Shown here in pieces: positions 1 to 64,000 of a stretch of DNA of 64,000 nucleotides (the stretch's first letter is position 1; each line of letters opens with the position of its first letter). Under the pieces are notes generated by a model. That model was given only the letters and a program-made list of their open reading frames with translations, was not told the origin of the DNA and made no database searches. The position numbers and the translations under genes were made by a program. Source of the DNA: Fidelibacterota bacterium (lineage in GTDB: Bacteria > Fidelibacterota > UBA2242); contig JBNGDF010000006.1 in assembly GCA_049975265.1 (NCBI GenBank), positions 65,160 through 129,159 on the forward strand. Reading direction: 5' to 3'.

Positions 1-609
1 GTTGGTATAACCCACAAGCGCAACCCGATACTGGCTATCGCGTCCTTTGCGCTGGGTTTCCCGTTCCCGGTCAATCCGCTGCAGGTCTTTTTTCAATCGT
101 GCAATCCGGGTCCGGATCAGGCGGCGGTCCACCTCAATCTGAGTTTCACCAGCACCGCTGCGCATGCGGGTACCGCCGATTTGTCGCTCCAGATGGGTCC
201 AGCGTCTGGTCAGGCGGGGTAAAAGATACTCCAGTGACGCCAGCTCAACCTGGGTTTTTGCCTCTTTTGTACGGGCATGACTGGCAAAAATCTCCAGAAT
301 GACGCTGCTCCGGTCACGGATTTCGACATTTAATATTTTCTCCAGATTACGCAACTGGGTTGGCGAGAGATCATCATCAAAAATGACCTCGTCAACCGCC
401 AGCGCCGGCAGCAGGGTAGCAAGCTCAGCAACCTTACCTTTACCGATGTAGAGAGACGGGGAAATCTGTTTACGGTGGACCAGATAATAATCGGCGACCT
501 CATAGCCCAGCGTACGGACAAGCGCGCTCAGTTCCGCCAGATGCTCTTCCACCGTTTCCCGGCGGCGCAACGGCAGAATGACGCCCACCAGGATGACCCG
601 CTCAGCCAT
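1..609 (-). CDS. hflX: GTPase HflX, N-terminal part; runs off the window start
   Basis: Absent from the ORF track; translated by hand from ATG at 609: MAERVILVG...IFDDDLSPTQLRNLE...DRSSVILEIFASHARTKEAKTQVELASLEYLLPRL...GAGETQIEVDRR...VALVGYTN (start of G1 motif). Start overlaps the upstream stop codon. Confidence 0.95.
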   Translation of the reverse strand, partial: MAERVILVGVILPLRRRETVEEHLAELSALVRTLGYEVADYYLVHRKQISPSLYIGKGKVAELATLLPALAVDEVIFDDDLSPTQLRNLEKILNVEIRDRSSVILEIFASHARTKEAKTQVELASLEYLLPRLTRRWTHLERQIGGTRMRSGAGETQIEVDRRLIRTRIARLKKDLQRIDRERETQRKGRDSQYRVALVGYTN

Positions 610-2680
610 TTTTCAGACTCTCTTTGGTTTTTCGGTTCATACGACCAATATAAGTCTCCGCCAGTGCCAGAATCAAGACCAGCCCCATCAACCAGTTGCT
701 GAACTCCCGGCTATGTTCCAGAGGCTGTAAACCGCTGTCGGTATCACTGAAAACGACATTCAGCCTGCCGTGATAGTCACGTAAAATTTTTTCAAATTCC
801 TCAATTCCAAAAAAACCTTCCTCGGTCTCCTCCTCCGGAATGTTCACGGCATACTGAGTTATCTGCCGTCCCTGCGATAATATTTCATAAAAACCCGCTT
901 GCCCGGTATCCTCAAACCGGATAGGATCCTCCGTCCCCAGCGGCAGTTTGATCCGACGGTTGTCAGGCGTCCGAACGACCAAATCCTCGCGAATATTCAG
1001 GCGTGCCGGCGAGATTAACAGCGTATCGCCGCACTCCAGCTTCAAGCCCGCTATTTCCTGTTGAGACAGGTAAAAAACCAGACGATTCAGCACCGTCGGG
1101 AAAAAGCCGGTTAACGGAAGGTTACTCCAGTCGGCTACCGGCGCCGCGGCGGTCAGGATACCACGGTGAACATCAGAAAGGACTTCAATCATAAAGGGTG
1201 TCTTATCTTCAAACGTTGCAATGACGGTATGACTTTTGTTCAGGCTGAAGCCCGGCACGATGTAAAATTCCGGAGAATACTCAAAACCATCCTCTTTCCG
1301 CAAAAGCCGGCTAAACACCGGGTGGTTCAGATCAACCGATCCAATCTTTAAATACTGATCGGCTGATCCCTGCCGGGTAGTACGCCAGCGGGGGAATCCG
1401 TAACCATCGGCCCAGAGTGCATTGAACGTCTCCGGCGTACAATCCTCTCCCGGAAATACAAGTACCCGACGGCTTAATTGGAAATAGCGATCCAGTTTCC
1501 GGCGACCATTTTCCGGAATTTCATCGACATTGGAAAAAATCAGGACGTCATACCGGCTTAAATCCTCCGTCAAAAAGAGGTTGACCGACGCCAATCTGGT
1601 CCTGATACCGGCGGAAGCATCCGCCTCCAGCGCCCGCTTGATAAAGCGACTGTCGGCAGGGCTCCGGGATACAATCAGTACCTCAATCTGCGCCGGAACA
1701 TGAACATTAAAATAACGCTGGTTATCCGGCATCAGGTGGTCATCGGCAATTTCCAGTCGGGCACGTTGAAATCCCGGTGCAAAGGGCAGAAACTCGAAGC
1801 GGACAGTGGCTTCTCCGAAGGGCTCTACCAGCGCCAGCGCCTGACCCAGCTTCTGTTCGTCCAGATAAAGAGCGACCGGTACTTCACGAGACACCAGGCT
1901 CCAGTTCGCGAGACGTCCCTGAACCTGCGCCGGCTGATCGAGACGGAACAGCTGACCGGGTAAAAATACGGAAGAGAGAGCAACATTTTCCTTCTCTCCG
2001 TCAGCCGCAAAAAGGATGATCCGGGTATCTGTTTTTGTCATGAATTCAGCAAAGGGCTGGAGCGCACGGAAACCGGTTTTTTGAAAGTCACTGAGAATCC
2101 AGACCGCCGGATTCAGCTCCTGCTGGGTATCTAATTCAGCCTGAACAGATCGCAGCGCAGTCTCGATTTTTCCATGACGATTGGTAACGTCAACAGCCGC
2201 CAAAATCGCCACAACATCGGCTGAACTGGTGATCAGTCCGGCGTCATTGATCTGATTCGGGCGGGTGGTCTCAACTATTTTGAGATGAATGGGAAAATCG
2301 ATCTGCCCCGTAGCCGTGACCACGCCGGATTTCACGGCTTCCAGTACGCTCTGTCCTTTGACCTGAATCTGCATAGAGAGGGAATTGTCCACGATCAAAT
2401 AGAGGGTTTCGCCACGACCCACAAAAATACCGGGCGAGCGACTGCTGCGATAGGGGCGGGCAAAGCTGAGAATCAGCGCTGCGATCAGCAGAATGCGTAG
2501 GAGCAGCAGCAGAATCTGACGGATCCTGAGCTTCCTGATCAGGTCGATCTCCAGCTGCCTCAGAAACCGTAAGGTGCTGAACTCCTGTTTGGCATACCGC
2601 TGTCGCCCGATGAGATGAATAACGACGGGCAAGGCAGCCAACGGCAACAGATAGAGAAAAAATGGATGAATAAAAGACAT
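602..2680 (-). CDS. BatA-type N-terminal double-TM / vWA domain membrane protein
   Basis: N-terminal LPLAALPVVIHL...FSTLRFL...LLLLLRILL (BatA-type); vWA-like IVDNSLSM and ILSDFQ; C-terminal TM ending LAETY. Confidence 0.8.
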   Translation of the reverse strand: MSFIHPFFLYLLPLAALPVVIHLIGRQRYAKQEFSTLRFLRQLEIDLIRKLRIRQILLLLLRILLIAALILSFARPYRSSRSPGIFVGRGETLYLIVDNSLSMQIQVKGQSVLEAVKSGVVTATGQIDFPIHLKIVETTRPNQINDAGLITSSADVVAILAAVDVTNRHGKIETALRSVQAELDTQQELNPAVWILSDFQKTGFRALQPFAEFMTKTDTRIILFAADGEKENVALSSVFLPGQLFRLDQPAQVQGRLANWSLVSREVPVALYLDEQKLGQALALVEPFGEATVRFEFLPFAPGFQRARLEIADDHLMPDNQRYFNVHVPAQIEVLIVSRSPADSRFIKRALEADASAGIRTRLASVNLFLTEDLSRYDVLIFSNVDEIPENGRRKLDRYFQLSRRVLVFPGEDCTPETFNALWADGYGFPRWRTTRQGSADQYLKIGSVDLNHPVFSRLLRKEDGFEYSPEFYIVPGFSLNKSHTVIATFEDKTPFMIEVLSDVHRGILTAAAPVADWSNLPLTGFFPTVLNRLVFYLSQQEIAGLKLECGDTLLISPARLNIREDLVVRTPDNRRIKLPLGTEDPIRFEDTGQAGFYEILSQGRQITQYAVNIPEEETEEGFFGIEEFEKILRDYHGRLNVVFSDTDSGLQPLEHSREFSNWLMGLVLILALAETYIGRMNRKTKESLKNG

Positions 2681-2692
2681 CAGACCGAAGGA

Positions 2693-3274
2693 TTATACTA
2701 AAAAATACATGAGCAGGGCGGACATCGTGGGGATGACCAGATTATCGTCCAGCCGACCGGTTACCAACTCCAGTCCGCCGGCGAGTACTGCTCCCGCCAA
2801 CTTGACATACAGGTCGACTCCCGGGATCCACCAGGTGACCAGCAGGCTGGCGGCGATAAACGCCAGTGTCCCTTCCAGGGTTTTGGAACGGGACAGCCGG
2901 ATTTTGCCATATGCCATTCCCACCAGACAGGCACTGGGATCACCGACCAGGATAAACAACATGGCAATCACGGCAATCGTCTTGGGAAACAGGTAGACCA
3001 CCAGCAGCGATCCCAACAGCAGGTAACTGGCACCAGTGAGATGATTGGCATGTTCATGAGGTCGGGTGATATCGCCGAAAAAGCGATTATATATAGTGCG
3101 ACAGGCAGGTATCCTGATCCGCAGGATCTCGATGATCAGCATCCCCGCCGACAGGATTAGCAGAATAAGGACCGCCTCTCTCTTTTCCAGAAAAAAATAG
3201 TAGGTCAGCGGAATCAAACCGGTTAAATAGTGGATAGCCTTGCGAGCCAGCTCCGATTTAGGGATTTCATTCAC
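2693..3274 (-). CDS. Dolichol/phytol kinase-like (SEC59/DGK1/VTE5, CTP-dependent) membrane protein
   Basis: ELARKAIH, GDPSACLVG, KTLEGT and DDNLVIP motifs; multi-TM. Confidence 0.8.
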   Translation of the reverse strand: MNEIPKSELARKAIHYLTGLIPLTYYFFLEKREAVLILLILSAGMLIIEILRIRIPACRTIYNRFFGDITRPHEHANHLTGASYLLLGSLLVVYLFPKTIAVIAMLFILVGDPSACLVGMAYGKIRLSRSKTLEGTLAFIAASLLVTWWIPGVDLYVKLAGAVLAGGLELVTGRLDDNLVIPTMSALLMYFLV

Positions 3275-3917
3275 TTTTAAGTCTCTCCGTCAAAGCGCGA
3301 AAATTATCACCGGGTTCCCCGTTTGAAAAAACAGCTGAACCGGCAACGATTAAATCCACCCCGGCCGATTTGGCGTCCACTATGGTGTGAATATTCACAC
3401 CGCCATCGATCTCAATGGGGAAGCCGTATTTTTGAGAATAGGGTTTAGCCAGACGCACTTTATCGAGTGCCTCCTTAATCATCGTCTGCCCCCCAAATCC
3501 CGGTTCCACCGTCATCACCAGCAGATGCTCGGTATGCTCCAGATAGGGTACAATATCCAGGAAAGGGGTTGGCGGATTGATCACCAAACCGGGTTTCGCT
3601 CCCAAACGGCGAATCGTCTCAAAATCCCGCAACACATCCCGGCTGGACTCGATATGAATCCCCACCGTGTCACTCCCGGCTTTGATATAGGGTTCTATGA
3701 ATTTCTCGGGATCCGTGATCATCAGGTGGGATTCCAGATGCAAGTGCGTAATTTTCCGAATAGCCTCCACAATAAAAGGACCAATGGTAATGTTCGGAAC
3801 GAAGTGACCGTCCATAATATCCAGATGCAGCCGTTTGGCACCGGCAATCTCCACCGCTCGGATCTCTTCCCCTAATTGGGTAAAATCGGCAGACAACAAG
3901 GATGGTACGATCTCCAT
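3267..3917 (-). CDS. rpe: Ribulose-phosphate 3-epimerase
   Basis: PSLLSADF, HLDIMDGHFVPN, HLM, MTVEPGFGGQ, IDGG, VAGS. Start moved to ATG 3917 (MEIVPS), just after the PASTA gene stop. Confidence 0.97.
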   Translation of the reverse strand: MEIVPSLLSADFTQLGEEIRAVEIAGAKRLHLDIMDGHFVPNITIGPFIVEAIRKITHLHLESHLMITDPEKFIEPYIKAGSDTVGIHIESSRDVLRDFETIRRLGAKPGLVINPPTPFLDIVPYLEHTEHLLVMTVEPGFGGQTMIKEALDKVRLAKPYSQKYGFPIEIDGGVNIHTIVDAKSAGVDLIVAGSAVFSNGEPGDNFRALTERLKSE

Positions 3918-3918
3918 T

Positions 3919-4665
3919 TTAATCTCCGGTATGGCTGGTAATGGTAACCTCCAGATCAATGGCAACCGGATTATCATAGAGAATCCCAAATTCCGGCTGC
4001 TGCCCGATCACCGTGTAGGCGACCAGATCATCATTGGTGATATAGCGAATTGACCCCACCTCGAATCCGGTATTGCGGATCAATACCTTTGCCTCTTCGA
4101 GATTCAGCCCAAACAGGTCGGGTACCTGCAACTGGCGGGGTGGCAACCCCTTACTGACCACCAGCGATACGCTGTCGTTGGACGAAACCATCTGCCGGGG
4201 ACGGATGGACTGAGCCGTGATGACACCGTTGGGCTTTTCCGAAGAATATTCATAACTGATATCCGCCACCTCTAAGTGCAGACGCTGCAGCTCCAGATTC
4301 GCCGCTTTCAAAACCTTCCCCACCAGATTCGGCATGGGAAAGAAGTGCTCGCCGCCTATGATCACCAGGCGGACAACCCGACCCTTTTTCACCGGCGTAC
4401 CGGCGGGTGGCTGCTGATCTACAATAGTCTGTGGAGGGTATTTTTCATCATGAGTGGTATCAATTACCTCATAATGCAAGCCAATCATATCGAAGATGAT
4501 CGCCGCTTCATCCAGCGACCGCCCACAGACATCCACCAGCGAAATCTCTTCGCCGTGCTCTACATAAAGCGGCATCACGATTTTGTCCATTACCAGTACA
4601 AATCCGGCGGTAAAAATGACAAAAACCGTTAAAAAACGAATCCAGTTGCGTACTCTGATGGTCAT
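3919..4665 (-). CDS. Membrane-anchored protein with three PASTA domains and no kinase domain
   Basis: N-terminal TM; repeats beginning VDVCG / MPNLVG / VPDLFG, each followed by a Q-x-P-type motif (QQPPAG, QSIRP, QQPEFG). Confidence 0.88.
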   Translation of the reverse strand: MTIRVRNWIRFLTVFVIFTAGFVLVMDKIVMPLYVEHGEEISLVDVCGRSLDEAAIIFDMIGLHYEVIDTTHDEKYPPQTIVDQQPPAGTPVKKGRVVRLVIIGGEHFFPMPNLVGKVLKAANLELQRLHLEVADISYEYSSEKPNGVITAQSIRPRQMVSSNDSVSLVVSKGLPPRQLQVPDLFGLNLEEAKVLIRNTGFEVGSIRYITNDDLVAYTVIGQQPEFGILYDNPVAIDLEVTITSHTGD

Positions 4666-4666
4666 T

Positions 4667-6001
4667 TTATATTCTCATCTGTTGCTTTTTCGACAGTCGG
4701 ACGGCGAAGGCGCCGGTCGCCTGGTGGACGTGCGGCAGTACCTGCACGGTACCCTTCCTGTCAATCCATTTTTCCATCCCAAATCGATCGGCTGACTCGA
4801 TATGAAACTCTTCCTCATTCTCCAAAAACCACTCGATATTCTGCCAGTTTTCCTCCGGCTCAATGGAACAGGTGCTGTAAACCATTACTCCGCCCGGCTT
4901 CACGAATCTGCTCACATTCCTCAATATTTGCCTCTGGATTGTAACGAGCTCCTTTAGCTCTTCCGGGCTCCGATTCCAGCGCAAATCCGCCCGGCGCGCC
5001 ATCACACCCGTTCCGCTACAGGGTACATCAATCAAAATTTTGTCAGCCATCGGATACGTCGCTGAGCGGGCGTCGGCAATGCCGTAATTTACAAAATCAA
5101 TCCCTAATCGAAAGCCCTCATTTCGCATCAGTACTACTTTATCCGGTGACACATCATAAGCCCATAGCGTACTCCGGCGACCCGCCAGCTGTGCAATCAT
5201 TGTCGTCTTACCGCCGGGCGCCGCACAGACATCCAGAATCAGGTCACCCTCAAGCGGGTCCAGCAAACGAACCGCCAGCGACTGAGTGAAGTCCTGTACC
5301 GAAAAACAGCCCTGTTTGAAAAAATCGCTGCGCAACAGATCACCGGGACGATCCGTAAAGAAAAAAACCGGGCTCAAATCGGTTGCCAACTGCACACCAT
5401 ACCGCCGGGCAATCAGCTTTACATACAGCTCTTTCCAGGAAATTTTCAGCGGGTTATGACGAAAATAGATCCGCTGGTAGCGATTATTGAATTCAGCAAT
5501 CTTGCGGGTATTTTCAAACCCATAGCGGGCAATCCAGCGCTCAATTAACCATCGCGGATGAGAGCACTGCAACGCCAGAGTGTCAGATTCAGGCAAAGCA
5601 TCCAGCCGAGACTCCAGGAGTTCCCTTGATGGCAAATGCCGCAACACCGCATTGATCAGACCGGTTGCATGAAATTTATTCAGTTGACGCGCAGCAGCGA
5701 CCGTCTCATTGGTGAACGCATGCGCCGGGGTGTTCAATTCCAGATATTGAAAAACACCCAGACGCAACAGATTCAGCACCGTTTTTTCAAACTTGTGGAC
5801 CGGTCGCTGAGCAGCCATTTCGATCACAAAATCCAGGCGAGGGCGGTGCAGGATAACACCTTTGACCAGCAGATACAGAAAATCGCGGTCCCGGCGTGAC
5901 AAATGCAAATCATCCGCCTTTTGAGCAATCTTCTGCTCGTAATCGAAATAGGGATCCTGGGCGGAATTCAGAACACAGACGGCAGCAGCACGAACATTCA
6001 C
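4667..6001 (-). CDS. rsmB: 16S rRNA m5C967 methyltransferase RsmB (NusB-like N-terminus)
   Basis: SHPRWL, VQD, LDVCAAPGGKT, DVPCSGTG, YSTCSI. Likely GTG start at 6001 overlapping the fmt stop (GTGA). Confidence 0.93.
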   Translation of the reverse strand: MNVRAAAVCVLNSAQDPYFDYEQKIAQKADDLHLSRRDRDFLYLLVKGVILHRPRLDFVIEMAAQRPVHKFEKTVLNLLRLGVFQYLELNTPAHAFTNETVAAARQLNKFHATGLINAVLRHLPSRELLESRLDALPESDTLALQCSHPRWLIERWIARYGFENTRKIAEFNNRYQRIYFRHNPLKISWKELYVKLIARRYGVQLATDLSPVFFFTDRPGDLLRSDFFKQGCFSVQDFTQSLAVRLLDPLEGDLILDVCAAPGGKTTMIAQLAGRRSTLWAYDVSPDKVVLMRNEGFRLGIDFVNYGIADARSATYPMADKILIDVPCSGTGVMARRADLRWNRSPEELKELVTIQRQILRNVSRFVKPGGVMVYSTCSIEPEENWQNIEWFLENEEEFHIESADRFGMEKWIDRKGTVQVLPHVHQATGAFAVRLSKKQQMRI

Positions 6002-6927
6002 GACCGGAAGGAGTCTCCGGTTTTGCCCTGAAAACCGCACAAAAATTCCGTCACCGGCAGAGCCTTCTTTCCTTCCGCCTGTAACTCAAGAGGAAAGAGA
6101 ATCCCGGAACCGGTCTGAATTCCCAGCCGGTTTTTGCCCGCTTCAACAATGGTTCCCGGCGGTCTCCCCGCATCATCACTGGTACATTGAGCCCGTAAAA
6201 ACTTGACTCGTTTGCCGCCGAAGAATGAGAACGCACCCGGAGCCGGTGACAGTCCGTGAATCAGGTGCTGGATTGTGCCAGCATCTTTTGACCAGTCAAT
6301 CCGCCCTGTCTCGGCATGGATTTTCGGCGCGCGGGTAGCCTGTGAATCGTCCTGAGGGATAGAGATGACAGTGCCGCTTTCCAGCCGGTTCAGCACCTCC
6401 ACCAGTGCCGCGCCACCCAGCTGTGCCAACCGGGTATACAGCTCACCATAGGTCTCTTGTTCCCCGATCGCCACCCTCTCTTGAAACAGGATATCCCCCG
6501 TATCGACCTGCGGTGTAATCTGAAATACCGTAATCCCGGTCTCTTTTTCACCGTTGATAATCGCCCAGTTGATGGGTGCAGCGCCCCGATATTGCGGCAG
6601 CAGCGAGGCATGCAGATTAATGGCACCCAGCCGGGCAGCCCGGATCACCTCATCCGGCAATATGCGGAAGGCAACAACTACGATAAGATCGGCTTGCATG
6701 CTGCGGATTTGCTCCAGAAATTCAGGGCTATTCAGCGATGGTGGCTGCAGAATCGGCAGACTCAGCTGCCGAGCCAGCTGTTTAATCGGCATTTCACAAA
6801 CGGTCCGACCCCGTCCCGCCGGTTTGTCACAACCGGTCACCACACCGGCTATCCGATGACCGGATTCCGCAATCGCCCGTAACCCCGGAACCGCAAATTC
6901 CGGGGTGCCCATGTAAATTATTTTCAT
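5998..6927 (-). CDS. fmt: Methionyl-tRNA formyltransferase
   Basis: MGTPEFA, INLHASLLPQYRGAAPINWAI, DTGD. Confidence 0.97.
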   Translation of the reverse strand: MKIIYMGTPEFAVPGLRAIAESGHRIAGVVTGCDKPAGRGRTVCEMPIKQLARQLSLPILQPPSLNSPEFLEQIRSMQADLIVVVAFRILPDEVIRAARLGAINLHASLLPQYRGAAPINWAIINGEKETGITVFQITPQVDTGDILFQERVAIGEQETYGELYTRLAQLGGAALVEVLNRLESGTVISIPQDDSQATRAPKIHAETGRIDWSKDAGTIQHLIHGLSPAPGAFSFFGGKRVKFLRAQCTSDDAGRPPGTIVEAGKNRLGIQTGSGILFPLELQAEGKKALPVTEFLCGFQGKTGDSFRS

Positions 6928-6933
6928 GGAAGA

Positions 6934-7467
6934 TTAAATCGTAATGGGTTCAGTCTGGTTTGTACCTTTTTCGGCAATGCGTTTTAATTTTGATTGAATA
7001 AAGCTGCGTTTCAGCGGGCTGAGCCGCTCCACAAAGAGAACTCCATTGAGATGATCCACTTCATGCTGGACAACCCGCGCCGGAAATCCCGTAAATTCTC
7101 TTTCCAGTATCTCCCGTTCAAGATTTTCATAGCGGACCCTGATTTCATACGCCCGGGTAACCTTCTCGCGGATTCCCGGAATGCTCAGGCAGCCCTCTTC
7201 CAGAATGTCGCTTCCGCGCTTTTCCAGGATTTCCGGGTTGATAAAAACCTCCCGCGACAGGGTTTTATCATGGAGCGAGAAATCGGCAATAAAAAAGCGC
7301 TGGTCCAGACCGACCTGATTGGCGGACAGACCGATCCCGTCATCGCTGTACATGGTCGTGTACATCCGTTCCAGAAATTGCGGAAATGCCCGGGGCAACT
7401 CGCCAACTCGGCGGGTATTGCGCAATAGCAGCGGACTGCCATAGAGATATATCTCCAGAGAATCCAT
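6934..7467 (-). CDS. def: Peptide deformylase
   Basis: GIGLSANQVG, EGCLS, QHEVDHLNG. Confidence 0.97.
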   Translation of the reverse strand: MDSLEIYLYGSPLLLRNTRRVGELPRAFPQFLERMYTTMYSDDGIGLSANQVGLDQRFFIADFSLHDKTLSREVFINPEILEKRGSDILEEGCLSIPGIREKVTRAYEIRVRYENLEREILEREFTGFPARVVQHEVDHLNGVLFVERLSPLKRSFIQSKLKRIAEKGTNQTEPITI

Positions 7468-7468
7468 G

Positions 7469-7804
7469 CTATTTTACAACCGACTTGTCAACCAGCTTTT
7501 CCGCCACGGCGGACCGGGTAATATGAATTTTGACATCCTTGGCAATCTTGATGATCAGGATGCCTTCGCTTTCACGCAGGCCTTCGATTTTACCGTAAAT
7601 ACCACCAATCGTCAGAACTTCGTCGCCCGGCTTCAACTCTTTCAGCATCTGCTGTTTCTCTTTCTGCTTTTTCGCCTGAGGACGAATCATCAGCAGATAC
7701 ATGATCAGAATAATTGCCAAAAAGGGCAAAAGGGACAGAATCGGGTTGCCCTGCTGGGCGCCGGCTCCGCCACCCATTGTACCGGCATAAAGTAATGTGT
7801 TCAC
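7469..7804 (-). CDS. yajC: Preprotein translocase subunit YajC
   Basis: TM followed by MIRPQAKKQKE, LKPGDEVLTIGGIYG; GTG start. Confidence 0.95.
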   Translation of the reverse strand: MNTLLYAGTMGGGAGAQQGNPILSLLPFLAIILIMYLLMIRPQAKKQKEKQQMLKELKPGDEVLTIGGIYGKIEGLRESEGILIIKIAKDVKIHITRSAVAEKLVDKSVVK

Positions 7805-7838
7805 GTAACCTCCAATTTCAAATCATCGTTAAGTTTAA

Positions 7839-9410
7839 TCAATCTATCCGGTAATGGCAACCCCGACTTCCTTTGTGCAGGCGGGCGGCATGCAACACCA
7901 GCAGCGAGGTCGTCGCCGCATGGCGCAGTCCGATCAGCTCATCACTCAGTTCACTATGATGGTAAAAATGCTGAATATCCTGATTAAGCTGCCATAAAAT
8001 CCCAAAAGCCCGTTCCAGCTTCTTTTTTGTCCGCACAATCCCCACATAGTTCCACATGGTTTGGCGAATGATCGAGCGGTCCTGCCGGATCAGGTCCGGA
8101 TCAATCGCCTCCGTCTCCTTTCTCCAGGCGGAGACGGCTGGTTTGATCATCTCCTCTCTGGCGATCTGTGTTGCGGCATCCTGACCCGCGATGACGCCAA
8201 AAACCAGGCACTCCAGCAGCGAACTGCTGGCGAGACGATTGGCTCCGTGCAAGCCGGTGCAGGCAACCTCACCGACGGCTTTCAGGCGCCGGATCGTGGT
8301 ATTCGCCCGCATGTCCGTCGCCACACCACCACACTCATAATGCGCCGCCGGAACCACCGGAATCCCTTCGGTGGTGATATCAACCTTATGTTCCAGACAT
8401 TTCTTATAAATCTTCGGAAAGCGCTTTTTGATCCAGGCACTGTCGCGATGGGTAATATCGAGATAAACAAATTTGCTATCCGTTTCGTTCATCTCCGTTA
8501 TGATGGCACGGGCAACGATGTCCCGGGGTGCCAGGTTCCCCAATTCATGATATCGTTTCATGAAATCTTCACCCCGCTTATTGCGGAGTACCGCACCTTC
8601 ACCCCGGAGTGCTTCCGTAATCAGAAAACGCTCCTCATTTGTCGAGAAAAGCGTAGTGGGATGAAACTGGACATACTCCATATTCATAATCCGGGCACCC
8701 GCCCGGTACGCCATGGCGTAACCGTCGCCGCGAATGCGGGTTGAGGGATTAGACGTATGCAGGTAAAGACTGCCCAGTCCGCCGGTGGCGAGGATGGTAT
8801 ATTTTGCCATTACCGGATAGACCTCTTTTTCCTTCTGATTAAATACATAGGCGCCGACGCAGGTGCTGGGCTCATAGATATGCAGGGGATTTCGGGAGTG
8901 GTGCGCCAGCGTGATCAAATCCACGGCGGTGACATTCTGCATGATCGCAATATTGTCCAATGCCCGGATTCGCCGCACAAAGCAGTCCTGAATCGATTGT
9001 CCGGTATAATCTTTGACAAAAGCGATCCGTGAAAAGCTGTGGGAGCCCTCCTTTGTCAGTGCCAGTTTGCCGTCGCTATTTCGATTAAAGGGAACCTTCA
9101 GTTCGTCACACAGTATTCGCTCGACACACTCCGGACCTCTCTGCCAGATGACCCGCACGGCATCTTCGTTGACAATCCCGGCACCGGCACGCTGGAAATC
9201 GCGCAAAAAGCTCTCTTCGGTATCCTTATCCGCCCGGTAAATAATCCCCCCCTGCGCATAATAGGACGAAGACTCCGGCAGGTCTGCCTGCGCGGTAATC
9301 AGCACGACCCTAAGACCTTCGCGGGCGGCGGCATAGGCGGCTGACAATCCCGCCAATCCCGTACCGATCACCAAAACATCTGTATCTATGAAATGATCTC
9401 TTGATTTCAT
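7839..9410 (-). CDS. nadB: L-aspartate oxidase
   Basis: GTGLAG, SYYAQGG, EGSHS, QFHPT, LITEALRGEG, LAPRDIVAR, PAAHYECGG, GLHGANRLAS; adjacent to nadA. Confidence 0.95.
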   Translation of the reverse strand: MKSRDHFIDTDVLVIGTGLAGLSAAYAAAREGLRVVLITAQADLPESSSYYAQGGIIYRADKDTEESFLRDFQRAGAGIVNEDAVRVIWQRGPECVERILCDELKVPFNRNSDGKLALTKEGSHSFSRIAFVKDYTGQSIQDCFVRRIRALDNIAIMQNVTAVDLITLAHHSRNPLHIYEPSTCVGAYVFNQKEKEVYPVMAKYTILATGGLGSLYLHTSNPSTRIRGDGYAMAYRAGARIMNMEYVQFHPTTLFSTNEERFLITEALRGEGAVLRNKRGEDFMKRYHELGNLAPRDIVARAIITEMNETDSKFVYLDITHRDSAWIKKRFPKIYKKCLEHKVDITTEGIPVVPAAHYECGGVATDMRANTTIRRLKAVGEVACTGLHGANRLASSSLLECLVFGVIAGQDAATQIAREEMIKPAVSAWRKETEAIDPDLIRQDRSIIRQTMWNYVGIVRTKKKLERAFGILWQLNQDIQHFYHHSELSDELIGLRHAATTSLLVLHAARLHKGSRGCHYRID

Positions 9411-10498
9411 GATTTTAGCTCCAACATTCGCTGCAATGCCTTCCGGGCACCAGCCGCAAAACGTTCTGCCACCACCACACGGTTGATCAGGTTGCCCCGA
9501 TCCAGCTGATCCAGCTGAAATGCCAGTTTCTCCAGACTGATCTGTGCCATAGTCCGACAGGCGGGTTCAGAAGAGTGCAGTATTTCAATCCGTTGTTCGG
9601 GGTGTTCGTTCTGCAATCGGTTCACCAGGTTTTTTTCCGTTCCGATTGCCCAGTGTGTCCCCGGCGGCGCATTTTTTACTTTTTCAATGATATCCGCTGT
9701 GCTGCCCATTTCATCGGCGGACCGGGCTACGTCAAAATTACATTCCGGATGAACGATAATGCGAATCCGTGGATCCTCCCGGCGGAACCGCTCGATGGTG
9801 TCACCGTCAAATTCCTGGTGAACATCACAGAAACCGTCCCAGAGAATTACCCGCGCCTGGCGAATCGATTTCTCCGATACGGCACCGTCGGTTTCATCAG
9901 AATTCCAGAGAATGATTTCAGCCAGGTCAATGCCCATTTTATAAGCCGTATTACGTCCCAGATGCTGATCGGGAAAAAAGAAAACCTTGTCACCCCGCTC
10001 AAACGCCCATGTCAGCGCCGCCGCCGCATTGGATGAGGTACAGACCAGACCGCCGTTCTCGCCGCAAAACGCCTTCAGATCGGCGCCGGAATTGACATAG
10101 GTTATCGGCACAATCCGTGCCCCACTCCACGAGCGGAGCGTCCGCCAGGCGGTTACCACCGATTCAATGCGCGCACAATCCGCCAGAAAACAGCCGGCGG
10201 TGGGGTCTGGAATAAACACCTGCTGCTCCGGACGAGTCACAATATCGGCGGTTTCTGCCATAAAATGCACGCCGCAGAAAACGATGTACTCCGCTGTTGC
10301 CGCAGCGGCAATCTTTGCCAGTGCAAAGGAATCGCCCCGCCGGTCGGCATGAGCGATGATAGCGTCACTCATGTAATGATGACCCAGGATCAGTAAACGC
10401 CTGCCGAATTTCCTTTTTACTCTGGTAATCAGCTCATCTAATTCATGCCCGGGCTTATTGAAAAAAGGATCGGATAAGGATATTGGATTAATCGTCAT
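9407..10498 (-). CDS. nadA: Quinolinate synthase
   Basis: LGHHY, GDS, FCGVHFMAE, AGCFLAD, YVNS, CTSSNA, PDQHLG, CDVH, HPEC; three cluster Cys present. Confidence 0.96.
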   Translation of the reverse strand: MTINPISLSDPFFNKPGHELDELITRVKRKFGRRLLILGHHYMSDAIIAHADRRGDSFALAKIAAAATAEYIVFCGVHFMAETADIVTRPEQQVFIPDPTAGCFLADCARIESVVTAWRTLRSWSGARIVPITYVNSGADLKAFCGENGGLVCTSSNAAAALTWAFERGDKVFFFPDQHLGRNTAYKMGIDLAEIILWNSDETDGAVSEKSIRQARVILWDGFCDVHQEFDGDTIERFRREDPRIRIIVHPECNFDVARSADEMGSTADIIEKVKNAPPGTHWAIGTEKNLVNRLQNEHPEQRIEILHSSEPACRTMAQISLEKLAFQLDQLDRGNLINRVVVAERFAAGARKALQRMLELKS

Positions 10499-10514
10499 GA
10501 AACGGTCTTTCGAT

Positions 10515-11762
10515 TCAGGATGAACGTTCGCTCTTTTCCAAATGTTTCCGCCGTCGCTCTTCCCGACGGACAGTATTGATTTCCCAATGGTCAGCCTCCA
10601 TCGGATAAAATGTAAAAAAGTCCTTCTTCCACTGAGAAAAACGTCCCTCCCGAATAGCCTGGCGCGCCTGAGTGGTCAATTCCAGAAAAAAGTGAATGTT
10701 GTGCAGCGCATTCAGTCGTAGACCGGTCATTTCACCGCTCATGAACAGATGCCGCAGGTACGCCCTGGAAAAATTTCGGCAGGTATAGCAGTCACAATTT
10801 TCATCAGGCGGTGTCATATCCAGGCGGTACTGCGCCTGTTTTAACACGATCCGTCCCCGCCGGGTGTAGAGTGTCCCGTTGCGGGCATTCCGGGTCGGTA
10901 AAACACAATCGAACATATCCATTCCGCGCTCAATCGCCAAAATGATATCCTCCGGCTTGCCGACTCCCATCAGGTAATGCGGACGATTCGCCGGCAGCAG
11001 GGGACTTACAAAGGAGAGCATATCGAACATCTGCGTCTTCGGTTCACCCACCGCCAGCCCGCCGATGGCGTATCCGTCAAAATCGAGTTTCGACAACATC
11101 TCCGCACTCTGCGCCCGCAAATCCTGATAAACACTACCCTGCAGAATTCCAAACAAAAATTGCCCATGACCATAGCGCGGTTTCAACTTTTCAAAATGGG
11201 TTTTCGAACGTTCCGCCCAGATGTGGGTTCTGCGCAGGGATTTTTCCGCGGCGGCATAACTGCAGGGATACGGCGTACACTCGTCAAACGCCATCAGAAT
11301 GTCGGACCCCAGTTGATTCTGGATTTCCATGGAGATTTCCGGCGAGAGAACATGTTCCGAGCCGTCAATATGAGACCGGAAGGTAATATCATCGTCGCTG
11401 ATTTTCCCAAGATGCGAAAGGCTGTAGACCTGGAATCCGCCGCTGTCAGTCAGAAGCGGCTTGGACCAGCCATTAAACCGATGCAAGCCTCCGGCTTTCG
11501 CGATCACCTCCAGCCCGGGACGCAGATAGAGATGATAGGTATTGCCCAAGATAATCTGTGCTCCGCAATCGTCGAGTTCTGCCGGTGTCAGGGTCTTGAC
11601 GACACCATGCGTTCCCACCGGCATAAAGATCGGGGTCTCCACGCTGCCATGCCCTGTTTCAAAACGGCAAGCCCGTGCCAGTGTATTTTTATCCTGCGCC
11701 AGTATCTGAAATTTCAACCGCCCGACCGGACTGCCTACGTTCTGGATTTTATCTTTACACAT
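10515..11762 (-). CDS. tgt: tRNA-guanine transglycosylase
   Basis: TPIFMPVGT, NTYHL, TDSGGFQ, GLAVGE, DCVLPTRNAR, CDCYTC zinc site. Confidence 0.97.
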   Translation of the reverse strand: MCKDKIQNVGSPVGRLKFQILAQDKNTLARACRFETGHGSVETPIFMPVGTHGVVKTLTPAELDDCGAQIILGNTYHLYLRPGLEVIAKAGGLHRFNGWSKPLLTDSGGFQVYSLSHLGKISDDDITFRSHIDGSEHVLSPEISMEIQNQLGSDILMAFDECTPYPCSYAAAEKSLRRTHIWAERSKTHFEKLKPRYGHGQFLFGILQGSVYQDLRAQSAEMLSKLDFDGYAIGGLAVGEPKTQMFDMLSFVSPLLPANRPHYLMGVGKPEDIILAIERGMDMFDCVLPTRNARNGTLYTRRGRIVLKQAQYRLDMTPPDENCDCYTCRNFSRAYLRHLFMSGEMTGLRLNALHNIHFFLELTTQARQAIREGRFSQWKKDFFTFYPMEADHWEINTVRREERRRKHLEKSERSS

Positions 11763-13114
11763 TAAAATATTTCATTAAACAGCTGATTAATGGAATCGAC
11801 TCCGACGACATCATCGGATTTGAACTGCTCCAGTTGACCTGCATTGGCTCTGGGAATATACACCGGTTTAAATCCGAATTTGAGTGCCTCCCGGACCCGC
11901 TGCTCAATCAGTGGAACGGAGCGGATTTCACCTACCAGCCCGACCTCGCCGATAAATACGGCGGACGGATTGACCGGCACATCCTTAAAACTCGACGCCA
12001 GCGCCACCACCACGGCGAGGTTGATCGCCGTCTCGTCGATCCTTAACCCCCCCACGAGATTCACGAAAATATCCTGCAATCGCAATGGAAACCCGGCGCG
12101 TTTCTCCAGCACCGCCACCAGCATCGCCAGGCGGCGATGATCGATGCCGTTCGCCGTCCGCTGGGGATTCCCGTAGGACGACTGCGTTGCCAGCGCCTGT
12201 ACCTCTATCAGAAAGGGGCGCGTTCCCTCCATACTGACCGCCACAGTGGACCCGGCGACATGTTTTTTGCGTTCCGCCAGAAAAAATTCCGACGGATTAT
12301 CCACCGGTACCAAGCCGATATCTTTCATCGTAAAAAGACCGACTTCGTGGGTGGAGCCGAAGCGGTTTTTCATGGCACGCAGCGTACGGTAGAAATTCGT
12401 CTTGCCACCCTCGAGATAGAGCACCGTGTCCACGAGATGCTCAAGAACTTTGGGACCGGCGATCATACCATCCTTGGTAATATGCCCGATCAGGACAACA
12501 CAGAAATTACCCTCTTTGGCTTTGCGCAAAAGGCTGCCGGCGCACTCCCGAACCTGGGTCACACTCCCAGGAACATTGTCATACATATCGCTATAGACCG
12601 TCTGCACAGAATCGATAACCACCAACGATGGCTGTTGACTCTCGATGTGGTTAAGAATAGTTTCCAGGTTGTTTTCACAGGCGACCAGAATGCGCTCATC
12701 CGTGACGTTCATCCGGGTGGCGCGCAGAGCCACCTGCTCCTCCGATTCTTCGCCGGAAAAATAGAGAAAGCGTTCGCCCTGCAGACGATTCACAATCTGT
12801 AGAACCAGTGTCGATTTCCCAATACCCGGCTCGCCCGCCAGCAAAATAACCATACCGTCCACAAAGCCGCCGCCCAGCACCCGATCAAACTCCTCGATCC
12901 CCGTGGCACGGCGCTGGAGATTGGTGGTCACCGGTCTGCTCAGACTCTGCAATTTGCGTTTTTCGGTTACCGGGCGCCGCGAAGATTTCTTCAATACCCG
13001 CTCTTCCACCATAGAATTCCAGGCGCCGCATTCCGGACAGAGTCCGCTCCACTTCGGCTGCTGATGCCCACACTCGTTGCAGATATACAGTATTTTGGTT
13101 TTATTGTTCATCAT
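11762..13114 (-). CDS. radA: DNA repair protein RadA/Sms
   Basis: C4 zinc finger CNECG...CPECG, GEPGIGKST, KNRFG, Lon-like C-terminus. Confidence 0.97.
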   Translation of the reverse strand: MMNNKTKILYICNECGHQQPKWSGLCPECGAWNSMVEERVLKKSSRRPVTEKRKLQSLSRPVTTNLQRRATGIEEFDRVLGGGFVDGMVILLAGEPGIGKSTLVLQIVNRLQGERFLYFSGEESEEQVALRATRMNVTDERILVACENNLETILNHIESQQPSLVVIDSVQTVYSDMYDNVPGSVTQVRECAGSLLRKAKEGNFCVVLIGHITKDGMIAGPKVLEHLVDTVLYLEGGKTNFYRTLRAMKNRFGSTHEVGLFTMKDIGLVPVDNPSEFFLAERKKHVAGSTVAVSMEGTRPFLIEVQALATQSSYGNPQRTANGIDHRRLAMLVAVLEKRAGFPLRLQDIFVNLVGGLRIDETAINLAVVVALASSFKDVPVNPSAVFIGEVGLVGEIRSVPLIEQRVREALKFGFKPVYIPRANAGQLEQFKSDDVVGVDSINQLFNEIF

Positions 13115-14058
13115 CCGGATTGTCGCTTCGCTTGGAGTCGGCTGATAAACCGGTAATATTTTCTGAGATCATACATAAACAAACCGCTGAAAATGAACAG
13201 GATACCGAAAATCTCCTTCAAAGTAATGGTTTCATGTAAAAAAATCAAACCAACCACCGATGCCACCACCGGTGTCAGAAAGGTGACAAAGGAGACCTTG
13301 ACCACTTCAAACTGCTTTAACAGTGAAAAATAGAGAAAAAAAGCCGCCGCTGAACCAAATATACCGAGATAGGCGGCAGCTCCGATATTGCGCAGTGACC
13401 AGGTCATTACGGAAAACTGATTGGTAATCAATGCGCCCGCCAGATGGATAATGCCCCCCACCGCCAGCGAGGTCGCCGTCAGAATTAGCGGATCCAGCGA
13501 CCCTTTGAAATTTTTAATATACACATTGGGATAGGCTGCAAAAACGACTCCCAGCAGAACCACCAGGCAGCCGGTCAGGACTTCGGTGCTGAAAACCAGC
13601 CGCTGGTCCGATAAAATCAGCGTAACACCCACCATAGCGACAACGATTGACAGCAGGCGGCGGAGATTCATGCGCTCATTGGCTACATATAGATGGGCAA
13701 AAATTCCATTGAAAAGCGGCATGGTCGCCCACAAAATGGACGACAGACTGCTGGGAATAAAACTCATCGACCAGTAGGTACACAGATAGCTCAGCCCCAT
13801 ACTGAAAATCCCCACCACCAGATACAGACGGATCGATGCGGCATCTTTGGGAATGTTCCGGTTCGTCATTTTTATAATCGGTAGCAACAGCGCCAGGGCG
13901 ATGAAATAGCGCAGTGCCAAGCCCAGCATCGGCGGTGTCGATTCGGAACCGATTTTAATCGCGGCAAAGGTCGTTCCCCAAATCAGACAGAGCATTAAAA
14001 ACTGAATATATTTCTTCACGAATTCTCCAACTGCTTCCGGTACGGAATCACATGGCAA
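13111..14058 (-). CDS. EamA/DMT family transporter
   Basis: IWGTTF start and about 10 TM helices in two repeats; true start may be GTG at 14019. Confidence 0.9.
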   Translation of the reverse strand: MPCDSVPEAVGEFVKKYIQFLMLCLIWGTTFAAIKIGSESTPPMLGLALRYFIALALLLPIIKMTNRNIPKDAASIRLYLVVGIFSMGLSYLCTYWSMSFIPSSLSSILWATMPLFNGIFAHLYVANERMNLRRLLSIVVAMVGVTLILSDQRLVFSTEVLTGCLVVLLGVVFAAYPNVYIKNFKGSLDPLILTATSLAVGGIIHLAGALITNQFSVMTWSLRNIGAAAYLGIFGSAAAFFLYFSLLKQFEVVKVSFVTFLTPVVASVVGLIFLHETITLKEIFGILFIFSGLFMYDLRKYYRFISRLQAKRQSG

Positions 14059-14131
14059 AACGGCTTGTTAAATTAATGATTCAGAGGAAATTCTGGTAAT
14101 AAAATCCGCTACAATATTCCTGGAAACGGAT

Positions 14132-17100
14132 TTAAAAGTCCAGCCCCAGCGAAAAATACCATTGCGGTGCATGGACTTTTACCATATCATAACGCCAGGC
14201 GCAATCAATTTTCAACAGAAAATAGCCGAGATAGATGCGGGTACCGACGCCAAATCCCGAGACCAGATCGTCCATCACCGTCCCGGTAAAGGGTCGTTTG
14301 GTGAAAGGGTGAAAATCATCTCCGTACCAGGCACCGCCGACATCGAAGAAGGTGATCCCCTGCAAACCGCCGATGGTCATGGGAAGCGGCCAGCCCAGCG
14401 CCAGATATTTTATGAAGGGATAACGGAATTCGAAATTGGCGAGGAAAAAACGGGTCCCGGACCGTTCATAGTAGCGGGCGCCCCGGAGTGGCGTCACGAA
14501 TTCGGAAAAATAGATATCTTCCAGCAGATCTTCGTTTTCATCGTCCAAAACGTAATTCCGCCATTTTTGATTGATCCAGTTGCTCTCTCCACCCAGGAAA
14601 AAACGCTGGGCGTTGGGTCCTTCGCTCAGCCCGGCTGTCAGGCGCAAAGCAAAAGAGTATTCCCGGTTGATTTTAAAATAGCGGCGAATATCCGCCTGAA
14701 TTGTCTGAAATTCGAGGCTGTTATCGGTGTATTTCGGACTGGCAGTGGCATCTATGCGCCAGCGCCAGCCATCAATCGGATAAAAATAACTCCACAGGGT
14801 ATTATCAAAAACGAAGGCGGCACGGGGTAAAATCGTCTGGATTTTCTGCTCATCTTCGGTGATTCCATAATAAATATTTACAAACTTCTGTTCCACATTG
14901 TAGGAAGTCGCCCCCAGTTCGATTCTGGAAAACCGGGAAAATGGTCGGGACGTTGAAATATCAAAGCCGTAGTTCCTCAGGCGGTACAGATAGTAGAGGC
15001 TGTAATACCAGAAATTGGCGGTATGAAATCCGGTCAGGGCATAATTGGTGCGATTCCCCAGATATTGATAGGATAAATAATAATCGCTGTTCTCCAGATC
15101 GATATACATCTCCGTTCCAAAGATGAGCTGGTGGTCTCCCAGGACATCGCTGAACGCAAAAACAGTAGTCCCCTGAAATCCCCAAAAAGTACTGTACCCT
15201 GCCTGGCTGTCAATCAGATCGAGACTGAACTTGGTCTTATAGGGATTGACAATAAACTCGCCGTCTTCATCACGATAGCTGAAAGAATCCGCCGGTGCCA
15301 GCAAAGTATCCGGTTCCTGATCCATATCTGTCCAGTAACCGGGCGCAAAGATATAATTCGAATAATTTTGCCCCTTCTCGACCCGGTGAGTATAGGATTG
15401 CCGGACATCTTCCGGAGCGGGAAAATTAAAGCGCCTGTTTTCTTCGGGATTTTTCCAGATCTCCTTCAGGTTTTCGGCAAAAACCGTTGAGCGGATCTCC
15501 CGGGGTTCATCATACAGGGAAAGCGGATTGTTGATGGTATAGACATCCCAGCCGTAATTGGCGTAGCCGGCAAAAACCAGCCGGGTATCATCTCTGGAGA
15601 GACCGGGTTGAAAAACCCCGGTCAGGACATTCGTAACGGCTCTCTGTTCACCCGATTCCATATCCATAATATACAGATTAGAGATTCCCTCGGCGTCGGA
15701 GGTATAGAATATTTTATTTGAGGTATTCGCCCAGACAGGATAATTTTCATTCCAGGGGGAGTCGGTAATCTGTTTAATATCGCCGGTATTCAGATCGCAG
15801 ACAAAGAGATCGGTCTGATTATAGGGAGACACCGCCCAGTTGGAGATATCCTCTTTCGGCAGGCGGCTGCTTTCAATATTCCGCTGCGAGGCAAAGATGA
15901 TTTTCGTTCCGTCCGGAGACCAGTTCGGCTCGAAGTCCGACGCCCAGTCGTTGGTGATCCGGGACAATTTATCACTCTTTAAATTGTAAATATACAGATC
16001 GGTGCGATCGCTGTTCAGCCCGATAAATGCAATCCGGTCGCCCTCGGGTGACCAGGCAGCCGTATACAGTTCGTCGAGTTCATCAAAAGTATATTTCTTC
16101 CGTTCTTTGGTTTCAACATCGATCACCACCAAGGCATCGCGGGCGCCGCTTTTCACCGCCAGGACGATCTGTTGACCGTCAGGTGACCAGCTCAGGCGCG
16201 GATTGAGCCATTTCAACTCTTCCAGGTCGGGTGTCCGTTGTCCCTTTACCAGGCGACTCTCGATTTTACCGTCAATGGCATCCATCAGAAAGATATCGGC
16301 ATAGCCCTTGCGGTCGGACATAAAGGCGATTTTTGTACCACCCGGATTGACAGCCGGTCCGGTGTTGAAATAGTTGCGGAGCTCTTTATGATCCGTTAGC
16401 TGAATCGCAATATCATCCAGATCGTCCCGTTCGGCAATGTCCGGCCAGTACTCTTTGCGCACCCATTTATGCCAGGCTTCCGTCAACTCCTTCATATCGA
16501 GCCCGATGGATTCCTTGATCCCCTTTTCGGCACTGGAGTGACTTTTCATATTGGACCAAATCTCCCCAATTTTTTGTTCCCCGTACCGTTCGGCAATAAA
16601 TCGATATACCGACTGACCGCCTTTGTATGCCAGATAATTATCCAGCTCCTTCACGCTGGGAATGTCACTATTCGTGGCGATGTCCCGCATAATCATATCG
16701 GCATTGCTATCCCAGCCCATGGAGATGTACTCCGCCAGTCCTTCGTTCATCCAGAGCGGAATTTGGAGACGGACCCGCCCCGACACGACACTTTGAATAT
16801 TGCCTCCGTAGATCATATCGTTCACCACCACGTGCACGAGTTCATGGCGGATCAGATGCCAGAGGCTGTTGATACTTCCGTCAAAGGCTACAACCATGCG
16901 GTTTTTCAGCAATTCGGTAAACCCCTGAATTCCTTCGTAAAGGTAGCTGAGAGTAACATTGGTCTGCTGAAAATCGCTGTGGGAATTATACACGATTACG
17001 GAAACCCGCTTGCGCAGTCGCCAGTTCAGTACCCGGGATATTTCATTAACCGCCTGCTCGACGACGGGCGCGGTAAAATGCGCCAGATTCTCGCCATTAT

Positions 17101-17272
17101 CGTGAAAATAAATATCGAAATGCTCAGTCTGGATATAAGACCAGTTAAAATCATCGTACTGAACTTTATTTTTCCCAAATTGTGCCGAAGCCGGTATGCT
17201 GCAGAGCAGTCCGACAAGCCAAAGGCTCAAAACAGATATTCGACCTCTTTTTCCTTTTAAAAACAATTTCAT
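14132..17272 (-). CDS. Omp85/BamA-family protein with N-terminal gluzincin-like peptidase domain and TolB-like (PD40) beta-propeller
   Basis: Signal peptide ending ASA-QFGKNKVQY; HELVH...NEGLAEY; repeated WSPDG/WSPEG; barrel motifs LRGARY, NFEFRYP, FFDVG, GFGVG, and C-terminal FSLGLDF. Start uncertain (track gives 17314). Confidence 0.85.
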   Translation of the reverse strand: MKLFLKGKRGRISVLSLWLVGLLCSIPASAQFGKNKVQYDDFNWSYIQTEHFDIYFHDNGENLAHFTAPVVEQAVNEISRVLNWRLRKRVSVIVYNSHSDFQQTNVTLSYLYEGIQGFTELLKNRMVVAFDGSINSLWHLIRHELVHVVVNDMIYGGNIQSVVSGRVRLQIPLWMNEGLAEYISMGWDSNADMIMRDIATNSDIPSVKELDNYLAYKGGQSVYRFIAERYGEQKIGEIWSNMKSHSSAEKGIKESIGLDMKELTEAWHKWVRKEYWPDIAERDDLDDIAIQLTDHKELRNYFNTGPAVNPGGTKIAFMSDRKGYADIFLMDAIDGKIESRLVKGQRTPDLEELKWLNPRLSWSPDGQQIVLAVKSGARDALVVIDVETKERKKYTFDELDELYTAAWSPEGDRIAFIGLNSDRTDLYIYNLKSDKLSRITNDWASDFEPNWSPDGTKIIFASQRNIESSRLPKEDISNWAVSPYNQTDLFVCDLNTGDIKQITDSPWNENYPVWANTSNKIFYTSDAEGISNLYIMDMESGEQRAVTNVLTGVFQPGLSRDDTRLVFAGYANYGWDVYTINNPLSLYDEPREIRSTVFAENLKEIWKNPEENRRFNFPAPEDVRQSYTHRVEKGQNYSNYIFAPGYWTDMDQEPDTLLAPADSFSYRDEDGEFIVNPYKTKFSLDLIDSQAGYSTFWGFQGTTVFAFSDVLGDHQLIFGTEMYIDLENSDYYLSYQYLGNRTNYALTGFHTANFWYYSLYYLYRLRNYGFDISTSRPFSRFSRIELGATSYNVEQKFVNIYYGITEDEQKIQTILPRAAFVFDNTLWSYFYPIDGWRWRIDATASPKYTDNSLEFQTIQADIRRYFKINREYSFALRLTAGLSEGPNAQRFFLGGESNWINQKWRNYVLDDENEDLLEDIYFSEFVTPLRGARYYERSGTRFFLANFEFRYPFIKYLALGWPLPMTIGGLQGITFFDVGGAWYGDDFHPFTKRPFTGTVMDDLVSGFGVGTRIYLGYFLLKIDCAWRYDMVKVHAPQWYFSLGLDF

Positions 17273-17339
17273 TTTCAGTGATGAGACGCTGTCTTTCATA
17301 ACTTTAGATGTCAAACCGCCTTATTTAGCTACACCAGCT

Positions 17340-19292
17340 CTACTTCAAATATACGATTTTTTTTGACAAATTGATCCAGCTGTTTTCCATCCGGATAAAA
17401 TAGAGCCCGGTAGCCAATCGCTCCGGCTGCCAGCTCAGGCGGTGGTACCCCGCCGGAATAATTCCCTCCGCAATCATTGCCACGCAACGACCCCTCAGAT
17501 CAAATACAGCTATCTTCGTTTCGGCGCTGCGGGGCAAATACGCATCAAAACGCAGCCCCGTGTTGAAGGGATTTGGATACGGATCGGTCAGGAGAAACTC
17601 CCGGGGTAAAAACCCCACATCGGGATCGATATCCCAGTATTGAATTGACTTCAGCACCCAGTTGTCCGGATCAACCGTAATGCTCTCCGGCATATCCGCA
17701 AACTGGTATTGAAACAGCTGTACCGCCGTCGAATCCCAGACGGTCAGCAGGGTATCGCCGTCAGCAAATTGGACAGATATCTCGAGCGGCATCCTGAAAA
17801 AATCGATCTGCGACTGGAGCTGATCGATCCGGACTGACAGGCGCCAGTGGTTTGAAGTGGTTTTTCGGCGTTCCCAGAGGACCTTATAATGGGGCTGCCC
17901 GGCGCGAAATATCCATTGATCAAAAAACCAACCCAAGTCTCTGCCGGTAACCTTTTCGCAAACCCGCTGAAAATCCTCCGTCGTCGCAACACTCATATAA
18001 TATTCTTCCCGGTAGGCTTTAAAAATATCAAAAAACAGCGCATCACCGACCACCTTTCTGAGCATATGCAGAACCCAGGCTCCTTTATCATAGACCAGCA
18101 GATTAAAAATTGAATAGACATCATCGGTATTGAGAATATAAACCGGTCCCGCCTGCCAGTAGGATGGTCGGTTTAGCTTATTCATGTAATCATGATAAGC
18201 TTCCCTCCCGTTTTTATATTCCTGCCAAAGGGCTTCAGAGTAGCGCGCAAAGCCCTCATTCAGCCAAATTTCACTCCAATCGGCGCAGGTAACCATATTA
18301 CCCCACCATTGATGCGCCAGTTCATGGCAGACCATCATTTCGCTATAGGCGCCGAGGCTGGTGCAGGTCTGGTGCTCCATCCCGCCGCCCCAGGAAAACT
18401 GGGCATGTCCGTATTTCTCCCGAATAAAGGGATATTCACCCCAGATGCCAGCAAAAAAGGTGATCATCTCCGGCGTTAAAAGCAGGACATTGGTCTTGTG
18501 TCCATCTTCGGGGTAGTACCAGTGATGAACCGGCATGGAGCCACCATCCAAGGTTATATAGACCTGATCGATGCGCTTGTAATTTGTCACCGCCAGCGAG
18601 ATCAAATAACTGGCGATCGGGTAGCGCTCCTGCCAGAAAAAAGTCTGCGTACCATCAGAATTATTTGTAATATCCACCAAGACACCGTTGGAGACTGCCG
18701 TCAGACTGTCAGGGACGGTCAGGCGAATATCCGCAGAATCCGCCTTGTCGCCGGGAATGTCTTTGCAGGGAAACCAGCCCCGGGCAAAATAGGGCTGACT
18801 CAGGGTCGAGACAACGGGAATGCTGTTATGATAGGCAAAGGTAAAACCTTTCAGACCGCCGGCAACCGGACTGCCGCCGTAGGCGATCCCAAAGTCGAAA
18901 ACACCGCCGCTGTCAACGGCGGTTTTCAACTGTACTCTCAATTTATTATCACCGTGATGAAAACCCGCTGCGTCACCCCAGACGCTGTCAACGCGTAAGG
19001 GGGATAGCAGGTCAAGGACCACTTCCGTCAAATCGTCCCTTGAGGCTTTGCCCCTGACGGTCACCCGCCCGGAAATGGTTTCCCCGGGAATATCGATATT
19101 CAGATCGATCCCGTAAAAGCCCACATCATAAGAATCCTGTTCAGGATCGGGAACCGTCTTCTCCAGCTCTCTCTGAAGGCGCAGGGTTCTCTGTTTCATC
19201 TGAATTTCGCGGTTGACCCAGTCAGGGTCCGCCTGACCATACAGAGACAGCCACACAATCAGAGCAACGATGACGGAAAAAGGTTTTTTCAT
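17340..19292 (-). CDS. M1 family aminopeptidase with secretion-system C-terminal sorting (T9SS-type) domain
   Basis: GGMEHQ, HELAHQWWG...WLNEGFA, YDKG; C-terminal YPNPFN...VFDLRGR...GLYFIR...KKIVYLK. Confidence 0.92.
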   Translation of the reverse strand: MKKPFSVIVALIVWLSLYGQADPDWVNREIQMKQRTLRLQRELEKTVPDPEQDSYDVGFYGIDLNIDIPGETISGRVTVRGKASRDDLTEVVLDLLSPLRVDSVWGDAAGFHHGDNKLRVQLKTAVDSGGVFDFGIAYGGSPVAGGLKGFTFAYHNSIPVVSTLSQPYFARGWFPCKDIPGDKADSADIRLTVPDSLTAVSNGVLVDITNNSDGTQTFFWQERYPIASYLISLAVTNYKRIDQVYITLDGGSMPVHHWYYPEDGHKTNVLLLTPEMITFFAGIWGEYPFIREKYGHAQFSWGGGMEHQTCTSLGAYSEMMVCHELAHQWWGNMVTCADWSEIWLNEGFARYSEALWQEYKNGREAYHDYMNKLNRPSYWQAGPVYILNTDDVYSIFNLLVYDKGAWVLHMLRKVVGDALFFDIFKAYREEYYMSVATTEDFQRVCEKVTGRDLGWFFDQWIFRAGQPHYKVLWERRKTTSNHWRLSVRIDQLQSQIDFFRMPLEISVQFADGDTLLTVWDSTAVQLFQYQFADMPESITVDPDNWVLKSIQYWDIDPDVGFLPREFLLTDPYPNPFNTGLRFDAYLPRSAETKIAVFDLRGRCVAMIAEGIIPAGYHRLSWQPERLATGLYFIRMENSWINLSKKIVYLK

Positions 19293-19400
19293 CGGGAGTA
19301 AAATCTATGCTTCTTTCCAGAATAATCCAAAAAACAACCTACTTTCAAACGGTAAAAATCCGTAGATTTAGGGCAGGTCAAATATCCGGGAGTATAACAC

Positions 19401-20246
19401 ATGGCACATATAATTGTTCCGCAGGCAGAGGCAATCTTGGATAAGGAGTTCAAGGTTTTAGATAAAGGATTCGTCCGGCTGGTGGATTATCTCGGCGGTG
19501 ACGAGCGCATCGTGCAAGCGGCTCGGGTTTCTTATGGTTCGGGAACAAAAACCGTGCGGCAGGACAAAGCTCTGATTGAATATCTGATCAGTCACGAACA
19601 TACCTCGCCCTTTGAGCAGGTTGTACTGACCTTCCACTGCAAAATGCCAATTTTTGTTGCTCGCCAATGGATTCGCCATCGCACCGCCCGACTGAACGAA
19701 ATCTCCGGTCGCTACAGCGTCATGGAAGATGAATTTTATGTTCCTGAAAAAGAGCAGATTCAATTCCAGAGCAAAGCCAATCGCCAGGGACGGGAAGCGG
19801 AAGAGGTTCCCGATGAGTTGAAAGCCAGAGTCCTCGATATCCTGGTAAGCGGTCAGAATCTCGCATATGAGGATTATCGGAAAATGATCGATAGTGACAT
19901 TGCCCGGGAGCTGGCGCGAATCAACCTGCCGCTGTCGCTCTACACCCAGTGGTACTGGCAGATCGATCTCAGCAACCTCTTCCACTTTCTGAAACTTCGG
20001 ATGGATTATCACGCCCAATGGGAAATCCGGCAATACGCCAACACAATGGCAACCATAACCCGGGCTGTCGCTCCGCTCGCTTATGAAGCCTTTGAAAAAC
20101 ATGTTCTGAACGCAGTTACATTTTCAGGCGTTGAGCTGGAGGCACTTAATCGCAAAATACAGGGCAGGGACCATCACCTCACCGGTATTCACAAAACCGA
20201 ATTCGAAGCCAAACTGGCAAAAATCCGGCGGCTGACCTCCAAATAA
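19401..20246 (+). CDS. thyX: FAD-dependent thymidylate synthase
   Basis: AARVSY, HTSPFE, ARQWIRHRTARLNEISGRY, ELAR, HAQWEIR. Confidence 0.97.
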   Translation: MAHIIVPQAEAILDKEFKVLDKGFVRLVDYLGGDERIVQAARVSYGSGTKTVRQDKALIEYLISHEHTSPFEQVVLTFHCKMPIFVARQWIRHRTARLNEISGRYSVMEDEFYVPEKEQIQFQSKANRQGREAEEVPDELKARVLDILVSGQNLAYEDYRKMIDSDIARELARINLPLSLYTQWYWQIDLSNLFHFLKLRMDYHAQWEIRQYANTMATITRAVAPLAYEAFEKHVLNAVTFSGVELEALNRKIQGRDHHLTGIHKTEFEAKLAKIRRLTSK

Positions 20247-20269
20247 TCCGTAATCCTTTTATGAATGAA

Positions 20270-20298
20270 AACCCCTCTCGCCAACGCTGAGAGGGGTT
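20270..20298. terminator. Hairpin between convergent genes; probable (possibly bidirectional) terminator
   Basis: AACCCCTCTC-N9-GAGAGGGGTT perfect 10-bp stem; the A-run on its left gives a U-tract on the minus strand. Confidence 0.7.
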
Positions 20299-20328
20299 CG
20301 CTCTAATTGAACTCGCCGGCACCCGGCT

Positions 20329-20523
20329 CTACCAACCGTGCGGCGGGGGCGGAGGTGGTGGATGTTGATGACCGTGACCATGAGCAGTCCACGGTTGAGG
20401 CTCCTGCGCCATCAATTTGAAACTCTGAATCGTGGGTACGGTAAACACCGTGGTCATTGTCAACTTTTTCAGAAAATTCCGGCGGGTGATGTTGCTATCC
20501 TGTTGATCTCTCTTCTCTTCCAT
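20329..20523 (-). CDS. Small (64 aa) twin-arginine-motif peptide with His/Pro-rich C-terminus
   Basis: ATG at 20523 preceded by AGGA; TRRNFLKK motif; tail HGHGHQHPPPPPPPHGW; lies in an otherwise free intergenic space, followed by a hairpin. Confidence 0.65.
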   Translation of the reverse strand: MEEKRDQQDSNITRRNFLKKLTMTTVFTVPTIQSFKLMAQEPQPWTAHGHGHQHPPPPPPPHGW

Positions 20524-20677
20524 GGCTTCAATCCTGTTTAACAATTTGAATATACACTATTTTTGACTCCGAATCAACCCCCGAATCCATCTGAAAATTT
20601 CCTGCCTTGAGTTTATTAAAACGGGAAATCCCGAAGCCCGGGACTTCCCGCAAATCAGTATCATCGTATGTAAATCG

Positions 20678-20911
20678 TCAAATGACCTTGTGTACCAGCA
20701 AGCCCACCATCAAAATAAGCGAGATGACGATCAAAGCAACACCGATATTGCCTTTTTTAATCTCCTCCCACTCATCAATCGAGGTGGACAGCCAGTCGAA
20801 AACCTTAATCGCCAGACCGACGCCAAAGGAAAATCCCAGCGCCGCAACGATCGCCCAGCCGATTCCTCTAAGATACATCATTAACGTATACGACCATGAA
20901 AAAGGATCCAT
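20678..20911 (-). CDS. DUF350-like small two-TM membrane protein
   Basis: AAGGAGG RBS; TM-FDWLSTSIDEWEEIKKGNIGVAL-TM pattern. Confidence 0.8.
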   Translation of the reverse strand: MDPFSWSYTLMMYLRGIGWAIVAALGFSFGVGLAIKVFDWLSTSIDEWEEIKKGNIGVALIVISLILMVGLLVHKVI

Positions 20912-20941
20912 GAAATTCCTCCTTAATTGTTATGTTCAATC

Positions 20942-21367
20942 CTATGCAAATTTTATCCTGCGTACAAATTCCGTCGAACTAATTTCGCCATTTGCAAATT
21001 TTACGATATCCTCCCGCTCGGCGGTGGCTACAATATTTTCCATGCCTTTATATTCTACATTCACCACGATTGTCACTTTCTCGACGGATTCTTTATGATA
21101 CACCATCGCCTTTCCGATGGCATAAAACCCAATCGTTAACACCCGGTCAAATTGATTTCGGGCACTCTTGACCGTCATGGTAAACTCTTTTTGCCCATCT
21201 GTGTGGGTAGTCATGTTCATCCGCTCATATTCAACCGGGACCTGATAGGCGGTACAAATCTGCTGGACCGACGAGTAAAACCGGGAATTCGCAAAGACAT
21301 TCAACGTAAAACCGGGAGAGACAATCAACACCATGAGCAGTAAAGAGACACGCTTCATATTTCCCAA
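20942..21367 (-). CDS. Hypothetical exported protein
   Basis: AAGGAGG 7 nt before a TTG start; signal peptide ending VFA; no family recognised. Confidence 0.75.
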   Translation of the reverse strand: MGNMKRVSLLLMVLIVSPGFTLNVFANSRFYSSVQQICTAYQVPVEYERMNMTTHTDGQKEFTMTVKSARNQFDRVLTIGFYAIGKAMVYHKESVEKVTIVVNVEYKGMENIVATAEREDIVKFANGEISSTEFVRRIKFA

Positions 21368-21457
21368 AATGTAACCTCCTTGTGTATAGTTCCCCTGTAT
21401 AATTCGTAGCAGATTTTAGCGTTTTATCGCAACTTTGTCAAATGTTTTTTATGGAAA

Positions 21458-22696
21458 TCACTGCAACGCTCCGGCAGATCGGCTTGCTGTCCAGACTCTC
21501 TTTCCCCGCTTCCAAACCGACCGGATCGAGGGATACCCCAGGAAATACGGTATTCCCTGATAGTGCTGAAACCGCCAGATCACAAAATCCGCCAGCTTGC
21601 CCGCTTCCAGACTGCCGGTTTGCTGCGACAGCGCCAGTGCCCGGGCGGCATTGTGGGTCGCCGCCTGAAGCGCTTCCAGGGGCGTCAGATGTAGTTTCAG
21701 ACACGCCAGCGCAACGACCAGCGGCATGGACTGAGTCATGGAGCTGCCCGGATTAAAATCCGTCGCAATCGCCACCGGCAATCCCCGATCCCACATTTTC
21801 CGTCCCGGAGCATAGCGGTCAGAACCGAGGAAAAAGGTCGTCGCGGGCAGCAGCACCGGCACAATGTTACCCTGCGCTAGCACCTCAATACCTTCCTCAC
21901 TGATCGCAGTCAAATGATCGGCGGATAGCGCACCCAGCCTGACCGCCAGCTGAACCCCGCCAATGGGTTTGAATTCTTCGGCATGCAGGCGAATTCCCAG
22001 ACCCAGAAATTTCGCCGCCTCCAGGACCCGTCGGGATTCATCTACGGAAAACACACCCTCTTCACAAAAAACGTCACAGAATTCCGCCAACCCTTCACGG
22101 GCAACCTGGGGCAACATTTTATTGATTATTACATCAAGGTAACCCTCATGATCATCGCGGTATTCATCGGGATACTCATGCGCCCCTAAAAAGGTACGCA
22201 GAATATCCAGCGGATGATCGGTGGCGAGCTCCTTGAGCAGTTGCAGCGACATCAACTCGCTTTCAGGGGTCAGTCCGTACCCGCTTTTGGCTTCAATCGT
22301 CGTCGTACCAAACTGCAGAAAATCATCCAGCCTGCGCCGCACCCTGTTTTTCAAATCCCCGGCATCCGCCGAGCGCAGACTGCGCACGCTGGACCTGATA
22401 CCGCCCCCGGCTGCCGCAATCTCCAGATAGGATTTCCCCATAATACGCATTTCAAATTCCATTTCCCGCGTATCAAAAAAGACCGGATGAGTATGGGAAT
22501 CCACGAATCCGGGCGTGACCAGCAAACCAGCGGCATCCGCCACATCAAATTCTGCCGAATAGAGGTCGGTCCCGATTTCCCGAACCAGTCCATCCTCTAC
22601 AATCATCTCAACATCATGCAGAACCTCCATGGATTCGGACACCGAATTGTAGCGAACCAGTTCTCCGATATTTCTGACGATCAATGGCTTTGTCAT
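21458..22696 (-). CDS. hutI: Imidazolonepropionase
   Basis: PGFVDSHTH, EAKSGYGL, FLGAH, DVFCE, HAEE, SADHL, ATDFNPGS. Start set at ATG 22696. Confidence 0.96.
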   Translation of the reverse strand: MTKPLIVRNIGELVRYNSVSESMEVLHDVEMIVEDGLVREIGTDLYSAEFDVADAAGLLVTPGFVDSHTHPVFFDTREMEFEMRIMGKSYLEIAAAGGGIRSSVRSLRSADAGDLKNRVRRRLDDFLQFGTTTIEAKSGYGLTPESELMSLQLLKELATDHPLDILRTFLGAHEYPDEYRDDHEGYLDVIINKMLPQVAREGLAEFCDVFCEEGVFSVDESRRVLEAAKFLGLGIRLHAEEFKPIGGVQLAVRLGALSADHLTAISEEGIEVLAQGNIVPVLLPATTFFLGSDRYAPGRKMWDRGLPVAIATDFNPGSSMTQSMPLVVALACLKLHLTPLEALQAATHNAARALALSQQTGSLEAGKLADFVIWRFQHYQGIPYFLGYPSIRSVWKRGKRVWTASRSAGALQ

Positions 22697-22819
22697 AGTA
22701 GAACTCCTGAACAACCTGACTAAACTAATACTTTCCTGCGGATCAATCAAGATTATCCCGAATCTTTAAGTTGAAACGGTGTTCTGAATTGAGTAACTTT
22801 ATTCCGATTATAGTGAGGA

Positions 22820-23443
22820 ATGTCTATGTACAAGCGGTTGTACCCTTTTCTGTTCGGTTTGATCCTCTCCTGTAGCTGTACGACACCGATTAAGACCGGG
22901 ATCGCTGTTCTGGAACTGGACTATCCCCCGACTCTGCAGGTTATCAGGAGAGCAGACTGGGGCTGGCAACCCCTGAAACGGACGCTCCCGACCCACGAAA
23001 TCAGTAAAATCACCCTCCATCACGGCGGCGTGGATTACCCACCCGGTAAAGACCCTGTCAAACATCTGCGCGAATTGCAGCAGTGGAGCAGATCTGAAAA
23101 AGACTGGATCGACATCCCCTATCACTTTATGATTGACCCTGGCGGCGTTATCTACGAGGCACGCCCCATTAACTATCCCGGCGCCACCAACACCGATTAC
23201 GATCCCGCCGGTCACGCCCTTATCTGTTTGATGGGAAATTACGAAAACGCCACCGTCAATCAGGAACAGCTGCAGGCGATTATCGAACTGACCGCCTTTC
23301 TGGCAGAGCAGTTTCACGTTCCGCTCTACGACATCAAAGGTCACAAAGACTATACCGAAACCCTCTGCCCCGGTAAAAATTTCTACCAGTATATAGAAAA
23401 CGGTACGATCCAGAGCCGTGTTCAGGACAGATTGACCAAATGA
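22820..23443 (+). CDS. N-acetylmuramoyl-L-alanine amidase (Amidase_2/PGRP-like), probable lipoprotein
   Basis: Lipobox-like LILSC/SC; ITLHH, WIDIPYHF, GHKDY..TLCPG zinc-ligand pattern. Confidence 0.88.
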   Translation: MSMYKRLYPFLFGLILSCSCTTPIKTGIAVLELDYPPTLQVIRRADWGWQPLKRTLPTHEISKITLHHGGVDYPPGKDPVKHLRELQQWSRSEKDWIDIPYHFMIDPGGVIYEARPINYPGATNTDYDPAGHALICLMGNYENATVNQEQLQAIIELTAFLAEQFHVPLYDIKGHKDYTETLCPGKNFYQYIENGTIQSRVQDRLTK

Positions 23444-23483
23444 TCACTCATCCATTATACAATTTTAAAAAGAGGCGTATTCG

Positions 23484-25532
23484 ATGAACCGTGATTCCTC
23501 CGCCACCGCCATGACCATAAAACTGCCGGCGGAATTACCTCCTCCGGCAACCTTTCAGAAAGGCATTCGCCGGGCACCCAGCCGCGGTTTCCATCTCAGC
23601 CGCAGCGAAACCGTCATCGCCCTGAAAAATGCCCTGCGCTATATTCCCAACGAACTACACCGGGAACTGGCACCCGAATTTCTGCAGGAATTAAAAACAA
23701 TGGGGCGCATATACGGCTACCGCTATCGCCCGCAAGGGCGTATCTGGGGAAAACCGGTGGATCAGTACCGGGGAATTTTAGCCGCCCGGGCGCTGCAGGT
23801 CAATATCGATAACAATCTCGATTTTGAAGTCGCCCTCTACCCCTACGAATTGGTTACCTATGGGGAAACCGGTCAGGTCTGCCAGAACTGGATGCAGTAC
23901 CGCCTGATCAAACAGTACCTCGAAACCATGACCGAAAAGCAGACCTTGGTCGTCAGCTCCGGACATCCGGTCGGTCTGTTTCCCTCAAGCCCGCAGGCAC
24001 CCCGGGTCATCTCTACCAACGGACTAATCGTGGGGGAATGGGACAACCCCGAACATTTTAAGAAACTGGCGGCGATGGGCGTCTCCAATTACGGTCAGAT
24101 GACCGCCGGCGGCTGGATGTACATCGGTCCCCAAGGCATTGTCCACGGAACCTATATAACCCTTTTAAACGCCGGACGAAAGTATCTCAACATTCCCGAC
24201 AACCAGGACCTGCGGGGCATCTGCTTCGTCAGCTCCGGACTGGGCGGAATGTCCGGCGCTCAGGCAAAGGCGGTGGAAATCGCCGGCGGAGTCGGTGTCA
24301 TCGCCGAAGTAGATTACAGCCGGATCAAAACCCGCTACGAACAGGGCTGGGTCAGTAAAGTATCCGCCGATCTGAATCAAATCGCCACCTGGATGTGGGA
24401 AGCGAAAAACTCCGGAGAGGCAGTCTCCATCGCCTTTTACGGCAATATCGTTGACCTGCTTGAGTACCTCGATGAAAAAAAGATCGCCGTGGAATTGCTC
24501 TCCGACCAGACCTCCTGCCACGCCGTCTACGAGGGCGGCTACACGCCAGCCGGGATCCGTTTCGAAGAAGGTCGGGAGCTGATTCAATCCGATCCCCGGC
24601 AATTCAAAACTCTCGTGGACAACTCTCTGAAACGTCATTATCAGGTCATCAAAAGACTCACCGCTAATGGCGCCCACTTCTGGGATTACGGCAACAGCTT
24701 CATGGCTTCGATTTACAACGCCGGGGTGAAAGAGATCGCCCGAAACGGTGTGAATCCCGACGAAGGCTTTATCTGGTCTTCCTATGTGGAGGATATTATG
24801 GGACCTATCTGCTTCGACCGGGGTTTTGGTCCCTTCCGCTGGGTCTGCCTGAGTCGCAAAGACGAAGATTTACACAAAACCGATCAGGCTGCGCTGAGCT
24901 GTATCGATCCGACCCGTAGCTCACTACACCGGGATAACTATCACTGGATCGAAACCGCTGAACAGAACCGGCTGGTGGTGGGCACCAAATGCCGGATTCT
25001 CTACTCCGATGAGGAGGGGCGCATTCGCATTGCCTTAAAGTTCAATCAAATGATCCGAGACGGCGAGATCGGTCCCGTCCTCCTCGGTCGTGATCACCAC
25101 GATGTCGCGGGAACCGACTCCCCTTACCGGGAAACCGCCAACATCTACGACGGCAGCCGGACGACCGCCGATATGTCTGTACAGTGCTTCGGCGGAAATA
25201 TCGCCCGTGGAATGACGCTGGTGGTTCTCTCCAACGGCGGCGGCGTCGGCATCGGTCGCGCCAGCAACGGTGGCAACGCTATTCTGCTCGACGGCTCCGA
25301 ACACGCCGACGATGTCATCCGCAAGGGGCTATCCTGGGATGTCATGGGTGGCATCGCCCGGCGTAGCTGGGCGCGCAATCCCAACGCCCTTCAGACAGCT
25401 GCCGACTGGAATCAAAAACATCCTTCCGATGGTCATATAACCCTGCCCTTTATACCCGATGAATCTCTGATTGAAAAAACCGTTGCGGAAATTTTTCCCG
25501 CCAACTCTTCAAGAGACCCCCTGTCCACATGA
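23484..25532 (+). CDS. hutU: Urocanate hydratase, long form
   Basis: YGQMTAGGWMYIGPQGIVHGT, GLGGMSGAQ, SDQTSCH, GPFRW, GRDHHD, NGGGVG. Confidence 0.97.
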   Translation: MNRDSSATAMTIKLPAELPPPATFQKGIRRAPSRGFHLSRSETVIALKNALRYIPNELHRELAPEFLQELKTMGRIYGYRYRPQGRIWGKPVDQYRGILAARALQVNIDNNLDFEVALYPYELVTYGETGQVCQNWMQYRLIKQYLETMTEKQTLVVSSGHPVGLFPSSPQAPRVISTNGLIVGEWDNPEHFKKLAAMGVSNYGQMTAGGWMYIGPQGIVHGTYITLLNAGRKYLNIPDNQDLRGICFVSSGLGGMSGAQAKAVEIAGGVGVIAEVDYSRIKTRYEQGWVSKVSADLNQIATWMWEAKNSGEAVSIAFYGNIVDLLEYLDEKKIAVELLSDQTSCHAVYEGGYTPAGIRFEEGRELIQSDPRQFKTLVDNSLKRHYQVIKRLTANGAHFWDYGNSFMASIYNAGVKEIARNGVNPDEGFIWSSYVEDIMGPICFDRGFGPFRWVCLSRKDEDLHKTDQAALSCIDPTRSSLHRDNYHWIETAEQNRLVVGTKCRILYSDEEGRIRIALKFNQMIRDGEIGPVLLGRDHHDVAGTDSPYRETANIYDGSRTTADMSVQCFGGNIARGMTLVVLSNGGGVGIGRASNGGNAILLDGSEHADDVIRKGLSWDVMGGIARRSWARNPNALQTAADWNQKHPSDGHITLPFIPDESLIEKTVAEIFPANSSRDPLST

Positions 25533-25978
25533 TCCGCACCGCGACTCTGACCGATCTGGACCCTCTGATCCAACTGGAAAACCACAGTTTCGAGAGCGAT
25601 CAACTAAGTCGCCAAAACTTCCGATATCTGCTCACCAAAGCCAACGCAACAACCCTCGTCGACGCCGACAATCAGCATATTCGGGGCTATGCCATTATTC
25701 TCTACAATTCAGCCACTTCCATCGCTCGCCTCTATTCCATTGTGGTCGGTGCAGAGTACCGTGGTCAGGGCATCGGTCAGCACCTCCTCAAAGCAGCCGA
25801 GGAGGACGCTGTCCGGAACGAGTGCATTGCGCTGCGTCTGGAAGTCCGGCGCGACAATCATAAAGCCATTCAAATGTACATAAAAAACGGCTATAAAGAG
25901 ATCGGTATCCTGAATGATTATTACGAAGACCATATGGAGGCAATTAGATTTGAAAAGAGACTTGCTTCGGAAAAGTAA
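25529..25978 (+). CDS. GNAT N-acetyltransferase (RimI-like)
   Basis: RLYSIVV...YRGQGIG, LRLEVRRDN..AI.MY...GY, DYYED; ATGA overlap with hutU. Confidence 0.9.
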   Translation: MIRTATLTDLDPLIQLENHSFESDQLSRQNFRYLLTKANATTLVDADNQHIRGYAIILYNSATSIARLYSIVVGAEYRGQGIGQHLLKAAEEDAVRNECIALRLEVRRDNHKAIQMYIKNGYKEIGILNDYYEDHMEAIRFEKRLASEK

Positions 25979-26007
25979 AATGTCAACAACCAAAAGATGC
26001 ATTCACC

Positions 26008-27483
26008 ATGTCCGTCCAAATCGTTATTGTTGAAAATCCCAACGACTGGCCGAAAAACTTTCCCGACACCATCGTCGTGACCGCCAAAGACTATATCAGC
26101 CAACCCGACTATTTCACCCTGAAAAATGCCCACATCATCAACCTCTGCCACAGCTATCAATACCTCAGCATGGGCTACTACTGCTCTCTTCTTGCGACGG
26201 CACGTCGCCAGCGGGCGATTCCCCGGGTGCGCACCATGACGGAGCTCAGCCGCAAATCCATTTACAGTATTAATGTCGAAGACTTGGATGATCTGGTTCA
26301 GCGGATTCTGAAAAAAAATGCCAACGGCACCACCGAAATCGAGTTCGATATCTTCTTCGGATTGTGCCAGCAGAACGAGTTCGCTGAACTGGCGAGACAG
26401 ATTTTCGATCTCTTCCGCTGCCCTCTGCTGAAAGTCGAACTCAAATATCACGGTCGCTGGCAAATCGCCAGCATTAAGGCGCTGACGATCAATAATTTAC
26501 CCCGGGAGAAGCATCCCTTTTTCATCGATTCCTTCTATCAATACTCCCAGAAACGCTGGCAAGACCCCCGGGCGCCGAAGCCCTCCCGCTTCGACCTGGC
26601 AATCCTGTACAATCCCCGGGAACAACTTCCCCCTTCCAACCGGCGGGCGCTGAAAAAATTCATTGCCGCCGGTAAAAAAGCCGGGCTAAGTGTCGAATTA
26701 ATTGAAAAAAAAGACTACTCATCGCTTCTGGAGTACGACGCCCTCTTCATCCGTGAAACCACCCAGATCAATCACCACACCTATCTCTTCGCCAAACGCG
26801 CGGAAGCAGAAGGGATGGTCGTAATCGACGACCCCGAATCAATTGTCAAATGCACCAACAAAGTCTACCTGGCGGAGCTGTTGACCGCCAATAATATCCC
26901 GACGCCTCGAACGATCATTCTCAAAGAAGACGATTTACATTACATGAACTACCTGGAGAACCGGATCAGCTATCCGGCGATTCTGAAGATTCCCGACAGC
27001 TCCTTTTCAAGAGGGGTTTTCAAAGCAAACAATCGGACAGAGTTCCTGGAAATTTCCGCCAAACTGTTCGATGATTCCGACCTGATCTTAGCCCAGGAAT
27101 ACATGTATACTGAATACGATTGGCGCATCGGGATTTTCAACCGCCAACCGCTGTTTGCCTGTTAATATTTTATGTCAAGAAAACACTGGCAGATCGTCCG
27201 GCACACCTCTTCCGGACGCTTCAGCGAAGGAAAATTCGAAAGCTTTACCATCGCAGAGGTACCCGCTGCCATCATTAATCTTGCCCAAAAAGCCGCCGGC
27301 TTGATCGGCAACGGACTTTATGGCGTAGACCTGAAAATGGTCGGTAATAAACCCTACGTCATCGAGATTAATGACAATCCCAATATTGACGCCGGGGTCG
27401 AGGATAAACAGCTGGGTGCCCAGCTATATGAGATCATTATGAGTGAATTCGTACGCCGCATTGAAATGAAAAAATCACGCTGA
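26008..27483 (+). pseudogene. RimK-like ATP-grasp ligase with RLAN-type N-terminal domain, interrupted by an in-frame TAA at 27163-27165
   Basis: INLCHSYQYLSMGYYCSLLA (RLAN), ALFIRETT, CTNKVY, LKIPDSSFSRGV; reading through the stop gives PLFAC*YFMSRKHWQI...GLYGVDLK...VIEINDNPNID in the same frame. Confidence 0.85.
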
Positions 27484-27571
27484 GTAAAAAAACTGCCAAA
27501 CTGTGAAAAGATCCTCCAAAACAGAAATCAATCAATGGCAAAAAGGAATAGATTAAACAAAAGGAGAACCA

Positions 27572-28114
27572 ATGATTCCAAAGTACTATTTTCTCACCAA
27601 AGGTCAGGGGCGGCATAAGGACTATCTGCAATCCTTCGAACTGGCGCTGCGCAATGCCGGCATTCAGCATTGCAATCTGGTCACCGTATCCAGTATCCTG
27701 CCGCCCGGATGTAAGAAGATTTCCAGAAAAAAAGGTGAGGAAACCCTGAAACCGGGGCAGATTACCTATGTCGTCATGTCAAAAAATTCAACCAACGAAC
27801 CCAACCGCCTGATCGCCGCATCGGTGGGTATTGCCATTCCTGCCGACGCCGATGCCCACGGTTATGTGTCGGAACACCACTCTTACGGACAGACCGATGA
27901 GGTCGCCGGTGATTATGCCGAGGATCTGGCAGCCACCATGCTGGCGACGACCCGGGGCGTCAAATTCGATCCGGAACAGGCTTGGGATGAACGCAAGCAG
28001 ATTTACCGTTCCAGCGGAATGATCATCCGCACCAGTCAGATTACTCAATCCGCCCAGGGCAACAAAAACGGACTCTGGACAACGGTTTTGGCAGCAGTGG
28101 TTTTCGTCATGTAA
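27572..28114 (+). CDS. pdaD: Pyruvoyl-dependent arginine decarboxylase
   Basis: [23 protein letters not shown] (Ser-Ser self-cleavage site), GYVSEHH; AAGGAG RBS. Confidence 0.9.
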
Positions 28115-28202
28115 TGCGGTCCTGTAAATCCGCTTTTATCATTGCTCCATATTGTTAAATTTTATGGTGCGCTGTCCGTTTTCATTCAAAAAGAGGATTT
28201 CC

Positions 28203-29522
28203 ATGAAAGTAAACACCGTAAAAACCGTATTTTTCATACTTCTGGCAAGCAGCGGATATATTCGTGCCGCCGACTGGACCGATGCCGCTATAAACCCGCT
28301 CCCCACACCCATTCCTGACCATATTATTTTAAACTGTACCACCGATCCCGCCCACTCAATGGCGGTAACCTGGCGGACCGATACGTCGGTTTCGGAAGCC
28401 TGCGCAGAAATCGCTGTCGCCGATGCCTCCTTCAACTACATCTTCTACACCGAAAGCACCCCCGCCAAAACCGAATTGCTGAAGGATGGAGATTATGCCG
28501 CTCATTATCATTCAGTTGTTTTTGAAAATCTGAAACCAAATACCCTCTATGCCTATCGTGTCGGTACTGCGGACACCTGGAGTGAATGGCTCCAATTCCG
28601 GACCGCCGGTGAGGCAAACGAGCCCTTTACATTTCTCTATCTCGGAGATGGTCAAAACGCTATCCTTTCACTCTGGTCACGAGCCATCCGCGCCGCTTAC
28701 AGCGCTGCACCGGAAAGCCGCCTGATCATTCACGGTGGCGATATCGTCGCCAGTGGTGACTCGTACACCGAATGGAGCGAATGGCACACCGCCGCCGGCT
28801 GGATCAACGCTATGATCCCCAACGTACCAGTCTCCGGCAACCATGAATACTACCACGGACCTGGACGGGACCGCTATCTGACCGACTTCTGGTTTGCCAA
28901 TTTTACCCTCCCGGAAAACGGGATACCGACACTCCCTGAAAGTAACTACTTTTGCGACTACCAGGGCGTTCGCTTCATCATCCTGAATGGCAACGAAAAA
29001 ATCGGAGAACAGGCAGTCTGGCTGAAATCCGTGTTAAAAAACAATCCCAACCGTTGGACCGTCGCCGCCTTTCACCAAACTATTTACGCTGCCACCAACA
29101 ATCGCGACCACAAAGAGATTCGCGAAAACTGGAAACCGCTCTTCGATCAATACCATGTGGATCTTGTCCTGATGGGACACGACCACGCCTATGCCCGCGG
29201 GCATAATGTCGACCCCAAAACCAAAATCAAAGCCCCCTATACCGGACCGGTTTATGTGGTCTCGGTCAGCGGACCGAAATTTTATCATGCCAATCAAGAC
29301 CGCTGGATGGACCGCGCCGGCGAAAACACCCAGCTCTATCAGATTATCAGGATTGATAAGGATGTCCTGCACTATCAATCCTATACTGTCACCGGCGAAC
29401 TCTACGACGAATTCGAAATCCGGAAGCAATCCCGGGGACCCAATCTCTTCATCGATCAACAGGATCGCGCGATTCCCGAACGAACCTTCCGGAACTCACT
29501 GTCAAAACCGACCGGCAAATAG
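28203..29522 (+). CDS. Exported purple acid phosphatase-type metallophosphoesterase with FN3-like N-domain
   Basis: Signal peptide; LKPNTLYAYRVG; GDGQ, GGDIV, GNHE, FH, GHDH motifs. Start at ATG 28203 after AGAGGA. Confidence 0.9.
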   Translation: MKVNTVKTVFFILLASSGYIRAADWTDAAINPLPTPIPDHIILNCTTDPAHSMAVTWRTDTSVSEACAEIAVADASFNYIFYTESTPAKTELLKDGDYAAHYHSVVFENLKPNTLYAYRVGTADTWSEWLQFRTAGEANEPFTFLYLGDGQNAILSLWSRAIRAAYSAAPESRLIIHGGDIVASGDSYTEWSEWHTAAGWINAMIPNVPVSGNHEYYHGPGRDRYLTDFWFANFTLPENGIPTLPESNYFCDYQGVRFIILNGNEKIGEQAVWLKSVLKNNPNRWTVAAFHQTIYAATNNRDHKEIRENWKPLFDQYHVDLVLMGHDHAYARGHNVDPKTKIKAPYTGPVYVVSVSGPKFYHANQDRWMDRAGENTQLYQIIRIDKDVLHYQSYTVTGELYDEFEIRKQSRGPNLFIDQQDRAIPERTFRNSLSKPTGK

Positions 29523-29829
29523 TAGACCTCCTTGCTTAAGCCAGTCCGGTAAACAACAATCGGGACCAGTCTAATCACCGATTCCAATTCTTAACAATTA
29601 CCGGTAATTCCCCCAAGAGAGCGGAATAAATAATTTAAGTTTATACTAAATATTCTTAATATTTTTTTAATATATGGTCATATAATTTATTATCCGACGA
29701 AATATTGCCCAAATACATAGATATTATTTGAAAAAAAGAAAACATATCTTAACTTTTGCCGTATTCAGAAGAAACCAATCATTTCTTCACATAAATCAAT
29801 TTAATACTGAGAACTATAAAGGATGGGCA

Positions 29830-32800
29830 ATGATTCGAAACATACCATTCAGACGATTCGCCGATGGCTCGCTTCCAAAACAGGGGCTGTACGATCCCCG
29901 TCATGAACATGACAGCTGCGGTATCGGCTTCGTCGCCGATCTCGATGGAATTCCCAAGCACCGGCTGATCTCCGACGGTATCATGATCCTGACCAACCTG
30001 GAACACCGCGGTGCAGTGGGCGGCGATAAAGCCACCGGTGACGGCGCCGGTCTGCTGATCCAGATTCCCGACGAATTCTTCAGGCTCAACTGCTCGGAAA
30101 TAAAGCTCCCAGCTCCGGGCGAATACTCCGTGGCAATGGTCTTTTTACCGACCCGCCGACAACTCGCCGAACGCTGCCGGAAGCTGATCGAAAGGACTGT
30201 GGAATCCGAAGGGTGCGAGATGCTGGGCTGGCGTCAGGTGCCCACTGATCGTTCCGGACTCGGCGCCCTGGCAAAATCCACCGAACCCGTCATTAATCAG
30301 CTGTTTATCGCCCGGGGCTCCATTGCTCAAAACCGCTTCGAACAGAAGCTGTACGTCATCCGCCGCAGCGTGGAAAAAGCCGCTGCCGCCTGGAAAACCG
30401 ACACCACACAATTCTACATCTCCTCTATGTCCAGTCGTATCATCGTCTACAAAGGTTTACTAACCGGTACCCAGTTACCGCAATACTATCCCGATCTGTG
30501 CCAGCCCACTCTGAAAAGCGCCTTTACACTCCTTCATCAGCGCTTCAGCACCAATACCCTGCCCGGTTGGAATCTGGCTCAGCCCTTCCGGTATATCGCC
30601 CATAACGGCGAAATTAATACACTCCAGGGCAATATCTTTCGGATGAAAGCCCGCGAGGCGTTTCTGAAATCCCCCGTTTTCGGTGAAGATATCGAAAAAC
30701 TCAAACCGATTATCCTAGAAAGCGGCAGCGATTCGGCTATTTTCGACAATGTTCTGGAACTGCTGGTACTGGCGGGGCGCTCCCTGCCACATGCCATGAT
30801 GATGATGGTCCCGGAAGCCTACGGTCCGCGAATCCAGATGAGTGAAGACAAACGCGCCTTTTACGAATTCCATTCCTCAATCATGGAGCCCTGGGACGGT
30901 CCGGCGTCACTGGTATTCACCGACGGACGCTATATCGGCGGCACCCTGGACCGCAACGGTCTGCGCCCCAGCCGTTATACAATTACCAAAAACGGCTGCA
31001 TCGTCATGGCGTCGGAATCGGGGGTGCTGGATTTCCGGGGCGGAGACATCCGCAGCCGCGGACGTCTGCAACCGGGTAAAATGTTCCTCGTTGATCTGCA
31101 GCAAAATCGGGTCATTCCCGACAATGAGATCAAGGCAAAGATTTCCCGCCAGAAACCCTATCGCCGCTGGATTCGGGACAAGCGGATCGAGCTGCGCGGG
31201 CTCTTTGCACCCTCTCACACTCCCCGCATCGAGAAACAGGAGCTGCTCCGCCTCCAGCACTCCTTTGGGTATACCGACGAGGAGTTATTAATGATCATCA
31301 ATCCGATGGCTTCCCGGGGACAGGAAGCCATTGGTTCCATGGGCAATGATACTCCCTTGGCGGTGCTTTCCTCCAAGCCCCAACTGCTGTTCAATTATTT
31401 CAAACAGCGTTTTGCTCAGGTTACCAATCCGCCGATTGATCCGCTCCGGGAAGAGCTGGTCATGTCGCTGGAGAGTTTTCTGGGTCGGGAGAGCAACCTG
31501 CTGGAAGAGACTCCCGATCAATACCGCGGTCTGAAACTGGCACATCCCATCCTGACGATTCGGGATATGCTGCGCATGCGTGAAGCCGAGCAGATGGACC
31601 TGAAATCCGCCGAGCTGAATATGCTGTTTACGGTAACTCAGCCTTTGGAAGAAGCCCTGGAATTTCTCTTCCGGCAAGCCGAAATGGCAATTAAAGACGG
31701 TGCCTCTCTTCTGATTCTGACTGACAGACAGATTGCCAAAGATCAGGCAGCCATTCCGTCTCTGCTGGCAGCCGCCGGGCTGCATCATCATCTCATCCGC
31801 AAAGGGCTGCGTAATTCCGTGGGCATTATTGTCGAAACGGCGGAGGTTCGGGAAGTCTTCCATTTTGCCTTATTAATCGGCTACGGCGTGGACGCAGTCT
31901 GCCCCTATCTGGCGCTTTATACCGTCCGGGATTTGGCGGAATCAAAGCTGCTGGAACGGGAAATTTCCGCCGTGGAGGCGCAGGACGCTTACATCACCGC
32001 CGTAAAGAAGGGTTTGTTGAAAACCTTCAGCCGGATGGGAATTTCCACCGTGCACAGCTTCTTCGGATCCCAGATTTTCGAAGCCCTCGGACTGGATCGG
32101 AGCGTCGTCGATACCTATTTTACCGGAACACCGAGTCGCATCGGCGGCATCGGTTTAAATGATATCGCCAAAGAACGCCTGGAACTGCATATCAAAGGTT
32201 TTCCGGAAAACGGTGAAGTCGCACCTCTTTTAGAAAGCGGTGGTAATTATCGGCTGCGCACCGATGGTGAAAAGCATTTCTGGAATACGGAAACCATCTA
32301 CAAACTGCAACATGCTACCCGGGTAGACAGCTATTCGGTTTTTAAGGAATATACAACTTTAATCGATCAAAAATCCGCGGATCACCGGACATTGCGCAGT
32401 CTGCTGACATTCAAGCCGAGCCAACCCATACCCCTTCACGAAGTCGAACCGGTGGAAAACATCGTCAAACGCTTTGTCTCGGCGGCGATGTCCTTCGGCT
32501 CCATCAGCAGAGAGGCGCATGAGACTATTGCCATTGCCATGAACCGGCTGGGCGCCCGAAGCAACTCCGGCGAAGGCGGCGAGGACCCGGTTCGCTCCAA
32601 ACTGCAGGATAACGGCGACAGTTTACGCTCCCGGATCAGACAGATTGCCTCGGGACGCTTCGGTGTGACCACGGAATATCTGATCCATGCCGATGAAATT
32701 CAGATCAAAACGGCTCAGGGGGCAAAACCAGGTGAAGGTGGTCAGCTGCCGGGTCACAAGGTCAGTCTGGAAATCGCCGCCGTCCGGCACACAATTCCAG

Positions 32801-34386
32801 GTGTAACACTGATATCACCACCGCCCCATCACGATATCTACTCCATCGAAGACCTGGCGCAGCTGATCTACGATCTGAAAACCATCAATCCCACCGCCCG
32901 GATATCGGTCAAACTGGTCTCAGAAGCAGGTGTCGGAACGATCGCTGCCGGAGTGGCAAAAGGCAAAGCCGATACAGTGCTGATCTGCGGGCAGGACGGC
33001 GGCACCGGTGCTTCACCCTTAACCGCCATCAAACATGCCGGACTCCCCTGGGAACTGGGGCTGGCAGAAGTCCAACAGGTGCTGACAGCCAATCGGCTGC
33101 GCGACCGGATTCGGGTCCAGGTGGACGGACAGTTAAAAACCGGACGCGATCTGGCAATCGCCGCTCTTTTGGGTGCCGAAGAATTCGGGTTCGGTACATC
33201 CCTCCTGATTACGCTGGGGTGCGTCATGATGCGCAAATGCCACCTGAACACCTGTCCCGTGGGCATCGGCACTCAGAATCCCGCCCTGCGCGCCCGCTTC
33301 TCAGGAAAGCCCGAATATGTGGAACGTTTTCTGCGCTTTATCGCACAGGAGCTGCGGGAATATATGGCAATGCTGGGTTTTAAAACCCTAGATGATATGG
33401 TTGGTCACAGCGAACTTCTGGACCTGAAACCCGCAACTGAATGCCACAAGGCACAAAAGCTGGATTTCAGCAATATTTTATATCCCAAAAATCGGAGCAA
33501 ACAAGCCATCCTGAGATGTACCCGTCAACCGAAAATCTTCGAAAACAGCGATCTAGAAACCCGAATTATGACAGCATCCCAACCGGCACTGGACAGTAAA
33601 AAACCGGTGAAGATCGATTTACCGGTACGAAATATCCACCGCACTGTCGGTACCCGCCTCAGCGGCGAGATCGTGAAAAAATACGGAGCCGGCGGACTCC
33701 CTGACCATACTATTCGGATCAACCTGAAGGGTTCTGCGGGACAGAGCCTGGGCGCTTTTCTCTGTCCCGGAATCACCATTCATGTCCATGGGGATGCCAA
33801 CGATTATCTCGGCAAAGGGATGTCCGGCGGACGCATCATTGTCACACCACCGGCGGGAGCAACCTTTCCGGCACAGGAAAATATCATCTGCGGCAATGTC
33901 GTCCTCTACGGCGCTACCGGCGGAGAGATTTACATTAACGGCATTGCCGGAGAACGCTTTTGCGTGCGGAACAGTGGCGCCTCTGCCGTGGTGGAAGGGA
34001 TTGGCGATCACGGCTGCGAATACATGACGGGGGGAACCGCTGTGATCATCGGTCAGACAGGGAAAAATTTCGCCGCCGGAATGAGTGGCGGAATTGCCTA
34101 TGTCTATGATCGCACGGAGATGTTCGATACCCTGTGCAACCTGGATATGGTCAATCTGGAAAGCGTCTGGAGCAAAAGCGATCAGAAAATTCTGTACAAC
34201 ATGCTGAATAATCATGTCAGATATACCGACAGCCGGCAGGGGAAAATGATCCTCGAAAACTGGGATGCGCAATTTCCCCTCTTTGTCAAAGTCATGCCGA
34301 TTGATTATCAGCTGGTTCTGGAACGCATGCGGTTGCAGGAGCACCCCTCCGAAGAGACGGTCTCCGCCACGGAAGAGGTTTATTAA
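29830..34386 (+). CDS. gltB: Glutamate synthase large subunit
   Basis: HDSCGIGF (Ntn Cys), HQRFSTNT, HNGEINT, AMSFGS, GAKPGEGGQLPG, CVMMRKCHLNTCPVG, GXGXG repeats. Start set at ATG 29830. Confidence 0.98.
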   Translation: MIRNIPFRRFADGSLPKQGLYDPRHEHDSCGIGFVADLDGIPKHRLISDGIMILTNLEHRGAVGGDKATGDGAGLLIQIPDEFFRLNCSEIKLPAPGEYSVAMVFLPTRRQLAERCRKLIERTVESEGCEMLGWRQVPTDRSGLGALAKSTEPVINQLFIARGSIAQNRFEQKLYVIRRSVEKAAAAWKTDTTQFYISSMSSRIIVYKGLLTGTQLPQYYPDLCQPTLKSAFTLLHQRFSTNTLPGWNLAQPFRYIAHNGEINTLQGNIFRMKAREAFLKSPVFGEDIEKLKPIILESGSDSAIFDNVLELLVLAGRSLPHAMMMMVPEAYGPRIQMSEDKRAFYEFHSSIMEPWDGPASLVFTDGRYIGGTLDRNGLRPSRYTITKNGCIVMASESGVLDFRGGDIRSRGRLQPGKMFLVDLQQNRVIPDNEIKAKISRQKPYRRWIRDKRIELRGLFAPSHTPRIEKQELLRLQHSFGYTDEELLMIINPMASRGQEAIGSMGNDTPLAVLSSKPQLLFNYFKQRFAQVTNPPIDPLREELVMSLESFLGRESNLLEETPDQYRGLKLAHPILTIRDMLRMREAEQMDLKSAELNMLFTVTQPLEEALEFLFRQAEMAIKDGASLLILTDRQIAKDQAAIPSLLAAAGLHHHLIRKGLRNSVGIIVETAEVREVFHFALLIGYGVDAVCPYLALYTVRDLAESKLLEREISAVEAQDAYITAVKKGLLKTFSRMGISTVHSFFGSQIFEALGLDRSVVDTYFTGTPSRIGGIGLNDIAKERLELHIKGFPENGEVAPLLESGGNYRLRTDGEKHFWNTETIYKLQHATRVDSYSVFKEYTTLIDQKSADHRTLRSLLTFKPSQPIPLHEVEPVENIVKRFVSAAMSFGSISREAHETIAIAMNRLGARSNSGEGGEDPVRSKLQDNGDSLRSRIRQIASGRFGVTTEYLIHADEIQIKTAQGAKPGEGGQLPGHKVSLEIAAVRHTIPGVTLISPPPHHDIYSIEDLAQLIYDLKTINPTARISVKLVSEAGVGTIAAGVAKGKADTVLICGQDGGTGASPLTAIKHAGLPWELGLAEVQQVLTANRLRDRIRVQVDGQLKTGRDLAIAALLGAEEFGFGTSLLITLGCVMMRKCHLNTCPVGIGTQNPALRARFSGKPEYVERFLRFIAQELREYMAMLGFKTLDDMVGHSELLDLKPATECHKAQKLDFSNILYPKNRSKQAILRCTRQPKIFENSDLETRIMTASQPALDSKKPVKIDLPVRNIHRTVGTRLSGEIVKKYGAGGLPDHTIRINLKGSAGQSLGAFLCPGITIHVHGDANDYLGKGMSGGRIIVTPPAGATFPAQENIICGNVVLYGATGGEIYINGIAGERFCVRNSGASAVVEGIGDHGCEYMTGGTAVIIGQTGKNFAAGMSGGIAYVYDRTEMFDTLCNLDMVNLESVWSKSDQKILYNMLNNHVRYTDSRQGKMILENWDAQFPLFVKVMPIDYQLVLERMRLQEHPSEETVSATEEVY

Positions 34387-34407
34387 TGATTAGAGGAGAA
34401 TAGATCA

Positions 34408-35844
34408 ATGGCGAAACCGACCGGCTTTCTCGAATACAAGCGAACAGACCCCGGTAAAAAAAGTGTCGCCCGGCGCGTGCAGGATTTTAAAGAATTTGAA
34501 ATCCCGCTGAATCAGACCGAATTACAGCAACAGGCAGCCCGCTGCATGGATTGCGGCGTTCCCAGCTGTCATACGTTCGGTTGTCCTTTGAACAACCGGA
34601 TACCTGACTGGAACGATATGGTTTACCGGGAAAAATGGCGGCGTGCCTATTTACTACTGCAGACAACCAACAATTTTCCGGAAATCACCGGACGCATCTG
34701 TCCGGCGCCCTGTGAAGCCGCCTGTACCCTGTCCATCAACGATAGGCCGGTTACCATCCGTCATATCGAATTGCAGATTGTCGAGAAAGCCTGGCAGGCG
34801 GGCTGGATTCAGCCGGTCATTGCACCACAAAAATCGGGCAAACGGGTGGCGGTGATCGGTTCCGGACCGGCAGGGCTGACCGCGGCTCAGGAGTTGGCTC
34901 GCTACGGTCATACTGTCACCGTTTTTGAAAAATCCAACCGCATCGGCGGGCTGTTGCGTTACGGTATCCCCGATTATAAATTGGAAAAATGGGTGATTGA
35001 CCGGCGGCTGGAACAGCTCGAAGCCGAGGGAGTCCGCTTTGAAACCGGTGTCGATGCCGGCGTGGATATTTCGGCTCGCTATCTGAAAAAGATTTTTGAT
35101 GCTATTCTACTGACCACCGGGGCAGGCGTCCCGCGGGATATTCCTATTCCGGGGCGGGGACTGGACGGGATTCACTTTGCCATGGATTTTCTGACCCAGC
35201 AGAACCGCCGGATTGCCGGCGAATCGATTGCCGGTCAGCGGGAGATTTCAGTAAAAAATAAGCAGGTGGTGGTCATCGGTGGCGGCGATACCGGCGCGGA
35301 TTGTGTCGGAACCGCCCGGCGGCAGGGTGCCAGCCGGATCACCCAATTGGAAGTCCTTCCGAAACCGCCAACCGCACGACCACCCGATAACCCCTGGCCC
35401 ACCTGGCCTAATATTTTACGCAACTCGTCATCCCATGAGGAGGGTTGTGAACGGCTCTGGAGTGTCCGGACAAAAGCCTTTGTCAGCGATTTGGTTGACG
35501 GTGTGCATGTCAAACGCCTGCAATGTGTGAAACTGGACTGGAGTATTGAGTCGGGCAATCCCCAGCTGCGCTGCCGGGAAATTCCCGGCTCCGAATTCAG
35601 TCTCGACGCCGATCTGGTGCTGCTGGCAGCGGGCTTTCTGCACACCGAACACGGGGTCTTAGCCGAGCATTTGCAGCTGAAAACCGATACCCGGGGAAAT
35701 ATTTCCACCGGCGCCAACGCCATGACCTCCAATCCGGGCGTCTTTGCGGCAGGTGACTGTGTCCGGGGTGCTTCGCTGGTGGTCGATGCCATCGCCGAGG
35801 GTCGCCGCTTAGCTGAGCAGGTTCGGTGCTACTTAGCCGGTTAA
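34408..35844 (+). CDS. gltD: Glutamate synthase small subunit
   Basis: RCMDCGVPSC...CP, GRICPAPCE, GSGPAG, GGGDTG, AAGD; AGGAG RBS. Confidence 0.97.
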   Translation: MAKPTGFLEYKRTDPGKKSVARRVQDFKEFEIPLNQTELQQQAARCMDCGVPSCHTFGCPLNNRIPDWNDMVYREKWRRAYLLLQTTNNFPEITGRICPAPCEAACTLSINDRPVTIRHIELQIVEKAWQAGWIQPVIAPQKSGKRVAVIGSGPAGLTAAQELARYGHTVTVFEKSNRIGGLLRYGIPDYKLEKWVIDRRLEQLEAEGVRFETGVDAGVDISARYLKKIFDAILLTTGAGVPRDIPIPGRGLDGIHFAMDFLTQQNRRIAGESIAGQREISVKNKQVVVIGGGDTGADCVGTARRQGASRITQLEVLPKPPTARPPDNPWPTWPNILRNSSSHEEGCERLWSVRTKAFVSDLVDGVHVKRLQCVKLDWSIESGNPQLRCREIPGSEFSLDADLVLLAAGFLHTEHGVLAEHLQLKTDTRGNISTGANAMTSNPGVFAAGDCVRGASLVVDAIAEGRRLAEQVRCYLAG

Positions 35845-36026
35845 TATCTCCGGCACCCGGAAGTCAATCCTGAGCTTATCCTGCGAAATCAGATAATCTG
35901 TCGTCAAGCGACCGGCGAAAATCCCAATGTCACTGCAAGCCGTTTGTCTGTGCCTGACCGGGCATAGGGAATATTTTGTTGAATAAGTAGTTGTTATTTT
36001 TTATTATTACATGGGAAATACGCCGT

Positions 36027-37673
36027 ATGAAACCAGACCGGAAAACGCCACGACATATAATGACAGCACTCTATGCTCTTAGGGCGGCTGTTATCCTGCT
36101 GCTGTTCGACGTTGTATCACCGGCGGCAACTCTCCGGGTTGTAGTAAAAGACAGGGTTAATTTTCGGGAGGGACCGGGGCGGAATTACCCAATTCTTGAC
36201 CAGTTGTACGGCGGAGACATTGTGATTCAAACCAATCAGACCAGGGAATGGATCCATGTCCAGCGCGGAAACGGCAATTACGGCTGGGTCAATGTCACAA
36301 TGCTGGCTGCCGATGCAGGTAAGTCTCTGCTACCCGATTTACAGTTGTACAAACGGGGCAATCTGCGGGTGACACCGACTACCGCTGCGGATATTATCAA
36401 CCAGCTAGAACCGCCTCAACTGCTGAAGCAGGTTTTTCAAACCGGCACCTGGCACGCCGTAATCACCGAGGATGCCTCTTTCGGATGGGTGCATGATGTA
36501 ATCATCAAAGAAATTTCCAATCTCCACGGTACTATCCAGGTATTGACCGCCAGCAATATTCGTTCGGGACCGGGAACCGCATACACAATTATTACCGAAG
36601 TCGAACCCGGAACCGCATTAATACCTATCGCCCAATTCGCCGATTGGTTTTTGGTCGAAACCAAAAGCCGGCAGCGGGGTTGGGTTTATCACAGGTTGGT
36701 TCAGATTGAATTGCCCGGACAGGCGATTGACCGGATCGTCCGGATTCGCACCAACGGCAACGTCAGGAGCGGACCGGGTTTGGATTACCCGGTGACAAAC
36801 CATATCAGTGCCGGAATTGAGTTCCCGGTTACCAACATTCATGAAGACTGGTTTCAGATCGGCGACGGTGCTCCCGTCAGTGGATGGATTCATCGAATAT
36901 TAACTGACACCGATTCCGAGCCTGTTTATGCCGTCGAAAACGCCGGTCCAAGCACTCTTGAACTCATCAAAGCCACAATTGATTCGGCGCACAACGCACA
37001 TATTAATCAGCATTACTATGATGCCATCGCCCTCTATCACAAAAGTCGCGCCGATATCCGTCAATTGTACCTTGAAAATCCTGCAAACCCATGTATCCGT
37101 TTCTATTATGCCCGGAACATTTACGCTCTGGCAGAGCATTTACATCTGGAACCGAATCAAGCCTCCGCCGAAGCCTACCAAATCCTAAAGGAAACCAGCC
37201 TGACCGAGGATTGTGCCGAAAATATTATTAATCTGATTCGCTCCATGGAAGAATCTGTCACAATCCGATCAGCCATCCTCGGCGCTTTCGGTGGTACCGA
37301 TTTACTGGAGCGCCGACTGATCAACTATGGCGAACGAGCCCCGCACATCTTTCCCTTTATCACCGAAGCCGAAATCTACCGGCTGATCGGTCGCTATCTG
37401 GCATTGCAAAAAAATAAATCGGCTGAAGCCGCGCAGTGGCAGCAGAAGAGTGTCGTTCTTTATCAATCTCTTCTTAAAAACGGGATCGAACTGGGCAGTC
37501 TGGGTCTGGAGAATTACTTTTATGTTCTCATGGAACTGGGAGTCAGTCAGGCGAAACTTGGATTTGATACAAGCATGGATTATTTTGCCAAAGCCCTCGA
37601 ACTGATCGAAGCAAACCAGAATAATTACTGGCGCAATTACTACCGGCGTACCCTGGAAACAATAGCCCGCTAG
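36027..37673 (+). CDS. Exported multi-SH3b domain protein with helical (TPR-like) C-terminus
   Basis: Repeats VNFREGPG, SNIRSGPG, GNVRSGPG (plus one degenerate), each followed by W...GWV/GWI; start uncertain (35991/36027/36060). Confidence 0.8.
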   Translation: MKPDRKTPRHIMTALYALRAAVILLLFDVVSPAATLRVVVKDRVNFREGPGRNYPILDQLYGGDIVIQTNQTREWIHVQRGNGNYGWVNVTMLAADAGKSLLPDLQLYKRGNLRVTPTTAADIINQLEPPQLLKQVFQTGTWHAVITEDASFGWVHDVIIKEISNLHGTIQVLTASNIRSGPGTAYTIITEVEPGTALIPIAQFADWFLVETKSRQRGWVYHRLVQIELPGQAIDRIVRIRTNGNVRSGPGLDYPVTNHISAGIEFPVTNIHEDWFQIGDGAPVSGWIHRILTDTDSEPVYAVENAGPSTLELIKATIDSAHNAHINQHYYDAIALYHKSRADIRQLYLENPANPCIRFYYARNIYALAEHLHLEPNQASAEAYQILKETSLTEDCAENIINLIRSMEESVTIRSAILGAFGGTDLLERRLINYGERAPHIFPFITEAEIYRLIGRYLALQKNKSAEAAQWQQKSVVLYQSLLKNGIELGSLGLENYFYVLMELGVSQAKLGFDTSMDYFAKALELIEANQNNYWRNYYRRTLETIAR

Positions 37674-37697
37674 ATGGGAATTCAAAAGAATCAGAAA

Positions 37698-37714
37698 CAA
37701 CCCCGCAGGGGTTG
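37698..37714. terminator. Short hairpin between convergent genes
   Basis: CAACCCC-GCA-GGGGTTG; could be a terminator or a REP-like palindrome. Confidence 0.45.
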
Positions 37715-37760
37715 AACTATTGCTTTAAAAACACCCCAAAAGGCGATTAGCAAAAGGATA

Positions 37761-40700
37761 TCAAGACTTTTCCTTTGATGCGTCCGACGACTCGTCCAGA
37801 ATTTCCCGCACCACTTTCAGGATGTCCATGGGAAAATAGGGTTTCTGGATGAAACGCGCCAGCCCGGCTTTGTAGAGCTCCGACTTGCGCCCGGGATCGA
37901 CAAAACCGCTGGCTATGATCACCCGGGCATCCGGATTGATCTTGCGAATGCGGTAAAAAACCTCATCTCCGGTCAGTCGCGGGAGCCCCATATCGCTGAT
38001 AATCAGGTCAATCTCCGACGGTGCCTGGGAGTATTTTTCGATACCGGAAACACCGTCTTTCGCCACAATAACCTGATAACCCTGGGAGCCGAAAACAGTG
38101 GTCAGCATTTCAATAATGCTCTCTTCATCCTCAATCAGCAAAATTGTCTCATTGCCGCCCGTCATCCCGGGAGCCTCCGCGTCGTTTTCAGCACCGGCGA
38201 CATCCAAAATATCCTGCGTCACCGGAACCGGCAGATAGATCCGAAACGTCGCCCCGGCAGCCGGCGCACTCTCCACCTCGATAAAACCGTTATGATTCCG
38301 AATAATGCCATGCACAGTCGCCAGTCCCAGACCGGTACCCTGCCCCTGCTCCTTGGTCGTATAAAAAGGCTCGAAGATCCGCTCGGTGGTTGTCTTGTCC
38401 ATACCGACACCGGTATCACGGATACACAATTTAACATACTCTGCGGCAATGGCATCCGGATGACGCTGACGCAGCCGCTGACCCGCTTCACGATCGGCAT
38501 AAAAACTGAGCGTCCCGCCCTTTGGCATGGCATCGCGGGCATTCACACTCAGATTCATGAGAACCTGCTGAATCTGAGAGGCATCCGCCATGATCAGAGG
38601 CAGCCGGGGGTCCACATCGGTTTCAAAGATGATCGTCTTGGGAAAGGTCTCTTGCAGCAATTTTACCGTATCGGCGACAATCTCACTCAGTTTTAACGGT
38701 CTTGCCTCGGGCTCGCTCTTACGCGCCAGGGTCAGCAGGCGTTTGACAAGGTCGGCGCCCCGCTGGCTGGCTCTTTCGATGGTGGCGATGCTGTGCTGGA
38801 TTTTCTCAGGCGTACGCTGACCCATTTTCAGCAGCGTGGCGTGCCCCAAAACTATGGATAAAATATTGTTAAAATCATGGGCAATGCCGCTGGCAAGCCG
38901 TCCCAGCGCCTCCATCTTCTGGGTCTGACGCAGCTGCTCTTCACTGGCTTTGAGATTTGCCTCCATCTGCTTGCGTTCACTGATATCCCGAATGATCATA
39001 CTGATGCGGGGTTCACCTTTGCTGTTATAAAAAATTGAAGAAGAGACCTCCGCCTCGAATTTCGAACCGTCCTTGCGGATATAGGTCAATTCTCCTTTGG
39101 CGCTGCCATCACGGCTTCGTTTTTCCAACAATACCGGCAAACGCGGGTCCTGAAGGTCTACAATCCCGTCTTTACCCGCCGTACACAATTCGGCTTCGCT
39201 CATTTGAAACATTTCACAGGCTGCCCGGTTAGCCGACAGGATTCTACCATCGGGAATCGTCAACAGAACGGCGTCCAGACTATTGTCCATCAGTAAGCGG
39301 TAGCGCTCTTCGCTTTCCCTGATTTTTTCGTCCGCCTGCTTATGTTCCGTGATGTCCAGATGCACACCGGCTGCCCGGACCGGCTTGCCATTGATATCCC
39401 GCTCGACGACCCGCCCCATATTCAGAATCCACTTCCAGGCACCGCTTTTGGTGCGCATGCGCTGCTCTACCCGTAAAAAATCGGTCTGTCCGTTTTCATG
39501 AGCGGCAATGGTCTCTTTTACCCGTGGCAGATCATCGGGATGGATCGCATCAAAGAAAAAATCAATATTCGCAGCCACCTCACTTAACTCGTAGCCCAGC
39601 ATTCTCGCCCACTCTTCATTCCGGATGATTACGCCGGTGCGTAAATCCTGTTCCCAGAGTCCCACGCCGGCACTTTGCACGGCTAATTCCAGCGCTTCCC
39701 GAATACGCTTACGCTCGGTAATATCGGTAAAGAGAACAAATTGCAAATCCGCGGTCGCCGTTATACGAAATTCCACCTGCCGGATACCACCATCCTTACA
39801 GACAACCGCATATTCCAGCGGCTCAATCTCCGTCTGGGTCTGCTTCGCCTTTTCAACGGCAGCAGCCCACATCATGCGAATCTTGTCGCGGACCGATTCA
39901 TCCGGATAAGCACACCGGTACCATTCTTCAATAGTCGGTATATCATCAATGGTATAGCCGAAAATATCGGTGAATTTTTTACTGACAAAAACGACTTTAT
40001 CGTCTTTATCCGCAATGACAATCCCCACCGGCGCCGTTTCTGCCAGGAGGCGGAAACGCATCTCACTGGCTTTCAGGGCTGCTTCCGCGCGCCTGCGCTC
40101 CGCTATATCCCGCGCCATTCCCAGAATAAATTCACCCTCCGGCAGTATGACTTTGGAAATCGTCACCTCTACCGGGTAGATGGAACCGTCCTTTCTACGA
40201 TGAACAGCCTCAAATGTAATCGCCGGATCTTCCGGTTTCATCACCTTCCAGTGATTGGATATATCGTCCCGCTCCCTTGCGGACGGGTCAATATCCATGA
40301 TATTCAGCGCCTGCAACTCTGCTTTGCTGTAGCCCAGACTCCTGATAACCGTCTGGTTGGCTTCCACAATTCGTCCTTCCAGATCATGATAAAAGACCAT
40401 TTCAGCCGCCTGATCAATCAGTGTGCGGAATTTTTCCTCGCTCGCCCGCAAAGCCCTCTGGGCGGCGCGCTCGGCACTCTGATCCCGGAAAACCAGAACC
40501 ACACCCAGAATCTCGCCGTCTTCCGTCCTGATCGGCGCACCACTATCGGCGATGGGAATCTCTCTGCCATCCCGGGTTAGCAGCAATGTATGGTTCGCCA
40601 GTCCCTGGACAGAACCCTCACGGATGACTTTCTGAACCGGACTTTCCACCTCCTGACGGCTCTCTTCATTAATAATTTTAAAAATCTCCCGGACGGATTT

Positions 40701-41870
40701 TCCTCTTGCTTCCTTCTCCCGCCAGCCGGTCAGGTTCTCAGCCACCGGATTCAGGTATTTTACCACACCATTTTTGTCTGTCACAATGACGGCGTCACCG
40801 ATGCTGTAGAGGGTGGTGCGAAATTGTTCTTCCATGGCATGCCGCTCTTTTTCATCGGCATAGAGGGCGCTAAACATATCGCGTTGACGACGATGATAGA
40901 TCAAGACAATGGTGGTGCTGACCACAATCAGAAGAAATAGTATCAGCAAAAGGAAATGACGCAAATTCCGGTAAAAATCGGCATAAATTTCCCTGCGATC
41001 GACCTTGGAAACCATAAACCAGTCGGTGCCCGGAACGGTTCCCAGATGTGTCAGCACCGGCACGCCACGGTAATCTTGATCTAAAAATATTCCGGCTTTC
41101 CCCAGCACAGCTTGGACTGCCGGGCTTTTTTGATCGGTTAATGGAAGGTGCCGGTTCAGAGCCGTATGGGGCTGATGACGCAGATTGTTCAGAAAAACCA
41201 GGCTGTCGCCTGCCACCGTTCGCCGTACCAGTAGGGTCTCGGCGGTCTTACTGGGCAGCGGCCAGCTCTCAATCAGGGGATACAAAAATTCTTCGGGCAG
41301 AGTGCGCAGAATCAGAGCCGCAACCGACTGACCGGCAGGATTCCTGATATCAGCAATAAAATCAAGATGAATGCGATCATGCATTTCACAGTAGTAAAAA
41401 TCGGTGAATGTGACTGCCTGGCTCTGCGATGCGGCGATAATCCGGGCGACCGTCATCGGCGCCAAACACTGATCCTGAGAGGTAAGCGCAAGTAGTATTT
41501 CGCCTTGGGGAGTTGTCAGTACAATATCGGCATAATCGTACTGCTCCCTGAAAACAGTCAGCCTGTCTACAATCCGGCGCTGTAAATGTGGATCGTCCCG
41601 AAATATTAGCCACTCGTTCACTGCCTCGGAAAACAGATGAGACCGGCTCAAAGCCATGGCGTCGCTCCTGCGTTCCTCGAGCCAATTGGCAATTTGTCCG
41701 GTCTTAAAATTAGCGATTGCTTTCAGCTCGTTGTGTCGGGCAATTCTAACCCGATCGACGGCTTGACGAAAAGTAATCCAGCCTCCGATTACTATAAGAA
41801 TACTTAATATGACAAAGAGGATCACAAAGGGTTTTTTCGAAATGAATTGTTTATACGGAAATTTCATCAC
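37761..41870 (-). CDS. Membrane hybrid sensor histidine kinase (periplasmic Cache-like domain, about 5 PAS domains, HisKA, HATPase, receiver)
   Basis: Two TMs; PAS units ending in DITE/DISE/DIAE; IAHDFNNIL, NLSVNARDAM, DTGVGM, GTGLGL; receiver IEDE...ISD...QKP. Confidence 0.95.
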   Translation of the reverse strand: MMKFPYKQFISKKPFVILFVILSILIVIGGWITFRQAVDRVRIARHNELKAIANFKTGQIANWLEERRSDAMALSRSHLFSEAVNEWLIFRDDPHLQRRIVDRLTVFREQYDYADIVLTTPQGEILLALTSQDQCLAPMTVARIIAASQSQAVTFTDFYYCEMHDRIHLDFIADIRNPAGQSVAALILRTLPEEFLYPLIESWPLPSKTAETLLVRRTVAGDSLVFLNNLRHQPHTALNRHLPLTDQKSPAVQAVLGKAGIFLDQDYRGVPVLTHLGTVPGTDWFMVSKVDRREIYADFYRNLRHFLLLILFLLIVVSTTIVLIYHRRQRDMFSALYADEKERHAMEEQFRTTLYSIGDAVIVTDKNGVVKYLNPVAENLTGWREKEARGKSVREIFKIINEESRQEVESPVQKVIREGSVQGLANHTLLLTRDGREIPIADSGAPIRTEDGEILGVVLVFRDQSAERAAQRALRASEEKFRTLIDQAAEMVFYHDLEGRIVEANQTVIRSLGYSKAELQALNIMDIDPSARERDDISNHWKVMKPEDPAITFEAVHRRKDGSIYPVEVTISKVILPEGEFILGMARDIAERRRAEAALKASEMRFRLLAETAPVGIVIADKDDKVVFVSKKFTDIFGYTIDDIPTIEEWYRCAYPDESVRDKIRMMWAAAVEKAKQTQTEIEPLEYAVVCKDGGIRQVEFRITATADLQFVLFTDITERKRIREALELAVQSAGVGLWEQDLRTGVIIRNEEWARMLGYELSEVAANIDFFFDAIHPDDLPRVKETIAAHENGQTDFLRVEQRMRTKSGAWKWILNMGRVVERDINGKPVRAAGVHLDITEHKQADEKIRESEERYRLLMDNSLDAVLLTIPDGRILSANRAACEMFQMSEAELCTAGKDGIVDLQDPRLPVLLEKRSRDGSAKGELTYIRKDGSKFEAEVSSSIFYNSKGEPRISMIIRDISERKQMEANLKASEEQLRQTQKMEALGRLASGIAHDFNNILSIVLGHATLLKMGQRTPEKIQHSIATIERASQRGADLVKRLLTLARKSEPEARPLKLSEIVADTVKLLQETFPKTIIFETDVDPRLPLIMADASQIQQVLMNLSVNARDAMPKGGTLSFYADREAGQRLRQRHPDAIAAEYVKLCIRDTGVGMDKTTTERIFEPFYTTKEQGQGTGLGLATVHGIIRNHNGFIEVESAPAAGATFRIYLPVPVTQDILDVAGAENDAEAPGMTGGNETILLIEDEESIIEMLTTVFGSQGYQVIVAKDGVSGIEKYSQAPSEIDLIISDMGLPRLTGDEVFYRIRKINPDARVIIASGFVDPGRKSELYKAGLARFIQKPYFPMDILKVVREILDESSDASKEKS

Positions 41871-42109
41871 AAATACTCTGGTTTCAACATGTGCCCACCT
41901 TGTTAAGAAACCATGGTTGTGTAGATATTGACATTATAATTGGATATTAAACCTTGCCACAAATAAATTTAATTTGATCCTATCAGAAATGCAATCGCTA
42001 TTTCATTGGGGTCCCGCCGTTATATTTTATGTCGGTTTTCGCTCAGGGTGTTACCCAACCATCCGCGGGCGATGGTGTTAAACTGTATGTTACTGACTAT
42101 CGAGGTGTT

Positions 42110-42402
42110 AGGGGTGTGGGCGCTACAGGATTTCCCGCAAATTGCGGGACTGAATCCCGCCCTGGGCGGGGATAACCCCGCCAGCGGCGGGGCGAACCTG
42201 TGACTGTTATACCATTTCAGCAGGTGATATCTGTATTTTTAATAAGGGGTGTGGGCGCTACAGGATTTCCCGCAAATTGCGGGACTGAATCCCGCCCTGG
42301 GCGGGGATAACCCCGCCAGCGGCGGGGCGAACCTGTGACTGTTATACCATTTCAGCAGGTGATATCTGTATTTTTAATAAGGGGTGTGGGCGCTACAGGA
42401 TT
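42110..42402. repeat. Tandem repeat with 135-bp period: two identical full units plus a partial third that runs into tRNA-Val
   Basis: Units 42111-42245 and 42246-42380 are identical by eye; GGGGTGTGGGCGCTACAGGATT recurs at 42111, 42246 and 42381. Confidence 0.95.
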
Positions 42403-42461
42403 CGAACCTGTGACCTCCTGCTTGTAAGGCAGGCGCTCTGAACCAGCTGAGCTAAGCGCCC
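42387..42461 (-). tRNA. tRNA-Val (anticodon TAC); CCA not encoded
   Basis: GGGCGCT TA GCTC AGCTGGTTCA GAGC G CCTGC CTTACAA GCAGG AGGTC ACAGG TTCGAAT CCTGT AGCGCCC A; all four stems pair. Confidence 0.97.
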
Positions 42462-42503
42462 GGGAATGAAGTGAACGATTCAGATTCACTCAAAAAGCCC
42501 GCA

Positions 42504-42531
42504 AATTTACACATACTCTCGAAAAAATCAA
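42504..42531 (-). promoter_or_regulatory. Putative sigma70-type promoter of tRNA-Val
   Basis: TTGATT-N16-TAAATT; the same two hexamers precede tRNA-Lys. Confidence 0.5.
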
Positions 42532-42536
42532 CGGAT

Positions 42537-44915
42537 TTATTTGCGTACCGCCAGTTCCAGGACCTCGGACATCTCCTTAACAAACTCGAATTTCATCTCT
42601 TTTTGGATCTGCTTGGGAATTTCCACCAGGTCCTTGCGATTATGACCCGGCAAAATGACCCGTCGCAATCCAGCCCGGTGCGCCGCCAAAACCTTCTCTT
42701 TAATACCACCGACCGGCAGTACAGCGCCGCGCAGGGTTATCTCGCCAGTCATCGCCAGTTTATCCTTGACCTTTCTCTTTTTCAACAGAGAAAAAATCGC
42801 CGTCAGGATCGTCACACCAGCCGAAGGTCCGTCTTTCGGAACAGCGCCGGCGGGCACATGAACATGAATATCGGTTTCACTGAATATTTTCTCGTTAATG
42901 TCCAACTCTTTGGCATTGGAGCGAATGTAACTGAGTGCCGCCTCGGCGGATTCTTTCATCACATCACCCAACTGCCCGGTCAAATGCAGATTGCCTTTGC
43001 CCTTCATGCCCGTCGCCTCAATAAAAAGAATATCGCCGCCGACAGCCGTCCAGGCGAGTCCGATTGCCACACCGGGTTTCGAAGCCCGCTCGGCTATATC
43101 GACGAAGAAGCGCTGCGGTCCCAGATATGTTTCCACCGCTTTCTCATTAACTACATATTCCTTTTTACGCTTGCGACCGGCGACATCCCGGGCGATTTTC
43201 CGGCAGATATTGGCAATTTCACGCTCCAGATTGCGGACACCGGCTTCCCGGGTATATTGGGCAATAATTTTCCGAATCCCGTCATCATTAAACTCGATTC
43301 TGGTCTTGCTCAAACCGTGCTCTTTGACCTGTTTCGGAATTAAAAATTTCTTGGCAATATTCAGTTTTTCCTCTTCGATATAGCCGGAAAATTCCAGCAT
43401 CTCCATCCGGTCGCGGAGCGCCGGCAAAATCGTGTCGTTCATATTGGCGGTTGCAATGAACATGACTTTGGAAAGATCATAGTTGACCTCCAGGTAGTGG
43501 TCGCTGAAACTGCTGTTCTGTTCGGGGTCCAGAACTTCCAGCAGCGCCGAAGAGGGATCACCCCGAAAATCGTTTCCCACCTTGTCAATTTCATCCAGCA
43601 TAAAAATGGGGTTGCTGGAACCGGATTTGCGGATGCTTTGAATGATCCTCCCCGGCAGAGCGCCGATGTAGGTACGGCGATGTCCACGTATTTCGGCTTC
43701 ATCCCGTACACCGCCTAGAGAAATCCGCACAAACTTCCGTCCCATCGCCCGGGCAATGGATTTCCCCATAGAGGTTTTACCGACACCCGGGGGCCCCACA
43801 AAGCAGAGAATCGGACCCTTCACAGCGTTCTCTTGATCCACCTGTTCTTTCAGTTTGCGGACCGCCAGATATTCAATCACCCGGTCTTTGACCTTGTCCA
43901 GTCCGTAGTGATCCTCATCAAGAATCTCCTTGGCTTTCCTGACATCCACATTATCCTTGGTATAGGTGTCCCAGGGTAGTTCCACCAGCCAGTCGAGATA
44001 GGTTCGTGATACCGTATACTCCGGCGATGCGGGTGGTATTTTTTGCAGTCTGTCCAGCTCCTTTTCCGCCACTTTACGAGCCTCTTCGGTCATGGGAGCT
44101 TTGGCGATTTTTTCCTCCAGCTCCTTAATTTCCATCGTCCCTTCGTCTTCGCCCAGCTCTTTTTTAATGGTCTTCAACTGTTCCCGTAAAAAGTACTCCC
44201 GCTGGGTTTTGGAAATCTCGTCCTGCACTTCCGACTGAATCATCTCGCCCAGCTCGATCCGCTGAATCTCCTTATTGATAATGACCGTTGAACGCTCCAG
44301 GCGCTTGCGGATATCCAGCTGTTCCAGAATCTCTTGCTTCTCGGCAACCGGTACATTGAGGAGTTGAACCGCCCGGTCTACCAGGCGTCCGGGATGCTGA
44401 ATATTGGAAAGTACGGTCGTATGCTCTTCCGTTAAATAGGGAGCGACCTTGATCAGTTTATTGTACAACTGCCGCAAATTTGCCACCAGGGCATCGATTT
44501 CAATATTAGGTTCATAGGACTCCTGCACTTTCAGCACGGCACCTTTAAAATAGGGTTCCTGCTGAATGAAGGACTGAATTTTGGCACGTTCCATGCCCTG
44601 CACAATGGCGCTCTTACTGCCATCGGGCATATTAAAAATTTTCAGTACCTGCGCGATCGTGCCCCATTCGTAAAGGTCCTCTTTATCCGGCATCTCAATC
44701 GAGCCGTCTTTTTGGGCTACCACAACGATCCGGCGTTTGGTTTCAAGCAGGTCTTCGATCAATTTCAGCGAGCGTTCGCGCCCGACGTAAATCGGGATTA
44801 CCTGCTGCGGGAACAGGACCGTGTTCCGCAATGCCATAATGGGGAGTATTTCCGGAACACCACCGACATATTCCGTGTGATCGTTGGTTTCGCTGTTTTC
44901 TATCTTGTCAGTCAT
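42537..44915 (-). CDS. lon: ATP-dependent protease Lon
   Basis: LRNTVLFP N-domain, GPPGVGKTS, LDEIDK, PKDGPSAG, VGGIKEK. Confidence 0.98.
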   Translation of the reverse strand: MTDKIENSETNDHTEYVGGVPEILPIMALRNTVLFPQQVIPIYVGRERSLKLIEDLLETKRRIVVVAQKDGSIEMPDKEDLYEWGTIAQVLKIFNMPDGSKSAIVQGMERAKIQSFIQQEPYFKGAVLKVQESYEPNIEIDALVANLRQLYNKLIKVAPYLTEEHTTVLSNIQHPGRLVDRAVQLLNVPVAEKQEILEQLDIRKRLERSTVIINKEIQRIELGEMIQSEVQDEISKTQREYFLREQLKTIKKELGEDEGTMEIKELEEKIAKAPMTEEARKVAEKELDRLQKIPPASPEYTVSRTYLDWLVELPWDTYTKDNVDVRKAKEILDEDHYGLDKVKDRVIEYLAVRKLKEQVDQENAVKGPILCFVGPPGVGKTSMGKSIARAMGRKFVRISLGGVRDEAEIRGHRRTYIGALPGRIIQSIRKSGSSNPIFMLDEIDKVGNDFRGDPSSALLEVLDPEQNSSFSDHYLEVNYDLSKVMFIATANMNDTILPALRDRMEMLEFSGYIEEEKLNIAKKFLIPKQVKEHGLSKTRIEFNDDGIRKIIAQYTREAGVRNLEREIANICRKIARDVAGRKRKKEYVVNEKAVETYLGPQRFFVDIAERASKPGVAIGLAWTAVGGDILFIEATGMKGKGNLHLTGQLGDVMKESAEAALSYIRSNAKELDINEKIFSETDIHVHVPAGAVPKDGPSAGVTILTAIFSLLKKRKVKDKLAMTGEITLRGAVLPVGGIKEKVLAAHRAGLRRVILPGHNRKDLVEIPKQIQKEMKFEFVKEMSEVLELAVRK

Positions 44916-44985
44916 TTTTACTCCTGATCGTTTTATACGATATCATTCACGCTTATTAATCGGTTGATAGGGTTATTAGTTCCGC

Positions 44986-45939
44986 TTATCCGGCGGCTCT
45001 GTCCATCTCTTTGAGAGTCCTGAGAAAGCGCAGGGTTACGTAAAAATCGCCCTCTTTGGATTTTCCGGCGACAGCCGGGAAAAGTCCATCCGCCAGCTGC
45101 TGCCCGATCATCCAGTTGAGCGCCTTTTTAAAATTCGGGTGCTGGTGCAGCTCGGCAAAGGGTGCCAGGGCTTCGATAAAGCGCAGCGTCCCACCCCGAA
45201 ACAGTCCATTATCGCTGTAATCGGTATACAGATGATTCCAGGCGTCGTCTTCCCGAAACAGCGTTGTATGACTTTTGGCTAAATAATTATCAAGGACAAA
45301 TGCCGCCGCTTTCTGACACACCTCGGAGCTGCGCAGGCGACTGTGTACACTGAAAGCCTGAAAGGCAAAAATCGTCGTCCAGATACCGCTTTTTGTGGTT
45401 TTTAAAGAGGAGCCGGTGGGCACCATGGAGGGTGACAACCAGCCACCATCGAACCGCTGGCGCTTCGCCAGCCAGCGGTAGCCCTTCTCCACAAAGGGGT
45501 TACCGATCATATCGTAGCGCGCCAGCAGCCAGAGCGCATAACCGTGATGGTGCAGTAGCAGCGGAAACTTGCCGTCGGGTTTTTGAGTCTTCAGCAACGC
45601 AATAATGCCACGCTGAATCGCCGGCATCTCCTTTGTGCAGCCGAAATCGTAGAGCTGCGTCATGTTTTTTAACTGCTGTAAAAACAGCATAGCCCGGTTC
45701 CGCTCCTCAATTTTGTAGCGCTTTGTCATTTTCCAGAGACCGTCTTCCAATTGACTGTCCAGCAACTGCTCCAACGGTTTATAACCGGTCAGCGCCTTTT
45801 TCAGGGTTTCCAGCAATTCCACATCGTGTGAATAAAACTGCTGCGCCGTGGCATACCGCACGGGCAGCGGTGCCTTTTTTAATAAGAGTGGAATTGGGTT
45901 AATTTTCAGTAAACGCAGCCAACTTTTTGATTTTGACAT
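44986..45939 (-). CDS. Prenyltransferase/squalene-cyclase-repeat (QW motif) alpha/alpha-barrel protein, function unknown
   Basis: QLEDGLW, QKPDGKF, QRFDGGW, QLADGLF repeats. Confidence 0.65.
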   Translation of the reverse strand: MSKSKSWLRLLKINPIPLLLKKAPLPVRYATAQQFYSHDVELLETLKKALTGYKPLEQLLDSQLEDGLWKMTKRYKIEERNRAMLFLQQLKNMTQLYDFGCTKEMPAIQRGIIALLKTQKPDGKFPLLLHHHGYALWLLARYDMIGNPFVEKGYRWLAKRQRFDGGWLSPSMVPTGSSLKTTKSGIWTTIFAFQAFSVHSRLRSSEVCQKAAAFVLDNYLAKSHTTLFREDDAWNHLYTDYSDNGLFRGGTLRFIEALAPFAELHQHPNFKKALNWMIGQQLADGLFPAVAGKSKEGDFYVTLRFLRTLKEMDRAAG

Positions 45940-46165
45940 TCTCGGCTCACTTCTGCTATGGTACCAAACGCCACCGGCTATACCGACGGCGTTGGTGGGT
46001 TATTGATTTATTAAAGGAAAAATAGTATGAGAACCCGGATGGGCAGGTGCAGTCAAATACTGGATCGCGACTAGTTTTTTTCAGAAATCCCATTATGAAA
46101 ACAAACAGTTAAAGCAACGCATAACCGGTCGGTAATATCCTTGGTTTGAGTACCAAATGCAAGAA

Positions 46166-46843
46166 TTATTTATTCTTTCTGAGCCGGAAATTGTCCTCAA
46201 CCAGCCTTTCTATTTCGGAGTAATTCTGTACGATGTAGTCGGCTGCGGTTAACTCTGCGGGGCGGGCAGAGCCGGCGAAACCGACAGCGATAGTCCCGGC
46301 TGCTTTTGCCGCCTGAAGCCCGGTCGCCGAATCTTCGATTACGAGTGTAGAGCCCGGATCGGTTGCCAACATCCGACAGATTTTCAGATAGGGATCGGGA
46401 AAGGGTTTTGAGCGAACCACATCGTCAGCGGTTACGATACGGGTAAAGTGATTTTCGATAATGGTATGTTCAAAAATCCAGTTCAGCATCGCCCGACCGC
46501 TGGAGGTTGCCAGTCCGGTGGACACCTTTTCTGCAATACGATGAAAAAAATCCAAAAAACCGGGCATGTAGTCCAGCGCCTCTGCAAACGCCCGCCGTAG
46601 CAGCTTCCGCCCCCTTTTCCGTAATTCTGTCTGCGGAATGGTAATATGATAGCGCTCGCTGATCAATTTCAGGTAGCTGTCCTCCGGCAGCCCCTTGGTA
46701 TCTCTGATGTCCTCCAGGTCCACATCGATACCATAATACGAAAACAGCTCCAGTTCCGCCTTTTCATAGAGCGGCTCACTATTGACCACTACCCCATCAA
46801 AATCAAAAACAACGGCGTTTATCACGGTCATCTTTTTAACCAA
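46166..46843 (-). CDS. HAD-superfamily phosphatase (beta-PGM/CbbY-like)
   Basis: FDFDGVV, TSS, KPFPD, IEDS. Confidence 0.9.
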   Translation of the reverse strand: MVKKMTVINAVVFDFDGVVVNSEPLYEKAELELFSYYGIDVDLEDIRDTKGLPEDSYLKLISERYHITIPQTELRKRGRKLLRRAFAEALDYMPGFLDFFHRIAEKVSTGLATSSGRAMLNWIFEHTIIENHFTRIVTADDVVRSKPFPDPYLKICRMLATDPGSTLVIEDSATGLQAAKAAGTIAVGFAGSARPAELTAADYIVQNYSEIERLVEDNFRLRKNK

Positions 46844-48266
46844 TAAATCCCAGTATCAGATAGAGAATCAGTGCCAGTCCGGCGGAGGAAAGCGCATAGG
46901 GCAGCTGGGTATTTACATGATCGATATGATCACAGGCGCACGCCATGGAGGCGATCAGCGTCGTATCCGAAATCGGTGAGCAGTGATCACCGAACACCCC
47001 TCCGCCCATTACCGCGCTGACCATCAGCGGCAGACTCAAATCAAGACTCAGCACCAACGGTACGGCAATGGGAATCATGATCGCAAAGGTACCCCAGGAA
47101 GTCCCTGTCGCAAACGAGATAAAGCAGGCAATCAGAAACACCAGCGGTATAATCAACGCCGGATGAATGGTGGCAGACGCAAGATTGGCGACATACGGAC
47201 CGGTACCTATGGTCTTGCAGGTGGCGCCCAGTGTAAAGGCAAATACCATCAGCAACCCCATGGGAATCAGCCCGCCCATTCCTTTCATCACCAGATCAAG
47301 AATCTCCTTCAGAGAAAAAATACCCTGCCCTTTATAGAGAATTGCAGCGACGGCAATGCCCATCAGGACCGCCCAGAACACCGCCGTAGAACCGGACCCC
47401 TGAGTGATATTTCCGCCGCCGGTCACGATCAATCCAAAGGGTACTGTCAGCACCATCGCCAGCAGCGGCACCAGCATATTCAGCGGGCGCGGTGTGACCC
47501 CATCTTTTACCGGCATGGCGATTGTCTCCTCCGAAACCAGCAGCTGTGCACCGTCCCGGATCACCTTGCCGGTCTCCCGCGCCCGTTTTTCAGCTTTTGC
47601 CATAGGTCCAAAGTCCCGGTTTGTCACAATGATAAACAGTACCAGCAGAATTGTGAAGATCGCATAAAAATTCGTCGGAACCGCCTTTAATACCGTAAAA
47701 AAGGGATTGTCAATCTGCTGAACCAGCAACAGCCCGGTTAATACGGCACCCCAGCCGTTGAATGGAATCATCACGCAGACCGGCGCCGAAGTGGAATGCG
47801 CCAGGTAGGCTAGTTTTTCCCGGGGAACCTTGAATTTATCAAACAGCGGTCGTCCGATGGAGCCGATGACCAGATTGATCATATTGCTTTCAATAAATAT
47901 CAGAATACCGATCAGCCAGAGCATAATGCCGGCACTGCGGCGGTTATTGACCAGCCCCTTATGGCTGACCCACTGAATAAAACCCTTAACACCGCCGGAA
48001 TGCTGCATCAAAATGATCAGCGCTCCCACCATCATGCTGAAAACAATTACCTTTGTATTACCGGAATCCTTAAAAGTATTCACCGTCGCCTCCAGCGCAT
48101 CCCGCAGTCCCAGCAGCGGATTCCAGCGGTTGATGGCTGTCCAGCCCAGCCAGATACCCAGAAAAATCGACGGATAAACCTGTTTGGTCCGAATGGCTAA
48201 TACAATTGCCAGAAGTGGCGGCAGCACCGAAATCCATCCATAACTCTCCATCATAACTGTTCCCAT
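46836..48266 (-). CDS. NhaC-family Na+/H+ antiporter or sodium:amino-acid transporter
   Basis: SVLPPLLAIVLA, FATGTSWGTFAIMIP, GGVFGDHCSPISDTT, HVNTQLPYA. Confidence 0.9.
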   Translation of the reverse strand: MGTVMMESYGWISVLPPLLAIVLAIRTKQVYPSIFLGIWLGWTAINRWNPLLGLRDALEATVNTFKDSGNTKVIVFSMMVGALIILMQHSGGVKGFIQWVSHKGLVNNRRSAGIMLWLIGILIFIESNMINLVIGSIGRPLFDKFKVPREKLAYLAHSTSAPVCVMIPFNGWGAVLTGLLLVQQIDNPFFTVLKAVPTNFYAIFTILLVLFIIVTNRDFGPMAKAEKRARETGKVIRDGAQLLVSEETIAMPVKDGVTPRPLNMLVPLLAMVLTVPFGLIVTGGGNITQGSGSTAVFWAVLMGIAVAAILYKGQGIFSLKEILDLVMKGMGGLIPMGLLMVFAFTLGATCKTIGTGPYVANLASATIHPALIIPLVFLIACFISFATGTSWGTFAIMIPIAVPLVLSLDLSLPLMVSAVMGGGVFGDHCSPISDTTLIASMACACDHIDHVNTQLPYALSSAGLALILYLILGFIG

Positions 48267-48303
48267 CTTTGCTTTTTCAATGGTTCGGAAAACCGAAGCC
48301 GAT

Positions 48304-49959
48304 TTACTTAAATACCGGTATAGTCAATTCGAAAATTGTCTTTTCAGCCGCTATGGTCTTCGCCCTGAATTTAACCCCGTAGCGTTCCAGCAGCATATAG
48401 GCATTGTGCAGCTGCACGGTTTTTACATTGTCCGTCTCTTTCCATGGTGTTTTACCCCTCTGTTGCAGGGAAAAGAACGGGGTAATAATGGTCTGTAAAT
48501 CTTCTGTAGTCAGCCGTCGACCCGAATAAGTCAGGATCAGGGATATACTATTTTGATCGGATGTATCAGCGATCCGGAGTGTCGGTTGTGGCACATCCGC
48601 CATGGCATCAATACAAAATTCGATGATGCCGGCAAGGGCGAGGGAAAAATCGCTGTAATACCCCCGGATTGCCGGAATCGTCCGATCCAGATCAAAACGA
48701 ATATCCACCCGGTCTCTGACGTATTGATTGGATTTGATGAACAGAACCTCGGTCCTGATCAGATCATTCAGATCGATATCCATGATTTTGTCAGTTCGCA
48801 CCAGCTTGGCTTTTTTCAGGAAAATGTCCGCCATCTGGAGAATCTTGCCGGCATTGGAAATGATGATTTCCGGTTCCCTGAGGTCCGGCATTTTCTGCTG
48901 CAGCAGCTGGGCTCTCCCGATAATCACCGCCAATTCATTGCGCATATTATGGATAATTCCATCGGCAAATAGTCCCATACTGGAGACTTTCTGGCGTTTC
49001 ATCAGGTCTACCTCCAGTTTATGCTGGTATTTTTCCGCCTCTTTCCGCTCGCTGATATCGCTGATGATGGCAAACGTCGCCGGGGCACCTTGATAATCGA
49101 TGATACTTACATTGGCTTCCACATGCAGATAATCACCATTTTTTCGTTTAAAAACCGTCTCGTAGCGTGACGGGACGTTCGCGCCCTGTTTCCGTCGCCT
49201 GGCGCGTTCCTTCAGGATAGCCAACCCTTCATCGGTATACACCTGGCGATAATCCGCCATGCGGAGTTCATCGTGGCTGTAGCCCAGCATTTCGGTAAAT
49301 TGGCGGTTGAAAAAGATAAATTTATCGTTCTGGCTGATGACAATGCCGTCGTTGAGGTTCTCCACCAGCAACCGGTACCGCTCCTGTGATTCATGCAATT
49401 TCAACTCCATGGACTGATGTACAAGTACCCGGGCGGCGATCTCAGCCGCTTTCGTTACCAGCGCGATTGTTTCATCATTCCAGATGCGTTTCTGACCCAC
49501 AGAATCAAAACCGATCAAGCCTATCCGACTGTTGCTGTATTGCAGCGGAAGCGCCAGCAGCGACCGGACTCCCGGCGCTGTCAGTTTCGCTATTTCACAC
49601 ATCACCTCGTTCGGCATTTTGTGAACATCCCCAATCCGAATTGCCCCGCCGGATGATAACTGCTTACCTATCCAGGGAAATTTTTTCAGGCTGAGCCGTT
49701 GAAGTTGTTCGATCTGTGGCGCTACACCTTGGGCGCACCATTCATGTGAACAGCCGAGTGTATGGCTGCGCCGGTCCAGTTTTAAAATCCAAGCCCGGTC
49801 GGCGGATGCAAATTCAGCAATCCTTTTCAGCATCCGGTTGACCGTTTCGTCCACCTGAACCGGAGACAGATGGATAAAATCCAGCGCAATCTCCAGGATG
49901 AGTTGTTGCCACAATTCTGTCTGGTTTTTTTCCTGCATATTCGCACCAACCGGTACCAT
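48304..49959 (-). CDS. GAF-PAS-HisKA protein with degenerate ATP-binding domain
   Basis: GAF (HEWCAQG...IGLIGFDSV), PAS (...SDISERK), H-box IIHNMRN; N, G1 and G2 boxes not recognisable. Confidence 0.8.
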   Translation of the reverse strand: MVPVGANMQEKNQTELWQQLILEIALDFIHLSPVQVDETVNRMLKRIAEFASADRAWILKLDRRSHTLGCSHEWCAQGVAPQIEQLQRLSLKKFPWIGKQLSSGGAIRIGDVHKMPNEVMCEIAKLTAPGVRSLLALPLQYSNSRIGLIGFDSVGQKRIWNDETIALVTKAAEIAARVLVHQSMELKLHESQERYRLLVENLNDGIVISQNDKFIFFNRQFTEMLGYSHDELRMADYRQVYTDEGLAILKERARRRKQGANVPSRYETVFKRKNGDYLHVEANVSIIDYQGAPATFAIISDISERKEAEKYQHKLEVDLMKRQKVSSMGLFADGIIHNMRNELAVIIGRAQLLQQKMPDLREPEIIISNAGKILQMADIFLKKAKLVRTDKIMDIDLNDLIRTEVLFIKSNQYVRDRVDIRFDLDRTIPAIRGYYSDFSLALAGIIEFCIDAMADVPQPTLRIADTSDQNSISLILTYSGRRLTTEDLQTIITPFFSLQQRGKTPWKETDNVKTVQLHNAYMLLERYGVKFRAKTIAAEKTIFELTIPVFK

Positions 49960-49973
49960 TGTTCATCCGTTGG

Positions 49974-50582
49974 CTAATTCAGGTTCAATCCCGCCGTCAG
50001 AAAAAATCTGCGAAGCTTCGATATCGTGGTAAACCGATGGGAGCGGATACCCAGCCGGCGGGCAGCCCGGACATTATCCATCAGATCATCCACGAACAGA
50101 CACTCTGAGACATCATGTCCGGCAATCTCCAGTGCCTTGTGGTAAATCGCCGCTTCCGGTTTTCGGGATCGGACCTCGTAGGACAGTACCAGTGCATCAA
50201 ACTCATCCAGGATATCCGTAATCCTCCGGACCGCCCGGATATGGAGTTCGTTCGTGTTGGACAGAAGAATCAGACGAACCTGTCGTTTTAACACCGGAAT
50301 CAGTTCACAGACATCGGGAATCTCTTCAAAGGGTTTCTGCCAGATGTCGATCAGCGCCGCCATGGTGATTGGCTGGCTCAGACCACACTCGCGGTTTAGC
50401 CGGTCAATATATTCATCGGTGTCGATCAATCCCTTTTCAAATGCCTGTTCCACCGGTGACTCCGCCAGCCTCCGGACTACCGGCAGCGAGAGACCCGGCA
50501 GACGGGCGAATTCGCTCAGAATGCGCTGCTTGTCTACCCGGAGAAGCACATTGCCGAGATCAAAAAAGACAGTTCGAATCAT
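49974..50582 (-). CDS. HAD-superfamily phosphatase (YihX-like)
   Basis: FFDLGNVL, LSNTNELH, SYEV..RKP, FVDD. Confidence 0.9.
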   Translation of the reverse strand: MIRTVFFDLGNVLLRVDKQRILSEFARLPGLSLPVVRRLAESPVEQAFEKGLIDTDEYIDRLNRECGLSQPITMAALIDIWQKPFEEIPDVCELIPVLKRQVRLILLSNTNELHIRAVRRITDILDEFDALVLSYEVRSRKPEAAIYHKALEIAGHDVSECLFVDDLMDNVRAARRLGIRSHRFTTISKLRRFFLTAGLNLN

Positions 50583-50591
50583 ATAGACAGA

Positions 50592-51578
50592 CTATTTTTC
50601 ATCAACGATAATTTCCGTTTCAATCCGCCCGGTCGGTTTTTCCGAAAAGCTGCGGACGATGGGCGATTCATATTTTTCCAGTTTTTCCAGAGCCTCCTCA
50701 TCCAGAAGTTTCAGATGGGTCATAATCGCCATGGACATGGAGTCGGCGGCTTTCCAGTCCCCGCTGAGAACCTTCAGGGCAATGCCGGTATGACCACCCT
50801 CCGTCCGGATTCCGATGCCCCGGACGCCTTCAAAACCGTATCGTGAAACACCCTTGCCGTGCAGGGCGGTGATGAAATCGGTATCAAAACGACCCTTTCC
50901 TGCCAGATGTTTGGGATGAAGATTCATTACATGAAAAATCTTCTGCAGCTCTTCATCGGCGCCGGCAGCCAGCTTCCGGTACATCATTGCCAGAGAAAAG
51001 AGTCCTAAAAAGTAGGTCGGCGCATTGCTGTCATCCATCTCCACCGGGATTTTATCTTTTTCCGCATAGTGTTTCATTTTTTCAAAAATGCGTTGCTGCA
51101 CCGGGTGCTCGACTCCGGTATAGCCGTCAGTGGTAACATCCATCGCCTTGGCGATAGCAAGCATGCCGGCATGAATGCCGCTGTTGCTATTGTGCAGCGC
51201 CGTCGCCCGGCGACCCTGTAAAATCAGCTGTTCATAGCTGTTTTTATCGTGAGGCGGATGAACCCCACAGAGCAGTTCATCCACACTTACGCCGATCTTT
51301 TTCAACAAATTCGACACCGCCTCGGTCTGATATGCCTCACCGTTATGGCAACTGCAGCAGATGGCAATATCCTCATCGTTCAGATGAAACTTTTCAACGG
51401 CTCCGGAATCCAGCAAAGCTGTCGCCTGAAAAGGGCTTCCGGCTGTCTGAACAAACACCGGATACTCCAATTCCCCGGCAGAAAAGATGACATCGTTTTG
51501 ATCGTTCACAGCGACCGCATAGCCGACGTGAAAGTTGTCAATAATATCTCCCCGGTACTTTTTGGTAACTAAAATCAT
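50592..51578 (-). CDS. Class 3 (Rhizobium etli-type) L-asparaginase homologue with catalytic residues substituted
   Basis: Scaffold RGDIIDNFH, PFQA, LLCGVHPP, HAGML, HPVQQ, AGKGRFDT, GIALKV; see findings for the active site. Confidence 0.8.
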   Translation of the reverse strand: MILVTKKYRGDIIDNFHVGYAVAVNDQNDVIFSAGELEYPVFVQTAGSPFQATALLDSGAVEKFHLNDEDIAICCSCHNGEAYQTEAVSNLLKKIGVSVDELLCGVHPPHDKNSYEQLILQGRRATALHNSNSGIHAGMLAIAKAMDVTTDGYTGVEHPVQQRIFEKMKHYAEKDKIPVEMDDSNAPTYFLGLFSLAMMYRKLAAGADEELQKIFHVMNLHPKHLAGKGRFDTDFITALHGKGVSRYGFEGVRGIGIRTEGGHTGIALKVLSGDWKAADSMSMAIMTHLKLLDEEALEKLEKYESPIVRSFSEKPTGRIETEIIVDEK

Positions 51579-51592
51579 GTCAGTATTCTCCT

Positions 51593-52291
51593 TTAACTAA
51601 TCTCAATAATGCTCATAAATTCTCTGACAGCCGTGTCGAATCCCAGCAAAAAAGCCTGAGCCAGCAGGGCGCGACCCACAGACATGAACTCCACCTCAAT
51701 CACCTCGTTCAGCGCCCGGATGGTTCGCTGATTGAGCGCACCGCCTGCCGATACCCGCAGATTGTTGCGTGTCCCGATCCGGATGGTGTGTGTGATTTTT
51801 CCGAGACATTCCAGAAAGGCTGTCCGGCTGTCCAGCGCCCCTAACTCATTGGTGGCAATCTCCACCTCATCAATGCCCATCTGGTAAGCCTCCTTCATAC
51901 ATTTCACATCGGGCTTCAGCCGCAAAGCAATTCCCACATTCTCGGTACGGACGACCGCAGCGACCAGCTCTTTAACCAATTTCGATGGAATTTCAAGGCT
52001 GCCGTCCTCTGCGTCAGGATCATAGATCGTGATCAAATCCGGTCGCAACAGCATCACTTTTTGAACCATCTGCATATCTGCCGGAACCCGTATATTGATG
52101 CGGCTGCTGGTCATGGACCTCAGCAAACCCAGATTATTCATCTGTCCGATTTCCGTTCCATACCCGAAGCTGATGCCGTTCACTCCTGCGGTTTCAGCCA
52201 GTCCGATCAGGTTGAGAGGATTGGAGATCGGTGCCCCGGTGATCTTTGCCAGGGCAATGAGGGGATCAAAATTGATCTCAAAATAAGCCAT
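51593..52291 (-). CDS. PdxJ (PNP synthase)-fold protein with catalytic residues substituted
   Basis: Collinear with PdxJ: INFD, AETAGVNGI, RIN, RP, VEI.T, LRVSAG..L, VG.AL..A...G...AVRE; similar length. Confidence 0.75.
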   Translation of the reverse strand: MAYFEINFDPLIALAKITGAPISNPLNLIGLAETAGVNGISFGYGTEIGQMNNLGLLRSMTSSRINIRVPADMQMVQKVMLLRPDLITIYDPDAEDGSLEIPSKLVKELVAAVVRTENVGIALRLKPDVKCMKEAYQMGIDEVEIATNELGALDSRTAFLECLGKITHTIRIGTRNNLRVSAGGALNQRTIRALNEVIEVEFMSVGRALLAQAFLLGFDTAVREFMSIIEIS

Positions 52292-52305
52292 CTCGATTTA
52301 TCCTT

Positions 52306-53463
52306 TCACGAAACAATTTCCGAGGCAAAACAGAGCGTAATCCCCGCAAATTTGCCCGTCTCAATTAACTCCTTCAGCACCTCCAGCGTCTCCGGATAGA
52401 CATGCCCGATGGCTATCGCAGAACCGCGCCTTTTTGCCACCTCTATGGCTTTTTCAATCTGAACCTGAATAGCACTTTTATCTCTCTGATTGTCAAGAAA
52501 TACCGAGCGACAGGCGGCCGGCAATCCCTGACTGCGCGCTGCTTCATAAGCAACACTGCGGGGCGAGGTGAAGCTGTCCACGAAAAACAGCCCCTTCTCG
52601 CGCAGACTTTTCATCACCATATTCATCAGTTCATTATCCGCCGTCGCCAGTGAACCCATATGATTGTTCATCCCCGTTGCTTCCGGCAACTCCATCAGAG
52701 CCGCCGCAATTCTCTCCTCCACCTCCAGGCGACGCATTGCCTGCCGAATCATATACTGATCCTCACCGGTCTTGTATTCGGTGCGTTCCGGCTCCATCGG
52801 CATATGAATCAAAATCTCTTTGTTGTGCCTGCTGCCTTCTGCGGCGGTCCAGCGGGAATAGGGATGTCCGGGAATCACCGAAAAAGTTAATTTTTCATTG
52901 AGGCGGATGAATCCCCTGATCACGTCGTTGTTGCTGTACCCGAAATCGTCAATAATGATTGCCAGTTTCGGTTTTTGGCGCAACTCACCTTTTAAAATAT
53001 AGTAATCCCGGGGCTGCACGTCGCTTAAAAAGGTGATGGCACCCAGCGACTGGTTGTAATAATCCACCATTGCAATAAAGCCGCGCCCGTTCGCAAATCG
53101 GTTGATATGGCGAACCGAGCAGCCGTCGCGCTGCACCAGCGGTCCGATCATTTTGACCGCGGCGTCCACCGTCATATCACCGGGAATCGTAAATGCCAGA
53201 ATCAGACTGCTGCTTTCATCGCTTTCGATCTGGATTTCGGAAAAGCCTTGCGCTGCCAGTTCCGCCTTAATCCTGTTATTGAGAATAGTGCGACCTTCGA
53301 GGTGGATGATACTCCGGGAGGGTGCCGAGCGGGGATAAAAATATAACAGAATTAAAGTCAGCAATCCCAGAATGCCAATAAAAACAGCCGTCAGACGTTT
53401 CTCATCTTTCCGACGATTGGCAACCACTCTGTCTGGTTTTTTAAGATATCGGTTGATTTTCAT
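52306..53463 (-). CDS. Membrane-anchored divergent polysaccharide deacetylase (YibQ-like)
   Basis: N-terminal TM; AIIIDDFG, HMPMEP, NNHMGS, FVDS, VFLDN, AIAIGH. Confidence 0.92.
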   Translation of the reverse strand: MKINRYLKKPDRVVANRRKDEKRLTAVFIGILGLLTLILLYFYPRSAPSRSIIHLEGRTILNNRIKAELAAQGFSEIQIESDESSSLILAFTIPGDMTVDAAVKMIGPLVQRDGCSVRHINRFANGRGFIAMVDYYNQSLGAITFLSDVQPRDYYILKGELRQKPKLAIIIDDFGYSNNDVIRGFIRLNEKLTFSVIPGHPYSRWTAAEGSRHNKEILIHMPMEPERTEYKTGEDQYMIRQAMRRLEVEERIAAALMELPEATGMNNHMGSLATADNELMNMVMKSLREKGLFFVDSFTSPRSVAYEAARSQGLPAACRSVFLDNQRDKSAIQVQIEKAIEVAKRRGSAIAIGHVYPETLEVLKELIETGKFAGITLCFASEIVS

Positions 53464-53582
53464 ATCATACTTTCAATCGTAGAAAAGTACGAAATTTCCA
53501 TTTTATTATCAAATAGAGAATCACACCGCGGATAAGGTTTTTAATATTGCCTCTCAGGAATTAAATTCCTGTCAGATATGAG

Positions 53583-54596
53583 GTGGATATGATTAAGATC
53601 GGAGTAGTTGGGGCAGGTCATCTGGGACGCTGGCACATTAAAAATCTGAAGGCTTTGGAAACGGTGGATCTCATCGGATTTTATGATGTTGATCCCGAAC
53701 GCCGGGCTGTGATTGCCGCAGAGTATGGAGTCGCTTCCTTCGACTCGCTGGTGGCGTTGCTGGAACGGTGTGAAGCCGTTTCCATTGTGGTTCCGACCCG
53801 GTCACACTATGAAGTAGCGCGCGCGGCTCTCGACCATAACAGGCATGTTTTCTGCGAGAAACCGTTTATGCAGACCCTCGCTGAAGCCGATGACATCATT
53901 GCCCTGGCAAAGCAAAAGAGACTGGTGTTGCAGGTTGGTCACATCGAACGTTTCAATCCCGCTCTGGCAGGTATCGCAGATTTTCCCATCAAGCCGCTCT
54001 TTATCGAATCCCACCGGATCAGCCCGTTCAATCCAAGAGGTACGGATGTAGCCGTGATTCTGGACCTGATGATTCACGATATTGACATTGTGCTGTCGCT
54101 GGTAACGTCCGAACTTACGCAGATTGACGCCTCGGGAGCGCCGGTCCTGACCGACACCATTGATATCGCCAATGCCCGACTCAAATTCGCCAACGGTTGC
54201 GTCGCCAATATTACCGCGAGCCGCGTCTCCAGTAAGCAGATGCGGAAACTCCGCATTTTTCAAAAAGATGCTTACCTCTCCATCGATTTTCTGAAAAACC
54301 AGACCAATATCTATTCATTGGTGCATACTCCCGACGAAGTCACAACCGGTGCGGTTTCCATAGCCGAGCTTAAAATCGACGACAGACAGACCCGCCTGAT
54401 CACCTATCGGGAAATCCACACCACCGAATCCAATGCGCTGCTGGCGGAGCTGCGCGCTTTCAGTCGTTCTATTATCGAGGGCACACCACCGCCGGTGACC
54501 GGAGCAGACGGAAAACGGGCTCTGGAAATTGCCCTGCAAATCGAAAAACTGGTCCAAGCATCCTTGCAGAAAGTAATCAACCATGACACTGCGTAA
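53583..54596 (+). CDS. Gfo/Idh/MocA oxidoreductase, GnnA-like (UDP-GlcNAc 3-dehydrogenase candidate)
   Basis: GAGHLG, CEKP, QVGHIERFNP, DVAVILDLMIHDID, ANITASRVS; first gene of an lpxB/lpxK operon. Confidence 0.85.
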   Translation: MDMIKIGVVGAGHLGRWHIKNLKALETVDLIGFYDVDPERRAVIAAEYGVASFDSLVALLERCEAVSIVVPTRSHYEVARAALDHNRHVFCEKPFMQTLAEADDIIALAKQKRLVLQVGHIERFNPALAGIADFPIKPLFIESHRISPFNPRGTDVAVILDLMIHDIDIVLSLVTSELTQIDASGAPVLTDTIDIANARLKFANGCVANITASRVSSKQMRKLRIFQKDAYLSIDFLKNQTNIYSLVHTPDEVTTGAVSIAELKIDDRQTRLITYREIHTTESNALLAELRAFSRSIIEGTPPPVTGADGKRALEIALQIEKLVQASLQKVINHDTA

Positions 54597-55176
54597 ATTT
54601 TTCTTCCGGTACCGGGGTCTGACGCCGCTGCCCTTTATCATAATTCTGCTATACCAGTCCGATCCGACCAAATACGGGCTGGTTTACGGACTGTGGATTG
54701 TAATTTTGGGAGAATCGATCCGCATTGCCGGTGTCCGGCAGGCCGGTGGAAATACCCGCACCCGCCGGGTCGGTGCCAAAAAACTGGTTACCTCCGGGAT
54801 TTACGCCCATGTCCGCAATCCGCTCTACCTCGGAAATATCCTGATTTACGGAGGCTTCGCCGTGGCTGCCGGTGGTCCCTGGGTGGTGTACCTGACGATC
54901 TTCGCGCTGCTTTATTTCGGTATTCAATACGGCTTCATCATCTCTCTGGAGGAAACAAAACTGACAGAGCTGTTTGGTGCAAAATACCGTGCCTATACCG
55001 CCCACGTACCGCGCCTGCTCCCGCGTCTACACCGCTGGCAAGGTGCCGGTCAACAACCGCCCAAAAAGTGGAAAAACGTCCTGAAATCCGAAAAGTCCAC
55101 CCTCCTGAATCAGGCGGTTTTATTAATCGTTATCATAATTAAAGAGATAACGTTCACACAGCCCTATGTCTTCTAA
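54583..55176 (+). CDS. ICMT/PEMT-family membrane methyltransferase; LmtA-like lipid A phosphate methyltransferase candidate
   Basis: GESIR, LVTSGIYAHVRNPLYLGN, EE..L...FG..Y..Y...VPR; overlaps lpxB. Confidence 0.8.
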   Translation: MTLRKFFFRYRGLTPLPFIIILLYQSDPTKYGLVYGLWIVILGESIRIAGVRQAGGNTRTRRVGAKKLVTSGIYAHVRNPLYLGNILIYGGFAVAAGGPWVVYLTIFALLYFGIQYGFIISLEETKLTELFGAKYRAYTAHVPRLLPRLHRWQGAGQQPPKKWKNVLKSEKSTLLNQAVLLIVIIIKEITFTQPYVF

Positions 55177-56293
55177 ACATATTTTCATATCCGCCGGTGA
55201 ACTCTCCGGCGATCTCCATGGCGGCAAACTGATCACCGAAATCCGGCGCCAGCAACCCGGTATTCGGATCAGCGCCATCGGTGGCGACACGATGAATAGT
55301 GCCGGTGCGGAATTACTCTACCACATCCGGGAAACCTCGTTTATGGGATTCGCCGAGGTTATCCGGCATCTGCCGTTTATCTTTACACTCTGGAAACAGA
55401 CGATAAAACATATCGATACCAACCGCCCCGATCTGGCGGTTATGATCGATTACCCCGGCTTTAATCTGCGCCTTGCCAGAGCACTGACAAGGCGCAGGAT
55501 ACCCGTGGTTTACTATATCAGTCCGCAGGTGTGGGCATGGCACCAGGCGCGGGTTAAAAAAATCCGCAAATACACCCGGCTGGTCCTGTGCATCCTGCCT
55601 TTCGAAGAAAAATGGCTGCAAGCCCACCGCGTCAGGGCACGCTTCGTCGGTCATCCGCTCAAAGACCAAATCTCCCAAACAGCCCCACCCGCTGAAGCAC
55701 CCAAAAGGATCACCCCGGCAGAAGCTACGCCTCTGATTGGCCTATTCCCCGGCAGTCGTCAGCAGGAGGTACGGCGCCACCTGCCCGTTATGCTGGAGGC
55801 AGTGAGCCACCTGAAACGCCGGTATCCCGACCTGCACGCAGCAATTTCCATAGCGCCGGACATTGATATCTCTACTTTTAAAAAAGCCTTTCGTCACAAA
55901 TGGATTCACCGGCGACGAAACAGCAGCCATCAAATTATTCGGGAAGCCGATCTGGTGATCATGTCCTCTGGTACAGCCACGCTGGAGGCAACCCTGCTCC
56001 GGACACCGCTGATCGTCATCTACCGGCTTTCCGGCTTATCCTATCTTCTGGGAAAAATTCTGATCAGGGTTCCCTATATCAGCCTCTCAAATCTAATCGC
56101 CAACCGACAGGGTATCAGCGAATTTATTCAGCATAACGCCACCTCCCGAAACATTGCCGCCGAAGCCGAAAAACTGTTGTCCGATCGGGAATATCGCACC
56201 AGAATGCTCAAATTTATGTCGGATGTGGATGCGAAACTGGGACCGCCTGGCACCTCAGAACGAGCCGCCCGGCTGATCCTGAATTTGTTGTAA
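55166..56293 (+). CDS. lpxB: Lipid A disaccharide synthase
   Basis: AGELSGDLHG, IDYPGFN, YYISPQVWAW, ILPFE, FVGHP, PGSR, SGTATLE. Confidence 0.97.
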   Translation: MSSKHIFISAGELSGDLHGGKLITEIRRQQPGIRISAIGGDTMNSAGAELLYHIRETSFMGFAEVIRHLPFIFTLWKQTIKHIDTNRPDLAVMIDYPGFNLRLARALTRRRIPVVYYISPQVWAWHQARVKKIRKYTRLVLCILPFEEKWLQAHRVRARFVGHPLKDQISQTAPPAEAPKRITPAEATPLIGLFPGSRQQEVRRHLPVMLEAVSHLKRRYPDLHAAISIAPDIDISTFKKAFRHKWIHRRRNSSHQIIREADLVIMSSGTATLEATLLRTPLIVIYRLSGLSYLLGKILIRVPYISLSNLIANRQGISEFIQHNATSRNIAAEAEKLLSDREYRTRMLKFMSDVDAKLGPPGTSERAARLILNLL

Positions 56294-57355
56294 ATGACTC
56301 GGTTTAAACTGATCATAACAGCACTTTTAATACCTTTGTTAATCCCCATTGCCGGGATTTACCGGATAATTATCAATATCCGCAACCGGCTCTATGATAC
56401 CGGTTTCAGGAAACAGGTTTTCTGCGGTGTTCCGGTGATTTCTGTCGGGAACATCACCCTTGGCGGGACCGGTAAAACACCCCTGGTCATCGAATTGGCT
56501 AACTGGCTGACTCGACTCGGTTATTCACCGGGGATTATCAGCCGCGGTTATAAGCGCTCAAGCCGTGGGCAGCAGATTGTAAAAAACCGCACCGAAATCT
56601 TGCAGCCCTCACTGGTTGCCGGTGACGAGCCGTTTCTGATGGCAACAAAAACCGACCGTGTGGTTATCATCGTTGATGCCGACCGCGTCGCCGCCGCGGC
56701 AACGGCGGTCAACCGATTTGGTTGTGATATCCTGATTGCCGATGATGCCTTCCAGCACCGCCGACTAGGACGCAATCTCGATATCGTGCTCTGGGACATT
56801 GACCTGAATCCAAACCGCTGTCGGCTGCTACCCGCCGGTCGTCTGCGAGAACCGTTGCAGAGCCTGCAACGTGCCGATATACTGTTCATCTCCCGGACTG
56901 ATAAAATCCCGGACGAGTATTATTCCACATTACAAAAAGTACATCACGCTCTTTTTATGGCACCGCTGTCCCGCCACATTCGCCATATCAGGAGCCTTTC
57001 TGATAATACCGAATATCCGCAGGACCAGTTGACGGGTGTCGCGGTGCTGGCTTTCTGCGGACTGGGGAATCCAAATCAATTTTTCAATATGATCACCCTG
57101 CTGACCGGCGTCCCACCTGTTCAGAAAACCTTCCCGGATCATTATCGGTACACGACCCGGGACATACAATTATTGACGCAGCAGGCAGACCAGTCCGGCT
57201 GTCGCTTTCTGGTTACCACCCGGAAAGATGCTGTAAATCTACCCGCCTCCGCAAACAGTCTCGCGAATCTGCTGGTCATTGATATTGAATATATAATCGA
57301 TGAAAAAAGTAAGGCGGCAATTCTACACAAATTGCCGCCTAAACAGCTCCATTAA
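56294..57355 (+). CDS. lpxK: Tetraacyldisaccharide 4'-kinase
   Basis: SVGNITLGGTGKTP, SRGY, GDEP, DDAFQH, LPAGRLRE, FPDHY, TTRKD. Confidence 0.97.
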   Translation: MTRFKLIITALLIPLLIPIAGIYRIIINIRNRLYDTGFRKQVFCGVPVISVGNITLGGTGKTPLVIELANWLTRLGYSPGIISRGYKRSSRGQQIVKNRTEILQPSLVAGDEPFLMATKTDRVVIIVDADRVAAAATAVNRFGCDILIADDAFQHRRLGRNLDIVLWDIDLNPNRCRLLPAGRLREPLQSLQRADILFISRTDKIPDEYYSTLQKVHHALFMAPLSRHIRHIRSLSDNTEYPQDQLTGVAVLAFCGLGNPNQFFNMITLLTGVPPVQKTFPDHYRYTTRDIQLLTQQADQSGCRFLVTTRKDAVNLPASANSLANLLVIDIEYIIDEKSKAAILHKLPPKQLH

Positions 57356-60300
57356 CCAACACTGATAAAATATATCAATCCAAGCAATGCCAGAAGCGAT
57401 ATGGTGTTTCGAAGAAAGTTCAGGCGCTGGGTGCCGGGATTGTGAAAAACGTGCAACTGAAATTCCTGGAGAGTACTCCAGCCGTGAGAATCGACCACCT
57501 CCAGGACAATATCGGTTACCCCACGCTGGGATTTCTTGGGACTCCAGACCAATTCACCCGTTTCCGGGTCGAATTTCGCGCCTTTGGGAATGCGGACAGC
57601 CTTCATGACCAGCGGATCGCCGTTCGGGTCCTCGGCATCCAGTGTATATTCCCACTTCAGATTCGTCAGTGCCACCGGTTTGGGCACCGACAGAATTTTC
57701 GGTTTGATATTCACAAAAATGCGCCCCTGCTGGGTGTCGGAAGCCATGCCATCGGATACACGCAGAGCGAAACGGTTGTAGTTCAGCTGCATCTCTGTGG
57801 GTGTCCAGGAGATAACTCCCTGGGGTGAGATCAGCATCCCGTCGGGTGCATCGGTCAGTTCATAGCTTAATTTACTGTCCGTATTCAGGTCCGTTACCTT
57901 GATCTCATATTGCCAGAGACTATTGACATAGGCAATAGAATCAGGAGTGGAAACAATCACCGGAACGGCATTCACATATATCTGGGCATGCTCTTCAGTA
58001 CTAAAATAACCGTCGGACACAATATAAGAAAGAGAATGGTAATCGAACTGGTTGGGCTGCGGAATCCACTGCACGGTGCCCTCTTCATCCATGGTCATGC
58101 CAGCAGGCATCTCTTTGGCGGTAAAGGTATAATAGTATCGGCGCTCCGGCTTGGCATATTTGGGAATCCCCGTCCCGATGTTTCTGAAAAAGGTCTGAAC
58201 AACATCCGCGCCGGATGGGACCCTGTTATTCAGAATATTAAACACAAAAACCAACTTCCCCTTATCTAAAAAGACATCATCGATCAGCTCTTTTTGCGGC
58301 GTCTTCCGGTGCGGGTCCGGCGCCGGGATAAATTCCCGCCTGTAGCGTGCAATTAAGGCTTTCAGATTATTCCGGACGTTTTCATCCAGAATACTGGTTT
58401 CATAGATACCCGATTTCTGCCAGTCGGTAATCCGGGGTGACAGTTCATACCAATCGACATAAAAACCGTCGTTTTTATCCTTAATGACCGGACGGTAGGT
58501 ATAGCGTTCCCCAATGGTTGTCAGCGGATTGGCAGCCGATTCGATTTCCACCGGATGGTTCACAAAAAGGGCAAACTCGATCCGGTCCGTATCGTATCCG
58601 TCGGACACTTCAATCAAAAAATCGTACCAGTCCTTCTGATCAAAAGAGGGTTTCCAGGTCAATACTCCATCAGCCGTAATGACGGTGCCGTCTGGTGAAT
58701 TGACCAGCTTATATCCCAAAAAGGCGCTATCGTTACTGTCACTAACGGCAATTTTAACTGTAAAGGTTTCACCGATCTGGATGATATCCCGGTGGGGAAT
58801 CACTGTTGTGATCTGCGGAGCATCGTTGACATAAACCGTGAAACTCTGCACGTCCCGTTTGTCAGCCCAGCGAAAATCGGCGCGGATGGTATGCAGACCC
58901 AGCTGTGAATCCGCCGGAAACCAGGTAAATATCTGGTTAGGCAGGTCAAACTTCATTCCCGGCGGCATTTTAATATCGACGTTGAGATTAACCAGGTCAT
59001 CCAACGTCAGGTCTTTAATGGTAATTTTCCTGGACACCTTCTCACCGGGATGCACCAGGATATCGGGTCTGAAGACTTCGCTGATGGACTTGGTGCTGAC
59101 CATGCCGGTCTTGGTCGTGGGAAGCGGTGACAAAGGCGTTTCCTCGCCCATCAGTCCGCTCAGTTCGCTGATCAGCTCATCAGCCGCCACCGGTGATGAC
59201 ATGGCATCATCGGAAGATCGTTTGGATTCCAGCACAAGATCGATCTCGCCCAGCACCTCATCAATCGGTCCCTCTTCGATAAATGGCGCGGTTTCGTCCA
59301 ACTGCCAAAGGCAGAGACCATTCCTGATATAATCGGGACCGGCATAAGGGAAAATCACCGCACCGGTATTCTTTCCGGAATTCGATACCACCGGCGCCAG
59401 ATCGAGAAAATCCAATCCCCGCAGCGTCGGATGATCATACCGAATCAGCCGGTAGGAGCTGGGATCGGTCAAAATATCCGATAGATCATACTCAATTCGA
59501 TAAAGAGACACTGTTCCCTTTTGGCTATAGAGCATCTCTGTCAAACCATTCGCATTCAAATCGGACGCCAGCAAGGTAACCACGACTTCATTAGGCAGAA
59601 GAAACGGTGCGCAGACCAGCTGTTCTCCCTGACGTGTAATCAGCCGTGCACCGCCGGACTTCAACGGCACAATCAATTCATCAAAGCCGTCACCATCCAC
59701 GTCCGCCGAGACCAGTCGGTCGATATCAACATCTCTTCGCCGAGCTTCCTGAAGGGTATGCGTCATCAATGCCTTTTGACCCGTATGACTGAAAACCTCC
59801 ACCTCTAGCCGATCTCCGCCACCAAACAAAACCAACTCATCGCCTGGAGAAACATGGACATTGGCGGGCAGCGCCCGAAACGGGAGTATCCCCTGCAGGG
59901 TTGCCAGATCATGCGCCTGGTGAACAATCTCTAAATTTTGGGTGTCAACCTGACCGTCAGCGGACAAAACGATCACACTGCGCGCCGGACCTCCCGACGA
60001 GACAACAATATCGGGGCGATTATCCCCGTTCCAGTCACCCGCGTGAAGGAACATGGGTCGCGGACGCGTCATCAAATCGTCGGATTTACCAACCACAGCG
60101 GTAGGCTGACCGGGAAAGCGGTCTATATACTCAAAGCAATAAAACCAAGCCTGTTGTTCGGCTCCACTAATATCCGATATATTCAAAACGGCAACGATCT
60201 CCGGTAACCCATCTCCATCCATATCGGTAACCAGAACATCGACAAAATCGGCTTTCAGCCGTTCCGGAATGGCAAATTTCCAGTTTACAATAAGCTCCTG

Positions 60301-60561
60301 GAGAGCGGATTCCTCCAGATGTACCAGATAACTGCTCCTGGGAACCGTTTGGCCGGTCTTATCAACCTCCGCCGCAATCGCCACAACATCCAAAGATTCG
60401 TCATTGTCAAAATTATACCCACCAGCCACCTTGAGTAAAACGGTTCGTTCCTGGGAAAAGGGGAAGAGTTCAGGTTCGCTCACCTGCCCCATTGCAATCG
60501 CGCCAAGTCCCCAAAAAAGAACCAGCAGCCGAATCGGTATGGATTGTTTGATATGTTTCAT
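57352..60561 (-). CDS. Large exported protein: FG-GAP/VCBS-type repeats, about five Ig/cadherin-like (He_PIG) repeats and a C-terminal hydrophobic helix
   Basis: DMDGDGLPEI, DWNGDNRPDI, DVDGDGFDEL, DLNANGLTEM; repeats of P-x-G-M...G-x-x-x-W-x-P...VSDG. Confidence 0.8.
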   Translation of the reverse strand: MKHIKQSIPIRLLVLFWGLGAIAMGQVSEPELFPFSQERTVLLKVAGGYNFDNDESLDVVAIAAEVDKTGQTVPRSSYLVHLEESALQELIVNWKFAIPERLKADFVDVLVTDMDGDGLPEIVAVLNISDISGAEQQAWFYCFEYIDRFPGQPTAVVGKSDDLMTRPRPMFLHAGDWNGDNRPDIVVSSGGPARSVIVLSADGQVDTQNLEIVHQAHDLATLQGILPFRALPANVHVSPGDELVLFGGGDRLEVEVFSHTGQKALMTHTLQEARRRDVDIDRLVSADVDGDGFDELIVPLKSGGARLITRQGEQLVCAPFLLPNEVVVTLLASDLNANGLTEMLYSQKGTVSLYRIEYDLSDILTDPSSYRLIRYDHPTLRGLDFLDLAPVVSNSGKNTGAVIFPYAGPDYIRNGLCLWQLDETAPFIEEGPIDEVLGEIDLVLESKRSSDDAMSSPVAADELISELSGLMGEETPLSPLPTTKTGMVSTKSISEVFRPDILVHPGEKVSRKITIKDLTLDDLVNLNVDIKMPPGMKFDLPNQIFTWFPADSQLGLHTIRADFRWADKRDVQSFTVYVNDAPQITTVIPHRDIIQIGETFTVKIAVSDSNDSAFLGYKLVNSPDGTVITADGVLTWKPSFDQKDWYDFLIEVSDGYDTDRIEFALFVNHPVEIESAANPLTTIGERYTYRPVIKDKNDGFYVDWYELSPRITDWQKSGIYETSILDENVRNNLKALIARYRREFIPAPDPHRKTPQKELIDDVFLDKGKLVFVFNILNNRVPSGADVVQTFFRNIGTGIPKYAKPERRYYYTFTAKEMPAGMTMDEEGTVQWIPQPNQFDYHSLSYIVSDGYFSTEEHAQIYVNAVPVIVSTPDSIAYVNSLWQYEIKVTDLNTDSKLSYELTDAPDGMLISPQGVISWTPTEMQLNYNRFALRVSDGMASDTQQGRIFVNIKPKILSVPKPVALTNLKWEYTLDAEDPNGDPLVMKAVRIPKGAKFDPETGELVWSPKKSQRGVTDIVLEVVDSHGWSTLQEFQLHVFHNPGTQRLNFLRNTISLLALLGLIYFISVG

Positions 60562-60850
60562 AGTGTTTTCCAGATCTAAGCAAAACCCTTTGATACTGAC
60601 AAGAATATATTTGCAGCTCGACTAAAAATCAAGCAAAAAAGTGCGGAGATTCATTTTTGTGATTTTTATAATTTCCCTGAATTAAGGAATCTTACAGGCA
60701 ATATTTAAAGAAATAGATTAAGATTAATTCCAGATTGTTCAATGTAATTAAATTACTTAAATCTCAAAATGTAGTGTTGTTTCCGGTATCTGACCCATTA
60801 TATTGAATTTTGATTCTCGGTCAGGTTGCTCTCTCCACTGGATTTTCTCA

Positions 60851-60879
60851 TTGAAAAATTGACGGAAATTTATTAAAAT
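60851..60879 (+). promoter_or_regulatory. Putative sigma70-type promoter for ackA
   Basis: TTGAAA-N17-TAAAAT in an AT-rich divergent intergenic region. Confidence 0.45.
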
Positions 60880-60949
60880 TTATCGCTTATAAAAAAATGA
60901 TATCAATCCCCCAATATGCAGAAAAATGGATTAATACGGAGCATAGTTA

Positions 60950-62155
60950 ATGAAGATACTAACAATTAATTCGGGTAGTTCTTCGGTCAAATATCAGTTT
61001 ATCGACACCGCCAGCAGAAAAGCCCTGTGCAAAGGTCTGGTTGAACGAATCGGCATCAGCGGCACCAATCTGGCCCACAAGCGGGCAGACGGTCAGAAAG
61101 CCAACATTTCCGACAAAATCACCAACCATGAAACCGCTATTGAACAGATTCTCAAAATTTTAACCGATCCCAAAGTCGGAGTCATTGCCAATCTCCGGGA
61201 GATCGATGCCGTGGGACACCGCCTGGTTCACGCCGGAGAGAAATTCAAACACTCCGTTTTAATCAATGACGAGGTTCGGGAAAAACTCTACGAATGTATC
61301 GAATACGCTCCCCTGCATAACCCGCCGAATATCAAAGGTATCGAAGCCAGTATGGATAACTTGCCGGACACCCCCAACGTCGGCGTTTTCGATACCACTT
61401 TTCACATCAATATGCCCGATTATGCCTACATGTATGGCATTCCTTACACCTACTATAAAAAATATGGGATTCGCCGCTACGGATTTCACGGCACTTCCCA
61501 TTACTACGTCTCCCACCGCGCTGCTGAGATTCTGGGACGGAATATTGAAGAGCTAAAAATCATCACTTGTCACCTCGGCAATGGTAGCAGCATCGCCGCG
61601 GTGAACGGCGGAGTTTCGGTGGACACCTCCATGGGGTTTACCCCCCTCGAAGGACTCATCATGGGCACCCGCTGTGGCGACATCGACCCGGGGGTAATCT
61701 GTACCATCGCCTGCAAAGAGAGTATGACCGTGGATCAGATGAATACTTTCTTAAATAAACAGTGCGGCGTACAGGGAATTTCCGGACTGAGCAGCGACAT
61801 CCGGGAGGTGGAAATGGAAGCCGAACATGGCAACTATCAGGCGATGCTCGCCCTGAAAGTGCTGACATATCGGCTCAAGAAATATATCGCTGCCTACTTC
61901 GGCGTAATGAATGGCGCCGATCTGATCGTCCTCACCGGCGGAATCGGCGAAAATTCCGACACTATCCGACGCATGGCGCTCAGCAATCTGGAAGCCCTGG
62001 GAATTCGATTGGATGACAGGAAAAATACCGGTACCCGCAGCAGCGAAACCATAATCAGCACGGATGATTCACCGGTTAAAATCATGATCGTGCCTACCAA
62101 CGAAGAACTGGTGATCGCCATGGAAACCGAACGGATTATCCGAAATTTGAAATAG
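60950..62155 (+). CDS. ackA: Acetate kinase
   Basis: INSGSSSVKY, GHRLVH, APLHNP, FDTTFH, RYGFHGTSH, CHLGNG, MGTRCGD, TGGIGEN, PTNEE. Confidence 0.98.
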   Translation: MKILTINSGSSSVKYQFIDTASRKALCKGLVERIGISGTNLAHKRADGQKANISDKITNHETAIEQILKILTDPKVGVIANLREIDAVGHRLVHAGEKFKHSVLINDEVREKLYECIEYAPLHNPPNIKGIEASMDNLPDTPNVGVFDTTFHINMPDYAYMYGIPYTYYKKYGIRRYGFHGTSHYYVSHRAAEILGRNIEELKIITCHLGNGSSIAAVNGGVSVDTSMGFTPLEGLIMGTRCGDIDPGVICTIACKESMTVDQMNTFLNKQCGVQGISGLSSDIREVEMEAEHGNYQAMLALKVLTYRLKKYIAAYFGVMNGADLIVLTGGIGENSDTIRRMALSNLEALGIRLDDRKNTGTRSSETIISTDDSPVKIMIVPTNEELVIAMETERIIRNLK

Positions 62156-62179
62156 AGCGGCGGATTGCCCGGTTTTTTA

Positions 62180-62208
62180 TTGATTCAATTCTCATTTTCC
62201 GTTAAATT
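62180..62208 (+). promoter_or_regulatory. Putative sigma70-type promoter of tRNA-Lys
   Basis: TTGATT-N17-TAAATT, 15 bp before the tRNA. Confidence 0.55.
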
Positions 62209-62223
62209 CCACGGCTATTTGAA

Positions 62224-62296
62224 GGGTGCATAGCTCAGTTGGTAGAGCAACGGCCTTTTAAGCCGTGGGTCGCAGGTTCGATTCCTGCTGCACTCA
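62224..62296 (+). tRNA. tRNA-Lys (anticodon TTT); CCA not encoded
   Basis: GGGTGCA TA GCTC AGTTGGTA GAGC A ACGGC CTTTTAA GCCGT GGGTC GCAGG TTCGATT CCTGC TGCACTC A. Confidence 0.97.
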
Positions 62297-62414
62297 CACC
62301 CAATAAAAACAATACTTTAGGCGGTCTGTTTAAACAGTTTAAACTGATTCCAATTCCTAAAAACGCTTGTAAATCTTGCTTAATATTAGTCAATTTTATC
62401 CTCGGAAGCGTCCG

Positions 62415-62450
62415 GTATCCACATCGGGTATCCACATTGCGTATCCACAT
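62415..62450 (+). repeat. Three direct repeats of GTATCCACAT with 13-bp period
   Basis: Copies at 62415, 62428 and 62441, between the tRNA and the integrase stop. Confidence 0.9.
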
Positions 62451-62466
62451 CGACGGAAGACGGGTC

Positions 62467-63573
62467 TCAGGCACTGGCAAAAATCCCTTCTGTAACGGGT
62501 TCTATAAAGACTTCCGGGATCGTTAAGGGTTCAGTTTCAATCATTACACTTGACGACTCTAATACCGTCTCAGACGCTTTGAAATCACGCTCCATTAATG
62601 ATAAATCAAAGTTAGCATAAATTTCAGTTGTCTTGACGCTGGAATGGCCAAGCAAAGTTTTTACTCGGTAAATATCTCTTGTTAAATAATAGGTACGAAC
62701 GGCGAAAGTATGTCGCAGGGTGTGAAAGTGACGGCCTTCACCGGAAGGGGTTTTGTCAAGTTTCAAGTCCCGTAAAATTTCTAAAAACATCTTGCTGATC
62801 GTGCCGGGAATATACTGACCGTTTTTCTTTAACCATCTGTAAAGGATCGCCGTTTCCCGATCCGCCGGTATATCCCGCTCAATGCCATGCTTGCAGGGGT
62901 CGAAGGTTCGGATAAAATGTTTATCAAGATAACTGTTTGTAAATTCATTCAGTCGCAAGCCGGTTTTCCAGTGGATAAATATCCTTGCGTAAAGTTCCGG
63001 GTTCGGCTTTGCCCTTTCCAGAATACGATCCATTTCCGCATCGGTAAAATAGACCGGTCGCTTGCGCTGGACAGGCAGCTGCTTAATTTTCCAGGGGTTC
63101 GCCTTGATCCGCTCTGTTTCAGCGAGCCAGTTCATAAACGCCCGGATTGACCGCAGACGAATGTTCAGGGTCTGAACGTTGGGATAAAGGGATTTCATTT
63201 TATCCAGAAATTCCGGGTAATCCCGCCGATTCAGATAATTGATATTTTTCCGGGTCATGTACTCCGCAAAACTATCTAAAGCCAGGTTGTAAAGATTGAT
63301 CGTTTTCGGGTTACGGTTATTGCGCTGAAGGTACTGAATAAAGTCATCAATCAACGGTTGCAATTCCGGCAGGTCGCTGATTTCAATCTCATCAATGCCA
63401 ATCGTGCCACTCTTAAAAAGCCGCTCTTTTTCGCTAATTTGCGGTAGTAATTTTTCCGCCTTCGCCCGCTGTTTGGTGTTCAACGGGATCAGTTTTTCCT
63501 TGCGCTGTCCATTGGGTGCAAAATATGAAATCCTTGCGTAAAACTTGCTTTTAAGTTTCCGTAACGCCGCCAT
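62467..63573 (-). CDS. Tyrosine recombinase / phage-type integrase
   Basis: TGLRLNE (R), FHTLRHTFA (HxxR), LGHSSVKTTEIYA (H, Y); SAM-like core and N-terminal arm-binding-like segment. Confidence 0.95.
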   Translation of the reverse strand: MAALRKLKSKFYARISYFAPNGQRKEKLIPLNTKQRAKAEKLLPQISEKERLFKSGTIGIDEIEISDLPELQPLIDDFIQYLQRNNRNPKTINLYNLALDSFAEYMTRKNINYLNRRDYPEFLDKMKSLYPNVQTLNIRLRSIRAFMNWLAETERIKANPWKIKQLPVQRKRPVYFTDAEMDRILERAKPNPELYARIFIHWKTGLRLNEFTNSYLDKHFIRTFDPCKHGIERDIPADRETAILYRWLKKNGQYIPGTISKMFLEILRDLKLDKTPSGEGRHFHTLRHTFAVRTYYLTRDIYRVKTLLGHSSVKTTEIYANFDLSLMERDFKASETVLESSSVMIETEPLTIPEVFIEPVTEGIFASA

Positions 63574-63757
63574 TTTTTACCTTCGATTTTTTTAGGGTTT
63601 CGATCTGCTCCGCCGGGATCAGGTTCAAAGCGCAACGGCTATTCCCGCCGACCTTGACCGGGTGCAACTTGCCCGCTTTAATCAACTTGAAAATCCAGCG
63701 GGTTGACACTCCCAGGATTTCCGCCGTCTCTGCTATTGTGAAAAGTTCGGTTTTCAT
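63551..63757 (-). CDS. Excisionase-like helix-turn-helix protein
   Basis: LFTIAETAEILGVSTRWIFKLIKAGKLHPVKVG; overlaps the integrase start. Confidence 0.85.
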   Translation of the reverse strand: MKTELFTIAETAEILGVSTRWIFKLIKAGKLHPVKVGGNSRCALNLIPAEQIETLKKSKVKNGGVTET

Positions 63758-63769
63758 TGTTTTAGTTCC

Positions 63770-63810
63770 TATTCTACCGGTAGAATACTACATATTGTTC
63801 ACAAAGTCAA
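63770..63810 (-). promoter_or_regulatory. Putative xis-int promoter overlapped by an 18-bp palindrome
   Basis: TTGACT (63810-63805)-N17-TATTCT (63787-63782); TATTCTACCGGTAGAATA at 63770-63787. Confidence 0.65.
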
Positions 63811-63862
63811 GAATAACTTGTAACCATACCGGATTTGGTACAACAGACGTTTTAAAGGCGAT

Positions 63863-64000
63863 TTAAGCAACGATCTGTCCGGGTCTATGGTTTACTATTG
63901 GTTCAACTGCTTTCGTTGAATCCTGATTGAACAGTGCTTGTTTAATCTTATTACAACGATAGTTTTTAAGTGCTTTGGTATTGCCACAACCACCGATTCC
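63863..64000 (-). CDS. Possible 3' end of a hypothetical gene entering from beyond the window
   Basis: Open frame GIGGCGNTKALKNYRCNKIKQALFNQDSTKAVEPIVNHRPGQIVA* to the window edge; no homology recognised. Confidence 0.25.
   Translation of the reverse strand, partial: GIGGCGNTKALKNYRCNKIKQALFNQDSTKAVEPIVNHRPGQIVA

Follow-up and report, generated by a model that had tools for sequence, protein, structure and literature searches.

Catalytically dead PdxJ-fold and class 3 asparaginase-fold proteins in a conserved gene run of an uncultured Marinisomatota bacterium

Layout and extent of the gene run

The genes discussed here belong to the 95%-complete genome of an uncultured Marinisomatota bacterium, and positions refer to the window, i.e. 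the whole 64,000-nucleotide stretch of DNA that was analysed. The same-strand seven-gene run described in an earlier note on this DNA was borne out, with seven ORFs on the minus strand separated by 14, 14, 9, 14, 37 and -8 bp, and the Pfam profile matches (PF04748, PF03740, PF06089, HAD, GAF plus PAS, PF03553 and HAD) agree with its family assignments. The run encodes a membrane-anchored YibQ-type divergent polysaccharide deacetylase (52306..53463; PF04748, E 1.5e-69), a PdxJ-fold protein (51593..52291; PF03740, 75 bits), a class 3 asparaginase-fold protein (50592..51578; PF06089, E 4e-80), a YihX-like HAD phosphatase (49974..50582), a GAF-PAS pseudo-histidine kinase (48304..49959), an NhaC-family transporter (46836..48266; PF03553, E 6e-54) and a second, HxpB/beta-PGM-like HAD phosphatase (46166..46843). 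The deacetylase (D172, D173, H220, H268, D296, D324 and H354 all present) and both HAD phosphatases, identified by family match and motif check, have their catalytic motifs in place and are intact, as had been stated.

The conserved run is longer than seven genes and reaches, on the same minus strand, a squalene-cyclase-like repeat protein (44986..45939; PF13243, E 2e-7) and, at its conserved end, Lon protease (42537..44915; Pfam match), both assigned together with gene order. Within the order of the host (hereafter in-order) the YihX-like HAD gene lies directly downstream of the asparaginase gene in 32 of 32 genomes, and six genomes (G025, G028, G030, G031, G033 and G035) have the run without the transporter gene. 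Scanning for promoters and terminators gave counts close to chance level, at 20 vs 14.0 and 16 vs 13.3, respectively.

The conservation profile of YibQ delimits an N-terminal tail (residues 1-24; 53392..53463, minus strand) that is predicted to be cytoplasmic. Among 25 in-order genomes carrying the PdxJ gene, this tail has a mean conservation of 0.69, close to that of the catalytic domain (0.70) and above that of the N-domain (0.48), and the tail motif is absent in 4/4 in-order genomes that lack PdxJ. When the PdxJ-like protein was submitted to complex prediction together with residues 1-46 of YibQ, the score was 0.03 (mark 0.32), which counts neither for nor against an interaction. In G033 and G035 the YibQ catalytic residues are gone, yet all three core genes (YibQ, PdxJ-like and asparaginase-like) are retained; one genus keeps all three without catalysis.

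The PdxJ-like protein

The PdxJ-like protein has lost its catalytic residues, as noted earlier, with three of 12 active-site residues left (N9, E153 and G215, E. coli numbering). The other nine are replaced (H12>P, R20>T, H45>G, R47>G, H52>Q, E72>R, T103>L, H193>G and H216>R), including all seven of H12, R20, H45, R47, H52, E72 and H193, which are active-site residues of PdxJ and invariant in intact homologues. Foldseek comparison of the predicted model, a complete barrel with pLDDT 91, with the PDB gave the TIM-barrel fold of PdxJ (TIGR00559; PDB 1ho1 and 3gk0; TM 0.89-0.91; 0.90 to PdxJ), and ESM Atlas returned PdxJ clusters only. The protein has the length of PdxJ and passes the Pfam cut-off, but scores far below all NCBIfam equivalog cut-offs. 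It also differs from PdxJ in its genomic setting; PdxA and PdxH were not found in the 95%-complete genome, while an intact PdxS-PdxT pair is present elsewhere in it.

PF03740 matches occur in 64 of 301 genomes of the phylum, with a best score of 142.5 bits vs 331 for an intact domain, and none of H12, R20, H45, E72 and H193 is kept in any of 59 phylum PdxJ copies. PdxS is present in 293/301 phylum genomes, and PdxA in 0/25 genomes of the family. Dead PdxJ persists across phyla, a count of dead copies that leaves aside those of Desulfobacterales, in which 7-9 of 12 active-site residues are present. The PdxJ phylogeny was read from a quick tree; the grouping of dead copies from different phyla may reflect long-branch attraction, and therefore we do not claim a single origin.

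Plant PDX1.2 is likewise a dead TIM barrel of the B6 pathway with a non-catalytic role, and regulates its active paralogues by co-assembly. A corresponding regulation of active paralogues, suggested in the earlier note, fails here because neither a second PF03740 copy nor a second PF06089 copy was found in the genome, both proteins being single-copy.

The class 3 asparaginase-fold protein

The predicted model of the asparaginase-like protein matches the class 3 L-asparaginases ReAV and ReAIV of Rhizobium etli (TM 0.91-0.93; 0.93 to ReAV), and the claim that its catalytic residues are lost holds fully, since none of the eight catalytic or zinc residues remains. The Ser48-Lys51 and Ser80-Lys263 tandems with Arg47 are gone (R47>Q, S48>T, K51>S, S80>C and K263>R), and so is the Cys135/Lys138/Cys189 zinc site (C135>N, K138>I and C189>S). 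Substitution of R47, S48, K51, S80 or K263 abolishes ReAV activity (PMC12292245), and zinc is lost when C135 or C189 is mutated (PMC11024299).

All eight residues are kept in 46/46 out-of-order genomes vs 6/36 in-order, with G012 and G015 among these six, and intact and dead tips are intermixed in the asparaginase tree, giving at least six separate losses. In-order, the catalytic columns have changed 8.25 times per site, against an overall 6.4 per site and 3.1 per site at the other outgroup-invariant positions. D111, E116, G122 and R124 show no change in 36 in-order tips, and D111, E116 and R124 vary outside the order. These residues lie in an order-specific motif (residues 111-126; 51201..51248, minus strand), which is placed on helix 112-120 in the predicted structure; by helix count, this helix may correspond to the "basket handle" helix H7 of ReAV (PMC8602277). 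A short class 1 asparaginase is encoded elsewhere in the genome. Class 1 asparaginase (PF00710) is present in 34/41 genomes, some of which also keep the class 3 enzyme intact; in G005, G027 and G028, where the class 3 asparaginase is damaged, it was not found.

The pseudo-histidine kinase

For the kinase, recognised by GAF and PAS matches and alignment to intact kinases, the reported loss of catalytic residues applies to the boxes for ATP binding (N, G1 and G2) but not to the H-box, where the phospho-acceptor His337 (48949-48951) of this protein is retained; 13 of 14 distinct full-length orthologues have it too. Profile search gave no match to HisKA or HATPase_c at E 0.01. In ChpT the phospho-His is likewise kept and the ATP domain is dispensable or degenerate. 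The same combination is found in PhyK/PhyP, where PhyK acts as a phosphotransferase and the CA domain of PhyP is degenerate (PMC5964349). The pseudokinase differs from these proteins in having GAF-PAS input and in deriving from a lineage-specific subfamily of intact kinases; the sister-family kinases closest to it are intact and unlinked to the run. A hybrid kinase is encoded elsewhere in the window (37761-41870). No cognate regulator was found in the run, and a role as ChpT-like phosphotransferase would fit only as a sequence pattern.

Selection and gene order

The dN/dS values are well below 1 for the PdxJ-like (0.06-0.14), asparaginase-like (0.05-0.11) and kinase genes (0.11-0.13, 4 pairs), as calculated from nine pairs with dS < about 1.2 out of 20 examined, six of the nine being from one genus and hence non-independent. 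The intact neighbours gave 0.06-0.21 (YibQ) and 0.13-0.19 (first HAD) in the same comparison, and because of this resemblance we conclude that the three degenerate genes are not decaying. Together with retention across many genera, the overall range of 0.05-0.14 supports selection rather than decay, in agreement with the earlier note, with the reservation that upkeep of the fold can by itself give dN/dS values near 0.1. With the fold kept, catalytic residues lost and purifying selection, the PdxJ-like and asparaginase-like proteins have the general properties of pseudoenzymes.

The linkage of the three degenerate genes in other genomes holds in part; many genomes of the family have the whole run intact, but its members are lost separately rather than gained and lost together. 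PdxJ is cleanly deleted in four in-order genomes that retain the asparaginase gene, G066 has PdxJ with the adjoining asparaginase gene missing, and the Calditrichota-like dead PdxJ genes have neither neighbour (0/31 loci). Since these Calditrichota-like loci are without YibQ nearby, we rejected the YibQ tail as the original reason for PdxJ retention. Because the genes joined the run at different times, the retired enzymes likely have separate non-catalytic, protein-binding jobs instead of making up one sensing system.

Proposed stepwise assembly and alternative explanations

We favour, with moderate confidence, a reading of the sequence comparisons in which the run would have been assembled stepwise and the PdxJ-fold and asparaginase-fold proteins, displaced as enzymes, would each have been kept for a separate surface-based binding role. 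Its established elements are active-site loss, purifying selection and independent gene gain and loss. PdxJ would have died early, in or before the ancestor in common with Calditrichota-like bacteria, having presumably become dispensable once PdxS/T supplied PLP, and its gene may have stayed behind a two-lipoprotein pair, with YibQ and asparaginase arriving later. The asparaginase may have been catalytic until the base of the order, then dispensable and repeatedly lost by lineages, and meanwhile the handle helix of its dimer would have been fixed, probably as a putative protein docking site. Finally, a sensor kinase may have entered a variable slot within one family and then lost its ATP site, leaving a candidate GAF-PAS-gated histidine phosphotransferase or phosphatase with its regulator encoded elsewhere. 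Against this reading, the presence of class 1 asparaginase correlates poorly with class 3 loss, the match of the handle helix to H7 rests on helix count, and the invariant polar residues in the PdxJ barrel could be a real pocket.

A more specific arrangement, which we consider rather doubtful, is that the core genes specify an envelope-linked scaffold of retired enzymes, where the cytoplasmic tail of YibQ would tether the dead PdxJ barrel, and where the handle helix of the asparaginase dimer would cover a docked partner, either the HAD phosphatase or Lon.

It is unlikely that the dead enzymes act on their own as sensors or buffers of ligands, with the old phosphate loops of PdxJ binding a B6 vitamer or sugar phosphate and the asparaginase fold binding asparagine. 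Most PdxJ copies do keep equivalents of N9, E153, G194 and G215, often with Arg or Lys at 216, and the asparaginase retains H81, S136, G137, H139 and D187. However, G215 is replaced by Asp in 5/30 in-order PdxJ copies, which should block phosphate, the two arginines gained by the barrel in this order are other residues elsewhere, and the basic pocket of the asparaginase (R47, K51 and K138) is among its fastest-changing sites (11, 9 and 13 changes).

The replacements E72>R and F133>R (in 30/30 in-order copies), the complete barrel of the model and the invariance of N7, D9, R68, R124 and E144 in 23/23 in-order sequences would suit a new catalytic activity of the PdxJ-fold protein in this order, based on these five residues. 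We regard this as decidedly improbable, given that the set is not retained in other orders or in Calditrichota-like copies, that the conserved positions of 76 dead representatives are mostly structural Gly, Pro and Ala, and that the Arg-Glu pairs may merely plug the barrel.

The earlier note had the seven genes as one metabolite-sensing system, with the dead enzymes signalling via the pseudokinase to the transporter. Tight spacing, the intact run in many family genomes and selection on all three degenerate genes speak for it, but gene order largely refutes it, and it is very unlikely to be correct. Among 20 family loci the pseudokinase is full length in 14, broken in three and absent from three, and it is absent from all ten other in-order loci; in the closest genome it is split by a frameshift. 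Its slot is elsewhere filled by a helicase or PAS/GAF proteins, G008 carries a second, unlinked degenerate kinase, and the three losses of catalysis lie at very different depths.

That the genes are functionless and decay slowly, being kept only since misfolding or breaking a coupled operon is costly, would agree with the PdxJ gene not being found in 237/301 phylum genomes, its clean deletion in some in-order lineages and the heterogeneous asparaginase substitutions, but has very little probability in view of the absence of stop codons from all 64 PF03740 matches in the phylum, the higher identity to the nearest genome of the dead genes (80% and 84%) than of intact YibQ (78%) and the first HAD (76%), the new invariant surface residues in the asparaginase and the persistence of dead PdxJ across phyla.

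Significance

Literature searches covering open-access papers brought up no publication on either pseudoenzyme. The gene pdxJ serves as the signature of the DXP-dependent B6 pathway (PMC9997740) and databases label the dead copies "pyridoxine 5'-phosphate synthase"; for this reason, these phyla have probably been assigned the wrong B6 pathway. The asparaginase series, in which close relatives range from 8/8 to 0/8 catalytic residues, offers a ready test of how a moonlighting enzyme becomes a pseudoenzyme, and it bears on the suggestion that other biomolecules may be bound in the ReAV tunnel (PMC8602277). If the scaffold arrangement were true, the order would be a natural series with six or more occurrences of this transition, and the PdxJ family would turn out, through its dead members, to have a second function of ancient date. 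That several phyla have retained dead PdxJ for so long points to a second role of a textbook enzyme.

Gene order and copy number

The window sequence bears out the seven open reading frames described in the earlier note, their shared minus strand (46166..53463), the gaps between them and their family assignments (YibQ, PdxJ-like, class 3 asparaginase-like, HAD1, GAF-PAS pseudokinase, NhaC and HAD). By the names of its close homologues, the organism falls within Marinisomatota (Neomarinimicrobiota/Fidelibacterota). Intact pdxJ or asparaginase (PF06089) paralogues, proposed in the note as a check, did not turn up in the 95% complete genome, where PF03740 and PF06089 each match one gene, namely the run member.

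The proposal of a single seven-gene system is not supported, and the genes instead form a patchwork. The slot after HAD1 contains a full-length pseudokinase at 14 of 20 loci of the window organism's family (broken at three, absent from three) and none at the ten other loci of the order, while PdxJ has been lost without the asparaginase. YibQ lies immediately upstream of PdxJ at all 39 PdxJ-bearing loci, with the asparaginase downstream at 38 (the copy in genome G038 is listed separately). Since YibQ also directly precedes the asparaginase in 16 of 20 PdxJ-less genomes, these two genes are the most widespread pair. HAD1 comes next after the asparaginase in 32/32 genomes of the order; in loci outside it, HAD1 was not seen at that position. 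The NhaC gene (46836-48266 in the window; compare locus L105) seems to have been replaced in place: NhaC of genome G013 is 86% identical to the window copy, the G013 neighbours are 43-61% identical, and several other NhaC proteins about 54%. At the window's end a tyrosine integrase (62467-63573), with G+C down to 0.44, possibly marks an island edge.

The N-terminal tail of YibQ equals the catalytic domain of the protein in conservation. The tail motif is absent from four PdxJ-less genomes of two lineages (G028, G030, G031 and G032); G033 and G035 have it in part, and outside the order it is mostly lacking. An association with PdxJ is suggestive only. In G035 (L118:3107-4258) and G033 (L119:7545-8702) YibQ has lost five catalytic residues yet is kept beside a dead PdxJ and a dead asparaginase, so that all three are retained pseudoenzymes there.

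The PdxJ-like protein

The structure model (pLDDT 91) superimposes on PdxJ with a TM score of about 0.90, and three of the 12 active-site positions of E. coli PdxJ, with functional roles as we presume them, are retained. PF03740 matches occur in 64 of 301 genomes of the phylum (top score 142.5 bits), and H12, R20, H45, E72 and H193 are kept in none of the 59 aligned copies. PdxS is present in 293/301, including every family with a dead PdxJ. As the window's genome carries neighbouring, apparently intact PdxS and PdxT genes, and PdxA, PdxH and PdxK were not found in it (95% complete), its B6 synthesis is independent of the pdxJ-like gene. This pdxS-pdxT pair (L092, G000:C9:18346-21963) lies between genes that we take, by their motifs, to be ispH-like and dxs-like. 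A PLP survey, in its accessible part, uses pdxJ as a pathway signature and names ten genomes in which both routes occur, one of them Caldithrix (PMC9997740); the accessible text of PMC9500103 does not mention Marinisomatota.

Of the best 150 profile matches 149 were aligned, and 139 were near full length; 76 of these retain five or fewer of the 12 residues, a share that over-represents dead PdxJ because the profile was built from dead copies, and 31 retain all 12. Some clusters carry the name Calditrichota, and we retrieved 31 metagenome loci with a Calditrichota-like alignment, without taxon labels and often short. A lipoprotein gene of unknown function lies immediately upstream of pdxJ in all 27 with upstream sequence, and neither YibQ nor asparaginase was found near pdxJ in the available stretch, often short, of any of the 31. 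In 7/13 Marinisomatota loci outside the order, YibQ in turn has this lipoprotein pair ahead of it. From both findings, the genomic position of the dead pdxJ is likely older than its association with YibQ and asparaginase. The tandem lipoproteins (L154:3775-4947; L123:2528-3731), encoded ahead of dead pdxJ or of YibQ both in Calditrichota-like loci and in those of Marinisomatota, have no Pfam match, and the pair was not found in the window's genome. YbeY-PdxJ fusions were also noted (P0144, P0156 and P0160; Pfam confirms the first and last), P0160 retaining only 8/12 PdxJ residues, and one member of the degenerate PdxJ cluster P0294 is named Gastranaerophilaceae.

The asparaginase-like protein

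Essential residues were defined from the accessible part of the published work on ReAV and numbered via the R. etli IE4803 homologue, whose residues agree with the published ones. The window copy, modelled with a TM score of 0.93 to ReAV, has none of the eight catalytic/zinc residues. All eight are present in 46/46 copies checked outside the order (26 + 20) versus 6/36 within it. In a tree computed without the catalytic columns intact tips adjoin damaged ones, giving at least six separate losses with differing substitutions; mean changes per site are 8.25 for catalytic columns, 6.4 for all sites and 3.1 for other outgroup-invariant sites.

D111, E116, G122 and R124 show no change in the 36 copies of the order, and three of them vary outside it. 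They are positioned on or just past helix 112-120 of the model, which by helix count corresponds to ReAV H7. In the accessible text of PMC8602277, H7 forms a handle above a 20 Å tunnel, and the authors raise the possibility that other biomolecules bind to this tunnel. PdxJ is an unlikely partner of this handle motif, since G028, G030, G031 and G032, from which a clean deletion has removed PdxJ, retain the motif in their asparaginases. A short class 1 asparaginase, presumably active, is present in the window's genome and in 34/41 genomes overall, and its distribution poorly tracks the class 3 losses.

The kinase-like protein

Scored on the N, G1 and G2 box motifs as we take them for histidine kinases, and compared with the window's intact kinase, the pseudokinase has lost all three boxes; His337, the phospho-acceptor, is kept, so the loss of catalytic residues is partial. 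Related kinases of 522 residues, present in seven genomes from two sister families, carry every box and are encoded elsewhere. A protein that keeps His with a dead ATP site would fit a phosphotransferase or phosphatase role, resembling PhyK or PhyP as far as described in the accessible part of PMC5964349. The intact hybrid multi-PAS histidine kinase downstream of lon (37761-41870) is a candidate phosphodonor for His337.

In the closest genome the pseudokinase is broken into two ORFs (L062:9648-11282). PAS/GAF proteins without a kinase domain and with a short conserved Cys-rich C-terminal tail either occupy the pseudokinase slot or have the PAS module in common, at 67% identity (L100:2244-5519, L104:3389-5788, L113:3354-5315 and G000:C7:93933-95714). 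Genome G008 has a second, unlinked kinase with degenerate ATP boxes beside a receiver-domain protein (L194:2703-3824).

Selection and interpretation

Decay was the alternative to selection, and the dN/dS values (NG86; 9 of 20 pairs, with dS below about 1.2, six of the nine from one genus) lie well below 1, as the earlier note anticipated: 0.06-0.14 for PdxJ, 0.05-0.11 for asparaginase and 0.11-0.13 for the kinase (four pairs), all inside the range of intact neighbours. The pseudoenzymes are genuine and under selection. Pseudoenzymes in general are a known kind; no report of a pseudo-PdxJ or a class 3 pseudo-asparaginase was found in the open-access literature searched. PdxJ would have died first, asparaginase would be losing catalysis repeatedly inside one order, and the pseudokinase would be a late passenger of one family. 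On a narrow balance, we favour separate, putative non-catalytic binding roles for the dead enzymes.
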